NCBI GenBank assembly: GCA_009886115.1 | Contig: VFJJ01000019.1 | Coordinates: forward strand, 1-63,306 | Direction: 5' to 3' | Source: Actinomycetota bacterium | GTDB lineage: Bacteria; Actinomycetota; Acidimicrobiia; IMCC26256; VFJJ01 | DNA length: 63,306 nt | In this document: positions 1 through 63,306 of the stretch, one piece after another | How the letters are laid out: each line of letters opens with the position of its first letter | Position numbering within the stretch: position 1 is the first letter of the stretch | Program-made: the position numbers and the translations under genes | The notes under the pieces: model-generated | Databases searched by the model: none | Seen by the model: only the letters and a program-made list of their open reading frames with translations | What the model was told of the DNA's origin: nothing

Positions 1-2
1 AG

Positions 3-110
3 ACCCGGGTGCCCTGGGTGGGCGAGCACACCGCCGAGATCCTCTCCGCCGACCTGGGCCTGTCGGCCGAGTCCATCGCGGCGTTGCGGGCTGACGGCGT
101 CGTGACCTGA
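3..110 (+). CDS. Class III CoA-transferase (CaiB/BaiF family), C-terminal fragment at window edge
   Basis: Frame 3 reads TRVPWVGEHTAEILSADLGLSAESIAALRADGVVT*, matching the P-x-x-GEHT-x-EIL...G-x-S...LR...GVV tail of CaiB/BaiF proteins (compare the tail of 36206..37432). Confidence 0.75.
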   Translation, partial: TRVPWVGEHTAEILSADLGLSAESIAALRADGVVT

Positions 111-138
111 CGGCGTCGTGACCTGACAGCGTCGGGGC
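91..138. repeat. 16-bp tandem repeat (CTGACGGCGTCGTGAC x2 plus a degenerate third copy) spanning the stop codon
   Basis: Units at 91, 107 and 123; the TGA at 108-110 lies within the second unit. Confidence 0.85.
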
Positions 139-218
139 GTCGGCCCACCCGAGCGCTCCACTCGACCAACGGCCAGAACCCTGCTGCCAGCCCGCGACTC
201 CTGGCAGTTGGTCCTGAA

Positions 219-1100
219 CTATCCCGATGCGGGCACCGTGGCGGCGGCCGTCGCCGCGACGATGAAGTCGAGGACCACGGCCGTGGCGCCGCCGTCGACG
301 AGCAGGTCGATCCCGGTCACGAACGATGCGCCGTCGGAGCAGAGGAACTCGACGACCTTGGCGATCTCGTCGGCCGTCCCCATACGCCCCTTGCCCCCCG
401 AGCCCGGCGTGCACAACGGCGTGGAGTCGACCATGTGCGCCATGAGCGGCTGCTGCTCGTACTCCTGGCGACCCATCGGCGTGTCGATGATCCCCGGCGA
501 GAGGCTCACGATGCGAGCTCCCCGGGCGCCCCACGACGGCGCCGGCGTGACCGCCAGACGGTGCACACCTCGCTTCGACCAGCCATAGCCGTTGGCCTCC
601 ACCACGCCCTGACTGGCGGCCACCAACCGGTCCCAGAAGTCAGCGGCGCGGGGCTGGTCGAGGACGGCCTGGACCGCCGGGTTCGGTGCGCCCAGGAGGT
701 GCCCGGCCTGCGAGGCCACGAGCACCGCCGCCGTCGATTCGGTGACGAGCGGGTCGACCGCCTGGAGGAGGTCGGCGGTGGCGACCAGGTTCACGTCGAC
801 GATGCGGCGCCAGTCGGCCATGGTCGGTGAGAGCCCGGCCGCCAGCGCCAGGCCCCCGAGGGGGAGGTCGGCGGCCCGCAAGGCCTCGAGCACCGCCTGA
901 CGGGCGTCGTCCTGGGTGAGGTCACCAACGACCGGGCGCACGTCGGCTCCCGAAGCACGCAGGCCGTCGACGGTCGCCGCCAGCACCTCGGCGCGGGTGT
1001 CGACCGCCACCACGGGCCCATGCGCCGCGAAACGCCTCGTGATCGCGGCGCCCATGCCCCGTGCCGCCCCCGTGACCAGATGCACTCGTGTCGTCGTCAT
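219..1100 (-). CDS. SDR family oxidoreductase
   Basis: TGAARGMG Rossmann motif, YGWSK catalytic YxxxK, SPGIIDT and a VDGG tail. Confidence 0.9.
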   Translation of the reverse strand: MTTTRVHLVTGAARGMGAAITRRFAAHGPVVAVDTRAEVLAATVDGLRASGADVRPVVGDLTQDDARQAVLEALRAADLPLGGLALAAGLSPTMADWRRIVDVNLVATADLLQAVDPLVTESTAAVLVASQAGHLLGAPNPAVQAVLDQPRAADFWDRLVAASQGVVEANGYGWSKRGVHRLAVTPAPSWGARGARIVSLSPGIIDTPMGRQEYEQQPLMAHMVDSTPLCTPGSGGKGRMGTADEIAKVVEFLCSDGASFVTGIDLLVDGGATAVVLDFIVAATAAATVPASG

Positions 1101-1124
1101 GGCTGCTCTCCTTCGTTCAGGCGT

Positions 1125-1198
1125 GTGCTTCAGGTGCTTCAGGGTGCTTCAGGGTGCTTCAGGGTGGGCATGGTGCTTCAGGGTGGGCATGGTGCTCA
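1125..1198. repeat. Imperfect tandem repeats of GTGCTTCAGG / GTGGGCATGGTGCTTCAGG in the intergenic gap
   Basis: About five GTGCTTCAGG-like units plus two GTGGGCATG units, abutting the TPP-gene stop (TCA at 1196-1198 on +). Confidence 0.8.
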
Positions 1199-2845
1199 GA
1201 ACGGGCTGGGGAGACGGTCCATGGGGACCTCGATCACCGTCGGGAGGCCGCCCGGGGCCGCGGCGTCGGCGATGGCTTCGCGCAGGAGCGGCTCGAGCTC
1301 GTCGATGCCGGTCACCGTCTCGCCCCGGGCGCCGAACGAGCGGGCGAACGCAGCGAAGTCGGGGTTGCGCAGCGCCGTCCCCAGCTCGCGGCCCTGGTAC
1401 TTCTCGCGCTGGTCGCGGTTGGAGTTCCCGTAGGCGTTGTCGTTGAAGATCACGGTGACGGTGTTGATGCCGTACTGGACGGCCGTCGCCAACTCGGTCG
1501 CCGCGAACAAGAACCCGCCGTCGCCGCTGATGGCCACGACCGGACGTTCGGGCACGGCGACCTTGGCCCCGATCGCGGTGGGGAACGCGAAGCCCAGCGT
1601 CCCCATGTACGACGACGCCAGGTAGGTGCGGGGCTCGTACACCGGGAAGTGCATGTGGCACATGTAGCCGATGGTCGTCGTGCACGGGACGACGACGGCA
1701 TCGTCGGGGATGGCCCGGCGCAACGACTCGACCATGTGGGCAGCTGGCCCGATGGCCCGGAGCTGCTCGCCCACCGAGGCCCGCATGGCCATGGTCTCGG
1801 CGGTTCGTGACGGCCGCCGCCGCGCACCCGCGCCAGCACCGGCACCGAGGGAATCGAGCGCGACGAGCAGGGCCTCGGAGCCGGCGCCGGCGTGGGCCAC
1901 GATCCCCACGGCCACCTTGGCGTGCTTGGCGATCTGGGTCGGGTCGGCGTCGAGATGCACGATCTGCTGGTTCGGCGCCGTTGCGAAGCCCTGGAAACGG
2001 GTGCCCACGGCCAGGATCACGTCGGCGTCGTCGATGACGGGGCGCAGGCGGCGGTTGACCCACATCGTGCCCACCGAGAGCGGATGACGGTCGTCGATGG
2101 CGCCCTTGCCCTCCCGGGTGGTGATCACCGGGGCCTGCAGCAACTCGGCGATCGCTGTGAGCGCGGCCGATGCCCCGCCGAGCATCGCTCCCCCGCCGGC
2201 CACGATCAGCGGACGGGCGGCACCGGCCAACAACGTCGCTGCCGCGGCAATGTGCTCGGGATCGCCGGCCGAGGGTTCGACGGGCTCGGGGTCGAGCAGC
2301 GTGATGTCGGCCTCGTCGATGAGCGTCTCGGGCGGGATCTCCACGTGAACGGGCCGGGGTCGCCCCGTGGCCATCTGCCGGAAGGCCTCGCGGACCGCGG
2401 CGGGGATCGCCGCCGGATCGAGCACCAGCTCGGCCCACTTCGTGATGGGGCGCACGATGTCGAGCTGGCCGTTGATGTCGTGCAGGCCCTCCAGATCGCG
2501 GTCGATCGCCGAGCGGGCCACCTGACCGGCGATCTGGAAGACGGGCGACGAGGTCGCGTAGGCCGTCGCCAGCCCGGTGGCCGCGTTGTAGACGCCGATG
2601 CCGGGCACGACCATCGAAACCCCCGGCTGGCCGCCCGCGCGCGCGTACCCGTCGGCCAGGTACGTGGTGCCCTGCTCGTGCCGGGTCGTGATGTAGCGGA
2701 TCTCGGGGATGTCGTAGAGCGCGTCGAGCGCGGCCATCAGCTGATCGCCGGGCAGGCCGAACAGGACCCGCACCCCTTCCCTGTACAGCTGACGGGCCAG
2801 GGCGTCCGCCCCTCGCATCATGGTCACGGCACGCTCCAAGCTCAA
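1196..2845 (-). CDS. Thiamine-pyrophosphate-dependent enzyme (acetolactate synthase-like family)
   Basis: FGLPG, RHEQG...ADGYAR and GDGGF...N TPP-binding motif. True start may be the ATG at 2821. Confidence 0.9.
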   Translation of the reverse strand: MSLERAVTMMRGADALARQLYREGVRVLFGLPGDQLMAALDALYDIPEIRYITTRHEQGTTYLADGYARAGGQPGVSMVVPGIGVYNAATGLATAYATSSPVFQIAGQVARSAIDRDLEGLHDINGQLDIVRPITKWAELVLDPAAIPAAVREAFRQMATGRPRPVHVEIPPETLIDEADITLLDPEPVEPSAGDPEHIAAAATLLAGAARPLIVAGGGAMLGGASAALTAIAELLQAPVITTREGKGAIDDRHPLSVGTMWVNRRLRPVIDDADVILAVGTRFQGFATAPNQQIVHLDADPTQIAKHAKVAVGIVAHAGAGSEALLVALDSLGAGAGAGARRRPSRTAETMAMRASVGEQLRAIGPAAHMVESLRRAIPDDAVVVPCTTTIGYMCHMHFPVYEPRTYLASSYMGTLGFAFPTAIGAKVAVPERPVVAISGDGGFLFAATELATAVQYGINTVTVIFNDNAYGNSNRDQREKYQGRELGTALRNPDFAAFARSFGARGETVTGIDELEPLLREAIADAAAPGGLPTVIEVPMDRLPSPF

Positions 2846-2937
2846 CGGGCGACAGCAGGCGGGTGCGCATCATCACACCCCCCGTGCGGCGAGGGCGACC
2901 CGTGCGCGAGCGGGGGACCATGCACCAGGATGGGGGG

Positions 2938-3996
2938 ATGACCACACGTGCTGACACACCGCTCGTCGTCGGCTTCCTGTATCCCCCGCCCCCGCAGGTC
3001 GACGTCGATCGATTCCTCGCCCGGGTCGGACCGACGCCGCGTCCCATCGAGGTGGTGCGCGGCTTCTACTTCGAAGATCACGGCCTGCGCACCACCAAGG
3101 CGACCGAACGCGATCCCTCCGCCCTGCGGCCCCTCGAACCCGAGCTCACGCCCGAGGTCGCCGGCGTCCTGGCCCGGTCCGAGGTGTTGCTCACGCTCGA
3201 CGTGCCGTGCGACCTCCCGAGCCTGGCTCCGAAGCTGCGCTGGATCCAGGCCGTGGGCGCGGGCACGAACCAGTTCGACATGGACGCACTCGGGAAGATG
3301 GGCGTGCGGCTCACGTCCTCGGCCGGTGTCGGCGCTCCGCCCATCGCCGAGTTCGTCATCGGGCGCATCCTCGAGGTGTGGAAGGACATCCGGGCCTTGG
3401 AGGAGCTGCAGCGGACCCGGCGTTGGGAGTTCACCCAGGGCCGGCTCCTCATGGGCTCCACCATCGGTATCGTGGGCCTCGGTGCCATCGGCAGCGAGAT
3501 CGCCAAGCGGGCCAGAGCCTTCGGGATGCACGTGCTCGCGACGCGGCGTTCGTTCCGTCCGGGCATGACCGCCGACAATGTCGACGAGCTGTTCGGCCCC
3601 GGACCCGACGGGCTGGGCGAGCTCCTCCGCCGCTGCGACGTGGTCGTGCTGTCGGCACCCGCGACGGCCGAGACCACCGACCTCATCGGCACCCCCGAGT
3701 TGCATGCCATGAAACCCGGTGCCGTGCTGGTGAACGTGGCCCGGGGTCCCCTCGTCGACGAGGGCGCGCTCATCGCTGCGCTGCATGACGGCCGTCTCGG
3801 AGCGGCCATCCTCGACGTCACCCGCACCGAGCCGCTCCCGTCCGACGACCCGCTGTGGGACGCCCCCCGCCTGTACCTGAGCCCCCACTGCTCCACGTCG
3901 CAGGACGGCTACAACGACCGCCTCCTCGACCTCTACGCCGACAACCTCGTGAAGTACCTGGCCAACGAACCCCTCAAGAACCTTGTCACAGGCTGA
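2938..3996 (+). CDS. D-2-hydroxyacid dehydrogenase
   Basis: GIVGLGAIG NAD motif, VNVARG, LDV..EPL and SPH; start placed at the ATG after a G-rich RBS. Confidence 0.9.
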   Translation: MTTRADTPLVVGFLYPPPPQVDVDRFLARVGPTPRPIEVVRGFYFEDHGLRTTKATERDPSALRPLEPELTPEVAGVLARSEVLLTLDVPCDLPSLAPKLRWIQAVGAGTNQFDMDALGKMGVRLTSSAGVGAPPIAEFVIGRILEVWKDIRALEELQRTRRWEFTQGRLLMGSTIGIVGLGAIGSEIAKRARAFGMHVLATRRSFRPGMTADNVDELFGPGPDGLGELLRRCDVVVLSAPATAETTDLIGTPELHAMKPGAVLVNVARGPLVDEGALIAALHDGRLGAAILDVTRTEPLPSDDPLWDAPRLYLSPHCSTSQDGYNDRLLDLYADNLVKYLANEPLKNLVTG

Positions 3997-4015
3997 CGGG
4001 GCTGCCCCCGTCCGT

Positions 4016-4060
4016 TCTGTGTGCAGAAATCGTCGCCTGGCGACGATTTCTGCACACAGA
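4016..4060. repeat. Perfect 22-bp inverted repeat (REP-like palindrome, orphan copy)
   Basis: TCTGTGTGCAGAAATCGTCGCC-T-GGCGACGATTTCTGCACACAGA; same 35-bp core as the palindromes at 55738 and 56761. Confidence 0.9.
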
Positions 4061-4085
4061 TGGCGAGGCCGGGGGGGTGAGGCGG

Positions 4086-5339
4086 CTACCGCGCACTGCT
4101 GGCTTGGCGGCGGCGGTGCCGGAGCTCGGCGACGAGGTCGGCCGTCACCTTCTGGGGGAAGGGCAGGGCCCCGGCGCGCAGGTGCGCCTCGAGATCGGCC
4201 AGGCGTTCAACGAGATCGTCGAGCACCCTGACGGCGGCCCGTTCGGGCAGCCCGATCGTGGCGGCCAAGGCCAGGAGATGCCGTCGGGAGAGCCCGCGCG
4301 TTCGTCCCTGCCATGACAGCGCCAGGCTGGTGTCGCCGTAGGGCACCGTCGCCGGAAGGTCGTACGCCGGCGACACGCGCCATTCGCCGTCGCCCTGCAT
4401 CAGGATCGACAGGTTCTTGGCGTGCACGTCACCGTTGCCTGTGAGCCAGGCGAAGCACAGCTGCTGGTACAGGCTCCTCAGCGCGACGACTCGGGCCGGG
4501 CACCAGCGAGCGAGCGCGGTGACCACCTCCTCGGTGGTCACGTTGTACTTGTCAGCCGGCCATCGGCCCAGCACCTGGCAGGCGTCCTCGCACGCCAGCG
4601 CCTCGGTGCTGCCGTCGGCACGAGCAAGGCGATCGAAGCGGCGTATGAGCAGGCCAGGGCGCCTGTCGGCATCGTGCACGACGGTTGCCGAGGCGACGTC
4701 GAGGCGGCAGCGGCGGGCCTGGCTGAGGAAATAGGCCTCGTTCTCGACGACGTGGGGATACTCGGGCGGGTCGACCTTCAGGATGTACCGCTCGCCCGCC
4801 CGGCCGACCGGGACCGAGATCATCCGGGCCGAGGCCTTGTCCTGCACGCCGGGGAGCCCGACCCGGTCGATGACCCCGGCATCGGCCAGGACGTCGGCGA
4901 AGCGCAGCTCCGACCACTGCTCGGCCACCTGCACCAGGGCCTCGGCCGGGAGGGGCTGCTGACCGGCGGGCACCACCTGGACGTCACCGATCGCGTCACG
5001 CCCCACCGCCAGCAGCATCGTGAGCTCGTCGTCGGCGGAGGTCTTCAACGCCCGGTGCAGGCTCGAGAGCCTCCGTCCCTCGGGCAGCAGCCCGGCGAAG
5101 AACGGGGGGACCGCTCCGGCCGGGGTGCGGACGGGCCGATCGGTCAACGGCAGCGTCGTGGCCACCGCGGCAGTCGTGGCTGTCGCGTCTGTCGCCGCCT
5201 CGAGGTACTCGGCGTGATACGAGAACTCGACGCCGTCGACGTGGCGTCTGAGCACGCCGGCGAGGCGACCCGCCTTGTACACGTCGGCCGCGGCGACACT
5301 TCGCAGCGATTCCAACGACGTTGACTTCGCGGGTGTCAT
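4086..5339 (-). CDS. hipA: HipA-family kinase toxin (HipA N-terminal coupling domain plus HipA_C)
   Basis: PPFFAGLLPEG, DAIGDV, LPGVQDK, ENE, RRFDR, GNGDVHAKNLS and SPAYD motifs. Confidence 0.9.
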   Translation of the reverse strand: MTPAKSTSLESLRSVAAADVYKAGRLAGVLRRHVDGVEFSYHAEYLEAATDATATTAAVATTLPLTDRPVRTPAGAVPPFFAGLLPEGRRLSSLHRALKTSADDELTMLLAVGRDAIGDVQVVPAGQQPLPAEALVQVAEQWSELRFADVLADAGVIDRVGLPGVQDKASARMISVPVGRAGERYILKVDPPEYPHVVENEAYFLSQARRCRLDVASATVVHDADRRPGLLIRRFDRLARADGSTEALACEDACQVLGRWPADKYNVTTEEVVTALARWCPARVVALRSLYQQLCFAWLTGNGDVHAKNLSILMQGDGEWRVSPAYDLPATVPYGDTSLALSWQGRTRGLSRRHLLALAATIGLPERAAVRVLDDLVERLADLEAHLRAGALPFPQKVTADLVAELRHRRRQASSAR

Positions 5340-5548
5340 GGCCGTCGAGGCTGCGCCGACAGCTCCAGGCCCAGCGCGTCGAGCACGGCCAGCACCTTGT
5401 CGAGCCGGACGGTGGCCTTGCCGGCTTCGAGAGCCCGGACGAAGCGCGGCGAGCAGCCGGCCAGGTCGGCCAGGCTGTCCTGGGTGAGCCGCAACGACTT
5501 ACGGCGATCTCGGACCTGTTGGCCGAGCGAGGTGAGCAGCGCTGGCAT
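5336..5548 (-). CDS. XRE-family HTH antitoxin (HipB-like, y4mF type)
   Basis: LGQQVRDRRKSLRLTQDSLADLAGCSPRFVRALEAGK; ATG at 5548 with a GAAGGGGG RBS; ATGA overlap with hipA. Confidence 0.85.
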   Translation of the reverse strand: MPALLTSLGQQVRDRRKSLRLTQDSLADLAGCSPRFVRALEAGKATVRLDKVLAVLDALGLELSAQPRRP

Positions 5549-5566
5549 CGGTCCCCCTTCGTGAAG

Positions 5567-5702
5567 GGGCACGATCATGCCCTTTACGAGAGGATACCGC
5601 CTGGGATCACCGCGGCGTACCTCTTTCAGCACGATCGTGCCGTTCTTGGCACTGGGGACCTTGAATCGTCCCCACTACCTCGAAGAACGGCACGATCGTA
5701 CC
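5567..5702. promoter_or_regulatory. Three palindromic GCACGATCGTGC-type sites about 60 bp apart, candidate antitoxin operators
   Basis: GGGCACGATCATGCCC (5567-5582), GCACGATCGTGC (5629-5640) and GGCACGATCGTACC (5689-5702). Sites 2 and 3 also form a 17-bp IR (5631-5647 / 5683-5699). Confidence 0.55.
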
Positions 5703-5756
5703 TGTATCGCAACCTGCTGCAGTTGTCGACCTGGTCGTGTCGTCGGCGCCGGCTGC

Positions 5757-6545
5757 TCAGGCCCGGCGGCCGACAAGTACACCCTCCTCGTAGGTCCACA
5801 CCACCTCGAACGTCGCGTCGGTGCCGTCGAACAATCGGCGATGGCTGACAAGACGGCCGTCAGACACGGAGAATGGGGGTGTGCGGATCCATTGGTACAG
5901 TGAAACTTTCTCACCCACAATCAGCGAGTTGTCGGTCCAAACAATCTGCCATGTTCCCGAGTGTCGACTGATGACTGCGACCGCTTCGAACGAATACACC
6001 AGAAAGTCCGGGGTTCCATCCCCCGTCACGTCGGCGACCTCGATGGGCTGACTGGGGTCGATCTCAAGTCGGGCCTGCTCAGCGTTGTCGAGCGACACCT
6101 CGGCGACGGTCGACCATCCCGATCGGCCCGCGGACACGATTCGGACCACAGCCGCGTGGTCCCGCCCTGAAGGCTCGGCCCCTGGCTGCTGTCGGGCCAC
6201 GGCCGCGATCCAGGCACCCGGCCCGTCGGCCGCCACGCTCGAGCGGCTGACCACGTCAGCGACACCGGTAAGGTATCGAGCGAGGTCGGCCTCCCCAGGC
6301 AACTGAAGCGTATCGTCCCCTCGCTCCCCGACAGTCGCGCCGCTGGTAGCAGACGGGGCCGGCAAGCTCGTTGCTGGGGTTGCCGCCGGGGTCGGGCCCT
6401 GAGCAGCAATCTCCGCTGTCGACTCGCTGGCAACACTGGTTGCCTGACTCTCACCACATGACGTGACGACCGTCAGCATTGCGAGCACGATGAGGGCGAC
6501 GCTGCACAACCAACACCGACTGCGCTGGAACTTGATCGCCTTCAT
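5757..6545 (-). CDS. Hypothetical lipoprotein with an FG-GAP/VCBS-like motif
   Basis: Basic N-terminus, hydrophobic stretch, lipobox VTSC, Pro/Ala/Thr linker and ADVTGDGTPDFLV. Confidence 0.6.
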   Translation of the reverse strand: MKAIKFQRSRCWLCSVALIVLAMLTVVTSCGESQATSVASESTAEIAAQGPTPAATPATSLPAPSATSGATVGERGDDTLQLPGEADLARYLTGVADVVSRSSVAADGPGAWIAAVARQQPGAEPSGRDHAAVVRIVSAGRSGWSTVAEVSLDNAEQARLEIDPSQPIEVADVTGDGTPDFLVYSFEAVAVISRHSGTWQIVWTDNSLIVGEKVSLYQWIRTPPFSVSDGRLVSHRRLFDGTDATFEVVWTYEEGVLVGRRA

Positions 6546-7087
6546 CCCCAGCCTCCCGTAGCTTTGAGTTCATTCCACGCTGCCAGCGGCCCATAAACGC
6601 CATACTTGGAATCGATACGTCGCATGGCCGTGTACTGCTGCCAGGTTTGCTTCCCGAGGATCCAACACCCACTCAAATAGCAATTGAGACCACCAGGTGC
6701 CGGTCCAATATATGTATTGGGCCATAGAGATATCATTTGGTACATCCCATAAAAGGGCCCGGCAGCATCGGCGTAGCTGTAGTTGTCTTCACGACAGGCC
6801 ATCAACGAGAGTGAGAGTGTTGGCGTGAAGGTGTCGCTCCACGTGTTCATGTACGGGTAGCTCGCGGCAAAGAAGTCGCCGGTAAACTGCAGCTCACCCA
6901 GCCACGTCGGAGGTTGGAGCGTCGACCAGTTGGCCTCACAGACCGCCACCGATTCCGCCGAAGCGGGCCGAGGAGTCAAGCCGAAGCTCGCGAGGCAGAC
7001 GGCGATGACAACGAGCATTCGGCGAGAGCGCCCACAGACTCTGCGCCTCGATCGTCGGGATCCGGATCGGATGTCGAAGCCTGACAT
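6542..7087 (-). CDS. Secreted protein with a lysozyme/lytic-transglycosylase-like C-terminus
   Basis: ATG at 7087 after a GGGGAGGT RBS; signal peptide ending ASA; CREDNY...FYGMYQM...QYTAMRRIDSKYG...PLAAW resembles actinobacterial SLT-like domains (ES-W...YG-Q...YI--RYG-P--AW). Confidence 0.5.
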   Translation of the reverse strand: MSGFDIRSGSRRSRRRVCGRSRRMLVVIAVCLASFGLTPRPASAESVAVCEANWSTLQPPTWLGELQFTGDFFAASYPYMNTWSDTFTPTLSLSLMACREDNYSYADAAGPFYGMYQMISLWPNTYIGPAPGGLNCYLSGCWILGKQTWQQYTAMRRIDSKYGVYGPLAAWNELKATGGWG

Positions 7088-7279
7088 GAGACCTCCCCTG
7101 GGCAGCACCGGGTGACTTGTCCGTTGTCTGCAACGATACGGGTGCGGCTCTTCTGGAGTGACGTCGTTCTGGGTGTGAGTTCGGCCGGGTAGGGCGTCTG
7201 TTGCTGGGGGATACACCACTTCCGTGGCTGTTTCTGCTTTCCTGTCTGTAGTGAGTGCCAGCTACAGATAGGAGCTACG

Positions 7280-7591
7280 ATGTCGTGCATCGTGTCCCGG
7301 TCCCGACCAATGCTGCTGCGTGGCACTCTGACCACGTTCCGCCGCCGGTGCGGCAAGGCGACGTGCCGGTGCGCGACCGGCGAGCCCCACGAGAGCCCGG
7401 CGTTGACGTTCACCGAGTCGGGGCGGACCAAGACCGTCACCCTGGCGGCCAGCGAGGTGGCCGAGGTGACCGCGGCGTTGGCGGCCTACGAAGCGGCCCG
7501 AGCGGAGCTCGAAGCTGCCGCCCAGGCGGGCCTGGTCAAGCTACGCAACCGCCGCCAGGGAGGCTCGGGGTCCGAAGGCGGGCGTCGATGA
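7280..7591 (+). CDS. Small IS accessory protein with a Cys/His cluster (DUF6788-like)
   Basis: GTL...RRRCGKATCRCATGEPH motif; lies inside the IS and overlaps the transposase start (ATGA 7588-7591). Confidence 0.7.
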   Translation: MSCIVSRSRPMLLRGTLTTFRRRCGKATCRCATGEPHESPALTFTESGRTKTVTLAASEVAEVTAALAAYEAARAELEAAAQAGLVKLRNRRQGGSGSEGGRR

Positions 7592-9078
7592 GCGCGCCGG
7601 GCGACGCGTTCGGGGCGTCTCGAGAGTCGTTCGAGGATCTGCTCGCCTGGTTGGAGGGCACGGAGGCGGCGTCGTTGAGCCACGCGGAGCTGGAAGACCA
7701 GCTCGATCAGCGCGGCCGGGAGTTGCTGCGCCAGATGATGCAGGGGCAGCTGGATCTGCGGGCCATGCGCGAACAGCGGGCCGACGAGGTCGTCGATGTC
7801 GACGGCGTCGCGCACGGGGCGGTCGAGGCGGGTCATCATCGTCCACTGATGAGCATCTTCGGCCACGTCGAGGTCGAACGTCTCGCCTATCGCCACCGGG
7901 GCCACGCCAACCTCTATCCCGCCGACGGGCAGCTCAACCTGCCCGAAGAGCTCCACTCGCACGGGCTGCGCCGCCTCGCCGCGATCGAAGCGACCCGAGG
8001 CTCCTACGGCGACACGGTCGAAGCGATCATGCGGGCCACCGGCGTCGGGGTCGGGAAACGTCAAGTCGAGGAGCTCACCGCCCGAGCCGCGGTCGATGTC
8101 GACGAGTTCTACCAGGCGATCCTCCGCGAACCCTGCGACGACAAGGTCGTGCTGGTCATCTCCGTCGACGGCAAAGGCATCGTGATGCGACCCGACTCGC
8201 TCCGGCCCGCCACCCAGCGAGCATCCGCCCAGGCGACGACCAAGCTCGAAACTCGTCTCTCCAAAGGAGAGAAACGCAACCGGAAACGTATCGCCGAGGT
8301 CGGCGCGGTCTACGACATCGTCCCCGTCTCGCGCGGTCCCGCTGACATCTTGGCCTCCAACCACCACGACAACCCGCCACCATCACCCCGCGCCACCGGC
8401 AAATGGGTCACCGCCAGCGTCATCGACGACGCCATCACCGTGATCGGCCGGGTCTTCGACGAGGCCCAACGACGCGACCCCAACCATCAACGACGATGGA
8501 TAGCCCTCGTCGACGGGAACCGCCACCAGATCGACTGCATCGAAACCCAAGCCCAGCAACGGGAACTGAACATCACCATCCTGATCGATCTGATCCACGT
8601 CCTCGAGTACATCTGGGCAGCCGCCTGGTGTTTCTTCGCTGAAGGCGACACCACCGCCGAAGCATGGGTACACGACCGGGCCCTCTCCGTGCTCGAAGGC
8701 AACGCCCGTGACGTCGCCACCGGCATCAGACGACGAGCCACCACCACCCGGCTGAACAAGACCAAACGCACCAACGCCGACAGAGCCGCCACCTACCTGA
8801 CCAACAAGGCCGCCTACCTCGACTACCCGACCGCGCTCGCTGCCGGCTGGCCCATCGCTACCGGCGTGATCGAAGGAACCTGCCGATACCTTGTCAAGGA
8901 CAGAATGGACATCACCGGCGCCCGTTGGAGCGTCGAAGGCGCCGAAGCCATCCTCAAACTACGAGCCCTACGCGCCAACGGCGACCTCGACACCTACTGG
9001 CGATACCACCTCGACCACGAACGACAACGCATCCACGAAACCCGCTACGCCGACAGCGTTATCCCACTCGTCGCATAG
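7588..9078 (+). CDS. ISKra4-family DDE transposase
   Basis: ISVDGKG, ALVDG, IDLIHVLEY (DxxH) and PIATGVIEGTCRYLVKDRMDITGARWS; stop codon overlaps the IRR. Confidence 0.9.
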   Translation: MSAPGDAFGASRESFEDLLAWLEGTEAASLSHAELEDQLDQRGRELLRQMMQGQLDLRAMREQRADEVVDVDGVAHGAVEAGHHRPLMSIFGHVEVERLAYRHRGHANLYPADGQLNLPEELHSHGLRRLAAIEATRGSYGDTVEAIMRATGVGVGKRQVEELTARAAVDVDEFYQAILREPCDDKVVLVISVDGKGIVMRPDSLRPATQRASAQATTKLETRLSKGEKRNRKRIAEVGAVYDIVPVSRGPADILASNHHDNPPPSPRATGKWVTASVIDDAITVIGRVFDEAQRRDPNHQRRWIALVDGNRHQIDCIETQAQQRELNITILIDLIHVLEYIWAAAWCFFAEGDTTAEAWVHDRALSVLEGNARDVATGIRRRATTTRLNKTKRTNADRAATYLTNKAAYLDYPTALAAGWPIATGVIEGTCRYLVKDRMDITGARWSVEGAEAILKLRALRANGDLDTYWRYHLDHERQRIHETRYADSVIPLVA

Positions 9079-9253
9079 TCACTCCACGGGAGCCGCACCC
9101 CAACGATACAGACCCCCCCCCATCCGTTGTCAAGACATTTCTCGTACGATGCACGCCTCGGCACCGAGCGTTGAACTACCGCCCTTGGTTGTTCGACCAT
9201 CCTGGACGATCACGCGGGGGCGACACAGCAGCCGGTCGTGTCAGGATGGGTCC

Positions 9254-10468
9254 ATGAACGAGATCCCGCGCATCATCTCGGTCGACGACCATGTGGTCGA
9301 GCCGCCCGACCTGTGGACGTCACGGCTCCCGGCGAAGTACGCCGACCGGGGGCCACGGATCGTGAGGGCCAAGGCCCGTATGGAGTTCCGGGGCGGCAAC
9401 CTCACGTTCACCAAGAGCGACACCGACGGCGAGTGGTGCGACTGGTGGCTCTACGACGACCTCGAGTACCCGTTCAACCGGCTGTCGGCCGCGATCGGCT
9501 TCGAAGGTCTCGACAGCTCGCCGGTCACCTTCGACGAGATCCGGCCGGGCTGCTGGATCCAGTCCGAGCGATTGAAGGACATGGACGCCAACCATGTCGA
9601 GGCCTCGATCTGCTTCCCCAACGTGCTCCCGCGCTTTTGCGGGCAGACCTTCGCCGAGCGGCCCGACAAGGAGCTCGCGCTCCTGTGCGTGCAGGCGTAC
9701 AACGACTGGATGATCGACGAGTGGTGCGCCGGTGAGGGCAAGGGCCGCTTGATCCCCCTCACCATCGTCCCCCTGTGGGACGCCCACCTCGCGGCCGCCG
9801 AGATCCACCGCTGCGCCGCCAAGGGCAGCTTTGCCGTGGCCTTCTCCGAGAACCCGTCGCCGCTCGGGCTGCCGTCGATGCACGACAAGGACCGCTTCTG
9901 GGACCCGTTTCTCCAGGCCTGCGACGACACCGGCACCGTCGTCAACATGCACATCGGATCGTCGTCGCGCATGCCGGCCACATCGCCCGACGCGCCGTTC
10001 GCCGTCAGCTCGGTGCTCACGTTCTCGAACGCCCAGGGCAGCCTGTGCGACTGGATCATCAGCGGCACCCTGAGCCGCTTCCCGGGAATCAAGATCGCCT
10101 ACTCCGAGGGACAGGCCGGATGGGTGCCGTACATCCTCGAACGGGCCGACAAGCTGTGGGAGGAGCGAGGCCGTGATACGAGCTTCGGCATCAACCTCCC
10201 GCATCCGCCGTCGACCTACGTGCCGGGCCGGGTGTACTTCTGCATCTTCGACGACGAAGTGGGTCTGGCCAACCGTGACCGGATCGGCATGAGCCAGCTC
10301 ACCTACGAGGTCGACTACCCCCACGCCGACAGCACCTTCCCGCACTCGAAGGAAACCGCGACGCGCATCGTCGAGAAGGCGGGCCTGACCGACGCCGAGA
10401 TCTACCGGTTCCTGCGCGGCAACGCCATCGACCTCTACGGCCTCGGGCGCTACGGCATCACGAAGTAG
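9254..10468 (+). CDS. Amidohydrolase family protein (Amidohydro_2 type)
   Basis: ISVDDHVVEP, MHIGS and EVDYPHADSTFP motifs. Confidence 0.9.
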   Translation: MNEIPRIISVDDHVVEPPDLWTSRLPAKYADRGPRIVRAKARMEFRGGNLTFTKSDTDGEWCDWWLYDDLEYPFNRLSAAIGFEGLDSSPVTFDEIRPGCWIQSERLKDMDANHVEASICFPNVLPRFCGQTFAERPDKELALLCVQAYNDWMIDEWCAGEGKGRLIPLTIVPLWDAHLAAAEIHRCAAKGSFAVAFSENPSPLGLPSMHDKDRFWDPFLQACDDTGTVVNMHIGSSSRMPATSPDAPFAVSSVLTFSNAQGSLCDWIISGTLSRFPGIKIAYSEGQAGWVPYILERADKLWEERGRDTSFGINLPHPPSTYVPGRVYFCIFDDEVGLANRDRIGMSQLTYEVDYPHADSTFPHSKETATRIVEKAGLTDAEIYRFLRGNAIDLYGLGRYGITK

Positions 10469-10525
10469 CGAGGACCACCAGCGCGGCGCGCCGACACGCA
10501 GCCGCCGACACGCAGCCGCCGAAGG

Positions 10526-11713
10526 TCAGGCCGGCCGCAGCGCGGTCAGCTCGCGGGTGTTGTCGCGCAGGATGAGCTGCTGCGCGGCGTCGTCGAGCTT
10601 CACCAGCTCGCTCACGTAGTCGAGCGGCTCGGGCATGCCTTCGATGTGGGGCCAGTCGGAACCGAAGATCACCCGCTCGGGACCCATCAGGCGGACGATC
10701 TCGTTGACATCGTCCTCCCAGAACGGGTTGATCCAGATGTTCTTGCGGAAGGTCTCGACCGGGTGCTCACGGAACCAGCCCGGCATCTTGTTCTCGAGCG
10801 ACGCCAGCTTCTTGAACAGGTAGGCCAGGAAGTCGGATCCGTTCTCGACCGAGGCGATGCGCACGTTCGGGAAGCGGTCGAACAGCTTGTCGCAGATCAT
10901 CGCGGCGAGCATGTCCTGGATGGGGCGCTCCATCGAGGTGAGCCCGACCGGGTTCGGCGCCGCCGGCTGGTTGCCGAAGCTGGCCGAGAAGCCGTCGCGG
11001 CCGTAGCCGTGGCTCGTGTAGCCCGAGTCGCCGGCGTGCACGACGACCGTGACCCCGGCCTCGTTCACCCGGGCCCAGAACGGGTCCCAGTACCCCCGTG
11101 AGACCGGCTGGGGACCGTCGACGGTCTGGGGGACGGCCACGCGCATCACGACGACCCGGGCCCCGTGATCGAGGGCCCAGTCGAGCTCACGCACAGCGGA
11201 GTCACGTTGGGCCATGGCGATGTAGGGGGCGCAGAAGATCCGGTCCTGGTAGGCGAAGCCCCAGTCCTCGAGGAGGTACTGGTTGAACGCCCGGAACGTG
11301 ATCGACACGGCCTCGGGATCGTGCTTGAGCAGCTCCTCGTAGAGGATCCCCAGCGTCGGGAACAGCCACATGGCCTCGAGGCCCTGCTCGTCCATCACCC
11401 GGAGGCGGGCGTCGCGGTCTCGGTACTCCGGGCGGATGGGTTCACGCTCCTTGAGGTACTCGACGGGCGAGAGCTTGCGCGGGTTGCCGCGGAAGTACTC
11501 GTGGAGCACGCCCGCCTTGGCGACCGGGTCGAAGGTGGGGTTCACGACCGCGTGGCTGACCCGTCCCCCGACGACGTGGTACTTCCGGCCACCGATCTCC
11601 GCCCACTGCACGCATCGCGGGCCGAGCTTGGGATCGAGGTGGCGGGTGAACGCGTCGATCGCCTCGTAGTAGTGGTTGTCGGCATCGAACGCCAAGTAGT
11701 CGAGCGCTGTCAT
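10526..11713 (-). CDS. Amidohydrolase family protein
   Basis: FDADNHYYE, VVHAGDSG and FGSDWPHIEG; start at ATG 11713 after GGAGG. Confidence 0.9.
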   Translation of the reverse strand: MTALDYLAFDADNHYYEAIDAFTRHLDPKLGPRCVQWAEIGGRKYHVVGGRVSHAVVNPTFDPVAKAGVLHEYFRGNPRKLSPVEYLKEREPIRPEYRDRDARLRVMDEQGLEAMWLFPTLGILYEELLKHDPEAVSITFRAFNQYLLEDWGFAYQDRIFCAPYIAMAQRDSAVRELDWALDHGARVVVMRVAVPQTVDGPQPVSRGYWDPFWARVNEAGVTVVVHAGDSGYTSHGYGRDGFSASFGNQPAAPNPVGLTSMERPIQDMLAAMICDKLFDRFPNVRIASVENGSDFLAYLFKKLASLENKMPGWFREHPVETFRKNIWINPFWEDDVNEIVRLMGPERVIFGSDWPHIEGMPEPLDYVSELVKLDDAAQQLILRDNTRELTALRPA

Positions 11714-11815
11714 CGTCGCACCTCCGGTGGCGGTGAAAGGCGGTGACCTGCACCGTACCCGGTCGCCGGAGACCCGTCCGAACGACGGCGCTCGGGCGAG
11801 AGCCGGGGCCCGTTC

Positions 11816-12562
11816 GTGCGAATCGACGCGACCGGGCTTTGGTCTGCCGGCCGCCGTGTCGATGGAGCGGGCGTGACGATGACCTCGCCGGCCTCCACGC
11901 GCGTCCACCGACCCACAGACCTCGACGGTCGACCGCTCCCGAGCCTCGGCGAGATGCTGCGCCACGCCCTGCCGGCGATCGTGGAGGGCTCGCTCGCCCC
12001 GTTTGCCGTGTTCGTGATCACGATGCAGGTCGCAGGCCTGTGGGCGGCCCTGGTGGCGGCGTTGGTGTGCGCCTATGGTACCTGCGCCTGGCGTCTCGCG
12101 ACGCGGCGGCGGGTCTCGGGGATGCTCATGGTCAGCATGTCGATGCTGACCATCAAGACCCTGGTCGCAGCCAGTACGGGAAGCCTCACGGTGTACTTCG
12201 TCCCGCCGGTCGTCACCGCCGCCGCCACGGCGCTGGTCTTCTTCGTCTCGGCAGGGATCGGACGACCCCTGGCATGGAAGATCGCCAACGACTTCTGGGA
12301 GATCCCCGACGAGGCAATCGACGATCCCCGGGTCCAGCGCCTGTTCGTCCGCATGTCGATGATGTTCGGCGCCGTCTACCTGGCCAAGGGCGCCCTGACG
12401 GCGTGGCTGCTGCTCAGCATGCCGGCCGAGGACTTCGTCTTCCTGCGTGGGCTGTGCACCCTGGCCATGATGGGCTCGTCGGCCGTGGTCGCGATGCTGT
12501 GGGCCCGAGTGGAGTTCACCCGGATGTCACTCGAGGATTCCCTGGTGACGGTACGTCCTTGA
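11816..12562 (+). CDS. Integral membrane protein (VC0807/DUF3159-like)
   Basis: About six hydrophobic segments and S..GRPL motif; start uncertain, possibly 11879. Confidence 0.6.
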   Translation: MRIDATGLWSAGRRVDGAGVTMTSPASTRVHRPTDLDGRPLPSLGEMLRHALPAIVEGSLAPFAVFVITMQVAGLWAALVAALVCAYGTCAWRLATRRRVSGMLMVSMSMLTIKTLVAASTGSLTVYFVPPVVTAAATALVFFVSAGIGRPLAWKIANDFWEIPDEAIDDPRVQRLFVRMSMMFGAVYLAKGALTAWLLLSMPAEDFVFLRGLCTLAMMGSSAVVAMLWARVEFTRMSLEDSLVTVRP

Positions 12563-12573
12563 GCCCGAAACGA

Positions 12574-12600
12574 CCCTGACCCCCAACCTGAGGGTCAGGG
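12574..12600. terminator. Hairpin between convergent genes
   Basis: CCCTGACCC (12574-12582) pairs with GGGTCAGGG (12592-12600). Confidence 0.5.
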
Positions 12601-12612
12601 CAATCGGGCAGT

Positions 12613-13515
12613 TCAGGCCGGCACCGACCGGAGATGCCCGCGACCGCGTCGGGCCCGAGCCGTCTGCCCTGGAGCCTCGTCGAGGAACGAGTCGATGATC
12701 TCAGCCAGCGCCGCCCCGTCGTCGGCCAAGAGGAAGAGATGCCCTCCCTCGGGAACGACGAACAGGCGAGCGTCGGGGATCCGAGCCACGAGCACCTCGG
12801 AGTTCTCGATCGGGGCCGCCCGATCGCGCTCGCCGGCGATCACCAACGTGGTCTGCGTGATCTCGGGCAACCAGGCGAAGCTGGTGAACATCGCCATCGA
12901 GATTGCCTGGTACGAGTAACCGAGCGGGCTCGGCGGACGCTCCAGACGAGCTGCATCGGCCTCGCGATAGGTGTTGGAGGCCGGCTCGCCGAAGAGCCGC
13001 CGGCCCACGCGCTGGCCGAGCGGCGTGTAGTACCGGGCCGGGGTCAGCAGGGCGCCCAATGCCAACGGATGGGATTTCCAACCACCCCACCCCGCGGTAG
13101 CAGCGGCCAGCACGAGACGGCGGACACGGTGTGGCTCGCGCCGGGCCAACGCCTGAGCGGCCGCGCCACCGAAGGAATAGCCGAGCACGTCGACCTCGTC
13201 GATGCCGAGCACGTCGAGCGATGTCGCGATCATCCCGACGAGCCCCCCGATCGACACCGGGCTCGCCGGAGTCGACGATTCGCCGCAACCGGGAGCGTCG
13301 AACGCCAGGGTCGGCCGACCACCGAGCGCCCGGCGCAACGGACCCCACATCTCGATGTTCGCCCCGATCCCCCCGATCAGCAGGAGCGGACGACGGCCGT
13401 CGATGGAGCCGTGCAGCGACCAGCGCAGCCGCAACCCGTCGACCGACACGACCTCGGTGCTGTCGGCGCGAAACCGGCCCGAGGCCGTTGCCTGGGAGCG
13501 CGGCGTGGTCGTCAT
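12613..13515 (-). CDS. phaZ: Alpha/beta hydrolase, putative intracellular PHA depolymerase
   Basis: PLLLIGGIGANIE, FDAPG.GES, GYSFGG nucleophile elbow and GGHLFL; ATGA-coupled to phaC. Confidence 0.7.
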   Translation of the reverse strand: MTTTPRSQATASGRFRADSTEVVSVDGLRLRWSLHGSIDGRRPLLLIGGIGANIEMWGPLRRALGGRPTLAFDAPGCGESSTPASPVSIGGLVGMIATSLDVLGIDEVDVLGYSFGGAAAQALARREPHRVRRLVLAAATAGWGGWKSHPLALGALLTPARYYTPLGQRVGRRLFGEPASNTYREADAARLERPPSPLGYSYQAISMAMFTSFAWLPEITQTTLVIAGERDRAAPIENSEVLVARIPDARLFVVPEGGHLFLLADDGAALAEIIDSFLDEAPGQTARARRGRGHLRSVPA

Positions 13516-15233
13516 CCGAACACGTAGGTACCGGGCGCGGCGCCCGACGCCGGGTACTTCCGATTCCCGATCGACGGGGGCTTGGTGAGCTTGCCCGAAT
13601 GCTCCTGGGCCCACACGACCCAGTCGTTCCACCACGTGTCGCTCTTTTGGGTCGCGCCTGCCAGCCAGTCGGCACCCTCGAGCGGCGTGTCGTCATTGGT
13701 CCACAAGCGGACCTTCGGTCCGGGCGGGTTCACGATCCCGGCGATGTGCCCGGCGGTCGAGAGCACGAAGCGCTTCTCGCCCGGGAAGAGCATCATCGAA
13801 CGGTACGCGCCCTGCCACGGGACGATGTGGTCGTCGACGGCCGACACGCAGTAGACGGGATTCGGGATCTTCGAGACGAAGAGCCGTTCGCCCGCCAGCT
13901 CGAGCTCGTCTCGAGCCAAGGCGTTCTTGACGTAGCACTCACGCAGATAGAACGTGTGCATCTTCGCCGGCATGCGGGTGCTGTCGTTGTTCCATGCCAG
14001 CAGGTCGAAGGCCGGGGGGCTCTGACCCATGAGCCAATTGTCGACGACGTAGCGGAAGATGAGGTCGTTGGCCCGGAGGAGATCGAACGTGCGGGCCATG
14101 TCCTTGGCTTCGAGATAGCCCTTGCCCTCCATGCGCTTCGAGAGACCGTCGACGGTCTTCTTGTCGGAGAAGACCTCGCCCAGGGTGCCCGGCTCGGTGA
14201 AGTCGGAGAGCGAGTTCAGGTACGTCGAGGTGTGCACGACATCGTCGCCGGTGGCCTGCAGGTAGCCGAGCAGGGCGGTGTTCAGCGTGCCGCCGAGGCA
14301 GATGTTCAGCGTGTTGACCTTGTCGGCACCGGTGATCGAGCGGATCACGTCGATGGCCGCCCGCGGCCCACGCAGCATGTAATCGTCGAAACCGGTATCA
14401 CGCATGGTGGAGTCAGGATTGCGGTACGACAGGGCGAAGACCGTGAGGCCGTGCTGGACCGCCCACTCGACCAGGCTCTTCTGCGGCGCCAGGTCCATGA
14501 TGTAGTACTTGTTGATCCACGGCGGGCAGAACAAGAACGGGATCTCGTGCACCTGCTCGGTCTGGGCGCTGTACTGGATCAGCTCGATGAGCTCGTTGCG
14601 GTACACCACCCGACCCGGCGTCGCCGCCATGTTCTCGCCCAACGTGAACGGGCTGGTGTCGACCTGGCGGGGCCAGCCGCCGTTGGTACGCATGTCTTCG
14701 GTCATGAGCCTCAAGCCCGCCACGACGCTCGTCCCTCCGGTGTCGAAAGCCTTGCGGAGCGCCGACGGGTTGGTGAGGAGGCTGTTCGTCGGCGCGAGCG
14801 CGTCGCACAGCAGCTTGGCGGCATAGGCGGCTTTCGAGCCGGCCGGCTCGTCGAGCTCGGCTGCGTCGACGAACTCTCGAACGAAGCCGACCGTCGCCAG
14901 ATGGGCCTGCAGGAGCCCGTGGAAGATCGCGTTGCCTTCCCATGCGGCGTCGGTGAACCGCTTGTCCTTCGGGTCGACGGTGAAGGGGCCCGGAGCCTTG
15001 CCCCCGAGCAGACGCTCCAGCGTGTTCAGACCCGCGGCCGAGAGCCCCACACCGAGCCGGCCGACGAGCGGGAGGGCCCGACGGGGTCGGCGGGCCGTGG
15101 CCACGACCGCGCTGCCGAGCGAGCGCACGAGCGACACGGGGTCGGCGCGATTGAGCGCGATCTCGGCGATTCCCAGCCGATCTTCGAGCGGCTCAGGGAA
15201 CTCCTCGATGGCCTCTGCCGTGGAAATGCTCAC
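13512..15233 (-). CDS. phaC: Polyhydroxyalkanoate synthase
   Basis: [46 protein letters not shown] lipase box, W..D.TRMP, DHIVPW and [10 protein letters not shown]. Confidence 0.93.
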
Positions 15234-15310
15234 TGAAAGGCCTCCTGGCTACCCGGTCGCGACGCTCTACCTTGCCATCCGAGAGCAAGGCCCCTGGAAC
15301 CGGTCGCCGC

Positions 15311-16063
15311 TCACATCTCGAGTCCACCGTTCATCGACAGCACCGCACCCGTCATGTAGCCCGATCGCTCGTCGAGCAAGAAGCGCACGGCGTGGGCGAT
15401 CTCTTCGGGAGTTCCCAAGCGCCGCATGGGTATCTTCTCAAGGATCCCCTCGAGGACCGCGGGCGGGACACCGGCAACCATGTCGGTGTCGATGAAACCG
15501 GGAGTCACACAGTTCACGGTGATTCCCCGGCGAGCGGTCTCCAGCGCCAGGCTCTTGGTGAGCCCGAACAGTCCCGACTTCGACGCCGCATAGTTGGCCT
15601 GGCCGATGTTGCCGCTCTCACCGATCACCGAGCTGATGTTGACGATCCGGCCCGACCCCCGTTCGAGCATGTGATCGAGCACCGCCTTGATCATGTAGAA
15701 GGTGCCCGAGAGGTTGATGCGCAGCACGGCGTGCCAGTCGTCGATCGTCATCCGTCTGACGGTTCGGTCGACGGTGACGCCCGCGTTGTTCACCAGGTGG
15801 TCGATACGGCCCTGCTGGTCGAGGACCTCGTCGACCACACGCTGACACTCTTCGGGAACTCCGACGTTGCCCTGGTGGATCGACACCGAGCAGCCCTCGT
15901 GGCTGAGTCGCTCGACGAGCGCCTGCGCTGCTGTCTTGTCGCGGGAGTACCCCGCTGCCACGTGGATCCCGTCACGGGCCAGCGCAACGCTGATCGCCTC
16001 TCCGATTCCCCTGGCGCCTCCAGTCACGATGGCCACCTTGGGCGTGTCCCTGTTTCCTGCCAT
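15311..16063 (-). CDS. phaB: Acetoacetyl-CoA reductase (PhaB/FabG-type SDR)
   Basis: [16 protein letters not shown] and GQANYAASK; directly upstream of phaC. Confidence 0.8.
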
Positions 16064-16276
16064 ATCGCCTCTCTCGTTGCCTCTCTCGTCGCCGCTCGCC
16101 GCTCGCCGAAGCGGTCGATTCGAGTGTGCCACCGGTCACATCCGAGGACCAGCGCTCCAAGCGCTCCGCGTGCTCCCAGTGCTCCCCGTGCTTCACGGGG
16201 GCGGCACACTGTCGGGAGATCACCTGGTGATCGCCGGGTGACCGCCACGTGCAGCCGCTCTCTCCGAGGTGGACCA

Positions 16277-17914
<1,638 letters not shown>

Positions 17915-18069
17915 CCGCTTCTCGGCGTCGGTATCGGCTTCGGCGGGCGGCCGGTGTCGACGGGCAGTGGTCGTGCGTTCGATCGCATCTGATCGATTCC
18001 ACGACCGCTCCCCCCGCTGGCCTACCCGATGGCCGCCAGTCCGCCGCCGTTTCTCGGTTCACCCCGGCG

Positions 18070-19167
18070 TCACAACAACACCGAGCGGCCGGCTTCCCAG
18101 CGGCGGAGCACGAGGTAACCGCCTTCGAGGGCGCCGCGCTTCCAGTTGCCGAAGCCCATGATCGTGCCGGGCTCACCGAGCGCGGCGGGGATCTGCTTGA
18201 CCCGTTCGAGACCGACGCGCATCCCGGCCGGCGAGACCTCCGAGGCGTGGACGAGCGCGTTGGCGACGAGGCGGGCCATGTCGAAGTGGCCGGGATGCGA
18301 CGGGCCGACGGTCTCGCGGCCGGCCAACGCCGCCAGCCGTTGGAGCTCGGGGTTGGCCTCGTGGACGGCATCGACGTAGGCCCAGCCCTCGAAGTCGGCC
18401 GTCCAATCGGGATGCACATACCCGAACATCAAGGCGGAGTTGGTGATGACGGGCCAGGGACGTCCCCGCATCGCAACACCCAAGCCCCGTGACGAGAGGC
18501 CCAACCCGAAGTAGACCACGGCATCGATTCCCGCGCCGTCCGCCCCGCCCGCGAGCGCGTCGAGCCGGGCGACGGCCTCGGCGCCATCATCGCCGCTGGC
18601 CGAGAGCGGCACCACGGCGACGAGCTCCAGCCCGTAGATGGCGGCGGCGTCGTGGAGGAACTCGTTGTACTCGCGCCCGATGATCGACTGCTCCTCGACG
18701 ACAACGATGCGGCGCGCGCCCCGTGCTACGAGGTGACGGGCGATCACGTAGGCCTCTTCTTCGAGCGAGCCGATCTGGTAGTGGAACATCCAGTCGCTGC
18801 GAGTGCGTTGCGAGCCCGACCAGTTCAGATGGGGCAGGCGCAGCTCGTCGGCCGCCGCGGTGCAGGCGATGGCATTGTCGGAGATGGCCGGACCGATCAC
18901 CGCCACCACACCCTGAGCGGCGAGCGAGCGCGACGCCTCAGCGCACACGTCAGGCTCACCCCGCGGGTAGCCGGCCGCCTCGTGGTACACCAGCTCGACA
19001 TCGTCGAGACGGGCGATCGCCGCGGCCATGTCGGGACGGTGCTCGGCCGCTCCGGCCCAGACCCGCCGGGTGTCGTCGAACCCCAGGCGGAACAGGGCCA
19101 GCATCTCGGCGCCCCCGTCGGCCTGGGCCAGCTCGTACAGGATCCCGATGCGGATGCTCACCGTCAT
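18070..19167 (-). CDS. Branched-chain-amino-acid-type (Peripla_BP_6) ligand-binding protein with no obvious signal peptide
   Basis: IRIG N-terminal strand, GVVAVIGP...N; ATG at 19167 with a GAGGGAG RBS. Confidence 0.7.
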   Translation of the reverse strand: MTVSIRIGILYELAQADGGAEMLALFRLGFDDTRRVWAGAAEHRPDMAAAIARLDDVELVYHEAAGYPRGEPDVCAEASRSLAAQGVVAVIGPAISDNAIACTAAADELRLPHLNWSGSQRTRSDWMFHYQIGSLEEEAYVIARHLVARGARRIVVVEEQSIIGREYNEFLHDAAAIYGLELVAVVPLSASGDDGAEAVARLDALAGGADGAGIDAVVYFGLGLSSRGLGVAMRGRPWPVITNSALMFGYVHPDWTADFEGWAYVDAVHEANPELQRLAALAGRETVGPSHPGHFDMARLVANALVHASEVSPAGMRVGLERVKQIPAALGEPGTIMGFGNWKRGALEGGYLVLRRWEAGRSVLL

Positions 19168-19286
19168 ACTCCCTCGTGGTCGTGGTCGTGGTCGTGGTCG
19201 TGGCGTGGCGGGGCGGCAACCCTCGTTCTTTGTGTCCTCGGTCATCGCCGGCGCGGTCGTGGACGCAAAGAAGCGGGATCGTGCGC

Positions 19287-20078
19287 TCATCCATCGCTGG
19301 GCCAACACGGAGCGCGCTTCTCGACGAACGCCGCGATGCCCTCCTGCGCGTCGGCCGTCTGCGCGTTGTCGGCCATGATCCGCCGGGCGTAGGCGTAGGC
19401 GGAGACCTCGTCGAGCTCGACCTGGCGGTAGAAGGCTTCCTTGCCGATGCCCACGGTCTCTCCGCTCGCCGCCGTGATCGTCGCGACCAGATCGGCGACG
19501 GCGGCGTCGAGCTCGGGGACGGGCACGACCCGATTCACGAGGCCCCAGTCGGCAGCCGTGGCGGCCGAGATCGGGGTACCGGTCAGGAGCATCTCCAAGG
19601 CCCGCTTGCGGCCCACGGCTCGAGACAGCGCCACCATGGGCGTCGAGCAGAACAGGCCGATCTTCACGCCCGGCGTGGCGAAGGTGCTCCGATCGCTGGC
19701 GACCACGAGATCGCAGCTCGCCACGAGCTGGCAGCCAGCTGCGGTCGCGACCCCGTCGACCTTGGCGATCACCGGTTGGGGCACCCGGTGCATCGTCAGC
19801 ATCAGCTCGGTGCAGACCTCGAAGAGCCGGTCGTAGAAGCGATCGTCACGGCCGACCATCTCCTTCAGGTCGTGACCGGCCGAGAACGCCGGACCGCGCG
19901 CTTCGATGACGACCGTCCGCACGGTGCGATCGGGTCCCAGCCGGTCGAGCATGTCGATCAACGCCTGCATCGTCGCGAGTCCCAGGGCGTTGCGTCCCTT
20001 GGGGTTGTCGAGCACGACGACCGCCGTGGCGGCGTCGCGATGCACGGTCACCGACTCGGTCCCTGCTGGGTGCTCCAT
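19287..20078 (-). CDS. Enoyl-CoA hydratase/isomerase family protein
   Basis: FSAGHDLKE, PQPVIAKVDG.ATAAGCQLVASCDL and EGI.AF.EKR. Confidence 0.9.
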   Translation of the reverse strand: MEHPAGTESVTVHRDAATAVVVLDNPKGRNALGLATMQALIDMLDRLGPDRTVRTVVIEARGPAFSAGHDLKEMVGRDDRFYDRLFEVCTELMLTMHRVPQPVIAKVDGVATAAGCQLVASCDLVVASDRSTFATPGVKIGLFCSTPMVALSRAVGRKRALEMLLTGTPISAATAADWGLVNRVVPVPELDAAVADLVATITAASGETVGIGKEAFYRQVELDEVSAYAYARRIMADNAQTADAQEGIAAFVEKRAPCWPSDG

Positions 20079-20228
20079 GAACGCGAACCGTAGCGGCCGC
20101 GGCGAGCGCAGCGCTCGGGCCGTCCCCGTCGGGCACTGCCATACTGGTCGAGCCACGATCGGCCCTCGCGCCTGCTCGTGGGACACATCGCCAGCGCTCA
20201 CAGCGATCAGCAACTCCGAGGAGCCCGC

Positions 20229-21236
20229 ATGTCCGAGTCACGGGTGAGGATCTCAGGGCCGATCCTCGCGGCGGCGATCGCGGTCGGTGTCGCCCTCGCT
20301 GCCGCGGCCTCGGGAGGACCCTCCGAGAGCTCTTCGGCCAGCCCCCTCGCCGCCGGAGCGGGCGCAATCGGCGCAGCGACCACGAACAGCCCCGGCGTGG
20401 TGGCTCCTGCCGCCGACGCGACGAGTGTCCCGGGCGAAGCCATGGCGCCCGGAGCGATCCCGAGCTCCGTCACGGTCGTGCACGACCCCGGTCCGCCGTC
20501 CGACGTGGCTGTCGCCCGCGGAGACGTCTCGGTCGCCGACGACGGGCATTCCCACGACACCGGCACCGGTGCCGGCACCGCGACGGGAACCGGTGGCGGC
20601 TCCTCGAGCGCAGCCGCGGCCCCTGGCGAGATCGTCAACCCCGATCACCTCGCCGAAGAGCAGCCCGACCAGCCGCTCTCGCGGTCTACACGCGACGCGC
20701 TCGCAGCTGAGCTCGTCGCAGCCCGCGAGGCCGCGCTGAAGTATCCGACGGTCGCCGACGCGGTGGCTGCCGGTTTCGTCCAGGCCGGCGAGTTCGCTCC
20801 CGGCGCCGGGGCCCACTACGTGCTCATCGGTGATCGACCGGCCGCGTTCGACCCGGCCGATCCCGACACGTACATCTACGACGGGATCAGCCCGGACTCG
20901 CGTCTCGTCGGGCTCATGTGGACATCGCTGGGCGACGGCGGAGCACCGGAGGGCTTCTCGGGGCCGAACGACCACTGGCACCGGCACGCCAACGTCTGCG
21001 TCATCTTCCAAGGCGACGAGATCACGGTGCCCTTCCCGGCCGACAGCGACATCACCCGGGAGATGTGCGACGAGGTCGATGGACGCTTCATGGAGACGAC
21101 GACGTGGATGGTCCACGCCTGGGTCGTGCCCTCATGGGACAGCCCAAAGGGCGTCTTCTCGCACGACAACCCCAACGTGCGCTGCGCCGACAACACCCTG
21201 GAAACGAACGAAGCCGGGTTCTGCGAAGGCAGCTGA
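20229..21236 (+). CDS. Secreted hypothetical protein with a His/Cys-rich C-terminal domain
   Basis: N-terminal hydrophobic signal, low-complexity linker, then GAHYV, DHWHRHANVC and WMVHAWVVP. Confidence 0.65.
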   Translation: MSESRVRISGPILAAAIAVGVALAAAASGGPSESSSASPLAAGAGAIGAATTNSPGVVAPAADATSVPGEAMAPGAIPSSVTVVHDPGPPSDVAVARGDVSVADDGHSHDTGTGAGTATGTGGGSSSAAAAPGEIVNPDHLAEEQPDQPLSRSTRDALAAELVAAREAALKYPTVADAVAAGFVQAGEFAPGAGAHYVLIGDRPAAFDPADPDTYIYDGISPDSRLVGLMWTSLGDGGAPEGFSGPNDHWHRHANVCVIFQGDEITVPFPADSDITREMCDEVDGRFMETTTWMVHAWVVPSWDSPKGVFSHDNPNVRCADNTLETNEAGFCEGS

Positions 21237-21415
21237 GACCGGTCGTCGACTGCGCCCGAGCACCGGGGGTCGACCGCGTCCCGCCAGGGCGCCCGGACGC
21301 GACCCGTCGCAGAGGATCAGCAGGTGATCAGCAGGCCAGGCGTCGAGGGGCGACTGGTCGTCGTGGGGTGAGGTCAACGAGATCGAGCGTGCCTACAGCG
21401 TTGGCCGGGAGGTGC

Positions 21416-21895
21416 TCAGGGGGCCTCGTCGACGGGGCGGAACCGCAGCAACGTCATGCCGTCGGCACCGTGGTCGAACACCGGCTCGACGGCCATCCCG
21501 ACCCGGAGGCGCTCGAGCTCGGTGGTCACGAGCGTCGTGGAGATCCGGGCCCCCGCTGCCGACACGACGGTCGAGCCCTCGCCCGGGCCCTCGCCCGCAC
21601 CGATCTCGACGACGGCGATGATCTGCGGGACCTCGTCGTCGAACGGCGGGGCCGTGGGCTGCCAAGCGATCGCGAACGTGTACACGGTTCCCCGGCCCGA
21701 CACCTCGACCCAGTCGAGCGCGTCCGACAGGCACGAGACACAGCGCGACCTCGGGTAGTGGACCCACGATCCGCAGTCGCGGCAGTGCTGGAGGACGACC
21801 CGTTCGTCGCGCAGCGCGTCCCAGAACGGCTGCGACGTCGGCGTGGGCCGGGGGCGGGGCTTCACGATCGCCGTCGGCTGCCCGGTGATGGTCAT
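21416..21895 (-). CDS. Zn-ribbon/OB-fold protein (DUF35, ChsH2-like)
   Basis: PFW...L.LQHC..CG...HYPR..C..C and SGRGTVYTF; downstream of a thiolase. Confidence 0.9.
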   Translation of the reverse strand: MTITGQPTAIVKPRPRPTPTSQPFWDALRDERVVLQHCRDCGSWVHYPRSRCVSCLSDALDWVEVSGRGTVYTFAIAWQPTAPPFDDEVPQIIAVVEIGAGEGPGEGSTVVSAAGARISTTLVTTELERLRVGMAVEPVFDHGADGMTLLRFRPVDEAP

Positions 21896-21936
21896 CGCTC
21901 ACTCTTTTCGTTGGCGTGGCGGTATCGCGGCACCGC

Positions 21937-23163
21937 TCAGCCGCCCTGCACGATGAGCGCACCCTGCTCGCTCATGACCCCGCCGGTGCCCGACACGTAC
22001 GCGGTGTCGCACCCGCCGACCTGACGGTCACCGGCCTCACCTCGCACCTGGTGCACGGCTTCGACGACCTGCGACATGCCTCCTGCCCCGCCCGCTTGAC
22101 CGAAGCCGAGCTGGCCGCCATGGGTGTTGACCGGAAAGTCGCCCCTGTAGGTGAGTTCGTGGTCGCGCACGAAGGCCATGCCTTCGCCCTTGGCGCAGAA
22201 GCCCGAGTCCTCGATCGTGAGGAGCACGGTGATCGTGTAGCAGTCGTAGAGCTGCGCCACGTCGACATCGCTGCGGGCCACCCCGGCCATGGCAAAGGCC
22301 GACTCGGCGGCCGGACCGATCGGGGTGTGGAGCATGTCGGCGGTGTAGGTGGGCGTCTTGTGCGCCAGATGCTCGCCACAGCCGGTGACGAACACCGGGC
22401 GGTGCCGAGTGCGTCGAGCCACCTCCCGCGACGCCACCACGACCGCGGCTCCGCCCGACACCGGCATCACGATCTCCAGCAACCGCAAGGGATCGGCGAC
22501 CATCTTGGAGTTGAGCACGTCGTCGATCGTGACGGGCTTGCCGTGGAAGACGGCCTCCGGGTTGGCGCAGGCGTTGGTCCGCTGGTCGACGACGATCTTC
22601 GCCATGGCCCTCTCGTCGTAGCCGTAGAGCGCGCCGTAGCGCTGGGCGATCATGGCGTAGCCCGAGTTCTGGGCGATGTGCCCGTACGGCAGCTCGAACT
22701 CGGCCTGGGGCGAGCCCCACTCTGCGCTCGAAGCCCCGAACGCGTACTGACGCGCGATGAGCGGGTCGACGGCCCCGTCGGGCTGCGGCGGCGGGGGACG
22801 GCCTGCGATCGCCGCGACGACCACGTCGCACATCCCGAGCTCGATCGCCGCGGCAGCCCGCCAGACGGCCCCGACGGAGTTGGCACCGCCGAGATCGACG
22901 TGCTCGGCCAGGTTCACGCTCCAGCCGCAGTACTCGGCCACCGTCGCCGGGACGAAGTGCGGCGACTCCCGCAGCCGCGAGACGACGATCCCGTTGACGT
23001 CGCGGCTGGAGAGCCCGGCGTCGGCCAGGGCCAGCGCTGACAGGTCGGCCCACTGCTCGAGGTCGAACATGGGCCGCCCCGAGTACTTCCGTTCCGGTCT
23101 GTACTCGGCGATCCCGACGATCGCAGCCTCTCCCTTGAGCCCCATCGCCTCGTTCCCCGTCAC
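21937..23163 (-). CDS. SCP-x-type thiolase family protein
   Basis: AAIVG, QLYDCYT, E.G.C..GEG, PVNTHGG and EAV.Q.RGEAG.RQV. Confidence 0.88.
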   Translation of the reverse strand: MTGNEAMGLKGEAAIVGIAEYRPERKYSGRPMFDLEQWADLSALALADAGLSSRDVNGIVVSRLRESPHFVPATVAEYCGWSVNLAEHVDLGGANSVGAVWRAAAAIELGMCDVVVAAIAGRPPPPQPDGAVDPLIARQYAFGASSAEWGSPQAEFELPYGHIAQNSGYAMIAQRYGALYGYDERAMAKIVVDQRTNACANPEAVFHGKPVTIDDVLNSKMVADPLRLLEIVMPVSGGAAVVVASREVARRTRHRPVFVTGCGEHLAHKTPTYTADMLHTPIGPAAESAFAMAGVARSDVDVAQLYDCYTITVLLTIEDSGFCAKGEGMAFVRDHELTYRGDFPVNTHGGQLGFGQAGGAGGMSQVVEAVHQVRGEAGDRQVGGCDTAYVSGTGGVMSEQGALIVQGG

Positions 23164-23245
23164 GCGTGGTCATCTCGCCCGGACCGGTCGGCACCCTGGT
23201 GCGACCGGACCTTCCGATGCAAGCCGCCGGCCCGCTGGGGGTCGT

Positions 23246-24676
23246 TCAGCCCGGCTCGACACGAGGCGAGATGGCCATCAGGACGGGTTCGGCCCCGCTC
23301 CGATCGGTCCGCCGCATGGGGCCGGTGGCTGCGATGGCCAGCCCGCACCCGAGCGCGAGGACGGCGAGCACCACCCACGCTAGTCGGAACTCGCGGATCG
23401 TCCCGGCATTCGACGCCCCGAGGATGGCGATGACCGTGGCCAACCCGATGGCATTGCCGACCTGGAGCGCCGTGCGATTCGCGGCGCTGGCCACGGAGAA
23501 GTCGATGCCCCGCACGCCTTGCACACACGCCATCGCGATCATCGGGTACGTGAGCGCCATACCCATCCCGATGAGCGCGGTGGCCGGTACGAACCGGGTG
23601 AGGAACGCCGCGTCACCGCCCTCGAGCACCGCAGCCTGGATCGCCACGCCCAGGCCGACGAGGACGGCGCCCGGAACGCCGACGCGTCGGACCCCGAACC
23701 TGTTCCCGAGCCGTCCCGTGACCGGCGACATGAGCATCGACGCCACGGCGATCGGCAACACGCCCAGCCCGGCCCGCACGACCGAGTATCCCCAGATGTT
23801 GACGAGGAACTGCACGTTGGCGAAGAGCATCGCTCCGGTGGCCGCGCCGTACACCGCAGCGGCGACCGTGCCCGCCCCCACCGACCTGATCTTCAACAAT
23901 GCCAAGGGAAGGATGGGCACCGGGTGGCGCCCGGCCCGCCACACGAACGCAGGCACCGTGATCGCGGCAGCGGCGAAGGCTCCGAGCACGCCGGCGCTGG
24001 CCCAACCCCAGGTCCGGCCCTGGACGATCCCGAGCGACAGGCTCGACAGACCGACGATGATGAGCGCCATGCCGGCCAGGTCGGGCCGGGCCGCCGTCTC
24101 GGCCGGACGATCGTCGGGGAGGGCGCGGCGTCCGGCCAACCAGGCGACGATGGCGAACAGCGGGCTCACGAGGAACGTGAGCCGCCAGCTCGACAACTCG
24201 ATGAGCACCGCCCCGAACGTGGGCCCGATCACGCCGCCCAGCGATGCAGTGGCCGAGAAGAATCCCAGCGCGCCAGCGCGACGCTCGAGCGGCGTCACGT
24301 GGAGCAGGAGCCCGAGCGCCGAGGGGGTGATGCACGCCGCACCCGTCCCCTGCACGACCCGTCCGGCGATGACGACCCAGAGCTCGGGGGCGGTGCCCAC
24401 CACGACCGAGCCGATCGAGAAGACCACGAGCCCGATCATGAAGACCCGGCGGCGCCCGATCCGGTCTGCGAACCGGCCCGCAGGCACGAGGGTGGCGCCG
24501 AACACGATCGTGTAGGTCGACAGCACCCAGCCCAGGTTCGTGAGCGACTGCTCGGGGAACGTTCGCCTGAGGTCGGGGAAGGCCACGTTCGACGAGGTGA
24601 GCGTGATCGAGACGACCATGTGACCGAGCGCGATGGCGATACGCACGAGGCGCTCCTGCCGCCGCTGATCCGTCAC
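23246..24676 (-). CDS. MFS efflux transporter (DHA2/EmrB-QacA-like)
   Basis: GRFADRIGRRR motif A, R.VQG.GAA and about 14 hydrophobic segments. Confidence 0.88.
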   Translation of the reverse strand: MTDQRRQERLVRIAIALGHMVVSITLTSSNVAFPDLRRTFPEQSLTNLGWVLSTYTIVFGATLVPAGRFADRIGRRRVFMIGLVVFSIGSVVVGTAPELWVVIAGRVVQGTGAACITPSALGLLLHVTPLERRAGALGFFSATASLGGVIGPTFGAVLIELSSWRLTFLVSPLFAIVAWLAGRRALPDDRPAETAARPDLAGMALIIVGLSSLSLGIVQGRTWGWASAGVLGAFAAAAITVPAFVWRAGRHPVPILPLALLKIRSVGAGTVAAAVYGAATGAMLFANVQFLVNIWGYSVVRAGLGVLPIAVASMLMSPVTGRLGNRFGVRRVGVPGAVLVGLGVAIQAAVLEGGDAAFLTRFVPATALIGMGMALTYPMIAMACVQGVRGIDFSVASAANRTALQVGNAIGLATVIAILGASNAGTIREFRLAWVVLAVLALGCGLAIAATGPMRRTDRSGAEPVLMAISPRVEPG

Positions 24677-24875
24677 GTCACCCCCCTCCCTGGCCTCTCA
24701 CCGCTGCGTCACCGCCGAAACCCCGTCCCGTCACCGCCGGATCCCCACGACGGAACGCACGCTAACCTGACGCCCGCGTCAGTCGAGGTGGCCGGGTCCA
24801 TGGGCATCCGACCAACAGCCGCAATGCGAACGACGGGCCGAGCATCGACAGGTCCACCAAACACAGGGAGCGATC

Positions 24876-26111
24876 ATGGCCTACGGAAGCCCCGGCGACA
24901 CAGCCCCGCTCGACGCGTCGAGCGATACCGCGATGGCTCTGGCCGCTGGCATCATGAGCGCCGAGTTCTCGAAGGAGCCCCAGGAGTACTTCCGGCGCAT
25001 GCGGGCCGAGGCGCCGGTCGTGAAGATCGGCACCATGGTCGTGCTGGCCCGGTGGGACGTGATCAATCAGGCCTTCCGCAACCCGGCCGTGTTCTCGTCG
25101 AACAAGGACGCAGTCGATCTGGGCAACGTCCGCCCGCTCATCCCGCTGCAGATCGACCCGCCGCAACACAAGAACTACCGGAAGCTCCTCGACCCGCTGT
25201 TCGCCCCCCGCGTGATGGCCGAGCTCGAGGCCGACGTCGCGAAGCTGGCCAACGAGCTCATCGACACGTTCATTGCCAACGGATCGTGCGACTTCAACAC
25301 CGATTTCGCCGTCCCGTTGCCCTGCACCGTGTTCATGCGCCTGCTCGGGCTCCCTTCCCAAGACCTGGCGCTCTTCTTGCGCTTCAAGGACGGCATCATC
25401 CGTCCCGGCGGCCACGACGCGTCGCTCGACCTCGACGCCCAGACCCGGATCCGGACCGAGATCGCGCAGGAGATGTACGCCTACTTCGAGAAGATCCTCG
25501 ACCAGCGCGAGATCGAGCGGCGCGACGACCTGCTCAGCAAGCTGCTCGACGCCGAGATCAACGAGGACGGCGATCGGGTTCGCCTCACGCGCGACCAGAT
25601 CCTCGACATCTGCTTCCTGCTCCTGATCGCCGGCCTCGACACCGTGACGGACTCGCTCGACTGCTTCTACGCCTACCTGGCGCAGCATCCCGAGCACCGT
25701 GAGCAGATCGTGGCCGACCCGGCGATCATCCCCTCGGCCATCGAGGAACTGCTTCGTTGGGAGTCGCCGGTCCCCGGCGTGGCCCGCATCGCCGTGGCCG
25801 ACACCGAGCTCGCCGGTTGCCCCATCCACACGGGCGACAAGATCTCCGTGCTCGTCGGCGCAGCCAACACCGACGAAACGCTCTTCCCCGACGGCTACAC
25901 CGTCGACCTCCTGCGCAACCCGAACCCCCACGTGGCCTTCGGCGGCGGCGTGCACCGCTGCCTCGGCTCGCACCTCGCCCGCCTCGAGCTCCGGGTCGCG
26001 ATGCGCGAGTGGCACCGCCGCATCCCCTCGTACTCGCTGGCCCCCGACACCGACCTCGAGTACACCCCCGCCCTCCGCCAGATCGAGTACCTCCCCCTCG
26101 TCTGGAGCTGA
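24876..26111 (+). CDS. Cytochrome P450
   Basis: DPP.H..YR, AGLDT, EELLR (ExxR) and FGGGVHRCLG heme motif. Confidence 0.96.
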   Translation: MAYGSPGDTAPLDASSDTAMALAAGIMSAEFSKEPQEYFRRMRAEAPVVKIGTMVVLARWDVINQAFRNPAVFSSNKDAVDLGNVRPLIPLQIDPPQHKNYRKLLDPLFAPRVMAELEADVAKLANELIDTFIANGSCDFNTDFAVPLPCTVFMRLLGLPSQDLALFLRFKDGIIRPGGHDASLDLDAQTRIRTEIAQEMYAYFEKILDQREIERRDDLLSKLLDAEINEDGDRVRLTRDQILDICFLLLIAGLDTVTDSLDCFYAYLAQHPEHREQIVADPAIIPSAIEELLRWESPVPGVARIAVADTELAGCPIHTGDKISVLVGAANTDETLFPDGYTVDLLRNPNPHVAFGGGVHRCLGSHLARLELRVAMREWHRRIPSYSLAPDTDLEYTPALRQIEYLPLVWS

Positions 26112-26115
26112 GGTT

Positions 26116-26144
26116 CGGGAGCTGAGCACACCTGTCAGCTCCCG
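26116..26144. terminator. 10-bp stem-loop after the P450 gene
   Basis: CGGGAGCTGA (26116-26125) pairs with TCAGCTCCCG (26135-26144). Confidence 0.45.
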
Positions 26145-26257
26145 CGAGAACAGGCTGTCCCCAGGCTGCGGGCTGCGGGGGCCGCGGCGTAGTGTCCGGG
26201 CACTCCGACGACGCCGACGAGCGGCGTGCGTGCGGACACCAGAACGCGGGAGAGCCT

Positions 26258-27031
26258 GTGGGGCGCTACGACGGCAAGGTCGTGTTGGTGACGGGGGCCG
26301 CATCGGGGCTGGGCCGGGCGGTCGCGGTGCGCGTCGCTTCGGAAGGGGCCATGGTGCTCGGCGTCGATGTGAGTGCAGCCGGGCTGGCCGAGACGGCCGA
26401 CCTCGTGGCCAAGGCGTCCGTCGAGACCAGTGGCGGCACAGCCGAGATGAGACAGCACACCGGCGACGTTTCGCTGCCGGCGACCGGGCGGGATGCCGTC
26501 GCCGCCGCTGTGAGCGCGTTCGGGAAGCTCGACGTGCTCGTGAACTGCGCTGGATTGATCCGTTCGGCCCGTCTCGACGACGTGACCGAGGCCGATTGGG
26601 ATCTCCAGCTCAACGTGAACCTGAAGGGCACGTTCTTCATGTGCCAGGCCGCGATCCCGCACCTTCTCGCCTCGCACGGCAACGTGGTCAACGTGGCCTC
26701 GAACGCCGGTCTCATGGGCGTGAGCTACGCGGCCGCATACAACGCTTCGAAGTTCGGGGTCATCGGCATCACCAAGTCGTTGGCGATGGAGTTCATCAGG
26801 GAGCCCATCCGCATCAACGCCGTCGCGCCCGCCGGCATGGTCACCCCGCTCACGACCGGGTACGTGATGCCCCGTGATCCCGACTTCGAGCTCATGGCCC
26901 GCTACACGGGCTTCCGGGCCATGGCCCAGCCCGAGGAGGTCGCCGCGGTGATCGCCATGCTCGGCAGCGACGACGCCGCAAACGTGCACGGAGCCGTCTG
27001 GGCCGCCGACGGCGGCGTCACCGCCGGCTGA
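26258..27031 (+). CDS. SDR family oxidoreductase
   Basis: TGAASGLG, NCAG and YNASK; GTG start after GGGAGAG. Confidence 0.9.
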   Translation: MGRYDGKVVLVTGAASGLGRAVAVRVASEGAMVLGVDVSAAGLAETADLVAKASVETSGGTAEMRQHTGDVSLPATGRDAVAAAVSAFGKLDVLVNCAGLIRSARLDDVTEADWDLQLNVNLKGTFFMCQAAIPHLLASHGNVVNVASNAGLMGVSYAAAYNASKFGVIGITKSLAMEFIREPIRINAVAPAGMVTPLTTGYVMPRDPDFELMARYTGFRAMAQPEEVAAVIAMLGSDDAANVHGAVWAADGGVTAG

Positions 27032-27092
27032 GCGCCGCGCACGACCGCCCCGACCGCCCCCGATCGCCCCCGAGCCGAAAGCGACAACGACC

Positions 27093-27998
27093 ATGGCCAT
27101 GCCCACCGACATCGGGATCGTCGACCTGGGGATCGGGTTCCCCTACCAGAGCGTCGAGGAGAAGAAGGCCGCCTACGACTTCTTCCGTCCGCTGCTGAAG
27201 GATGCGCAGAGCGTCGAGGAGTTCGAGTTCCCGGCGCAGTACATGTTCAAGGACGTACCCGATGTCGTGGCCCCCGATGTCGACCCGGTGGCCTGGGTGC
27301 TCGAGAAGATGGATGCCTTCGGGATCCGGGTCGCCAAGACCCACATGAGCCCCAAGGGCATCCGGGCCAAGGCCGAGCACCCCGACCGGTTCGTGCTCTC
27401 GATGGGCGTCGACCCCAACCTGGGCATGGACACGCTGCGGAAGATGGACCAGGCCAAGGCCGAGCACGACATCGTCGCCGTCACCTGCTTTCCCTGTGGC
27501 TGTTTCCCCCAGGTGGCCGTCGACGCCAAGTTGATGTACCCCATCTACATGAAATGCGTGGAACTCGACATCCCCATCTGTATCAATGGTGGCATCGTGG
27601 GTCCCCGCATGCCGAGCTGGCCCCAGGAAGTGATGCGATTCGACCAGGTGTGCTACGACTTCCCCGAGCTGAAGATCGTCATGATGCATGGGGCCGAGCC
27701 CTGGACAGCGCTGGCCGTCAAACTCATGCTCAAGTGGCCAGGCCTGCACTATATGACGAGCGCTTTCGCACCCAAGCACTACCCCAAGGACATCATCAAC
27801 TACGCGAATACCCGGGGCTCCGACAAGGTCATGTACTGCGGTTACTTCCCGGCGGGCCTGACCCTCGAGCGCCAGTTCAGCGACATGCCCAAGGTGCCCT
27901 TCAAGGACGAGGTGTGGCCCAAGTTCCTCCGCGAGAACGCGCTGCGCGTGTTCAAGATCGGCGAGGCCCTCGAACGGTCGGCCAAGAGCCGGGCCTGA
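27093..27998 (+). CDS. Amidohydrolase family protein (Amidohydro_2)
   Basis: YPIY.KC.ELDIPI, DFPELKIVMMHG.EPW and SAFAPKHYP. Confidence 0.85.
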   Translation: MAMPTDIGIVDLGIGFPYQSVEEKKAAYDFFRPLLKDAQSVEEFEFPAQYMFKDVPDVVAPDVDPVAWVLEKMDAFGIRVAKTHMSPKGIRAKAEHPDRFVLSMGVDPNLGMDTLRKMDQAKAEHDIVAVTCFPCGCFPQVAVDAKLMYPIYMKCVELDIPICINGGIVGPRMPSWPQEVMRFDQVCYDFPELKIVMMHGAEPWTALAVKLMLKWPGLHYMTSAFAPKHYPKDIINYANTRGSDKVMYCGYFPAGLTLERQFSDMPKVPFKDEVWPKFLRENALRVFKIGEALERSAKSRA

Positions 27999-28010
27999 CA
28001 GCATGGCCTC

Positions 28011-29063
28011 GTGACCGCAGACACGACGTCCCCGCTCGGGTTTCCGCCGCCGCCGAAGCGCCCGTCGATCGAGGTACCCCAGCTCCCACCGGGGGCCGTC
28101 CGTCGGTGCACGGCGATCGACATGTCGTGGCCCGGGTCGGAGACGGTCGACGGCACGCCGGCCAAGCTGCTCCTCCAGGCCCGGGCCCGTGACGTGGTGT
28201 GCGACCGGGACGGGCATCTCCACCTGGTGGCCGAGGCTTCCCTCACCGGCTGGGTGAACGAGGCCGACCAGCTCGTCCGCCTCGACGTCACGCCAGACGA
28301 CGAGCGCGCCCACGGCCTCGTGGGCCGGTCGGTGCGCCAGGGGTTCCGGGCCGCGGCCGGGGCAGCCGTGCCCGATCGGCGCGACGAACCGCTCGGCCAG
28401 ATCCTCGATGACGTTCCCGTGGCCGTGCTCATCAGCGGCTTCGCGTGGATGGTCGCGCACGCGGCGGGCCGCGACCGCGTCGACCCCACGCAACGGCCCG
28501 ATGTACCGTCCAACGCAGCGTTGCTCAAGGCCGACATCTGCTCGGGCTGGCGTTCCGACGGCTCGATGATGGTCGGCCTGCGGACCAAGACCGGTATGCC
28601 GGTTCCCACCACGCCCCCGGTCCCGCCGTCCCCGCACGTCCAGGCTCCCCTGGCGGTGCTACCGCTGCTCCCCGTCCCGCCCGGGAGCATGCGCCGGTAT
28701 CGCCGCATCGACGTTCACCCCGGCGACCCGTTCCACGTCGAGGCCTGGTTCCGCGACAGTCATGTCCTGGCCGACGGCGTCGACGGTGGCCTCCACGAGT
28801 ACACCGTGCGCGGTGACTTCTCGGGGACGGGCGACGCGTGCACCGTGGGTTCGATGACCGCCACCGCGCACGTGCTGCCGCACAGCGAATGCCCGGCCGC
28901 GGCCGAGAACGTGGGCGATCTCGCCGGGCTGGCGGCGCGCGGGCTGCGCACCTCGGTGCTCGAGACGCTGAACGGGCTGCGCTGCTGCACCCACCTCAAC
29001 GACCTGTTGCGGTCGCTCGCCGCCGTCCCCCACCTCGCGACCGAACGCGCTGAACCCCGCTGA
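28011..29063 (+). CDS. DUF2889 domain-containing protein
   Basis: RR.RRID, FRDSH, HEY and LP..ECP...CTHLND.LR motifs. Confidence 0.75.
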   Translation: MTADTTSPLGFPPPPKRPSIEVPQLPPGAVRRCTAIDMSWPGSETVDGTPAKLLLQARARDVVCDRDGHLHLVAEASLTGWVNEADQLVRLDVTPDDERAHGLVGRSVRQGFRAAAGAAVPDRRDEPLGQILDDVPVAVLISGFAWMVAHAAGRDRVDPTQRPDVPSNAALLKADICSGWRSDGSMMVGLRTKTGMPVPTTPPVPPSPHVQAPLAVLPLLPVPPGSMRRYRRIDVHPGDPFHVEAWFRDSHVLADGVDGGLHEYTVRGDFSGTGDACTVGSMTATAHVLPHSECPAAAENVGDLAGLAARGLRTSVLETLNGLRCCTHLNDLLRSLAAVPHLATERAEPR

Positions 29064-29077
29064 ACCCCGCTGAACCA
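29048..29077. repeat. 10-bp tandem repeat CGCTGAACCC x3 spanning the stop codon
   Basis: Units at 29048, 29058 and 29068; the TGA at 29061-29063 is in the second unit. Confidence 0.85.
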
Positions 29078-29161
29078 TCGGTGTACGTCGCGGTGCATCG
29101 TTGAACACCGCTGAGCATCAGCGAGCCCGGGTCCTCAGCGAGCCAGGTCCGTGAGCCAGGG

Positions 29162-29716
29162 TCAGTGAGCGTGATACTCGGTGTGGACGTGCTCGCCGAG
29201 GGCTTCCTGGAGCCGGCTGATCGTGAGGTTGTCGAGGTTCGCGTACACCAGCTCAGCGCCGGTGAAACGGTCAGCTTCGGCGACCAGCGCGTCGCGGTCG
29301 AGATTCTCGACGAGCAGAGCGACCGTTGCCGAGTTGGGTTGGACCGCTTGCTTGAACCAGTCGACCCACTCGTCGGTGATGCCGAGGTCGATGAGCTTGG
29401 CTGCTCCGGCCCCGGCTCCGGCTCCCACTGCGAGCCCGGCGATCCACCCCACGGGCCCGCCGAGAATGAGGCCGAACAGGCCGGCCCACAACGCCCCCGA
29501 CAGAGCCGTTCGACCGGGCTGCGGGTCGATGGTCTCGTGCACGTGCGTCGAGCCGTCCTGATCCTTGACCACGGTCACGGCATCCTTCAGCGTCAACTTG
29601 CCGTTGGCGGCAAGCCCCATCGCTGCGGTCAGAAATTCTTGGGCACGGAACCGGTCCGCGAAGGAGATGCCCACGAGGATCTGCGCCACGTTCTGTTCGT
29701 CACGGTGTTCGCTCAT
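29162..29716 (-). CDS. DUF1269 family membrane protein
   Basis: L.DAV.V.K..DG, GALWAGLFGLI.GGPVG glycine zipper and DLGI.D.W. Confidence 0.85.
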   Translation of the reverse strand: MSEHRDEQNVAQILVGISFADRFRAQEFLTAAMGLAANGKLTLKDAVTVVKDQDGSTHVHETIDPQPGRTALSGALWAGLFGLILGGPVGWIAGLAVGAGAGAGAAKLIDLGITDEWVDWFKQAVQPNSATVALLVENLDRDALVAEADRFTGAELVYANLDNLTISRLQEALGEHVHTEYHAH

Positions 29717-29765
29717 GCTTCGAGTGTGACACGAGCGTGCAGCCGATACGCCTCGAGCGACTGAT

Positions 29766-29792
29766 TTCTTCTTGTTGCTCGAACAAGAAGAA
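29766..29792. promoter_or_regulatory. AT-rich 11-bp inverted repeat upstream of the DUF1269 gene
   Basis: TTCTTCTTGTT-GCTCG-AACAAGAAGAA. Confidence 0.4.
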
Positions 29793-29847
29793 CTCGCGCT
29801 GGACTCGCCTCGCACCACAGCCCGACTCCGCGGGCCCGGGCTGCGCA

Positions 29848-31218
29848 TCACAGGCCATAGAGCTCGACGGCGTTGGAGCCGAGGATGCGGACCTTCACCG
29901 CGTCGGTGAGCGCCGGGTAGCCGAAGCGCTCCTGGTACTCCTCGGAGATGGAGAAGGTGCGGAAGGCGTCGATCTGGGGCTGCGGCGAGCCGTACCAGAT
30001 CGAGTCGGTTCCCCACAGGATGCGGTCGGGTCCGAGGTTCACGAGCAGCTTGCCCAGGACGTGTGCCGCGGCATCGAGGTCGTGCGCCAGGTTGAACCAG
30101 GTGCTGCCGAGCTCGGCGTACACATTGGCGCCCGGGCCGATCCCCTCGGCCGCCAGCGAGCCGATCAAGCGGTCGACCCCGCGTTGCTCGCCGAGCGCAC
30201 GAGTCGGGTCGTACGGGCCCTCGGGTGAGGACGTCTCCCATCCCGAGTGGTAGACGACGATCCGAGCCTCGGGGTGGTCGCGCGCCGCCGGTCCGACGTC
30301 GACGGGGGAGGCTGCCGGGTCCTCGCCGCTCAGGCCCTTGTGCACGGCCACGATGGGCCGGTCGAGCTCGACGGCTCGGGCGAGCATCGCCGCCCCCCGT
30401 TCATCGTCGAGTCGGAAGGCGCCGGGTGCATGGGTGTAGGTCTTCCACGCGGCGACGGGATACGTGGCGGCGTCGTGGCTCATGGCGTCGAGCACGGCGG
30501 CGAGCTCACCGGTCGCCGGGAACACGGGCGCCTGCAGGAGGAGGCGCCGACCGCCACCTCCTGCGCCGGAGCCGGAGCCGGTCCCGGTGCCGGCCTCTGA
30601 GTCGGCCAGCGTCACGCGAGCCTGGTCCATGATGTCGAGCGCCAGGGCGCTGGTGCGGTCGGCGATGGGAAGCCCCGAGAGCACGCCGACATGCGTCTGG
30701 CTCTGGTCGAAGACGAGATCGAGGAACGCCTCGAGCGCGAAGCACGCGGCCACGCTCCCCCGGGGGCAATCGGCCTGCGGGAAACCGGCACCGAACCCGC
30801 CGTCGGCGTTGCGTTGCTCGTCGAGGAAGTGGAGCTGCACGTCGACGATCATCCCGCCCGGCAGCGGAGTATCGAGGACGGTCGTCGCGGCCTCGGGGTC
30901 GATCACCGTCGCCGCTGACGTGCTCGACGTGGTGCGCGAGGCGGGGGTATCGAAGGTCCCGCCCGGCGATGACGTGGGGAGCGTCGACGATCGGCCGTTG
31001 GTGGCCGCTCGCTCCTCGTTGGTGCAGGCGGCCAAGGCCGAGAGCACCGCAGCCGATGCCGCCGCCGAGCGGAGCACGTCGCGGCGCGACACCGCGCCAC
31101 GACGCACCAGCTCGTCGATCTCGATCCGGGCCCGGCGCAGGGCCTCGGCCACGACCGGCGTCAGGGGAACCGGTTCGTACTCGTCACTCGACCGCCGTCC
31201 GAACCCGAGCAGGCGCAC
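29848..31218 (-). CDS. Amidohydrolase family protein with a twin-arginine/lipoprotein-like leader
   Basis: SRRDVLRSAAA...LAAC; DVQLH, WKTYT, VHKG, YHSG and WGTDSIWYGSPQ. Confidence 0.8.
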   Translation of the reverse strand: MRLLGFGRRSSDEYEPVPLTPVVAEALRRARIEIDELVRRGAVSRRDVLRSAAASAAVLSALAACTNEERAATNGRSSTLPTSSPGGTFDTPASRTTSSTSAATVIDPEAATTVLDTPLPGGMIVDVQLHFLDEQRNADGGFGAGFPQADCPRGSVAACFALEAFLDLVFDQSQTHVGVLSGLPIADRTSALALDIMDQARVTLADSEAGTGTGSGSGAGGGGRRLLLQAPVFPATGELAAVLDAMSHDAATYPVAAWKTYTHAPGAFRLDDERGAAMLARAVELDRPIVAVHKGLSGEDPAASPVDVGPAARDHPEARIVVYHSGWETSSPEGPYDPTRALGEQRGVDRLIGSLAAEGIGPGANVYAELGSTWFNLAHDLDAAAHVLGKLLVNLGPDRILWGTDSIWYGSPQPQIDAFRTFSISEEYQERFGYPALTDAVKVRILGSNAVELYGL

Positions 31219-31253
31219 CCGCTCATTGTTTCACCGTCTCGGTGACGGAGGGA

Positions 31254-31637
31254 TCAGGAAGCTGCGACGAGCGCGATCTCCATGCGCCATGCCGATTGGG
31301 CCAGGGCGGGGACCACGACCAGGGTCGACGAGGCCCGGTGCCCTCCGAGCGCCGAGTCGCGGGCGGCCATAACCGTCGTGAGGTCGTTGCCGGCCACGAC
31401 GTACGTGGTGATCGAGACGATGTCGGTCATGGCCATGGCGGCTTCCGCCACCAGCGCAGCGAGTGTCGCCCAGACCGTGGCCGCCTGCTCTGCCAGCGAC
31501 TCGGGCACCGTCCCGTCGGCTCGGACCGGCACGATGCCCGACGTGTGGAGGATCCTCGCCGGCTGCTCGCTCAGGACCGCGAGGGCGTACGCGGCCGCAG
31601 GAGCGGCGACACCGTCCGGTTGGAGGGCACGGTTCAT
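31254..31637 (-). CDS. RidA/YjgF family protein
   Basis: SG.VP...DG, EQA, ASTLVVV.ALA..AW..EI. Confidence 0.85.
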   Translation of the reverse strand: MNRALQPDGVAAPAAAYALAVLSEQPARILHTSGIVPVRADGTVPESLAEQAATVWATLAALVAEAAMAMTDIVSITTYVVAGNDLTTVMAARDSALGGHRASSTLVVVPALAQSAWRMEIALVAAS

Positions 31638-31762
31638 CCCCCGATCATGCCAGCTCCCGAATGCACGCCCGGTCCGCAGAGCGCCAACCCCTGCGAGCAC
31701 GGTCAGATGGACGTGGCACAGGACGTCGTTCTGAGCACTGCTCGATGGAGTTGGGGAGTGCG

Positions 31763-33295
31763 TCAGAGCACTGCGAAGTCGTGTCCGTCGACGGACACCG
31801 TGCGGCCACAAAGCTCAACGTGCGTCGCCTCCCCGGCCGAGACCGGGTCGTGGCACAGCGCGACCACCCGTTCGGTGGGCGAGACATCGATCACCGCGGC
31901 GATCGTCGCGGGTGTGAGGCCGTCGTACAACACCGTGTAGGTGGCCACCGTGCCCTCGCCGGCGTGCTCGCCGACGAGAGCTCGGACAGGTGTCGCGCCA
32001 GCAGCTTCGGCGGTGCAGTCGGCGAAGGCAAACCCGGGCTCGGCGTGCCGTCGATCAGTGCCGGCACTGGTCCCGGGCGAGAAAACAGCCGATCGTGCGC
32101 CTGATCCCGTCCCGAGGACGACGAATCCCTGCTTGGTGAGCATCCCGCTCACCGCGGTCACCAGCCCGTGCGCCCCGGGGCCGAGTGCCAAGAGCGCCTC
32201 GACCATCTTCACGGTGGCCTGCAGCACGAAGTTGTTGAGCGGCCCGCCGGCGAAGGTCATCCCGCCGGTGACGGTGAGCGCCCGGCTCCCGTCGTCGGGG
32301 AGGCCGAGGGCCCGGGCCTGTTGGCGAACCGCAGCGGGGAAGCAGCTGTAGATCTCGAAGAGGTCGACGTCTGCGAGTGAGAGACCCGCCAGTCCGAGCG
32401 CCCGTTGCCCGGCGATCTCGACCGCCGGGCAACGCCAGAGCTCGCCGCGGGCCGAGACCGGCACCATCTGGTTGGCCTCGGTCCCGGCTTTCACCCACAC
32501 CGCCGAACCCAGGTCGACACCAGCGTCACGAGCAGCCGCCAGCGAGCACAGCACCACCGCAGCCGCCTGATCGACGTTCCACTGCGAGTTGTGCCACTTC
32601 TGGTACGGGAAGGCCAGCGGACGGTTCTGCTGCGATGGCGTCGCGATCTCCAACGGCCCCATGGGCACGCGGTGCCACGCATCGGCGTTGCCCTGGGCCA
32701 CCAAGTTGAACGATGCCCACAACTGCGCGATCGAGGTGGCGTGCTCGGCGATCGCCTGGCCGTCGTGGGCCCGCATGGCGTTGTCGAGCATGGCGTAGTG
32801 CTGCACGGGCGCCACCAGGCCGCGGGCGATCTCGTACGGCGAGATGATGTCGGCGGCAGGCTCGAGTATCTCGTCGGGACGGGAATCGGGCTCGTCGGGG
32901 CCCTGTGCGGTCTCGGAGACGGCAACGCCGGTGATCGCCGATCGGAGCGCCCGGAAGCGGGCCTCGCCCCCGACGACCACGACCACCTCCGCCGTCCCGT
33001 CGGCGATGAGGGCCGCGGCCCGGTTCAGCAGGGTCGTCTGCAACACGCCGATCTCGCTGCGGACGGTCCGGGCCCGATCGGCGCCCACCCGGCGAGCCAC
33101 GAGCCGGCCGGCGTCGCGGTAGCCCCACATCCCGGTCGGGACCATGACGACATCGGCCCGACGCACCAAACTCGGGACCGACGCCGCGTCGACGGCCCGC
33201 GCCATGAGCTCGACGGCCTCGACGGCGGCCATCGGGTCGTCGAGACGCTGCATCACGGCGCCAGCGCCCCCGATGACGACACCCCGCTCGCTCAC
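31763..33295 (-). CDS. Thiolase-like acetyl-CoA acetyltransferase with C-terminal extension
   Basis: VVVGGEA, NR.LAFPY.K, VDQAAA, YSCFP and LTVTGG.TFAGGP.NN. Confidence 0.85.
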   Translation of the reverse strand: MSERGVVIGGAGAVMQRLDDPMAAVEAVELMARAVDAASVPSLVRRADVVMVPTGMWGYRDAGRLVARRVGADRARTVRSEIGVLQTTLLNRAAALIADGTAEVVVVVGGEARFRALRSAITGVAVSETAQGPDEPDSRPDEILEPAADIISPYEIARGLVAPVQHYAMLDNAMRAHDGQAIAEHATSIAQLWASFNLVAQGNADAWHRVPMGPLEIATPSQQNRPLAFPYQKWHNSQWNVDQAAAVVLCSLAAARDAGVDLGSAVWVKAGTEANQMVPVSARGELWRCPAVEIAGQRALGLAGLSLADVDLFEIYSCFPAAVRQQARALGLPDDGSRALTVTGGMTFAGGPLNNFVLQATVKMVEALLALGPGAHGLVTAVSGMLTKQGFVVLGTGSGARSAVFSPGTSAGTDRRHAEPGFAFADCTAEAAGATPVRALVGEHAGEGTVATYTVLYDGLTPATIAAVIDVSPTERVVALCHDPVSAGEATHVELCGRTVSVDGHDFAVL

Positions 33296-33417
33296 CCGGA
33301 CAGCGTAGGCCGATGACCGGCGCCCGGACGGGAGCTACGACCCCGGTGCGGCGGCGGGACGCCGACCCTCCGACCGACGCCGGCCCGCGTGCAGCCGTCA
33401 CCTGAACTCGGACCCGC

Positions 33418-33897
33418 TCACTCCCCGGTCAGGTCGACGTGATAGGCCTCGTACACGAAGTCGGCACCGAGATGGCGGTGGCGGTGCAGGCGGGCGAGCA
33501 GGGAGACGAGGTGCGCGCCCCGAACAGGGGCCGCGGCGAGGGCGGTCTCGAGCAAGGTCGCGATCTCGCGATGGTCGTCGCGGATGCGCTCGGCGGCGCG
33601 CACCATGCGGGGTGCGTGCTCCACGGTCTCGGCCAGCAGCCCGTCGGGAGCCTCCGTTGCGCACACGTGCTGGTCGAACACCGCTTGCAAGGTAACGATG
33701 CAGCCGTGGATCGCCAGGTCGATCGTCGCATCGGCCGGTGACGACATGAGCGACTCCTCCAAGGCGACGATCGCCCGGTGGAGGCGGTCTCGACGTTGGC
33801 GGATCTCGACGACGGTCGTGGTGTCGACGACGGTCGTGGTGTCGACGGCGGTCGTGGTGTCGACGGCGAACTCGGAGCGCAGCAGATCTGACGGCAT
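33418..33897 (-). CDS. Hemerythrin-like protein
   Basis: H...TE.PDGL, DH and HRH.GAD.VYEAY..D..GE pattern; N-terminal VDTTT(A/V) x3 arises from an 18-bp repeat (33806-33859). Confidence 0.65.
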   Translation of the reverse strand: MPSDLLRSEFAVDTTTAVDTTTVVDTTTVVEIRQRRDRLHRAIVALEESLMSSPADATIDLAIHGCIVTLQAVFDQHVCATEAPDGLLAETVEHAPRMVRAAERIRDDHREIATLLETALAAAPVRGAHLVSLLARLHRHRHLGADFVYEAYHVDLTGE

Positions 33898-34037
33898 GGG
33901 CCACTCCCGGTGAAGGCGTCCTGGCACCTTAGAACCATCGGTGAGACCGCGCAAGACCATCTTTCGCGCCGATGCGGTGGGCTTCGAGATGCGCTCGGCG
34001 TCGGTTGTGCGGGCACCGCGTGTGAAACTCCACACCA

Positions 34038-35339
34038 ATGTCCCGACTCGATCGGCGTTCAGGCACGTTCGCCGCGCTGGCCGTGGGCAACTACCGCTCG
34101 TACTTCTTCGGCGCGGCCGTTTCGCAGACCGGGTCGTGGATGCAGACGATCGCGCTGGGCTGGATGGTCGTGCGCCTCGGTGGCGGCGGTGTCGAGCTCG
34201 GGATCATGGCCGTCCTGCAGTTCAGCCCGGCTCTCGTCGGCGGCATGATCGGTGGCGTGATCGCCGACCGCTACGACCGGCGGCGGCTGCTCGTGGCGAC
34301 GCAGGCGGCTTTCGCCGGCGTCGCTGCGTCGCTGACGGTGCTCTCGGCCATGGGCGCCGCCCGCATGTGGAGCCTGGGGCTGTGTGCGTTCTGCGCGGGC
34401 TGCGTGATGACCGTCGACAACCCGACCCGCCACTCGCTGGCCATCGAGCTGGTCGGCCCGAAGCTGGTCGCCAACGCGCTGACGCTCAACAGCGTGGCGT
34501 TCAACGCAGCTCGGGTCGTGGGCCCGGCCATCGCCGGCGTGGTGATCGGAACCGTGGGCACGAGTTGGTGCTTCGGCATCAACGCCGTGTCGTTCGCAGC
34601 GGTGATCGTCCCACTGATGCGCGTCGATGTCACGAAGCTGTACCGACCCGAGCGAGCTGGCCCGGCCGGTACGGGGCGCATCCGCGACGGCCTCCGCTAC
34701 GCGCTCGAAACGCCCGAGGTTCGCGTCCCGCTGGTGATGATCGCCGTCGTCGGCACCCTGGCGTTCAACTGGAACGTGTCGGTCCTGCTACTCGCCCGGG
34801 CGCTCGACGGAGGGGCCGGGGCATACGGCGCGCTGATGACGGGCATGGGCGTCGGCGCAGTCACCGGTGGTCTCGTGGCGGCCGGGCGGGCGGCGTCCGA
34901 TCACCGCCGGTTGTGTCGAGCAGCCATCGCGCTCGGCGTGCTCCTGCTCGCCGCGTCATTGGCGCCCAACCTCCCCTTGGCCGTCGGGCTCCTCGCAGCG
35001 TCGGGCGTGGCCAACATCACGTTCGTCGCCACGGCCAACGCCCGCCTCCAGCTCGCGGCCCGTCCCGACATGCGCGGGCGGGTGATGGCCCTGTGGACCA
35101 TGGCCTTCGTCGGTTCCACGCCCATCGGCGGCATGCTGGCGGGCCTCGCCGGCGAGCTCATCGATCTCCGGGCCGGCCTGGCCATCGGCGGCATCGGCGC
35201 CGCCGCAGCCGGCATGGTCGCCCTGGCTGCCGACGCCAGCGACCGCCGAGATCGAGGCCCGGCGACCGATGACCGTCCCGTCAGGCTCAGGCCCGGACGA
35301 CGACGACGCGAGGTTGCACATCACGAACGAGAAGCGTGA
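34038..35339 (+). CDS. MFS transporter (MFS_3/H+ antiporter-like)
   Basis: SQTGSWMQ, GVIADRYDRRR, NAARVVGPA and MRGRVM. Confidence 0.88.
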   Translation: MSRLDRRSGTFAALAVGNYRSYFFGAAVSQTGSWMQTIALGWMVVRLGGGGVELGIMAVLQFSPALVGGMIGGVIADRYDRRRLLVATQAAFAGVAASLTVLSAMGAARMWSLGLCAFCAGCVMTVDNPTRHSLAIELVGPKLVANALTLNSVAFNAARVVGPAIAGVVIGTVGTSWCFGINAVSFAAVIVPLMRVDVTKLYRPERAGPAGTGRIRDGLRYALETPEVRVPLVMIAVVGTLAFNWNVSVLLLARALDGGAGAYGALMTGMGVGAVTGGLVAAGRAASDHRRLCRAAIALGVLLLAASLAPNLPLAVGLLAASGVANITFVATANARLQLAARPDMRGRVMALWTMAFVGSTPIGGMLAGLAGELIDLRAGLAIGGIGAAAAGMVALAADASDRRDRGPATDDRPVRLRPGRRRREVAHHEREA

Positions 35340-35673
35340 GATCATCCGGGTCGCTGGTGAGCACGACAGGGTTCGAGGAACGGGCGGCGAGCGCCGCAAC
35401 GACCGCATCGACCGCCGAGATCGAGGCGGCGCGACCGGTGGTTGAACGCAACGCTGCCGCATCCCGGGCGAGCTGTTCGGTCACCTCGCGGACCAGGCAC
35501 ATCCCCAGCATGTGGTTCGCATGGAAGTCACGGCGGTGGTCGCCTGTGAGCGCTTCGGTCAACACCACGGTCGGGACCTCCGGCGGCCACACCCCACGTC
35601 GTCGCAGCTCGCTCAGGCGGGCCCGATTCCCGGCCAGGGCGCTCACACCACCGCTGTCGAGGATCAGCGTCAT
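35287..35673 (-). CDS. PIN-domain (VapC-like) toxin
   Basis: LILDSG, VLTE, SAVDA.V and VLTSDPDDL acidic PIN residues. Confidence 0.85.
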   Translation of the reverse strand: MTLILDSGGVSALAGNRARLSELRRRGVWPPEVPTVVLTEALTGDHRRDFHANHMLGMCLVREVTEQLARDAAALRSTTGRAASISAVDAVVAALAARSSNPVVLTSDPDDLTLLVRDVQPRVVVVRA

Positions 35674-35936
35674 GCGCTGCGACGCCGACGTCGGGCGCTC
35701 GGCGGTTCTTTCGAAAGCACCTGCGAAACCCAGGTCGCTGCCGCGGCAGCCTCCTCGGCGGGAATCGGGCCGAGCTCGACCTCAAGCTCCGCGAGATACG
35801 TGTCGAGCGCGGAAACCTTGCCCAGCCGATCGAGCTCGTCGACGAGGGCCCCGGTCGCCACGCGCGACACGTTCAGGCCCTCCGCACGCGCCCGGGCGAT
35901 GACATCGTCAGGTACCGAGATGTTGACTCGCGCCAT
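35670..35936 (-). CDS. Ribbon-helix-helix antitoxin (CcdA/VapB-like)
   Basis: MARVNISVPDD...ARA.GLNVS; ATGA overlap with the PIN gene. Confidence 0.8.
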   Translation of the reverse strand: MARVNISVPDDVIARARAEGLNVSRVATGALVDELDRLGKVSALDTYLAELEVELGPIPAEEAAAAATWVSQVLSKEPPSARRRRRSA

Positions 35937-36205
35937 ACGCACAGAATACACATCGGTCACTCGCGGGGAGCCGAGTTCTCCCCTGCCGTCTCCGGCATCG
36001 GGCAAGCGCAACGATCACGGAGGTGGTCCCGCCTGGGTTTTCTGCGACGACCCTGGCGCACGTTGCATGCCTGCGCCACGTCTGACGCGTCGGTGGCCCG
36101 ACCGAGGCTTTGGTCAGGCGACGACAGTGACAGCTGCGGGCAGGGTGGTCCCGGGGAGCGACGGCTCGAAACCGGGTCACGACACCACGGAGCGACACGG
36201 AGCCG

Positions 36206-37432
36206 CTACAGGATCGCGCCGCTGATCTTGTGCTCGATGATCTCGTCCATCGACAGGCCCAGCTCGGTGAGCACCTCATCGGTGTGCTCGCCGTGGCCGG
36301 GGGCGGGCCGGAGCGAGGACGGCGTCTCGTCGAACTGCACGGGGTTGGCGACCAGCCCGAGCGGCTTCGAAGCACCGGGGAGCTCGACGGGCAGCACGTA
36401 GCCGTTCGCCGCGACCTGCGGATCGTCGTGCACGTCGAGCGGCGTCTGGTACACCGCCCACACGCCCTTCACCGTCTCGAGGGCCTCACGCCACTGGGCC
36501 ACGGTCCGCTGCCCGAACACCTCGTCGAGCGTCTCGACACAGGCCCTGGCGTTCTCAGCCCGGGCCCGCGAGTCGACGAAGCGCGGATCGTCGATCAGCT
36601 CGGGACGGCCGATGTGCTGGCACAGGTCACCCCAGAAACGGTCGGATTCGAGCATCACCAGGCTGATGAAACGGCCGTCCTGGGTGCGGTACGTGTTGAC
36701 GATCGGGTTGGGCATGTCGCGCCGGTCGCGACCGCCACCGGCGGGCATGTCGAAGAGCTTGGCGGCCACGATGAACGGCGACATCGCCCACATCGCCGTG
36801 CCCAGCAAGGAGATGTCGACGATCTTGGCCTCGCCGGTGCGCTCACGGTGGAAGAGCGCCGCGGCGATCCCCCCGGCGATCGTCTGCGCCCCTTGGAGAT
36901 CGCCGAACGCCGGAGTCTGCATGATCGGCCACTCGCGGTCGCCCGGCGTCAGCTGCACGCCTGCCGTGCCCCGGGCCCAGTACGAGGCGCCGTCGTAGCC
37001 GCCCTTGCTTGCGTCGGGGCCACGGATGCCCTGGCCGGTCCCGCGGGCGTAGATGATCTTGGGGTTGCGGGCCCGGATGTGCTCGACGTCGATCTTGAGG
37101 CGGGAGCGGGGGCCGGGCAGGAAGTTCGTGAGGAACACGTCGGCCGTCTCGACGAGGCGGTACAGGAGCTCGCGACCGGCGTCGGTGCCCATGTCGATCC
37201 CCACGGAGCGCTTGCCCCGGTTGGGTTGCTCGATCATGAAGTTGGGTATGTCGGCGCCGCCGGGGACCAGCCCCGAGGTGATCAGACCCCGCTGTGGATC
37301 GCCGCTCTCGGGGTGCTCGATCTTGAGCACGTCGGCTCCCCAGTCGGCGAGCACGGCGCCGGCTGCTGGCACGAACGTCCACGACGCCACCTCGACCACC
37401 CGGATACCGCTCATCACGTCGCGCATCGTCAA
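36206..37432 (-). CDS. Class III CoA-transferase (CaiB/BaiF)
   Basis: GIRVVE, LADWGADV.KIE, NRGKRS, GYD and GEHTDEVL. Confidence 0.93.
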   Translation of the reverse strand: MTMRDVMSGIRVVEVASWTFVPAAGAVLADWGADVLKIEHPESGDPQRGLITSGLVPGGADIPNFMIEQPNRGKRSVGIDMGTDAGRELLYRLVETADVFLTNFLPGPRSRLKIDVEHIRARNPKIIYARGTGQGIRGPDASKGGYDGASYWARGTAGVQLTPGDREWPIMQTPAFGDLQGAQTIAGGIAAALFHRERTGEAKIVDISLLGTAMWAMSPFIVAAKLFDMPAGGGRDRRDMPNPIVNTYRTQDGRFISLVMLESDRFWGDLCQHIGRPELIDDPRFVDSRARAENARACVETLDEVFGQRTVAQWREALETVKGVWAVYQTPLDVHDDPQVAANGYVLPVELPGASKPLGLVANPVQFDETPSSLRPAPGHGEHTDEVLTELGLSMDEIIEHKISGAIL

Positions 37433-37491
37433 CTCCTCGTCGGGCCGGCTCAGGCGTCAACGTAGGCGATCACGCATGCCGTCGTCATGGA

Positions 37492-38742
37492 TCAACCCGA
37501 TCCCGTGCCCGCGCGCAGATGGTCGTGGCGGCTCATCGGCAGCAGGTAGAACCACAGCGGATGGGGCGCGCCGCCGGCCTTCATGGCGGTCTGCGCGCGC
37601 TTCATGACCCGGCCGGCCTCGGTCTGGTCGACGTACCAGCCCTCGGTCTGACGGGCTGCGGGCACGTGAGCGACGAGTGACAGCGCAGCCTCCTCGTAGA
37701 ACGCCCTGATGTCGGCGGCACACGAGATCGGATCACCCGGGATCGCCGCCTCCTTCCACGCCAGCCCGTCGGCCACGGCAGCGAACCTCCCGAGCGCGTC
37801 GGGGACCTGCTCGGCCGTGAGCACCTTGCCCAGCGACGTGCGACCGGTGCGCTCGAAGGTCCGCCGATACGCGGCCAGCAGTCCTCGGGCCTCGTCGACC
37901 GCCGCTGGCACCCCGGCATCGAAGCGAGGCGGGAGCGGGCACGACAGGGCCTCGTCGGCCTCGGCGACGATGATGTCGGGGAAGTGAGCGAGCACCGGGA
38001 TCTCGTCGGCCGGGGTGGCCAACAGCGCGAACGCCGCCGCCAGCACGCCGTGCTGGTACTCGGGATCAAGGGGACGGCCCAGCGGGCGGCCCAGCGGGAA
38101 CTCGCAGTAGAGCGCTCGCGGGGCCCGCATACGTCGGGCCTGACCGAGCACCGATGCCAACGCCACCGTCGCGATCCCGGCGGCCTCGAAGATCTGTGCG
38201 AGCACACCCACGGTGCGCGTGCACAGCGGTCAGACGGGGGTGAGCAGGACGACGTCGACCTCGTCGTCGATGAGCAGCTGCGCGGCGGCCGGGCCGGTGT
38301 CGAGGCGCATGGTCGAGAGCTCGTGATCGAGTTGGGCGCCCATGAACGAGATGTGCCGCGGAGCCACCGAGCCGATCACGCCGCGACCCGCCAGCTCATG
38401 GAGACGATCGATCGGGAACACCACGTTGGCGTCGGCCATGAAGCCGCTGCGATCGAAGTTGGGCGACATGTGGCCCAGGCCCAAGCCCGACATGTGGCCC
38501 AAGCCCGAGCCCGAGCCGCCGTCGATGGTCGTGGGGAGCGGGTCGGCGATCACGGTGAACGACTGATCGCCGGCCATCCAGCGCAGCGAGCCGTCGGTAC
38601 GGAGCCCGGCCGTGGTGACGATCGCCACGCGGGCCTCGGCCAAGGGCTTCGGCGCGGTGTACGCCACCGTCGGGAACTCGTAGACGGCGAGACCGTCGAC
38701 CGCCGCTCGAACCTTTGCGTCGCCACCGTGATCGTCGCCCAT
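37492..38742 (-). CDS. Putative selenoprotein, PrdB/GrdB (selenoprotein B) family with C-terminal extension, 416 aa, Sec at codon 171
   Basis: ORFs 38230..38742 and 37492..38211 are in frame and separated only by TGA plus 6 codons: DVVLLTPV-TGA-PLCTRTVG..Q..EAAGIATV...PRAL...FPLG.PLG. N-terminal half has RVAIVTTAG, D.NVVFPIDRL and G.IGSVA..H.SFMG. Confidence 0.8.
38194..38232 (-). promoter_or_regulatory. Candidate bacterial SECIS element 3' of the in-frame UGA
   Basis: UGA-CCG-CUGUGC-AC-GCGCACC-GUG-GGUGUGC-UC-GCACAG: two stems, a 2x2 internal loop and a G-initiated apical loop 18 nt after the UGA. Confidence 0.65.
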
Positions 38743-40112
38743 GGGGCCTCCCCGCCGAGGGTCGAGGCTATCGCTCGCGGGCCTGAGAGAATGGGGTCGT
38801 GACATGCCGGCGCTGGTGCCATCCCGAGTGCTGATTCCCGCGCTGGCTCCCGTCTCCACACGGGCCCCGAGCCGGACATGATCGTCCCCCGGTCGTTTCG
38901 CGTGCTGCGCCACCGGGACTTCGCGCTCGTCCAGGTGGGCAACGCCGTGTCGAACCTGGGGACGTGGATGCAGTACGTGGGTCTGGGCTGGGCGACCCGC
39001 GAGCTCACCGACTCGACGCTCGTGCTCGGTCTGGCCTTTGCGTCGCAGTTCACCCCGTTCCTGTTCGTGACCCCCATCGCCGGCGTCGTCGCCGATCGGT
39101 ACGACCGGCGCCGCGTCGTCCTCGCCATGAACCTCTTCATGGCCGTCCCCCCGATCGTGATCGGGCTCATGGTCGCCCGTGGGACGATCACCGTGGCCTG
39201 GCTGCTCGTGCTCAGCCTGATCCTGGGGACGGCCAACGCCATGGCCGCCCCGGCCTCGCAGGCGGTGGTGCCCGCGCTGGTCCCGGCGGCGGAGCTTCCG
39301 CAGGCGGTCGGGTTCCAGACGACGGCCATGAACCTGGCTCGCATCGCCGGACCCTCGGTCGGAGGGGTGGCGATCGGAGCGTGGGGCCTCGACTGGGCCT
39401 TCTACCTCAACGGGCTCAGCTTCCTGGCCGTCGTGGTGGCCTGGGCCGCTGTACGTCCCGAGGGGACGCGCGCCACGGGCGTCGCCGCGGAACCCTTCCT
39501 CTCCAGCCTCCGCCGGGGCGCGGCCTACGCCCGCAGCGAGACGGTGATCCGCCGGCTGGTGATGCTGTCCGGCGTGCTGGCGCTGTTTCCATACCATGCG
39601 GCGCTGATGCCGGTGATCGCTCGGGACGTGCTCGACGGGGGCGTCTCGGCGTACGGCATGCTGTCGTCGGCCACCGGTTTCGGTGCCGTCGTCGGGGCCT
39701 TCATCGCCACCGAGATCAACACCGATCGTCAGCGACGGTTGACGATCACCAACGGCGCCATGGCCGCTGGCCTGGCCATCGTGGCCTTGTCGTTCTCGCG
39801 CAACCTCACGCTCTCGGTGTGTTGCCTCGCGGTGTTCGGGCTGGGATTCTTCTCGTTCATGGCCCCGTCGACGACGGTGATCATGATGATGACGCCTGAC
39901 GGGTACCGCGGTCGCGTCCTGGGCCTGTTCACGATGGTCAACACCGGCGGCGTACCGATCGCAGCCGTGACCGGTGGCCTGCTCAGCGCCTGGCTCGGCC
40001 CGACGACGACCGTGCTGATCGGAGGGACCGCCATGGCGTCCTTCGCGATCTGGTTCGCCGCCTCCCGGTCACTCCGGCTGCTCGGAGCGCCAAGCCCGCC
40101 GGGCGAGGCCGA

Positions 40113-41066
<954 letters not shown>

Positions 41067-41073
41067 GGTCGTC

Positions 41074-44000
41074 CTACTCGCTCATGGCTTCGGAGGAGAG
41101 CGCGAAGACCTCGCGCAGCTCGGAGGTCGACAACTCGGTGAGCCACGACTCGCCCGTGCCCACGATGCGATCGGCCAAGGCCCGCTTGCGCTCGATCATG
41201 GCGTCGATGCGCTCCTCGAGCGTCCCGACGCAGATCAGCTTGCGCACCTGCACGTTACGGACCTGGCCGATGCGGAACGCCCGGTCGGTGGCCTGCTCCT
41301 CGACCGCGGGGTTCCACCACCGGTCGAAGTGGATCACGTGGTTGGCTGCGGTGAGGTTCAAGCCGGTGCCTCCAGCCTTGAGCGAGAGCAGGAAGATCGA
41401 CGGGCCGCCCGGCGCTTGGAACCGCTCGACCATCGTGTCACGGTGCTTCTTCGGAACGCCGCCGTGCAACCACAAGGCCTCGACGCCCAGGCGCTCCTGG
41501 AGGTGCGGTCGCAGCAGCTCGCCCATCTCCGCGTACTGCGTGAACACGAGAGCCCGGTCTCCCTCGGCCACGACCTCTTCGAGCGTCTCGACGAGACGTT
41601 CGAGCTTGCCCGAACGGCCATCGAGGCGTGAGTGGTCACCGAGCAGGTGAGCCGGGTGGTTGCACACCTGCTTGAGCTTGAGCATGGTCACGAGCACCAG
41701 ACCCTTGCGGGCCATGCCATCGCGCTCGTCGAGACGATCCATGGCATCGTCGACGATCGCTTGGTAGAGCGACGCCTGCTCGGCCGTCAGGTTGCAGAAC
41801 ACCTTCATCTCGATCTTCTCGGGCAGATCGTCGATCACCGTCTTGTCGGTCTTCAGACGGCGTAGCACCAGCGGACGGGTGACCTGCCGGAGCCGCTCAG
41901 CGGCCTCTTCATCGCCCTGGCGCTCGATGGGGATCGCGAAACGCTCGCGAAAGCGCGCCTGCGCGCCCAGGAGCCCGGGGTTCAGGAACTCCATGATCGA
42001 CCACAACTCCTGCAGCCGATTCTCGACCGGCGTGCCGGTGAGGGCCACACGATGCTGCGCCACCAACGATCGGACCGCCTTCGACTGGCGAGCCGCCGGG
42101 TTCTTCACGTTCTGGGCCTCGTCGAGCACGATCCGCCGCCAGCTCACGGTCGCCAGACCGGCGTGGTCGCGCACGACGAGGGGGTAGGTCGTGAGCACCA
42201 GATCAGCGTCGAGGACGGCCGCGGTGAACGTGGCCCCACGCAACCGTTGGGCGCCGTGGTGTACGAGCACCCGCAAGCCCGGAGCGAAGCGTTGCGCCTC
42301 CCGTTGCCAGTTGCCGACCACCGACATCGGGCACACGACCAGCGTGGGTCCCGTCGCCGCCGGGTTCAGCGGCTCGGGCGTCGTGGACGGAGTCGACTCC
42401 GCCGTTGGCGCAGACCGGGCGACGGATCGGGCCCGGGTCTTGGGTCGGGCGGGAGCCAGCAACGCCACGGCGGTCAGCTCGGGGCGTGGCGCTTCCTGCT
42501 CGGCCACCAGCAAGGCCAGGAGCTGCGCGGTCTTGCCCAGACCCATGTCGTCGGCGAGGCACGCTCCCACCCCGAGGACGGCGAGGAAGCGCAACCAGGC
42601 CAGACCCCGCTCCTGATAGGGCCGGAGCGTCCCGCAGAACCCGGCGGGCGCCGTGCCGAGCTCGATCCTGCGCTCAGCGCTCCCGTCGAGGAGATCACCC
42701 AGCCAGCCGTCAGCCGCGACGCCGACCACGTTGAGCCCGGTCTCCGACGGCCGAACACCCAGTGCGGCCTGCAGGGCATCGGTGACCGACATCGCACCGT
42801 CGAAGCCTTCGCGCTCGTCGCCCGCCGGGATCGCGGCATCGATCTTGGCCCGCTTGCGCAGGAAGCGCAGCGCTGCGTCGACATCGCGCTGGTCGACGAT
42901 CGTCCACCGGCCCTTGACCCGTACGAGCGGCTGCTTGAGCCGGGCCATCTCGGCCAACTCCTCGGCGTCGAGCGAGTCGTCGCCCAGCGCGATCTCCCAG
43001 CGATAGCGCACCAGGCCGGCGAGACCGAGCTCGCCTCCTGTCACCCCGCCCGTCGGGCTCGGGGTCGAGAGCCGGAGACGGGCCCCCAGCCGACGCTTCG
43101 ACTCCCGCCACCACGGCGGAACCAGCGCTGCGACGCCGATGGTGTCGAGCAGCGAAGCACCATCCTGGAGGAAGTGCAGCGCGGCAGCACCGTCGAGCTC
43201 GAGCGGGGCCGGACGGGCGCCGGCGAGCATCCGCTCCAGCGGCGGGTACAACCGGGCGGCGCGAGCGAGCTGTTCGAGCAGCCGCTCCTCGGGAAAGGGG
43301 TCACGGCGCGCGAGCAGGTCGCGCGCCGGAGACCCGTCCCAGAGCTCTGCGGCCGGCACCAAGAGCGAAGGCTCGGCGACATCCTGCAGGAGCGCTTCGA
43401 GGCGGAAACCGCCGGGGTCAAGCGTTGCCGCAACGACATCGCCAACGCCGGCCTCGGACTCGGGCTCGATCTCGGCGAGCCGGAGGCACAGTCGAAGATC
43501 GGCGACGCCCACGTCGGCACTGGCGTGCCAATCTTCGAGCACCGAAACCAGCGCGTTCAGGTCGTCGTCGCTGGCCTGGCGCACCCGCCCGTCAGGCGTG
43601 GTCAACGCTGCGAGCCAGGCTTCGGTCGCGCTCCGGCGGCCCCTCCGGGCCACCACGACGGGGAACGACGACAGCGTCTCACGCACCGAGATGTCGGCGA
43701 TGGCGTCGACGATCTCGCGCACGACGGTCGTGGCATCGGTGCGCCCCGGCGACTCGCACATGACCGAACCGGGCAGCGACTCGGCCAGCGCCAACGCCGA
43801 CTGGAGGGCGGCCGGGGTGGGCACGGCACGCCAGCGTGCTCTCCAGCCGTCGTCGACCTTCACCAAGGCCGGCAGCACGCGACCTCCCCGCGCCAGCTCG
43901 ACAGCCAGCTCGACCACCTGAGCGATGGCGGTCACCGACTCGCCGATCGCCACGCCCGCGCTGGCGTGCAGATCGCCGAGCACGTCGATCGCCACACCCG

Positions 44001-44376
44001 TGCGCACGATCAGCGCCGGGACCGACCACTCGCGTCGCCGCGCCCGACCGACAGGCAGCGGGGCATCCCAGAGCTGGTGTGAAGCGTCGGGCCGGTCACC
44101 GTGGCTCGGCAACGAGAGCACGAGCGTCGTCGCGGTCGTGCCGACTGTTCCCAGATGCTCACGCAACCTGGCGGTCTCGGCTGTGAACGGGTGGCGGGGC
44201 GCGTCGGGGGCACCGGTCACGCCGGCATCGGCATCGGCATCGGCGCCGACGCCGACGCCGGTGTCGGCGCCGACGTGAGCACCCGGGTGGGCGTCGTCGT
44301 GTGCGTCCGGCGGAACAGACTCGGCCCAGATGGCGAGCGCGCCGGGACGCGCCCACAGCCCATGCAACACCAGCAT
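41074..44376 (-). CDS. SNF2-family helicase/translocase with an N-terminal associated domain
   Basis: LRPYQ, LADDMGLGKT, DEAQ, LTGTPVEN, SLKAGG.GLNL and DRWWNPAVE.QATDRAFRIGQ; start MLVLHGLW at 44376. Confidence 0.95.
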   Translation of the reverse strand: MLVLHGLWARPGALAIWAESVPPDAHDDAHPGAHVGADTGVGVGADADADAGVTGAPDAPRHPFTAETARLREHLGTVGTTATTLVLSLPSHGDRPDASHQLWDAPLPVGRARRREWSVPALIVRTGVAIDVLGDLHASAGVAIGESVTAIAQVVELAVELARGGRVLPALVKVDDGWRARWRAVPTPAALQSALALAESLPGSVMCESPGRTDATTVVREIVDAIADISVRETLSSFPVVVARRGRRSATEAWLAALTTPDGRVRQASDDDLNALVSVLEDWHASADVGVADLRLCLRLAEIEPESEAGVGDVVAATLDPGGFRLEALLQDVAEPSLLVPAAELWDGSPARDLLARRDPFPEERLLEQLARAARLYPPLERMLAGARPAPLELDGAAALHFLQDGASLLDTIGVAALVPPWWRESKRRLGARLRLSTPSPTGGVTGGELGLAGLVRYRWEIALGDDSLDAEELAEMARLKQPLVRVKGRWTIVDQRDVDAALRFLRKRAKIDAAIPAGDEREGFDGAMSVTDALQAALGVRPSETGLNVVGVAADGWLGDLLDGSAERRIELGTAPAGFCGTLRPYQERGLAWLRFLAVLGVGACLADDMGLGKTAQLLALLVAEQEAPRPELTAVALLAPARPKTRARSVARSAPTAESTPSTTPEPLNPAATGPTLVVCPMSVVGNWQREAQRFAPGLRVLVHHGAQRLRGATFTAAVLDADLVLTTYPLVVRDHAGLATVSWRRIVLDEAQNVKNPAARQSKAVRSLVAQHRVALTGTPVENRLQELWSIMEFLNPGLLGAQARFRERFAIPIERQGDEEAAERLRQVTRPLVLRRLKTDKTVIDDLPEKIEMKVFCNLTAEQASLYQAIVDDAMDRLDERDGMARKGLVLVTMLKLKQVCNHPAHLLGDHSRLDGRSGKLERLVETLEEVVAEGDRALVFTQYAEMGELLRPHLQERLGVEALWLHGGVPKKHRDTMVERFQAPGGPSIFLLSLKAGGTGLNLTAANHVIHFDRWWNPAVEEQATDRAFRIGQVRNVQVRKLICVGTLEERIDAMIERKRALADRIVGTGESWLTELSTSELREVFALSSEAMSE

Positions 44377-44378
44377 CG

Positions 44379-45668
44379 TCAGCGCGGACCCACCCCGGCC
44401 GCAGCCCTCGTGATCTGGCGCCAGGCATCGAGATCGGAAGCGTCGGAACGACGCCCGACCCGGGTCACCGTGTCGACGTCGGTGGCCTCGGCCCGCAGCG
44501 CGGCCGACGTGCACCGCTCCTTGGGACGGGTGGCGAACGGGTCGAAGTGATAGTGGCGCATGGCGTTCTCGTGGGTGATCTTGTTCACCACGTCATCGGG
44601 GACACCTTCGAACAACACCGCCAAGCTCTCGGGGCCGTTGGGCCACGAGGAATCGGAGTGGGGGTAGTCGGACTCCCAGCAGAGGTTGTCGATGTTGAAC
44701 TCGTCGAGCAGCTTCACCCCGACCCGATCGTCGATGAAGCAGCAGAGGATGCGATCACGGAAGAGCTCGGACGGGGTCATGCCGTTGAGGAGCTCGGCGC
44801 CGATCCAGGCATTGTGACGGCGATAGACGTGCTCGGCTCTCTGCAAGAAATACGGGATCCATCCCACATCGCCTTCGGTCAATGAGAAGCGCAACGTTGG
44901 GAACCTCGTCCAGAATTCAGCCCAGATAAGGTCGGCCATCGTGTAGATAGACATGCTTGACGAGATAGCCATGGGAACACTCAGTGGAGCATCGGGAGTG
45001 GTCATCGCTCCCTTTGACGACGACCCCACGTGGCAGCACAGCACCGTCTCGGTGTCGACACACGCAGCGAAGAGGGGGTCCCATTCGCCGCTGTGGATCG
45101 ACGGCGCTCCGATGGCCGACGGGTTCTCGGAGAACGTGACCGCATGGCAGCCCTTGGCCGCGAGGCGGCGGACCTCCTTGGCCGCCTCTTCGACGTCGAA
45201 GTACGGCAGCACTCCACAGGGGATGAACCGATCGGGATGGGCGCCGCACCACTCGTCGACGTGCCAGTCGTTGTACGCCTTGACCATGACGAGGTTGACG
45301 TCGCGATCGGGGCCCTGGTTGAGCACCTGGCCGGTGAAGCCGGGCCAGTTCGGGAAGTTCAACCCGGCCAGGACCCCACCGGCCGACATGTCGCGCACCC
45401 GCTCGTGAACGTCGTAGCACCCCGGGCGCATCTCGTCGTACCGGTTCGGGTTGACGTTGAAGAACTCGGGCGGCTTCCCGGCCACGGCGTTCAGCCCGAG
45501 GTTGCGGCCCTTCAGCTCGCCGTACCACCACTGCTGGTAACCATGCTCGTCGGTCTCGACGCGGGGTGCCCGGTCGCGGTAGCGCTCGGGCACGTGGGCG
45601 TGGAACATCTCGGCCGGTTCGGCGATGTGATCGTCGACCGAGACGAGGATCATGTCGTCGGCGTTCAT
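44379..45668 (-). CDS. Amidohydrolase family protein
   Basis: VSVDDH..EP, AYNDW and WESDYPHSDS.WP. Confidence 0.9.
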   Translation of the reverse strand: MNADDMILVSVDDHIAEPAEMFHAHVPERYRDRAPRVETDEHGYQQWWYGELKGRNLGLNAVAGKPPEFFNVNPNRYDEMRPGCYDVHERVRDMSAGGVLAGLNFPNWPGFTGQVLNQGPDRDVNLVMVKAYNDWHVDEWCGAHPDRFIPCGVLPYFDVEEAAKEVRRLAAKGCHAVTFSENPSAIGAPSIHSGEWDPLFAACVDTETVLCCHVGSSSKGAMTTPDAPLSVPMAISSSMSIYTMADLIWAEFWTRFPTLRFSLTEGDVGWIPYFLQRAEHVYRRHNAWIGAELLNGMTPSELFRDRILCCFIDDRVGVKLLDEFNIDNLCWESDYPHSDSSWPNGPESLAVLFEGVPDDVVNKITHENAMRHYHFDPFATRPKERCTSAALRAEATDVDTVTRVGRRSDASDLDAWRQITRAAAGVGPR

Positions 45669-47305
45669 GGGTGTCCCTCCCTGTCCCAGGTGTCGGCGCT
45701 GAGGCCGCGGGCTCGGATCTCGTGCTTCTTGACCCGCATCGAGGTCTCGTTCCGGGGGAAGTCGTCGACGACCTCGACGTAGCGGGGGATCATGAACCGG
45801 GGCATCCTCGGTTCGAGGAACTCGATGAGCTGGGCCGGCTCGAATGTTGCCCGATCCTTGACGATGACCATCACGAACACGTCGTCTTCACCATATTGTG
45901 CCGGCATCCCGACCGCGGCAACATCGGATACAGCCGGATACTCGAGCAGGAAGTTCTCGACCTCGAAGCTCGAGATGTTCTCGCCTCGACGACGAATAGC
46001 GTCGTTCATTCTGTCGACGTAGTAGTAATATCCGTCATCGTCGACCTTGAAAGCATCACCCGTGTGGAACCAGCCGTTGCGCCACGCGGCGACGGTCTTC
46101 TCGGGCATCTTGTAGTAGCCCACGTTCAACGCCCAGGCCTCGGCCGAACGCACCAGCAGCTCGCCCACCTCGCCCACGGCGACGGGCTCGTCGAACTCGT
46201 CGGCCACGCGGCACTCGGTGAAGGGGTAGTCGAGCCGGGGCCGGCCGCAGTTGGCCCAGGGCCCGTGGGTCCACCCGACGGTGGCCACGGGAGCGCCGAT
46301 CTCGGTCTGGCCGTAGCACGTGCCGACCTCGACGCCGAAGCGGCGCTTGAAGTCGTCGATCTCAGGGATCATCGGACCGAGGAGGATGCAGCGCAGCGGG
46401 TTGTCGGCGTCGTCGGGCTGTTCGGGCTGAGCGTGCAGCAAAGCCGTCATCGGCCCGACCGTGGTGGCGACCTTGCAGTCGAAGGCCCGGACGTCGGCGA
46501 GGAAGTGCGCCACGCTGAAGCGATCGCGCATCACGAACCGTCCGCCTCGCGCCATGCAGGAGTTGAACGCCGACTTGCCGCTGTTGTGGAACATGGCGAA
46601 CGCGCAATACAGCCCGTCCCCCGGCGCCAGGGCGTCGGCCGGTACCCACGACCACATCTGGTAGATGATCGCCCACGGGCACAGCACGCCCTTGGACGGT
46701 CCGGTCGTGCCCGAGGTGAAGAGGATCGCTGCGATGTCGCGGTACTCCGGGCCGGCTCCCGACTCGACGAGGTCGTACGCCGGCTCGACCCCGTCGAGGA
46801 ACTCCGCCTCGGTGACGCAACGGAACGGGAGCTCGCCCGCGCCGGCGGGAAGCTCCGACACCTGTTCGTTCGCCTGGCCGCTGACCACCACGACCGTCCG
46901 CAGCGTGGGGAGCTCGGTCGCGATCTCCCGGAGCCGATCGAAGCACTCGACGCCGATCACCAGGGTCGTGACGTCGGCGTAGTCGAGGGTGTACTGGAGC
47001 ATGCGCCCCACGTAGGCCGGATTGAGCGGCACCTCGACGGCCCGGGTCCAGGCGAGGCCGATCCACGCCAGTGGCACCTTCAGCCCGTGCGGGATCATCG
47101 TGCCGACGTGCTCGCCGGGGCCGACGCCGAGCCGTTGGTACGCCGCCGCCCAGCGCAGCACCTCACGATGCAGCTCTTCGTAGGTGAACTGCTCACCGTC
47201 GACGTGCGCCAGCGCGATCGTGCCGGGAGTCTCGTCGGCCCACCGGGCGATGGCGTGCGGTGCGAGGAAACGGCGCTCGAGCATGATGCGAGCCTGCCAC
47301 GCCAT
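45665..47305 (-). CDS. Acyl-CoA synthetase (CaiC-like AMP-binding enzyme)
   Basis: FTSGTTGPSKG, YGQTE, GWFHTGD and DR..D.IRRRGENISS.EVE. Confidence 0.93.
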   Translation of the reverse strand: MAWQARIMLERRFLAPHAIARWADETPGTIALAHVDGEQFTYEELHREVLRWAAAYQRLGVGPGEHVGTMIPHGLKVPLAWIGLAWTRAVEVPLNPAYVGRMLQYTLDYADVTTLVIGVECFDRLREIATELPTLRTVVVVSGQANEQVSELPAGAGELPFRCVTEAEFLDGVEPAYDLVESGAGPEYRDIAAILFTSGTTGPSKGVLCPWAIIYQMWSWVPADALAPGDGLYCAFAMFHNSGKSAFNSCMARGGRFVMRDRFSVAHFLADVRAFDCKVATTVGPMTALLHAQPEQPDDADNPLRCILLGPMIPEIDDFKRRFGVEVGTCYGQTEIGAPVATVGWTHGPWANCGRPRLDYPFTECRVADEFDEPVAVGEVGELLVRSAEAWALNVGYYKMPEKTVAAWRNGWFHTGDAFKVDDDGYYYYVDRMNDAIRRRGENISSFEVENFLLEYPAVSDVAAVGMPAQYGEDDVFVMVIVKDRATFEPAQLIEFLEPRMPRFMIPRYVEVVDDFPRNETSMRVKKHEIRARGLSADTWDREGHP

Positions 47306-47483
47306 GAGGCGCTGCTGCCGGACGGTGACCGGTCACACGTCCCATTCGTGAGCGCGCCCGCCACCGAGCACGGGGATTCGTCCGAGGTCATGGTGTACGG
47401 TCGGAAGGAGATGACCCTCGACCTGCCAGACTGGCCGGATACGGCATGCAACTGGGCGCCGTCGGGCAGCCAAGGAGCGCCGA

Positions 47484-48041
47484 ATGAACGCCGATGAACG
47501 ACTGATCTCGATACGCGAGGGCGAGACCCGAGGCGATCGCCAGACGTACCTCTTCTTCTGGGGACATCAGCCGACGCCGTCGGGCCAGCTCGGGCCGTCG
47601 TGCCTGAGCCAGTGGTGGGAGTCACCGTTCCTGGTCGACGGGGTCAAGTACCAGACCGCCGAGCACTGGATGATGGCAGCCAAGGCCCGCCTCTTCGAGG
47701 ACGAGACCGCACTGGCTCGCATCCTGGCGTCGTTCGACCCCCACACGGCCAAGGCTGCCGGGCGCGCCGTGAAGGGCTTCGACGACGCGACCTGGGCCGC
47801 GCAGCGCCAGGCTGTGGTGATCGAGGGCAACCTCGCCAAGTTCGCCCAGCACGACGACCTGGGGGCCTTCCTCCTCGGCACCGGCGATCGTGTGCTCGCC
47901 GAAGCCAGCCCCGACGATCGCATCTGGGGCATCGGCCTGGCGTCGAACAACACCTACGCCCGTCGACCGCTCAAGTGGCCGGGCAAGAACCTCCTGGGCT
48001 TCGCGCTCATGGAAGTACGCGATCGTCTGCGAGCCGACTGA
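47484..48041 (+). CDS. NADAR family protein (YbiA-like)
   Basis: LFFWGH, CLSQW, TAEH.MMA.KA.LF.D, EASP.D.IWGIG and G.NLLG..LM..R. Confidence 0.92.
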   Translation: MNADERLISIREGETRGDRQTYLFFWGHQPTPSGQLGPSCLSQWWESPFLVDGVKYQTAEHWMMAAKARLFEDETALARILASFDPHTAKAAGRAVKGFDDATWAAQRQAVVIEGNLAKFAQHDDLGAFLLGTGDRVLAEASPDDRIWGIGLASNNTYARRPLKWPGKNLLGFALMEVRDRLRAD

Positions 48042-48066
48042 GCCTGCCTGGCTCGAGGTGTCCACC

Positions 48067-48375
48067 GTGGCTTTTCGGGGATGGCCGACCGCTGCGCTCG
48101 AGTTCTACGACGGCCTCGAGATCGACAACTCCCGCGAGTACTGGCTGGCGCACAAGCCCGTGTACCAGGCGTCGGTGCTCGGGCCGATGGACGACCTCCT
48201 GGCTGAGCTGGCCCCGGAGTTCGGTGAGGGACGGGTCTTCCGCCCGAACCGCGACGTGCGCTTCAGCGCCGACACGTCGCCCTACAAGACCGCCATCGGG
48301 GCGATGGTCGGCGACTCGGGCTACGTGCAGTTCTCAGCCGAGGGTATGGCCGTCGGGTGCGGGTACTACGTGCCG
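48067..48375 (+). pseudogene. Truncated DUF2461-family gene (N-terminal ~100 aa only)
   Basis: F.GW...ALEFY.GL...NSREYW...K..Y and FRPNRDVRFSAD.SPYKT are recognisable up to GYY; the frame then becomes non-coding-like and runs into the sulfotransferase gene. Confidence 0.65.
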
Positions 48376-48496
48376 TTTTGCTCACGCAGAGTAACCAACC
48401 CGTGCCTCAGCGCACCCGCCAGGCGGGTGCACTTGCGCCGTTCCCCGTGGCTCGAGGAGTGCGCACAGCCCAACAAAGCGTCAGAATCGCTGCCTG

Positions 48497-49819
48497 ATGA
48501 CCGACAACGTGAAGTCAACCACCACGGGTTCCCGTGGCTCACCCGTACGAATCGACGACCTCGCCGCGCCGCGCTTCACGCCCGAGATCGTGGCACTGAT
48601 GGCGGCTGCGGTCGAGGCTTCCGGTCCGATCTCGTTCACGGAGGCGGCGGTCTTCGCTGCGGTCGAGCACCAGACCGGGCTGTCGATCGAGCACGATGCC
48701 ATCGGCGGCTTCGGAGACGACGATCGTTTCCTCACGCCGCTGCGCATCCTCCTGGGTGACCTCGACGAGCATGCACCCCTCTCGGCGTTCGGCCGGGTCA
48801 ACGTGTTCGCGACGATCGTCACCTGGCTCTCGAAGCGGGCGCAGTTCGGCGCGCTGCTGCGCGAGCACCCCGAGATCCACGACGTGGAGCTGGCGCCGCC
48901 GATCGTCATCTGCGGCCAGCCGCGCACGGGCACGACGCACCTCCACAACCTGATCTCGGCCGATCCGGCCATGCGCTCGCTCCCCTACTGGGAGTCGAAC
49001 GAGCCGGTGCTCTCGAGCGCCGACGCGGCCGAGGTGGCGGCGGGCCGTCCCGATCCTCGGCGGGCTCGCACAGCCGAAGGGCTGTGGTTTCTCAACGCCG
49101 CCATGCCCCTGTTCCAACGCATGCACGAGATGACCACCGACCACGTGCACGAGGAGATCGACCTGCTCGGCTCCGACGTGTCGACACAGCTCGTCGAGAC
49201 GATCGCCGATCTTCCGTCATACCAGGCCTGGTACATGGCCACCGACCAGCGACCGTCGTACCGCTATCTCACGACGTTGCTCAAGGCACTGCAGTGGCAG
49301 CGGCCCGCGGGGCTGCGCTGGATCCTCAAGTCGCCACAGCACATCGAGCGGTTCCCGGCGTTGGTCGACGTGTTCCCGGGTGCCACGTTCGTGGTCACGC
49401 ACCGCGATCCGGTGGCGGTCACCGCTTCGGTGTGCACCATGCTCTCGTACACGGCCCGGCTACGGCTCGATCCGTGCGACCCGGTCGACATCAGCCGGTA
49501 CTGGTCGCAGCGCATGGAGGACATGAACCGGTCCTGCGTGCGCGATCGTGAGGTCCTCCCGACCGAACGTTCGATCGACGTGCTCTTCCACGAGTTCATG
49601 GCCGACGACCTCGCCATGGTCGAACGCATCTACGACATCGCCGGCCAGCCGATGACCGAGCACGCCCGCACGGCCATGCGTCGTTTCGTCGTCGAGCATC
49701 CGCGGGGCCGCCACGGCGCCATCCAGTACGACCTGGCCCAACTCGGCCTCGATGCCGGCGAGCTCCGGAGCCGGAACGCCTTCTACGAGGAGCGCTTCCC
49801 CGTCGCCCGAGAGTGGTGA
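48497..49819 (+). CDS. Sulfotransferase family protein
   Basis: GQPRTGTT.LH.L PAPS loop, WILKSP.H and THRDP. Confidence 0.92.
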   Translation: MTDNVKSTTTGSRGSPVRIDDLAAPRFTPEIVALMAAAVEASGPISFTEAAVFAAVEHQTGLSIEHDAIGGFGDDDRFLTPLRILLGDLDEHAPLSAFGRVNVFATIVTWLSKRAQFGALLREHPEIHDVELAPPIVICGQPRTGTTHLHNLISADPAMRSLPYWESNEPVLSSADAAEVAAGRPDPRRARTAEGLWFLNAAMPLFQRMHEMTTDHVHEEIDLLGSDVSTQLVETIADLPSYQAWYMATDQRPSYRYLTTLLKALQWQRPAGLRWILKSPQHIERFPALVDVFPGATFVVTHRDPVAVTASVCTMLSYTARLRLDPCDPVDISRYWSQRMEDMNRSCVRDREVLPTERSIDVLFHEFMADDLAMVERIYDIAGQPMTEHARTAMRRFVVEHPRGRHGAIQYDLAQLGLDAGELRSRNAFYEERFPVAREW

Positions 49820-49843
49820 GCCCGCCCGGTCCGAGCGCAGCGT

Positions 49844-50683
49844 CTACGGGACGCGGCCGGCGCCGGAGCCAGGGTGGATGGGCGGACGGTCGGGCCCGGG
49901 CGGGCCGGCGAATGCCTGCGCCAGCGTCAGCGAACGCCGGGCCTCAGCGCCGCGGGCGACGAGCGTCGTGTCATCGAGATGGCGGCGGCGTGTGACGATC
50001 AGCGCGAAGTCGAGTGCCGGACCCGAGACCGACTGCACCGACTCGCCCCCGGGGCCGTCGACGGTCGCCGCGTCGGGCCCCCACGTCCAGGTCTCGCCAC
50101 TCGGGCCGGTGAGCACCACACGGAGCGCGATGTCGGGGACGTCGAGCCCGCGGACCCGGTAGCCGTTGGCGAAGGCCCGCACACCGATCTCGCAGACGTG
50201 GCGGATGCGGGCCGTGGCCGGGCGGTCGATCCCGAGGGCGTCGACGATGTCCTGGCCGTGGGCCCAGGTCTCCATGATGCGAGCGGTCACAGCCGAAGCC
50301 ACGCTCATGGCCGGGCCGAACCAAGGCACCCGAACCGTGGGATCGCCGGCCGCGATCGCGTCGAGGAACAGCCCGCTCTCGTCTCGCCACCACGCGCCCA
50401 TCCCGGCACCATCGAGCCGAGCGGAACGGCTCGTCATCTCGGCGAGGAACCCCGTGCGGTCGAGGGCGTGCTGCGCGCGCATCTCGTCGAACGCGCCCGG
50501 GTCGACGATCGCCACCCGCATGAGGCCGTCGATGGCGGCCAGATGGGCCACCTGGTCGCGCACCGTCCAGCCCGGCGACGGTGTCGGCGCGTCCCACGCC
50601 GGCTCGGGCAGCGGATCGAGCACCGCCAGGAGGGCATCGCGCTCGGCCACGAGGTCGGCGCACAGCGAGCTGAGATCAACCAC
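49844..50683 (-). CDS. Mycothiol-dependent maleylpyruvate-isomerase-like (MDMPI/TIGR03084-like) metal-binding protein
   Basis: TPSPGWTVRDQVAHL, PWFGP.MS, TAR.METWAHGQD and AQAFAGPPG. Confidence 0.85.
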   Translation of the reverse strand: MVDLSSLCADLVAERDALLAVLDPLPEPAWDAPTPSPGWTVRDQVAHLAAIDGLMRVAIVDPGAFDEMRAQHALDRTGFLAEMTSRSARLDGAGMGAWWRDESGLFLDAIAAGDPTVRVPWFGPAMSVASAVTARIMETWAHGQDIVDALGIDRPATARIRHVCEIGVRAFANGYRVRGLDVPDIALRVVLTGPSGETWTWGPDAATVDGPGGESVQSVSGPALDFALIVTRRRHLDDTTLVARGAEARRSLTLAQAFAGPPGPDRPPIHPGSGAGRVP

Positions 50684-50780
50684 GGAGGAATCCTGCCCGG
50701 TCGGTCGGTCGGTTTGATCGGTCGGTCGGTCACGTTCCGGGTCGTCCGCCCCCCGGGTCGGTCACACGCCAGGCGGTCGG

Positions 50781-50844
50781 TCGGGGGACGTCAGGTCTCG
50801 GGGGACGTCAGGTCTCGGGGGACGTCAGGTCTCGGGGGACGTCA
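50781..50844. repeat. 17-bp tandem repeat TCGGGGGACGTCAGGTC x3 plus a partial copy, ending at a stop codon
   Basis: Units at 50781, 50798 and 50815, partial at 50832; its TCA at 50842-50844 is the stop of the minus-strand gene. Confidence 0.9.
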
Positions 50845-52182
50845 CATGCCAGGGAAGGGTATGGGGGCCATCGCCCGCCGCCGCAAGGCTTCCAGCGCGA
50901 CCACTCGGCCGGCCCCGGTGAGGCGTAGCGAGGCGTTGGGCCAGGCGTGGTCGGTCTCGAGCAGTCCCAGAGCGATGAGGAGGTCCTTCAGGTTGGCGAC
51001 GGTCCAGCGCACCGCGTCGAGGTCGGGGGGCTCGCCGTCGACCTGATCGCGCCAGCCCTCCTCGGCGGCGACGATCCGGATCGGCTCGAGCGCGGCGTCC
51101 TCGGTCATCTCGTCACCTGCCGACAAGACGGCGAGGAAGAGCTCGCCGGTCGTTGCCGCGAACCCGGGCTCGCCGAACAAGGCCCCCGCCACGGAACGCC
51201 AGAGCGCTTCGGGATCGTCGAGGAGCGTGCGTCCCTTGGCCGTGAGCACGAGGGTGCGTCCCGAGCGCCTGACCAACCGCATCTGCTGGAGCAGCTCCCT
51301 GACCCGTTGGAGGTCGAAGAGGTCGTCCTCGGTTCGCGGCGGTCCACGGGTGTCGGCCACCCACCAGGCGAACTCGACCGCAGCCTCTTGAACCAACGCC
51401 CGGTTGAGGTTTCCGGTCTGGGTGAGCGTGAGGCCGTCGGCGGCTCGGGCGAGCAGCCACGTCACCGGCACGACGATGTTGCCGACCCCGTCGGGAACGA
51501 CGACGGGCTCGGGGAGCCGCCCGACGACCGGCGCAAGGAGATCGCGGCGCAACTCCGAGCCCCGGCCGTCGAGCCAGTGCTCGGCGCGCTCGGCCAGCAC
51601 GGCGACGCGCCACGATCGTCCGCCCAGGGTGATCTGGCTCGCGTCGATGAACGCCTCGGCGATGGCCACCTGACGGGTCTTCCAACCCCGGGCACCATGC
51701 ACGATGTCGCCGGCGGCGATGGCCAGCTCCAGCATCGCCGACGTGGCCGAGAAGGCCGCCGATTCGACCTCGCCCACGAGCGGACCCCACACGAAGTCGT
51801 CGAGGTCGGGCGGCACCACACCCGAAGCCTCGACGGCCTTGCGGAACGCGGCCACGCCGCTGGCGTGATCGACCTCGTAGGCGTCGAGCACGGCCACCGT
51901 CGTCGAGGAACGGCAGATCGCGGCGTAGCGCCCCAGGTCGAGCAGGTCGAACAGACGGGCCAGCGCGACGGCCATCCGCCCATGGTGGGCGCGATCGGTC
52001 AGGACCTTGACGGGGAGCTCGTACCAGAGCAGCTCTTGGAGCGACTGCTGGTCGGCTGCTTCGGGACCCGCCCCGAAGAGCAGGATGTCGATGAGCACCC
52101 GGGCGTCCTGGGCTGCCACCGGGTCGAGCTCCCGGAGCTTCGCCAGAGCCTGAGCCACCAGGGGGTCAAGGGTGTCGACCAT
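50842..52182 (-). CDS. Hypothetical protein (possible C-terminal winged-helix-like segments)
   Basis: Long ORF with typical GC3 usage; LTQTGNL.RA.V, LVLTAKGR and LRLTGAGR. Confidence 0.65.
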   Translation of the reverse strand: MVDTLDPLVAQALAKLRELDPVAAQDARVLIDILLFGAGPEAADQQSLQELLWYELPVKVLTDRAHHGRMAVALARLFDLLDLGRYAAICRSSTTVAVLDAYEVDHASGVAAFRKAVEASGVVPPDLDDFVWGPLVGEVESAAFSATSAMLELAIAAGDIVHGARGWKTRQVAIAEAFIDASQITLGGRSWRVAVLAERAEHWLDGRGSELRRDLLAPVVGRLPEPVVVPDGVGNIVVPVTWLLARAADGLTLTQTGNLNRALVQEAAVEFAWWVADTRGPPRTEDDLFDLQRVRELLQQMRLVRRSGRTLVLTAKGRTLLDDPEALWRSVAGALFGEPGFAATTGELFLAVLSAGDEMTEDAALEPIRIVAAEEGWRDQVDGEPPDLDAVRWTVANLKDLLIALGLLETDHAWPNASLRLTGAGRVVALEALRRRAMAPIPFPGM

Positions 52183-52311
52183 CGCCCCTAGTCTGACCCC
52201 GACGCTGGGCTCGGCCCGGCTCCGCCGACTCGACACCATGCTTCGGCAGACGGAACAGTTGGCGGGAAACGCCGCGCGGCCGCGGGGCGCACCACCTTCG
52301 AGGAGCGTTCT

Positions 52312-53559
52312 GTGGCGACGATCGACGTCTCAGGTGACACCGTCAGCGACGACCTCGTCGCCGACGTCCAGGCCCGGGTCGCCCGGCTGATCGCCGACAA
52401 CGCAGCCGCGGACGCCGACGAGAGGACGTTCCTCGGAGCCCAGTTCGACGCGGGCCTGGCCCGTATCCAGAACCGGATCGGCGACGGCGGTCTCGGCCTC
52501 CCAGCCAGGCTCCAAGAGCACGTCGACGAGGCGCTCGAAGCGGTCGGCCGGCGGTACCCGTGGCTGCGCAACCCCATGGGGATCGGCATGGTGGGTCCGG
52601 CGATCGCCGCGCACGGCACGGCCGAGCAGCGCCAGCTCCTCCGGGCTGCGTTCACCGCCGAGGAGATCTGGTGCCAGCTCTTCAGCGAGCCCGGTGCCGG
52701 CTCCGACGTCGCGACGCTGGCCACGACGGCCGTGCGCGACGGCGACGAGTGGATCATCAACGGCCAGAAGGTCTGGACATCGCTGGCGCATCGAGCCAAG
52801 CGGGGGCTCCTGATCGCCCGGACCGACCCCGACGTGCCCAAGCACGTGGGCATCACGGCGTTCATCGTCGACATGCACGCGCCTGGGGTCGAGATCAGGC
52901 CGTTGCGCCAGATGAGCGGCGGCGCCGAGTTCAACGAGGTGTTCTTCACCGATGTTCGGGTGCCCGACGCCAACCGGGTCGATGCCGAGGGCAAGGGCTG
53001 GACGGTCGCCGTCACCACGCTGATGAACGAGCGGGTGTCGATCGGGGGCGTGGTCGAACCCCGCAACAGCGGTCCGATCGGGCTGGCCCTCAAGGTGTGG
53101 GAGACCTACCTCGCCGGCGTCGGAGCCGGCGGCGGCGGTGTCGCCGGGCAGGTCGGCGGCGACGGGCGCGGCGACGCTCGGCGCGACGAGCTGATGAAGC
53201 TCTGGGTCGAGGCCGAGGTGTTGCGTCTCGGCAACATCCGGGCCCAGGCCCGCCGCGAGCTCGGCACCCCCGGGCCCGAGGGTTCGGTGCTCAAGCTCGG
53301 CGGAGCGCTCCTCTCGCAGCGCATCGCCCACTTCACCGTCTCGGCCATGGGCCCAGCCGCGTTGCTGCACGACGGCTACGCCCTCGGGCGCCAGGACGGG
53401 GATCCGGTCTCGTCCTTCCTGGGCGCGCAGGCCAGCACGATCGCCGGGGGAACCTCCGAGGTGATGCGCAACATCCTGGGCGAGCGGGTGCTGGGGCTCC
53501 CAGGAGAACCCCGGGTCGATCGCGACGTGGCGTGGAGCGCGATCCCGAAAGGGGTGTGA
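52312..53559 (+). CDS. Acyl-CoA dehydrogenase
   Basis: WCQLFSEPGAGSD, NGQKVWTS, FNEVFF, TTLMNER and IAGGTSE.MRN. Confidence 0.95.
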   Translation: MATIDVSGDTVSDDLVADVQARVARLIADNAAADADERTFLGAQFDAGLARIQNRIGDGGLGLPARLQEHVDEALEAVGRRYPWLRNPMGIGMVGPAIAAHGTAEQRQLLRAAFTAEEIWCQLFSEPGAGSDVATLATTAVRDGDEWIINGQKVWTSLAHRAKRGLLIARTDPDVPKHVGITAFIVDMHAPGVEIRPLRQMSGGAEFNEVFFTDVRVPDANRVDAEGKGWTVAVTTLMNERVSIGGVVEPRNSGPIGLALKVWETYLAGVGAGGGGVAGQVGGDGRGDARRDELMKLWVEAEVLRLGNIRAQARRELGTPGPEGSVLKLGGALLSQRIAHFTVSAMGPAALLHDGYALGRQDGDPVSSFLGAQASTIAGGTSEVMRNILGERVLGLPGEPRVDRDVAWSAIPKGV

Positions 53560-53565
53560 GCCCCG

Positions 53566-54564
53566 ATGGCCCCGTCGGCGTCTCGCTCGGGCGCGTCAGG
53601 CGCGGCGGGCGGCGCGTCAGCCCCGTCGGGCGCGGCGGGCGCGGCGGGCGCGGCGGGCGCGGCGGCAGCTCGGTCGGGACGGCTGGCCCAGGTCAGCTCC
53701 GGGGCATCGGGTTGGGTCGAGGATGCCTCGGCCGCAATCGAGCGCGACGGCTGCGTGATCGTCAACGACGTGATCGACGCCGAGACGTGCGACGACCTCG
53801 TCGCCGAGATCGAGCGGGCCGAGCGCGAGCACGAAATCGGCGAAGGCACCAACGACTTCGAGGGCTTCCACACGCGGCGCATCTTCAACGTGTTGGCCAA
53901 GGCGCCGCTGCTCGCGATGGCACCAGTCCATCCCTCGCTGCTCCCTGTCGTGGAAGCCGTGCTCGACCCGGGATTGTTGCTCTCGGGCATGACGGCCATC
54001 ACCATCGGTCCCGGCGAGACGCCCCAGCTGCTGCATTCCGACGACGGCATGATCACCCTGGCCCGTCCGCACCCGGCGACGATGGTCACGACGATGTGGG
54101 CGCTCACCGACTTCACCGCGGCCAGCGGCGCCACCCTGGTCGTGCCCGGCTCGCACCGGTTCCCGGGCCAACCCAAGCCCGGCGAGCACCACGACACGGT
54201 CGCCGTCGAGATGGCGCGAGGGAGTGCCCTCGTGCTCCACGCGAGCCTCTGGCACGGCGGCGGCGCCAACACCAGCGATCACCGACGCTTCGGCCTCTCG
54301 GTGCAGTACGTGGCCGGATGGTGCCGACAGCAGCAGAACCTCATGCTGGGCCTCGACCGCACGACCGTGGCCGGCTTCCCACGCCGGCTGCAGGAGCTCA
54401 TCGGCTACTCGATCTACCGGGCCGTCATGGGCCACGTCGACCGCCGCCACCCCTCATTCCTGCTCGGCGACGAGCAGCCGCTGGCCATGGTCTGGGACAA
54501 GCTGGGCGGCGTCGGTCGGGGCGAGGCACCCGGCTCGCTTCCGGGCTCCGGGGAACACCGATAG
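53566..54564 (+). CDS. Phytanoyl-CoA dioxygenase family (Fe/2OG) protein
   Basis: Q.LHSDD (HxD), GAT.VVPGSH and LWHGGGAN; Ala/Gly low-complexity N-terminus, so the start is uncertain. Confidence 0.9.
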   Translation: MAPSASRSGASGAAGGASAPSGAAGAAGAAGAAAARSGRLAQVSSGASGWVEDASAAIERDGCVIVNDVIDAETCDDLVAEIERAEREHEIGEGTNDFEGFHTRRIFNVLAKAPLLAMAPVHPSLLPVVEAVLDPGLLLSGMTAITIGPGETPQLLHSDDGMITLARPHPATMVTTMWALTDFTAASGATLVVPGSHRFPGQPKPGEHHDTVAVEMARGSALVLHASLWHGGGANTSDHRRFGLSVQYVAGWCRQQQNLMLGLDRTTVAGFPRRLQELIGYSIYRAVMGHVDRRHPSFLLGDEQPLAMVWDKLGGVGRGEAPGSLPGSGEHR

Positions 54565-54574
54565 TCTCGGCCGC

Positions 54575-55702
54575 ATGCTCAGTCGATTCGACGACTATCC
54601 GATCCATCAGGTCCCGATCCCCATCGCCCACACGGGATCGGCCGATCGCAACCACTACGACCGCTACTTCTTCAACGGCTACCTGCCCGAGGGCGAGATC
54701 TTCTTCGGTGGGGCGATGGGCCTGTACCCCAACCGCCACGTGATCGACGGGGCCTTCAGCATCATCCGTGACGGTCGCCAGAAGAACGTCTACGCATCCG
54801 GCAGAGCGCCGGTCGAGCGCAGCCACACCCAGGTGGGGCCGATCCGGGTCGAGGTCGTCGAGCCCATGGAGCGCATCCGGCTCATCGTCGAAGGCGCCGA
54901 GCACGGCGTCGAGGCCGACGTGACCTTCGAGGCCCGGGCCGTGGCCGTCGAAGAAGAGCGCCAGGTCCGCAACTTCGCCAACGTGCAGGTGATGGACGTC
55001 ACCCGCTTCACCCAGAACGGCTCATGGTCGGGCTGGGTGGCGATCGACGGTGTGCAGCACACGATCGACCCTCGAGTGGCCCGCGGCACACGCGACCGGT
55101 CGTGGGGCATCAGGCCCGTCGGCGAGCCGCCTGGGGGCGCTCCGGCGTCGATGGGGAACCAGATCTTCTGGCTCTGGGCCCCGCTCAACTTCGACGATCG
55201 CTGCACCTACATCGCGTTGTTCGACGACGCCGAGGGCACGAAGTACTACCAGCACTCGCTGATCGCGCCCGTCCGCCAATCGGCCACCGACCCCACGATC
55301 GACCCCGGTGGCATCGCCAAGCTGATGCGCAACACCGACTTCACGATCGACTGGGAACCGGGCACCCGGCGGGCACGAGCGGCCACGATGACGCTGCAAC
55401 CGTACGGCTCCGAGGCGCCGCATCACCTCACCTTCGAGGTGCTCTACACGTTCCAGATGTGCGGCATCGGCTACTCGCACCCCCACTGGTCGCACGGCAC
55501 GTGGCACGGCGACCTCGAGGTCGGCGGCTCCGAATGGAAGCTGGCCGACGTCGACCCGATGGAGCGCCACAACCTGCACATCCAGAACATGTGCCGGGTC
55601 ACGATCGACGGCCAGCCCGGCTGGGGCATCCTCGAGCAGATCGCCGTCGGTCCCCACGGCCCCACCGGTCTCACCGGCATCCTCGACCCCGCCACCGGCT
55701 GA
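54575..55702 (+). CDS. Conserved hypothetical protein
   Basis: MLS.FDDYPIHQ, DRN.YDRYFFN, GLYPN, RDRSWG.RP and GILEQ...GPH; strong GC3 bias. Confidence 0.75.
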   Translation: MLSRFDDYPIHQVPIPIAHTGSADRNHYDRYFFNGYLPEGEIFFGGAMGLYPNRHVIDGAFSIIRDGRQKNVYASGRAPVERSHTQVGPIRVEVVEPMERIRLIVEGAEHGVEADVTFEARAVAVEEERQVRNFANVQVMDVTRFTQNGSWSGWVAIDGVQHTIDPRVARGTRDRSWGIRPVGEPPGGAPASMGNQIFWLWAPLNFDDRCTYIALFDDAEGTKYYQHSLIAPVRQSATDPTIDPGGIAKLMRNTDFTIDWEPGTRRARAATMTLQPYGSEAPHHLTFEVLYTFQMCGIGYSHPHWSHGTWHGDLEVGGSEWKLADVDPMERHNLHIQNMCRVTIDGQPGWGILEQIAVGPHGPTGLTGILDPATG

Positions 55703-55728
55703 GCCCCACCCCACCCCACCCCACCCCA

Positions 55729-55781
55729 CCCAAATTTGTGCAGTTTGCGTCGCCGGGCGACGCTGCTTGCACAAATTTGGG
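55729..55781. repeat. REP-like palindrome, left flank of the AbiEi/DUF559 gene
   Basis: CCCAAATTTGTGCA-GTTT-GCGTCGCC-G-GGCGACGC-TGCT-TGCACAAATTTGGG, preceded by a (CCCCA)n tract. Confidence 0.88.
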
Positions 55782-55804
55782 CGGGATTCGGACACTGGCG
55801 AGAC

Positions 55805-55826
55805 TGTCACACCCCTGTGGTGACAT
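55805..55826 (+). promoter_or_regulatory. Candidate PafBC/RecA-NDp-type DNA-damage promoter, leaderless
   Basis: TGTCAC-N10-TGACAT versus the mycobacterial consensus TGTCGG-N10-TANNNT; the ATG lies 7 nt after the -10-like hexamer. Confidence 0.5.
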
Positions 55827-55832
55827 AGGGGC

Positions 55833-56741
55833 ATGCGAGATCCGGCTGTCCACGTCATCGCCGACCGCCAACTGGGCCTGGTCACCCGCCACCAGGCCCG
55901 CAACGCGGGACTGCATCCGAGAACGATCGACCGTCGGTGCCAGGCCGGCATGTGGGAACGGGTGCTTCCCGGGGTGTACCGCATCGTCGGGGCAGCCACG
56001 TCGTGGGACCAGCGAGTCAAGGCCGCCGAGCTGGCATCCAGGGGCGTCACGTCGCACCGGGCCGCGGCCCAGATCTGGAATCTGCAGGGCATCAACACAG
56101 GCGGGCCCGAGGTGACCGTCGGCTACCGGTCGAGCGCACGGCTCGAGCGGGTCACGGTCCATCGCAGCGCCGACCTGGTCGAAGCGCACGTCACCGAGCG
56201 ACGCGGCCATCGCGTCACCGTGCCCTGGCGGACACTGGTCGATCTCGGCGCCGTCGTTCGCCCCCACCTCGTCGAGGTCGCGCTCCACGGCGCCTTGCGC
56301 CACAAGCTCGTCACGCTCGATCAGCTGATCGTCGAACGAGCGGGCATCGCCCGGCGGGGCCGCGACGGCGTGGGCGTGATGCGACTCGTGCTCGAACTCC
56401 AGGAAGGCACGCCGCCCCAGCTCGTGTTCGAGTCACAGTTCCTCCAGCTCTGCCGACACCTCGAACTGCCGACACCATCGCGTCAGGTCGCTGTACGCGA
56501 CCCCAGCGGAGTCACGATCCATCTCGACTTCGCCTGGCCGTCGGTCAAGGTCGCAGTCGAGGCGGTCGGATGGGAATGGCACAGCGGCCGCCTGGCCTTC
56601 GAGGACGACGCCCGCCGTGATGCCATCTGCGCCAGCCAGGGCTGGACGGTCGTCCCGGTCACCTGGCGCCAGTTGAACGACGAAACCGACTGGCTCGCCC
56701 GACGGCTGAGGATGGCTATCGAATATCGGCGCTCCGCATGA
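55833..56741 (+). CDS. AbiEi-like N-terminal HTH plus DUF559/Vsr-like endonuclease-fold protein
   Basis: A.RQ.G.VTR.Q...GL, WERV.PGVY, SHRAAA..W, VT.P.RT.VDL, ES..., DFAWP..KVAVE..G..WH...D..RD...GW.V..VTW. Confidence 0.85.
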   Translation: MRDPAVHVIADRQLGLVTRHQARNAGLHPRTIDRRCQAGMWERVLPGVYRIVGAATSWDQRVKAAELASRGVTSHRAAAQIWNLQGINTGGPEVTVGYRSSARLERVTVHRSADLVEAHVTERRGHRVTVPWRTLVDLGAVVRPHLVEVALHGALRHKLVTLDQLIVERAGIARRGRDGVGVMRLVLELQEGTPPQLVFESQFLQLCRHLELPTPSRQVAVRDPSGVTIHLDFAWPSVKVAVEAVGWEWHSGRLAFEDDARRDAICASQGWTVVPVTWRQLNDETDWLARRLRMAIEYRRSA

Positions 56742-56760
56742 CCGATTCCCTGCGATCTCC

Positions 56761-56810
56761 GTGCAGATTGCGTCGCCCCGCGACGCAATCTGCACAAATT
56801 TCGGGGGGGG
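56761..56810. repeat. REP-like palindrome, right flank of the AbiEi/DUF559 gene
   Basis: GTGCAGATTGCGTCGC-CCC-GCGACGCAATCTGCAC (perfect 16-bp stem) followed by AAATTTCGGGGGGGG. Confidence 0.88.
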
Positions 56811-56850
56811 TCAGCCCGTCAGCCCGTCAGCCCGTCAGCCCGTCAGCCCG
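56811..56850. repeat. 8-bp tandem repeat TCAGCCCG x5 spanning a stop codon
   Basis: Five exact units; the amidohydrolase stop is the TCA at 56835-56837. Confidence 0.9.
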
Positions 56851-58064
56851 AGCATGGCCCGGGCGTTGCCGCGCACGATCTTCTCGAGCTCGACGGGCGA
56901 CAGGCGCTCGGCGAAGGCGGCCACCATGGCGCCCGAGTGCGGCCAGGTGGAATCCTGGTGGGGGTAGTCGGTCTCGAAGGTGATCTGGTCGATGCCGATG
57001 GCGTCACGGGCCGAGAGGCCGAAGTCGTCGTCGAAGAAACACCCGAAGACGCGCCCCTTGGCATAGGTGCTCGGCGGCTCGACGATCGCCGGATCGAGGT
57101 CGATCCAGCCCCGGCTCTTCTTGAAGATGTTGTCGCAGCGCTCGAGCAGGAAGGGCATCCAACCGATCTGGCCTTCGGAGTACGCCAGCTTCAGGTTCGG
57201 GTAGCGGGCCAGTGCACCCGACATGAGCCAGTCGGCCATCGACACCTGCGCGTTCATGAACGTGAGCGCCACGCCGACGCCCGGCGGGGCATCGGCCGAC
57301 GATGTGGGCATGCGTGAGCCCGACCCGATGTGCATGCACACCACGGTTCCCGTCTCGTCGCACGCTTCGAGGAACGGGTTCCAGTGGCCATCACGGGCAT
57401 GGATCGACGGCAGCCCGAGGTACGACGGGAGCTCGGTGAACGCCACGGCCCGAGCACCCCGAGCGGCGTTCCTGCGCACCTCGGCGGCCGCGGCGACCGG
57501 GTCCCACAACGGCACAAGGCACAGCGGCAGCAGACGGCCGCCCGACTCGCCGCACCACTCCTCGATCATCCAGTCGTTGTTGGCCTCGACACAGGCATGG
57601 GCCAGCTCCCGGTCCTTGGCCTCGAGGAACGTCTGCCCGCAAAACCTTGGGAACGTTGGAAAGCACAGCGACGCCTCGGTGTGGTTGGCGTCCATGTCGG
57701 CCAGTCGGGCCTTCACATCGAAGCAACCCGGGCGCATCTCGTCGAAGGCGATGGGGTCGGTGGTGAGCGACTCGGGCGGGAACCCTGCGCAGGCCATCAC
57801 CTGCGGGATGGGCCGAACGAGGTCTTCGTAGACCCACACGTCGGTCGTGAAGCCCTCGGTAGCTGGGGCGAAGCGCACGGTCCCCGCGTCGTAGGTCTTG
57901 GCGACGGTCATCCGCTCGACCCGGGGGCCCTGCTCCCGAAAGCGCTCGGGCAGCCAGCGCTGCCACACGTGCGAGGGCTCGACCACGTGGTCGTCGACCG
58001 ACACGATGCGCGGCAGGCCGTCGAGCCAGCCGGCGACTCCCTGGTTCAAGTCGGTGAGCGTCAC
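56835..58064 (-). CDS. Amidohydrolase family protein (paralog of 9254..10468)
   Basis: PRIVSVDDHVVEP, PRFCGQTF, MHIGS and FETDYPHQDSTWP; GTG start after GGGAG. Confidence 0.9.
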   Translation of the reverse strand: MTLTDLNQGVAGWLDGLPRIVSVDDHVVEPSHVWQRWLPERFREQGPRVERMTVAKTYDAGTVRFAPATEGFTTDVWVYEDLVRPIPQVMACAGFPPESLTTDPIAFDEMRPGCFDVKARLADMDANHTEASLCFPTFPRFCGQTFLEAKDRELAHACVEANNDWMIEEWCGESGGRLLPLCLVPLWDPVAAAAEVRRNAARGARAVAFTELPSYLGLPSIHARDGHWNPFLEACDETGTVVCMHIGSGSRMPTSSADAPPGVGVALTFMNAQVSMADWLMSGALARYPNLKLAYSEGQIGWMPFLLERCDNIFKKSRGWIDLDPAIVEPPSTYAKGRVFGCFFDDDFGLSARDAIGIDQITFETDYPHQDSTWPHSGAMVAAFAERLSPVELEKIVRGNARAMLGLTG

Positions 58065-58084
58065 GTGAGTTTCTCCCTGGAGGC

Positions 58085-59809
58085 TTACAGCGAAACGGGG
58101 ACGGTGTCGCGGCCGGACCTGAGCACGGTGCCGGGGAGGTCGCCGGTCAGACCGCCGTCGACGACGATCTCGACGCCGTTCACCAGCACGCGCTCGACAC
58201 CCTGGGCTCCACCGGTCAAACGCCACGCCCCGCCGGGGAGGTCGTGGCTCACCTCGACGGGAGCCGGCCCGACGGTGTCGAGGTCGAAGAGCACGAGATC
58301 GGCACACCAGCCGGGCGTGATGCGGCCCCGGCCCCGCAGGCCGTAGAGCCGCGCGGGCACGTCGGTCACGAGGTGAACCGCCTCCTCCAAGCTGATGAGC
58401 TGCTTGGCACGGACGGCCTTGGCCAGGAACGCCGTGTGACAGTTGAAGGTCTGCATCTGATCGAGGTGCGCGCCGGCGTCGGAGCCCCCGATGATGACCC
58501 GCGGGTCGCGCCACAGCCGGGCCCGTTCCTCCCAGGCCTCGGGCACGTCGTCGGTGTTGGGCGGCTGGATGCCGGTCCGCAGGCCGTCGTCGAGCGCCAG
58601 GTCGAAGAGCGCGTCGATCGGACGGCACCCGCGTTCGCCGGCGATGTCGCCGATCGAACGGCCGACCTGCGACTGGAGGTGAGGGGAGGAAACATCGACG
58701 ATCGTGCTCTCGGCCAAGCGGGACATGGTGAAATGGGGTGACGCCTCGGCGCCGGCGAGCATCCGGGCCCGCACCTCGGGATCGGCCAGCGCCTCGCGCT
58801 TGCGCTCGTATGGCAGGTGCATGATCTCGGTCCAGCCGGCGATGAGGTCGTAGGTGAACCCAGTGAGAAGGTTGAGCCGCTGGCGCATGATGTCGGGCAG
58901 GCACAACGCCAACACCCGTCCGCCCAGCGCGGCCGCATGGTCGGAAGCCGCCAGCTTCGACGCTCGGTTCGCGGCCTCGGCCTCGCCCGGCCGCACGCCC
59001 AGAAGGTTCCAGTTCAAGGGGCGACGGGCGGCGAGCGACATGCGGGCCATGAGCTCGCACACCTCGGGGCTGAACCTGGGCTCGACCGTGGGGATGAACT
59101 CGATCGCCGTGCCCGCGCTCTCGGCGACCGCTCCACACAGGGCGAGGAGCTCCTCGTCGGTCGCCCAGCGCGATGGGACGGGCTGGCCGTTCGAGTCGTA
59201 GTGCGCGCTGGCCTTGGTGGAAGAGAACCCGAGCGCCCCTTCATCGAGCGATCTCCGCAGCAGCGCGACCATGGCGGCGATCTGCCCGGGGGTCGCCTCC
59301 TCGCCGACGGCCGCTTCTCCCATCACGCAGCGGCGGATGGTGCTGTGGCCGGCGAGGAACCCGGCGTTGACGCCGAGCCTGCCTTCCAGACGGTCGAGGT
59401 ACGAGCCGAAGCTGTCCCATTTCCAGTCGAGCCCGGCCTGCAATGCCGAGATCGGGATGCCCTCGACCCGCGACAGCATGTTGGCGATGTACTCGGGCAC
59501 TCCAGGAGCGATCGGCGCGATGGTGAAGCCGCAGTTCCCGGCAAGCACCGTGGTGACCCCGTGCAGGCTCGACGGGCTGCACGCCGGGTCCCACATCACC
59601 TGAGCGTCGTAATGCGTGTGCACGTCGACGAAACCCGGTGCCACGACGAGACCGCTCGCGTCGACGGTGCGGATGGCCGAGTCGGCATGGGCGCCGTCGT
59701 GGGCGCCGATCGAGACGATTCGGCCACCGCGGACACCGATGTCGGTCTGGCGGGCCGCGGCCCCCGTCCCGTCGACAACCGTCCCACCGGTGATCAGCAG
59801 ATCGAGCAC
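58085..59809 (-). CDS. N-acyl-D-amino-acid deacylase family amidohydrolase
   Basis: [35 protein letters not shown] and G..ADLV.FD. Confidence 0.9.
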
Positions 59810-60039
59810 GGGCCCTCCCCGGTCGTGGGATCTCGAAGCGACCCTACCCGTGCCGCCGCAAACCACGCCCACGACGTTCCCCACCGCCCGAGCAAGGTCA
59901 CAACGACGTCAAGTGCCGTGGGCTACAGACCACGGCTCGCATTCGGACGTCGCCAGACCGAGGCGTCCAACCCTGTCACGCATCGCCGGCGCAAACCGCT
60001 GCGAAGCGCTTGAGCGGAGCGGTCGGTACGATCCGCACC

Positions 60040-60342
60040 GTGCAGCTCACGCCTCGCGAGGTCGACAAGCTGATGGTGTCGCTCGCCGCCATGGTGGCCC
60101 GCGACCGGAAGGCCCGGGGGGTGCGGCTCAACCATCCCGAGGCGATCGCTATCTTGTCGTCGTTCGTGCTCGAGGGCGCCCGTGACGGACGGACGGTGGT
60201 CGATCTCATGGAGGCCGGACGTCATGTCCTCGGTCGCGCCGACGTGATGGAGGGCGTGCCCGAGATGATCCACGAGGTCCAGGTGGAGGCCACGTTCCCC
60301 GACGGGTCCAAGCTGGTGACCCTGCACCAGCCGATCCCGTGA
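60040..60342 (+). CDS. ureA: Urease gamma subunit
   Basis: LTPRE.DKL, RG.RLNHPEA and [17 protein letters not shown]. Confidence 0.96.
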
Positions 60343-60782
60343 GCCTGAGCGCGAGGTCGAGCGAGCACCACGGCGGCGCGGGCGCAGTCCCGGGTGCCGT
60401 CGTGGCGGCCGAGGGCGACATCGAGCTCAACCCGGGCCGGGATCGGGTGACGGTCCACGTCGAGAACACCGGCGACCGGCCCGTGCAGGTGGGCTCGCAC
60501 TTCCACTTCGCCGACGTGAACGCGTCGCTGGCCTTCGACCGCAGCGCGGCGACGGGCTTCCGGCTCGACGTGCCCGCGGGCACCGGCGTGCGCTTCGAGC
60601 CCGGCGTCGAGCGCGACGTCACGCTCGTGCGTCTCGCCGGGGCCCGGGTCGTGCCCGGGCTGCAGATCCGCCGAGGGCATGGCGGCGGCGCGACCGACCC
60701 CGGCGCGACCGACCCCGGCGGGCAGATCCGCCGAGGGCACGGCGGCGGCGCGACCGGCGCCGTGGGGACGTCCGACCGATGA
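60339..60782 (+). CDS. ureB: Urease beta subunit with a duplicated C-terminal tail
   Basis: [15 protein letters not shown] and [14 protein letters not shown]. Confidence 0.95.
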
Positions 60783-62497
60783 GGATCTCGCGAGCGCGCT
60801 ATGCGGCGCTGTACGGGCCGACGGTCGGCGATCGGGTGCGGCTGGCCGACACCGATCTGTGGATCAGCCCCACCGAAGATCGCAGCGGCACCGGCGCCGC
60901 CGGAGGGCCCGGCGACGAGGCGGTGTTCGGCGGCGGGAAGGTGATCCGCGAATCGATGGGCCAGGCGACCACGAGCACGGTCGATCTGGTGATCACCGGC
61001 GCGCTGGTGCTCGACCACTGGGGCGTCGTGAAGGCCGACATCGGCGTGCGCGCCGGGCGGATCGTCGCTCTGGGCAAGGCCGGCAACCCCGACGTGATGG
61101 ACGGCGTGCACCCCGATCTCGTCATCGGCCCGTCGACCGAGATCATCGCCGGGGAGGGGCTGATCGTGACCGCGGGCGGCGTCGACTGCCACGTGCACCT
61201 CATCTGCCCGCAGGTTCTCGACACCGCGCTGGCGTCGGGGATCACCACGGTGATCGGGGGCGGAACCGGCCCCGCCGAAGGCACCAAGGCCACCACGGTC
61301 ACGCCCGGTGCCTGGTACCTCGCTCGCATGCTCGAGGCCCTCGATGGCTGGCCGGTCAACGTGGCCTTGCTGGGCAAGGGCAACACGGTCTCGCAGACCG
61401 AGCTCGACGCTCAGCTGCGCGGTGGGGCGGCTGGTTTCAAGCTCCACGAGGACTGGGGGACGACGCCCGCGGCGATCGACGCCTGTCTCACCGCCGCCGA
61501 CCGCTCGGGCGTGCAGGTGGCCATCCACACCGACACGTTGAACGAGGCCGGCTTCGTCGCCGACACCCTGGCGGCCATCGCCGGGCGGTCGATCCACACG
61601 TACCACACCGAGGGAGCGGGAGGCGGCCATGCCCCCGACATCATCACCATCGCCTCGCACCCCAACGTGTTGCCGTCGTCCACCAACCCCACTCGGCCCC
61701 ACACCGTCAACACCCTCGCCGAGCATCTCGACATGCTCATGGTGTGCCATCACCTCAACCCGCAGATCCCCGAGGACCTGGCCTTCGCCGAGAGCCGCAT
61801 CCGCCCGTCGACGATCGCTGCCGAGGACCTGCTGCACGACCTCGGGGCCATCTCGATCATCGGGTCCGACTCGCAGGCCATGGGACGCATCGGCGAGGTG
61901 TGGACGCGGACCTTCCAGACGGCCCACGTGATGGCCCGCCGATTCGGCGCGCTGGCCGGTGAGCCGGTGGCCGGGGCCGACAACCTCCGGGCCCGGCGGT
62001 ACGTGGCCAAGACGACGATCTGCCCCGCGGTGGCCCACGGCCTCGACGGCGAGGTCGGTTCGGTCGAGCCCGGCAAGTTGGCCGACCTCGTCGTGTGGGA
62101 CCCGGCTTTCTTCGGCGTGAAGCCCAAGCTGGTCATCAAGTCGGGGATGATCGCCTGGGCCGCCATGGGTGACGCCAACGCGTCGATCCCAACGCCGCAG
62201 CCCGTCCTGGCCCGCCCCATGTTCGGTGCTGCGGCCTCCGTCGCACCCGAGCTTTCGGTGGCCTGGGTCGCGCCGCTCGCGCTCGACGACGGGTTGGCCG
62301 ATCGGATCGCGGTGCGCCGCCGACTCCTGCCGGTGCGCGACACCCGTCGGCTGAGCAAGACCGACCTGCCCGAGAACACGGCCATGCCTCACATCGAGGT
62401 CGAGCCCTCGACGTTCGCCGTGCGCATCGACGGCGAGCTCGTGGTCGAGGACCCCGTGGCCGAGCTGCCCATGGCCCAGCGCTACTTCCTCTTCTGA
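60779..62497 (+). CDS. ureC: Urease alpha subunit
   Basis: [35 protein letters not shown] and SDSQAMGR. Confidence 0.98.
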
Positions 62498-62498
62498 G

Positions 62499-63212
62499 AT
62501 GGTCGAGCGAGCCGCACTCCCGCCCCTCTCGCCGTTGCCGTTGCTGGGCTTGCTGCTCGGTGACGGGCGCTGGCCCGGCGGCGGCTACGCCCACTCGGGA
62601 GGCCTCGAAGCCGCGGTCGCCGACGGCTCGGTGCGCGACATCACCGACCTGGAGGCGTTCGCGACCGGGCGGCTTGCGACGAGCGGCCCCCTCGACGCCT
62701 GGCTCGCGGTGGCAGCCTGCCGGAGCTGCTCCCCCGGCGCCCCTGCTGGCGTCGCTGCTCCCGCTGCTCCCGCCGGGCTCGACGCTCTGGCCGGGCTCGA
62801 CGAGATCGCGGATGCGTCGACGCCCGTCCCGGCGCTGCGGGCGACGTCGCGTGCGCTGGGCCGAGGGCTGCGCCGATCGGCCACCGCCATGTGGCCGGCC
62901 CTGGCCGTGTATGGCGGCGAGCACCATGCCGTCGTGATCGGCGCCGTCGCGGCACTCACCGGGTTGGGGCCGGCCGCGGCCGGGTCACTCGCCGTGCACT
63001 CGCTCGTGACCGGCGTTCTCATCGCCGCGCCGAAGCTGCTCGCCGTCGACACGGTCGACGCGCTTGCGATAGCGGTACGGCTCGCCCCGTTCGCCGAGAC
63101 GATCGTGGCCGAGGCGCTGACCTGTACCGAAGCACCGATCCGCTCGGCGCCCCTGCACGACGCCCGTTCCGACCGCCACTCTCGCCAGGAGATGCGCCTG
63201 TATGCCTCGTGA
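62499..63212 (+). CDS. ureF: Urease accessory protein UreF
   Basis: D.R.P.GGYAHSGGLE N-terminus and H.....RLYAS C-terminus; directly after ureC. Confidence 0.9.
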   Translation: MVERAALPPLSPLPLLGLLLGDGRWPGGGYAHSGGLEAAVADGSVRDITDLEAFATGRLATSGPLDAWLAVAACRSCSPGAPAGVAAPAAPAGLDALAGLDEIADASTPVPALRATSRALGRGLRRSATAMWPALAVYGGEHHAVVIGAVAALTGLGPAAAGSLAVHSLVTGVLIAAPKLLAVDTVDALAIAVRLAPFAETIVAEALTCTEAPIRSAPLHDARSDRHSRQEMRLYAS

Positions 63213-63306
63213 AACCCCGTCCCGTGAAACCCCGTCCCGTGACACCCGGGCGTTGCGCGTGGGCATCGGCGGCCCGGTCGGCTCGGGCAAGACGGCGCTC
63301 GTGGCG
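63202..63306 (+). CDS. ureG: Urease accessory GTPase UreG, N-terminal fragment at window edge
   Basis: MPRETPSRETPSRDTRALRVGIGGPVGSGKTALVA contains the GGPVGSGKT P-loop. Confidence 0.88.
   Translation, partial: MPRETPSRETPSRDTRALRVGIGGPVGSGKTALVA

Follow-up and report, generated by a model that had tools for sequence, protein, structure and literature searches.

The window analysed here, a stretch of 63,306 nucleotides from an Actinomycetota bacterium (contig VFJJ01000019.1 of assembly GCA_009886115.1), carries on its minus strand, at 38742..37492, what is very probably a single gene encoding a GrdB/PrdB-superfamily selenoprotein of 416 residues, for which we propose a mechanism outside Stickland metabolism. 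The core of this reading, i.e., one gene, a UGA codon read as selenocysteine (Sec) in a U-x-x-C motif, a SECIS hairpin, and reductase partners that were not found, had been outlined in a preliminary description of the DNA and is strongly supported by the present analysis.

Reading across the in-frame TGA codon

The two open reading frames that had been joined through an in-frame TGA do form a single 416-codon gene, with a predicted product of ~45 kDa, in which the translation around codon 171 reads ...DVVLLTPV-U-PLC-TRTVG..., giving the motif TPV-U-PLC-TRT (Table 1). Similarity to the family also runs across the stop, as had been suggested, with the PrdB profile TIGR04483 aligning to residues 27-241. 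Gene callers divide the coding sequence into pieces of ~170 and 239 amino acids, and the public calls are split at the TGA, including that of P0002, with many fragments of ~230 amino acids labelled "hypothetical protein."

Table 1. Features of the selenoprotein gene and its downstream neighbour
Feature	Position	Strand	Basis or remarks
Shine-Dalgarno-like GGGGAGG	38747..38753	minus	4 nt upstream of ATG; direct sequence reading
Start codon ATG	38742-38740	minus	Read from sequence
Whole selenoprotein coding sequence (predicted)	37492..38742	minus	416 codons and final TGA stop (37494-37492); translated with TGA as U; homologs span residues 1-416
PrdB/GrdB-like alpha/beta domain, residues 27-241	38020..38664	minus	TIGR04483; holds the U-x-x-C site
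In-frame TGA, codon 171, predicted Sec	38230..38232	minus	Conserved at the same codon in homologs
SECIS hairpin	38194..38226	minus	Conserved core 38198-38222; 6-bp upper stem and 5-nt loop (N-G-U-N-N) 38202-38218
Cys174, partner cysteine of U-x-x-C	38221..38223	minus	Invariant in 66/66 aligned sequences
C-terminal all-helical domain, residues 259-416	37495..37968	minus	Family-specific; absent from clostridial PrdB
Cys268, conserved S/A-C-P-L-P-P-R motif	37939..37941	minus	Alignment; linker ahead of helical domain
Family III CoA-transferase gene	36206..37432	minus	PF02515, 302.6 bits; co-oriented downstream neighbour

TGA occupies the homologous codon in all 13 full-length homologs from related genomes (50-82% identity), in 7 of 8 full-length matches from a 401-genome sample of the phylum, in each of the best 80 species-genome loci (best 80 of at least 591 relatives), and in 78 of the 80 best metagenome loci. 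At only 50-60% identity, all 80 genome loci and 78 of the 80 metagenome loci break at exactly the same codon. Several closed genomes consisting of one contig are among the carriers. TGA or Cys had been anticipated at this position, and Cys was indeed found in 50 of 65 unsplit database homologs. The other 15 have Gly, Ser or Ala, which indicates that residue 171 is dispensable in some lineages.

The public gene calls follow the model in which translation ends at the TGA to give two separate proteins, one of ~170 amino acids and a GTG-started one of 239; the final stop of the gene is likewise TGA, so that TGA also serves as a stop in this organism. This model is nevertheless very unlikely to hold, because it would leave as non-coding the six codons that separate the TGA from the GTG, although they encode the conserved P-L-C-T-R-T with the invariant Cys174. 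It also has to accommodate the break at one identical codon across the distant loci above, the homologs with a Cys codon, which are single unsplit proteins, an AlphaFold2 model of the joined chain that forms one compact fold (pLDDT 93.2), and a full Sec machinery in the genome. The host assembly is fragmented (224 contigs; 5.4 Mb, 95.6% complete), which might invite the suspicion that the TGA arose from faulty sequencing or assembly or that the gene is a recent pseudogene, but the chance of either is negligible given that the identical TGA recurs in independent assemblies from many species and phyla and that the protein sequence encoded in the frame past the TGA is conserved.

Selenocysteine machinery and the SECIS hairpin

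All four components of the Sec machinery whose presence the preliminary description had made decisive are encoded in the genome. The genes selD (398 bits), selA (459 bits) and selB (294 bits), the last adjoining selA, and tRNA-Sec (66 bits) all score above the curated cut-offs, and ARAGORN also calls a tRNA-SeC with the anticodon tca.

The hairpin is present as described earlier, with the pairings CUGUGC/GCACAG and GCGCACC/GGUGUGC and the loop GUG, from 3 nt after the UGA (38226..38194). Folded alone it reaches -19.7 kcal/mol (z = -2.60), with 4 of 200 shuffles equally stable, and the 71-nt context folds no better than shuffles do (z = -0.33; 68/200). Such a single-sequence fold proves little because the DNA is G+C-rich, and the weight rests on the conservation data. 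What is conserved is a 6-bp stem that begins 11 nt past the UGA and bears an apical loop with a conserved G-U, an arrangement that we take to match the minimal E. coli fdhF element. Compensatory changes occur in this stem in an alignment of 14 sequences, and among 78 distinct sequences 97.9% of its cells are paired, a level that none of 500 shuffles reached; with the partners slid, pairing does not exceed 65.9% of cells. One of the pairs is C-G in 38 of these sequences versus U-A in 36. All six pairs are found at 73 of 77 TGA loci versus none of the three Cys-codon loci, which retain just two or three of them. Of the hairpin described earlier, only the inner stem is conserved, and not the outer CUGUGC/GCACAG, the outermost pair of which is kept in 2 of 14 relatives. 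Rfam returned no match to the hairpin beyond three chance hits with E above 4. Like the fdhF-type SECIS, the element is a stem-loop inside the coding sequence directly 3' of the UGA; it differs in its 6-bp conserved stem without a bulged U and in its unrelated sequence.

With the machinery present, the UGA conserved and aligned with Cys, and the SECIS element kept by covariation, the reading of the UGA at codon 171 as Sec is strongly supported at the sequence level. SelB and tRNA-Sec are predicted to carry out this decoding under guidance of the hairpin.

Domain organization and conserved residues

The alignment with TIGR04483, an equivalog profile, covers positions 20-218 of 238 (107.5 bits; 101.7 bits in the genome search), and the similarity thus extends over nearly the whole length of PrdB. 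The Pfam family GRDB (PF07355) is a marginal pass (23.5 bits, gathering threshold 22) that involves only residues 96-168. The NCBIfam matches to the GrdB-type profiles (GrdB, GrdF and GrdH) extend over their C-terminal third, including the Sec site, whereas the ~270 N-terminal residues of GrdB have no counterpart in the present protein.

The extra C-terminal domain, which had been put at ~150 amino acids, comprises 158 residues (~259-416). It was predicted with confidence to be all-helical by AlphaFold2 (pLDDT 93.2) and is conserved in all full-length homologs. Nothing in Pfam matched it. Comparison with solved structures gave a best Z of 4.1 (rmsd 4.2, 98 aligned), every chain falling below Z = 5, and the best E value from Foldseek was 1.1. 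Queried with the C-terminal portion of a naturally Cys-bearing homolog, the ESM Atlas returned unnamed "hypothetical protein" clusters (scores 0.87-0.89), which are leads at most. When the whole model was compared by VIA-align, only generic Rossmann-like SDR and LacI types were found (best Z 8.2, rmsd 3.4, 133 aligned, residues 32-258); the resemblance seen in the model is one of a common arrangement and not a family assignment. HldA, the best PDB hit of the whole model in Foldseek, combined an E value of 2.1e-4 with a TM-score of 0.20 and was set aside as unusable, as was a chance match to ClpP (E = 0.37) from a family-profile sequence search of solved structures.

Besides Cys174, cysteines 213 and 268 are conserved. 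Cys268 is present in 59 of 66 aligned sequences and in all 14 Sec forms of the full-length alignment. The seven sequences that lack it all also lack Cys or Sec at position 171, and its loss is confined to homologs with Gly171 (7 of 12, versus 0 of the 54 others). The site is further surrounded by invariant non-cysteine residues, namely H91, S93, D97, R98, D104, N106 and R176, and by an invariant F-P-x-G-R-P-x-G-x-P-x-D motif; some of the Gly171 lineages still keep these residues.

Reductase partners and gene neighbourhood

The preliminary description had noted that PrdA/GrdE and GrdA are lacking from the window. PrdA/GrdE (PF09338) was unmatched in the 95.6%-complete genome by a search that also gave no match in control genomes, and GrdA (PF04723) was likewise unmatched in a search run without a positive control, so that a partner may have been missed. 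Beside the homolog loci scanned with Pfam (five in full, plus cluster representatives among 80), no prdA- or grdE-like gene was found. The host genome encodes haem-copper oxidase subunit I (COX1), an aerobic terminal oxidase, and on that account we call the organism aerobic.

The gap of 59 bp to the CoA-transferase gene is correct provided that the TTG start of that gene is right. The adjacency is retained in a same-genus genome and in one other genome (G059), and within ~4 kb a family III CoA-transferase was detected by tblastn at just 4 of the 80 loci. When four acyl-CoA enzyme families are taken together, a member lies within ~4 kb at 23 of 80 loci, a count made without a background control. 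A conserved operon partner was sought among neighbouring six-frame ORFs at 80 genome loci (81 with the window's own stretch) and did not emerge, the commonest clusters occurring at no more than 12 of the 80 loci: luciferase-like monooxygenases (12 and 8), acyl-CoA dehydrogenase (11) and SDR (10). The earlier suggestion of an acyl-CoA-linked substrate rested on a non-conserved neighbour and does not stand as put forward. The CoA-transferase is a neighbour and not a shown partner of the selenoprotein.

Relationship to known selenoprotein families

On sequence grounds, the gene belongs to the marine "Proline reductase (PrdB)" selenoprotein family, with which it shares a pfam07355 match and a Sec-containing UxxC motif, whose listed reads it resembles, and which is already known. 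The family appears with 42 Sec genes and the motif UXXC in the Sargasso Sea survey of Zhang, Fomenko and Gladyshev 2005 (PMC1088965), and with 235 Sec and 110 Cys forms under pfam07355 and UxxC in Table 2 of the GOS selenoproteome of Zhang and Gladyshev 2008 (PMC2398784). The latter's supplementary file 3 prints with U reads of the form ...VVLLTPVUPLCTRTV...FPLGRPLG...SC.IPP...YEEA..., which span the C-terminal domain; TPVUP occurs there 29 times and FPLGRPLG 27 times, and the occurrences inspected lie inside the "#Proline reductase" section. The selenoprotein was therefore not hidden from the literature, contrary to the preliminary description. Nor are the C-terminal domain and the lack of PrdA, GrdE and GrdA peculiar to this gene, as had been thought; they are the norm for a large family. 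Nothing essential separates the present copy from the marine ones, and it comes from an actinobacterium with a larger genome (5.4 Mb) and lies beside a CoA-transferase gene. In the passages of the two surveys considered here, the family is treated as proline reductase, and the absent PrdA and the extra domain pass uncommented. Our literature search gave no paper that pairs "PrdB-like" with "selenoprotein," and work retrieved for Acidimicrobiia, Microthrix and marine Actinobacteria together with PrdB or selenocysteine contained the family only in selenoproteome surveys; it goes unmentioned in the available portion of the preprint "Actinomarina, resolved."

Clostridial PrdB, the selenoprotein subunit of D-proline reductase (Kabisch et al. 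1999, as cited in PMC1088965), carries its Sec at the equivalent U-x-x-C site with a SECIS element directly 3' of the UGA. The best NCBIfam match of the present protein is PrdB, and the Cys homologs carry the JGI name "D-proline reductase (dithiol) PrdB." It might then be thought that the gene encodes a true PrdB or GrdB of a Stickland-type D-proline or glycine reductase, with its partners located in unassembled parts of a genome that is 95.6% complete and was searched for them without a positive control. We regard this as highly improbable. The scores fall far below the curated cut-offs: 107.5 bits against 300 for PrdB, and for the glycine/sarcosine/betaine reductase protein B profiles (TIGR01917, TIGR01918, NF040794 and NF040795) 29.8 against 602.2 (GrdB), 34.8 against 65.45 (joint subfamily), 50.5 against 800, and 43 against 775. 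According to the passages of PMC11229817 on the enzyme, true PrdB functions only when complexed with pyruvoyl-PrdA, whose gene lies in the same cluster, and its Sec attacks proline at the alpha-carbon while this substrate is bound to the PrdA pyruvoyl group, the U151C variant being inactive; beside the homolog loci scanned here, prdA- or grdE-like genes were not found. The 158-residue helical addition lies outside the 238-position PrdB profile, and the host has an aerobic terminal oxidase. Since neither a pyruvoyl subunit nor GrdA was found in the 95.6%-complete genome and the host is aerobic, it is not regarded as a Stickland D-proline or glycine reductase.

Proposed reaction and its alternatives

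By analogy with the known mechanism of PrdB and GrdB, Sec171 of the U-x-x-C motif would act as the nucleophile of a reductive reaction and would then form a selenenyl-sulfide with Cys174, which a cellular dithiol such as thioredoxin might re-reduce. Judging from the missing partners, the protein, in its aerobic actinobacterial host, would need neither a pyruvoyl subunit (PrdA/GrdE) nor GrdA, and the helical C-terminal domain with Cys268 probably completes the active site or a redox relay. The stand-alone, non-Stickland seleno-enzyme of the preliminary description is thus upheld as to the Sec reading and the missing partners, and not as to the acyl-CoA substrate link.

A different use of the same residues is conceivable. 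The protein might be a genuine selenoprotein but not a C-X bond reductase, and could instead serve as a general thiol/selenol-disulfide oxidoreductase, or as a redox protein handling peroxide or sulfur, that employs U-x-x-C as thioredoxin-fold proteins employ C-x-x-C. U-x-x-C outnumbers every other redox motif in ocean selenoproteins (PMC1088965, Table 3; PMC2398784, Table 2), no operon partner or substrate-pathway neighbour is conserved across the 80 loci, and the conserved cysteines 213 and 268 could form a relay. This explanation seems unlikely because the fold is the GrdB/PrdB alpha/beta domain and not a thioredoxin fold and because the many invariant non-cysteine residues near the site, retained even in some lineages with Gly171, suggest a specific pocket for a small molecule.

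Returning to the reductive mechanism preferred here, one can go further and imagine that the family is a self-contained selenium-dependent reductase of aerobes in which the C-terminal domain replaces PrdA/GrdE within the same chain. In its boldest form, Cys268 would serve as a third cysteine of the relay or else, like Cys421 of PrdA, undergo self-processing to give a carbonyl (pyruvoyl) cofactor; for PrdA, carbonyl groups were labelled with fluorescein thiosemicarbazide in PMC11229817. The confinement of Cys268 loss to Gly171 homologs is the only hint of such a built-in role, and the domain bears no likeness to PrdA/GrdE in sequence or fold by Pfam, structure comparison or Foldseek; we accordingly consider the idea improbable.

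The name "proline reductase" is probably wrong for the family because no PrdA was found to accompany the protein. These genes are very common, at least 591 loci in species genomes and at least 505 stretches of metagenome having been counted, and the carriers include Acidimicrobiia, Binatia, Myxococcota and other Deltaproteobacteria, Chloroflexota and Acidobacteriota; the Sec forms are still cut in two by public gene calls. For the present organism, the analysis corrects the annotation of two "hypothetical" ORFs to what is very probably one selenoprotein and confirms the use of selenocysteine.

Gene structure and selenocysteine machinery

Translation of the gene gives DVVLLTPV-U-PLC-TRTVG around the in-frame TGA, as the preliminary description had it, and the family similarity that it had noticed beyond this stop was borne out by the NCBIfam model of PrdB (TIGR04483), which spans residues 27-241 continuously over the TGA at 107.5 bits. 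The match to Pfam GRDB is marginal (23.5 bits; threshold 22), and a profile search of the source genome gave this gene as its sole TIGR04483-like gene. The reading as two split genes, the second with a GTG start, is excluded on comparative grounds because an invariant cysteine (Cys174) is encoded between the TGA and the GTG taken as that start. The terminal stop codon of the family varies among TGA, TAG and TAA (L020 on contig C143 of the same-genus genome G001, and other homolog loci); in G001 and in the present gene it is TGA, so that one mRNA would have TGA both as Sec and as stop.

Positions of the selenoprotein gene and of neighboring genes
Feature	Position	Strand	Remark
Start codon ATG	38742	minus	GGGGAGG stands before ATG
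In-frame TGA, codon 171	38232-38230	minus	read from sequence
Final TGA of the same frame	37494-37492	minus	read from sequence
MFS_3-type transporter	34038-35339	plus	
MFS_3-type transporter	38878-40149	plus	
SWIM zinc-finger protein	40113-41066	minus	
SNF2-family helicase with DUF3670	41074-44514	minus	1146 aa

All four components that the proposed selenocysteine calls for were found in the source assembly (5.45 Mb, 224 contigs, 95.6% complete): selA (459 bits) with an adjoining selB (294 bits), selD (398 bits), and a tRNA-Sec scoring 66 bits against the Rfam gathering score of 47, which ARAGORN also reported as tRNA-SeC with the anticodon tca. Judging from this gene content, the organism is able to make selenoproteins.

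Conservation of the TGA codon

The source genome and 60 others of its order were searched, and 15 of these 61 gave a match. TGA stands at exactly codon 171 in 13/13 full-length homologs (50-82% identity, 11 genomes; two of the homologs come from the unpublished genome G054), with the common motif TP[VI]-U-P-x-C-[TS]-R. When one genome per species was scanned, the codon was TGA in all of the best 80 loci of at least 591 relatives (a pattern found 76 and inspection the other 4; a later pattern recovered all 80), which by their record titles come from Acidimicrobiia (Microthrix, Ilumatobacteraceae), Binatia, Deltaproteobacteria/Myxococcota, Chloroflexota, and Acidobacteriota. A metagenome scan seeded with Cys-form proteins gave TGA in 78 and TGT in 2 of the best 80 of at least 505 relatives, and a sample of 401 genomes of the phylum gave TGA in seven of eight full-length matches and TGC in the remaining one (G199). 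Among 65 unsplit database homologs, residue 171 is Cys in 50, Gly in 12, Ser in 2, and Ala in 1, and Cys174, the second cysteine of the motif, is invariant in 66/66 aligned sequences. TGA or cysteine had been anticipated at this codon; taken together, the TGA counts from genomes, metagenomes and the phylum sample and the cysteine of unsplit homologs form the pattern of Sec and Cys that a selenoprotein family should show. The Gly171 sub-group may represent forms that no longer perform redox chemistry.

SECIS-like hairpin

The hairpin exists as originally described, with CUGUGC/GCACAG enclosing GCGCACC/GGUGUGC, a GUG loop, and a start 3 nt after the UGA. Folded in isolation (33 nt), it reaches -19.7 kcal/mol (z = -2.60), a value equaled by 4/200 shuffles; the hairpin of the single sequence alone is weak evidence because the fold of the 71-nt context (z = -0.33) is no better than shuffles of G+C-rich DNA. 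The consensus fold of 14 sequences, in which column 1 is the U of UGA, retains a 6-bp stem (columns 15-20 paired with 26-31), two outer pairs, and a loop of 5 nt in which G22 and U23 are invariant. Thus the inner stem of the original proposal is conserved, but not the outer one, whose outermost pair is found in 2/14 sequences. Across 78 distinct sequences, 97.9% of stem cells are paired, a level attained by 0/500 shuffles and compared with at most 65.9% for slid partners as the control. One stem pair covaries between C-G (38 sequences) and U-A (36), and in part of the family a swap of the residues Thr/Val to Val/Thr retains the stem (GCGCACC/GGUGUGC versus GCGUGUC/GGCACGC). All six pairs are present in 73/77 TGA loci versus 0/3 Cys-codon loci, which have 2-3 pairs left, suggesting, with a small control of three loci, that the conserved stem accompanies TGA. 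The conserved stem starts 11 nt after the UGA, a spacing that presumably agrees with that in the minimal fdhF element of E. coli. An Rfam search with the hairpin found no matching family.

The core interpretation, one gene whose UGA encodes selenocysteine beside a SECIS-like hairpin, proved right by the Sec machinery, the TGA conservation, and the stem covariation. Comparative evidence shows, as far as such evidence can, that UGA is read as Sec with the hairpin's aid, and sequence comparison could hardly make a much stronger case for selenocysteine.

Predicted structure

AlphaFold2, supplied with the 66-row alignment, gave one compact model of the whole chain (pLDDT 93.2, pTM 0.92). A Rossmann-like alpha/beta domain takes up residues about 32-258; its best matches among solved structures (Z 8.2, rmsd 3.4, 133 residues aligned) are SDR and LacI-type proteins, a likeness of the model at a generic level only. 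A Foldseek match of the whole model (TM-score 0.20) was not meaningful, and a sequence search of solved structures found no PrdB or GrdB structure. Modeled by themselves, residues 259-416 gave a helical domain with high confidence (pLDDT 93.2), for which there was no match in Pfam and no solved chain at Z ≥5 (best Z 4.1; best Foldseek E 1.1). This extra C-terminal domain had been regarded as unusual; it is present, but is evidently a family trait rather than an oddity of this gene because all full-length homologs have one. The linker motif S/A-C-P-L-P-P-R contains Cys268, which is found in 59/66 aligned sequences; all seven that lack it carry Gly at 171, whereas none of the 54 non-Gly171 rows lacks it, a hint that positions 171 and 268 are functionally coupled, although the seven sequences may be one clade.

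Relation to known families

By the NCBI curated cut-offs, the protein is not PrdB (107.5 bits against 300), nor is it a member of GrdB, GrdF, or GrdH. By sequence, it belongs to the family listed as "proline reductase (PrdB)" in selenoproteome surveys. The Sargasso Sea survey lists 42 Sec genes with UXXC under this name (PMC1088965), and Table 2 of the GOS survey gives 235 Sec and 110 Cys forms (pfam07355, UxxC; PMC2398784). The section "#Proline reductase" of its supplementary file 3 holds reads with VVLLTPVUPLCTRTV and FPLGRPLG plus the C-terminal domain, and in that file TPVUP is found 29 times and FPLGRPLG 27 times (PMC2398784). The selenoprotein is therefore not "hidden", as had been proposed, since these lists had already catalogued its family. 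The relevant entry of a 2026 review still reads only "D-proline reductase, TIGR04483, UxxC" (PMC13188914), and the sections of the three articles that treat this family carry no comment on a missing PrdA or an extra domain (PMC1088965, PMC2398784, PMC13188914).

Two related sets of sequences were also observed. An 86-codon ORF on another contig of the source genome (G000:C143:3162-3428; locus L037, 1513-1773, + strand) is near-identical to the C-terminal end of a second G001 paralog on contig C129; the remainder of the paralog is missing, and upstream, on the opposite strand, there is a methyltransferase-like ORF. The 86-codon ORF thus has the look of a remnant from a second copy that was lost. 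A shorter, PrdB-sized group (about 240-300 aa, 35-40% identical) has an in-frame TGA in [VA]-U-P-D-C-C-R-N and a different downstream hairpin, and is without the C-terminal helical domain; it occurs at loci L031, L032, L033, and L036 (genomes G019, G051, and G060) and in five genomes of the phylum sample.

Gene neighborhood and possible function

Searches of the 95.6% complete source genome, conducted without a positive control, gave no match to PF09338 (PrdA/GrdE) or PF04723 (GrdA), and the genome encodes heme-copper oxidase subunit I. A family III CoA-transferase gene lies downstream of the selenoprotein gene with a gap of 59 bp, and a divergent MFS transporter gene faces the latter. The CoA-transferase adjacency, from which action on acyl-CoA-linked substrates had been proposed, recurs in G001 and G059, but such a gene lies within about 4 kb in just 4/80 species loci (the best 80 of at least 591), so that the acyl-CoA link is a weak lead. 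With acyl-CoA dehydrogenase, enoyl-CoA hydratase, and acyl-CoA ligase included, the count is 23/80, a figure that has no background estimate. The commonest neighbor clusters reach at most 12/80 genome loci, and no conserved operon partner is apparent from these comparisons.

Acyl-CoA dehydrogenase genes lie near the selenoprotein gene in 11/80 loci, on the same strand in 8 (L062-L064, Microthrix-like MAGs and related), beginning 27 nt downstream in L062; a molybdenum hydroxylase large subunit is nearby in 8 loci and directly follows the dehydrogenase in L062. These loci are close kin and may reflect shared ancestry rather than function. In the window, the selenoprotein/CoA-transferase pair is bracketed by two MFS_3-type transporters, paralogs with a mutual identity of about 30% that are both retained in G001. 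The SWIM zinc-finger gene adjoining the helicase gene is syntenic in G001 and is followed there by a long ORF of comparable size.

In true PrdB, Sec attacks the alpha-carbon of proline on the PrdA pyruvoyl group, and activity is lost in the U151C variant (PMC11229817). By analogy, Sec171 would act as nucleophile in a reductive cleavage or a reduction; the adduct would then be resolved by Cys174, giving a selenenyl-sulfide for a dithiol system to recycle. Because the host respires oxygen and the searches gave no pyruvoyl partner, D-proline or glycine in the Stickland sense is unlikely as the substrate. The protein could instead be a general disulfide reductase, but we consider this rather improbable because the many invariant non-cysteine residues that surround the site argue, at the level of the alignment, for a defined small-molecule pocket.

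The result amounts to a corrected annotation and adds little that is new because the family was already catalogued as a selenoprotein. What such a very widespread selenoenzyme, with its uncharacterized helical domain, does in the cell is a question worth bench work.

Follow-up and report, generated by a model that had tools for sequence, protein, structure and literature searches.

The window examined here is a stretch of 63,306 nucleotides (contig VFJJ01000019.1 of assembly GCA_009886115.1), from an actinobacterium of the order IMCC26256. It carries a free-standing, intergenic gene whose product has an AbiEi N-terminus and which is framed by two palindromes of 49 bp (Table 1). Gene and flanking palindromes together make up a cassette that is present at this site and absent from a sister species of the same genus (G001, about 85% identical to the genome studied here, G000).

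Table 1. Coordinates of the cassette, its surroundings and the solitary palindrome within the window.
Feature	Position	Strand	Remarks
Solitary family-A palindrome	4014..4062		21/23 paired; flanking genes convergent; close to family consensus
Left neighbour gene, no family above cut-off	54575..55702	+	outside cassette; syntenic in G001
C-rich left flank, (CCCCA)x5	55704..55730		sequence
Left family-A palindrome, 23+3+23 bp	55731..55779		19/23 paired; divergence rank 38/43, among most divergent
PafBC-type promoter TGTCAC-N10-TGACAT	55805..55826	+	28 nt ahead of ATG; imperfect -10 box
AbiEi-Vsr fusion gene, 302 aa	55833..56741	+	AbiEi fold 1-191, Vsr-like EDxHD nuclease domain 195-301
Right family-A palindrome	56754..56802		19/23 paired; rank 43/43 in family
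G8 + five tandem TCAGCCCG units	56803..56850		reaches into amidohydrolase gene 3' end
Right neighbour, amidohydrolase, convergent	56835..58070	-	outside cassette; syntenic in G001

A pattern search for the 35-bp core GTGCAG-N4-CGTCGCC-N-(G/C)GCGACG-N4-(C/T)TGCAC placed it at window positions 55738, 56761 and 4021, as a first-pass annotation had reported; the core is the middle of the larger palindrome, in which 3 bases separate two 23-bp arms. The annotation was also right that the N4 segments pair in two of these copies and not in the left one (TTTG/CTGC), and that a C-rich tract lies on the left and a G8 run on the right, one C standing between AAATTT and the G8. Of the terminal inverted pair it described, the ends themselves exist, but every copy of the family has such ends and they are not specific to the cassette. 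The G8/TCAGCCCG tract was 17 nt shorter in one strain. No target-site duplication was visible at the cassette junctions, as had been stated, and Rfam gave no match above threshold at the locus. Reads of eight runs contained no joint that skips or inverts the cassette, contigs being unable to show absence, and one RNA-run contig spans 56464-56696, by itself no sign of transcription.

Elsewhere in the window, single copies of other palindrome families lie at 17964-18009 (C74), 19224-19272 (C196), 31694-31744 (E) and 163-213 (F). An ORF for a HipA-like kinase (by resemblance; 4086-5339, minus strand) converges on the palindrome at 4021 and is mostly deleted in G001; comparison of the 4021 site with G001 was set aside as confounded by deletion. 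The ORF at 6976-9078 we take to be transposase-like, by resemblance of the ISKra4/ISAzo13 type.

Allowing up to two mismatches, the 35-bp pattern matched 41 times in the genome (5.45 Mb, 69% G+C, 224 contigs, 95.6% complete) and its reversed control not once, and a profile search raised the count to 46 copies. The abundance of this palindrome, family A, is far above chance, which bears out the repeat family postulated at first pass. The hexamer TCGGAC occurs at a similar distance past the palindrome in 4 of 81 family-A flanks (0.6 expected), namely on the inner side of the left cassette copy (window 55781-55800) and at C52:57130, C193:144037 and C207:8352 of G000. By this hexamer, some single family-A copies may derive from a cassette end.

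The product of 55833-56741 matched AbiEi_4 (E 9.5e-11) and, in PADLOC, AbiEi (E 5.5e-27); matches to MTES_1575/DUF559 were weak and below cut-offs, and NCBIfam gave none for the 302-aa protein. In a structure model (pLDDT 90), residues 1-191 match the whole AbiEi fold (6Y8Q; Z 12.2, rmsd 3.8, 180 aligned) and residues 195-301 the homing endonuclease I-Bth0305I (3R3P; Z 12.5, rmsd 2.5, 96 aligned), the latter segment also matching 3HRL and Vsr; no transposase fold was found in the protein. The EDxHD residues are kept (E200, D232, H250, D259), as is E243, with V245 at the variable 'x' site. I-Bth0305I is described as a homodimer with a footprint of ~60 bp that cuts a central pseudopalindrome by means of D196, N208, H213 and D222 (PMC3239194), and these four residues align with D232, V245, H250 and D259. 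V245 stands in the place of a polar active-site residue, N208 in I-Bth0305I and H64 in Vsr; the position is D in 57 of 75 aligned rows and V in one, and L197 is likewise unique among the 75. Since V245 is nonpolar, this subfamily may cut poorly, with lowered catalytic activity. EAVG, which the annotation had read in place of the usual E-x-D-G, is correct, and it does not reflect recent decay, because a 78% identical homolog retains it and the changes in a strain contig are mostly synonymous (13 against 3 non-synonymous, neutrality predicting 26% synonymous), with V245 unchanged. The gene is under purifying selection.

The AbiEi matches in PADLOC and the many potential targets per genome would suit an abortive-infection or addiction module, in which damage or phage DNA induces the nuclease and the chromosome is cut at many palindromes. 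No AbiEii toxin gene follows 55833-56741, however, the next gene being the convergent amidohydrolase; the neighbours are housekeeping enzymes and form no defence island, and the flanking pair would go unexplained, all of which makes such a module exceedingly improbable.

Seven full-length AbiEi-Vsr paralogs were recovered from G000 by a paralog search, besides two AbiEi matches that lack the nuclease domain. A matched palindrome pair surrounds all seven, each pair drawn from a different dispersed family, so that the suspected linkage to AbiEi/DUF559 genes holds for every full-length gene. An unbiased scan for long palindromes, combined with profile searches, yielded 281 copies in nine families with units of about 44-52 bp: seven families with a gene (A, 46 copies; C196, 66; C131, 40; C61, 29; C76, 22; C74, 13; C70, 3) and two without one in the G000 assembly (B, 40; D, 22). 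Among 18 repeat pairs lying 600-1,500 bp apart, ten were of the same family (shuffled mean 2.6; largest value 8 in 5,000 shuffles), and seven of these ten enclose nuclease genes. The paralogs are 29-69% identical, no two closer than 69%, and at this divergence there is no sign of recent gene copying within the genome; a quick tree shows them scattered, and nothing beyond that. No Y1_Tnp (PF01797) gene matched in the 95.6% complete assembly (control positive in 6/14). Given the dispersed family, a family for each paralog, no Y1_Tnp match and absence from the sister species, the RAYT-independent partnership proposed at first pass is supported. It recalls REPtrons, described as RAYT/TnpA-REP genes with cognate REP/REPIN repeats (PMC8266576, PMC3733652).

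The 20-nt flanks, all families pooled, are C-rich on the left (2,550 C vs 1,296 G) and G-rich on the right as a mirror image, a pattern seen in most families; in G001, several empty sites resemble a C tract adjoining a G tract. As an extension of the stem these tracts were rejected, pairing with the own partner (8.75) matching that with shuffled partners (8.77), and short tandem repeats were discarded as a palindrome signature, being barely enriched (54/536 vs 105/1,447). At locus L197 (G000:C52:57130-58091) a PhyH-like gene, by resemblance, lies between two family-A copies with a common rare variant and is a possible passenger cassette; it was not found at the matching site in G001, whose contigs break there, presumably at a transposase gene. 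Further C131-type pairs surround other DNA at G000:C52:25464-26544 (an enoyl-CoA hydratase-like gene inside) and C120:13584-14955. Hybrids with the outer part of one family and the inner part of the other, A or B, occur at orthologous sites of the two species (G000 C68:29736, C18:44268, C38:15077, C140:7111; G001 L154, L130, L115), and A and B may form one superfamily served by the 55833-56741 gene.

For 244 of 314 gene-end distances the stop codon lies within 60 nt of a repeat, and convergent sites are enriched among the repeats (95/253 vs 474/2,178). The palindromes could be by-products, acting as bidirectional terminators or mRNA stabilisers, with the gene repressing itself through one copy as an AbiEi-style operator and having no role in spreading; AbiEi does autoregulate through such repeats (PMC7319586). 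An additional terminator or mRNA role may exist. As the whole explanation we consider this very improbable, for it accounts neither for the matched downstream copy and the different family of each of the seven paralogs, nor for copy number following the gene and single palindromes at empty sites (see below); moreover, 25 nt separate the end of the upstream copy from the promoter, and in C74 this copy lies more than 150 nt upstream.

The promoter of the gene has counterparts throughout the genome. TGTC-N17-T stands 28-29 nt before the ATG in all seven paralogs, and the 55833-56741 transcript is, by its sequence, likely leaderless. The PafBC motif is given as tGTCgg-N10-tA-N3-T in one paper (PMC8635444), which also has PafBC respond to single-stranded DNA, and a TGTCAC variant in another (PMC8151990). 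A matching motif precedes recA, radA, uvrB, sbcD and xseA, and also genes for an Hrq1-like helicase, a PD-(D/E)xK nuclease, a dGTPase and HNH, DUF222 and Uma2 proteins. In a PafBC matrix trained on 12 other promoters, none from a paralog, the 55833-56741 gene came 10th among 3,782 crude gene calls; the 1% threshold was passed by 43 of 75 homologs. Contig C27 encodes a tandem WYL pair, which we take to be PafB-like, and we likewise assume that Rv3517 and Rv3555c of Mycobacterium tuberculosis are members of the AbiEi-Vsr family. Supplement rows list Rv3517 (annotated Abi_Ei_antitoxin) as mitomycin-induced and both genes as PafBC-dependent. From the promoter, the gene is likely induced by DNA damage.

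The operator of AbiEi consists of two 23-bp inverted repeats 3 bp apart, on which the C-terminal domains are proposed to meet (PMC7319586). The 23+3+23 layout of family A is exactly that of this operator, and the palindrome does not overlap the promoter. Across families the arm is best conserved from about -23 to -13 from the centre, and the units are symmetric, 45-52 bp long and without a conserved terminal tetranucleotide in column profiles. The first-pass annotation had taken covariation to imply selection on structure, a conclusion not supported in that form: family A does covary, but most of the other families do so little or not at all. Pairing in A exceeds independent assortment (0.85 vs 0.41 at -8), and an excess appears at two positions of C131 and, more modestly, in the outer arm of B and C196, where it affects two or three positions. 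At variable inner positions, excess pairing was little or none in B, C196, C61, D and C76. C76 and C61 have an asymmetric centre, and some centres are directional. Mirrored multi-base variants can arise by copying of one arm onto the other through template switching. Because length is fixed and half-sites are conserved, a double-strand protein site fits better than selection for a hairpin, and on the operator model two monomers probably bind the palindrome as a duplex.

A RAYT-like protein would instead recognise the folded single-strand hairpin, excise it and paste it elsewhere. The three window copies all fold as long hairpins (-22 to -27 kcal/mol), 34 of 40 family-A copies are paired at inner positions and represent eight distinct variants with complete inner pairing, PafBC is responsive to single-stranded DNA according to the source noted above, and the repeats lie close to gene ends and between convergently oriented genes, as REPs do. 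Yet 28 of the 34 paired copies represent just two variants, the five families named above show no excess of inner pairing, and AbiEi binds double-strand repeats of equal size. Furthermore, PD-(D/E)xK-type hydrolases to our knowledge form no covalent link and cannot rejoin strands, and we judge mobilisation of this kind improbable.

In G001 the neighbours of the cassette are syntenic and enclose ~125 bp of unrelated DNA with no palindrome, an empty site of the kind envisaged at first pass. Family A falls from 41 copies in G000 to three in G001 and is absent from 29 other genomes searched, and family E numbers 20 copies in 0.96 Mb of G001, where its gene is present, vs eight weaker ones in all of G000, where it is absent. 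Copy number thus follows the gene in both directions for families A and E; family D, with 22 copies in G000 and no gene there, is a counter-example. Of ten nuclease loci in the two genomes, three are common (77% and 65% amino-acid and 89% nucleotide identity) and seven occur in one genome only. At three of the seven (C76, L070, L060) the other genome's empty site holds one cognate-family palindrome, giving filled and single-palindrome states of one site; at the remaining four, the 55833-56741 locus included, the empty allele has none, which counts against repeat turnover driven by cutting. Among 34 repeats with a matchable interval, drawn from 0.96 Mb and eight loci and biased to shared sites in that some were found via the family-A pattern, nine were kept, one was an A/B hybrid and 24 intervals had none of the nine families, some of them holding family E or F instead. 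In a further genus, another cassette has at one locus a clean empty site, a 10-bp gap between convergent stop codons; no target-site duplication was found at the L039 junction. At one site, also in a further genus, the orthologs are 50% identical and their neighbours 75-87%, each ortholog having its own matched palindromes. At L177 (G001:C24:3200-3400), a dehydrogenase-like gene that is intact in G000 (C61) is reduced to a 24-nt remnant directly beside the L069 cassette. A 71% identical paralog, whose palindrome is a different one, is located ~2 kb away.

These comparisons bear on whether the protein serves its host, binding palindromes during damage (resolving extruded hairpins, marking repair sites) with perhaps weak or no nuclease activity, ordinary recombination spreading the repeats and recognition by the protein preserving them. 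A PafBC promoter common to core repair genes would be expected of such a protein, as would the PafBC dependence of Rv3517, if our placing of it in the family is right, purifying selection despite V245, and one gene per family with some vertical inheritance, as in domesticated RAYTs. We nevertheless find a host-serving role doubtful: presence differs at seven of ten loci between two species of one genus, common orthologs diverge faster than their neighbours (50% vs 75-87%), and selfish HNH and DUF222 genes share the promoter, which is therefore no proof of benefit.

Homologs occur in 28 of the 31 genomes of the order (G000 included). We surveyed the best 69 of 124 matches outside G000 by E-value, dropping fragment L028, together with the seven paralogs; the relatives' genomes are not independent samples. 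In a first anchoring, upstream and downstream flanks had a common element at 48 of 74 scored loci; cross-pairings gave 2 in 1,095 and control genes 8 in 1,391, and of these eight at least four are themselves paralogs. Anchored on the nuclease domain, 54 of 73 loci had a common flank element, two loci dropping out because their flanks were too short; self-complementarity was clear in 40 of the 54, and the pairs were direct in 19 cases, inverted in 14 and undecided in 21. A wider phylum sample gave homologs in 23 of 61 genomes, a tally that takes in two unpublished genomes whose loci are excluded from everything else, and paired flanks at 8 of 20 full-length loci vs 0 of 380 cross-pairs, pairing being weaker outside the order. 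Protein identity did not predict palindrome similarity below about 75% (0 of 1,431 pairs reached threshold), so that co-evolution is visible only as concerted replacement. A metagenome scan for close relatives of the 55833-56741 gene found none. The unrelated genome G031 (L090-L096) contains 33 look-alike palindrome copies; these were rejected as flanks of the homolog inspected there, which a different pair frames. At L020 and L193 a nuclease cassette directly precedes a uvrB-like start, with a PafBC-like promoter on both genes. In P0002, P0005, P0006, P0012, P0032 and P0035 many homologs are found on contigs only 1.0-1.2 kb long, as would be the case if assembly broke off at a repeat on either side.

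On balance, we lean slightly towards a damage-induced nuclease that binds its palindrome as double-stranded DNA, cuts its family and drives turnover of the scattered copies. By the geometry and the fold, two monomers would sit on the two 23-bp arms as AbiEi does on its operator, reading the conserved outer arm, and this would bring both C-terminal nuclease domains together at the palindrome centre. PafBC, judged by the promoter, would switch the gene on along with recA, radA and uvrB, while recombination is active. In the weakest step, a nick or break in the palindrome would be repaired with the opposite arm or a different copy as template, and the chances that cutting drives repeat turnover seem to us about even. 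Such repair would mirror changes between arms and swap centres between copies, could copy the gene into a single palindrome in a homing-like manner, and could later loop the gene out to leave one palindrome; recombination between the flanks would yield a single palindrome if they are direct and an inversion if inverted. Repair of this kind would explain the mirrored variants, the A/B hybrids and the way both flanks change in concert. If ~45 sites were cut freely the cell would be harmed, so that cutting must be restricted in some way. The proposal accounts neither for the arrival of a palindrome at a palindrome-free site nor for the C-rich left and G-rich right flanks, and family B, with its 40 copies and no gene in either the G000 or the G001 assembly, speaks against turnover. 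Tentatively, the cassette might further be a selfish replicator: an antitoxin-derived operator-binding protein joined to a homing-type nuclease, which would ride the PafBC damage response, seed its own 49-bp operator, home into single copies, leave singles when lost, carry passengers and re-program its target into orthogonal pairs.

The system works like a REPtron, yet it fails the defining features of REPtrons, homing endonucleases, AbiE systems and IS elements alike. As in REPtrons, a single enzyme gene goes with a repeat family and has that family's repeats on both sides, there are several systems per genome, and the dispersed repeats lie near gene ends and between convergent genes in numbers that follow the gene. 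In contrast to REPtrons, the enzyme is AbiEi plus a Vsr-like nuclease and not an HUH/Y1 tyrosine transposase; the repeats are single 45-52-bp palindromes without a GTAG (or CGTC) tag, whereas REPs are short and come in doublets or BIMEs; and there is typically exactly one copy on each side, a PafBC promoter on the gene and, as modelled, likely double-stranded recognition. With the EDxHD homing endonuclease I-Bth0305I (PDB 3R3P) the protein shares a nuclease fold and motif behind an N-terminal DNA-binding region and, by prediction, the homodimer and long footprint on a pseudopalindrome reported for that enzyme (PMC3239194), and the site has filled and empty alleles; but the cassette gene lies in no intron or intein, its DNA-binding part is AbiEi and not NUMOD, and its predicted target is an intergenic repeat, dispersed and also present next to the gene, where that of homing endonucleases is one site in a conserved gene. 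Residues 1-191 have the full fold of the type IV AbiE antitoxin AbiEi and of Rv2827c (PDB 6Y8Q, 1ZEL), and the 23+3+23 layout agrees with that of the AbiEi operator (PMC7319586); here, though, AbiEii is missing, a nuclease is fused, and copies of the site flank the gene on either side and recur at ~45 further positions. A gene between terminal repeats, presence and absence between relatives, and possible cargo (the PhyH gene of C52) are reminiscent of MITEs and IS elements, from which the cassette differs in having no DDE, Y1, Y2 or serine transposase, no target duplication, ends that are each a full palindrome, and no near-identical gene copies.

A literature search, outside which most subscription journals fell, found no description of an AbiEi-Vsr/palindrome system. 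The system is real, widespread in the IMCC26256 order surveyed and apparently undescribed in print, and the evidence points to an undescribed repeat-and-enzyme system in actinobacteria. If the proposal is true, it identifies the enzyme responsible for a large class of intergenic palindromes in actinobacteria (281 copies in nine families here) and assigns a function to a widespread family that so far has no label beyond 'AbiEi/DUF559' or 'very-short-patch-repair endonuclease'. Since one genome encodes seven such proteins, each with its own predicted target, the claim can be tested directly in a matrix of binding and cutting, and the seven would constitute a natural set of long-site nucleases. 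The cassettes would then represent another answer to the REP/RAYT arrangement, chemically unrelated to the first and linked to the DNA-damage response.
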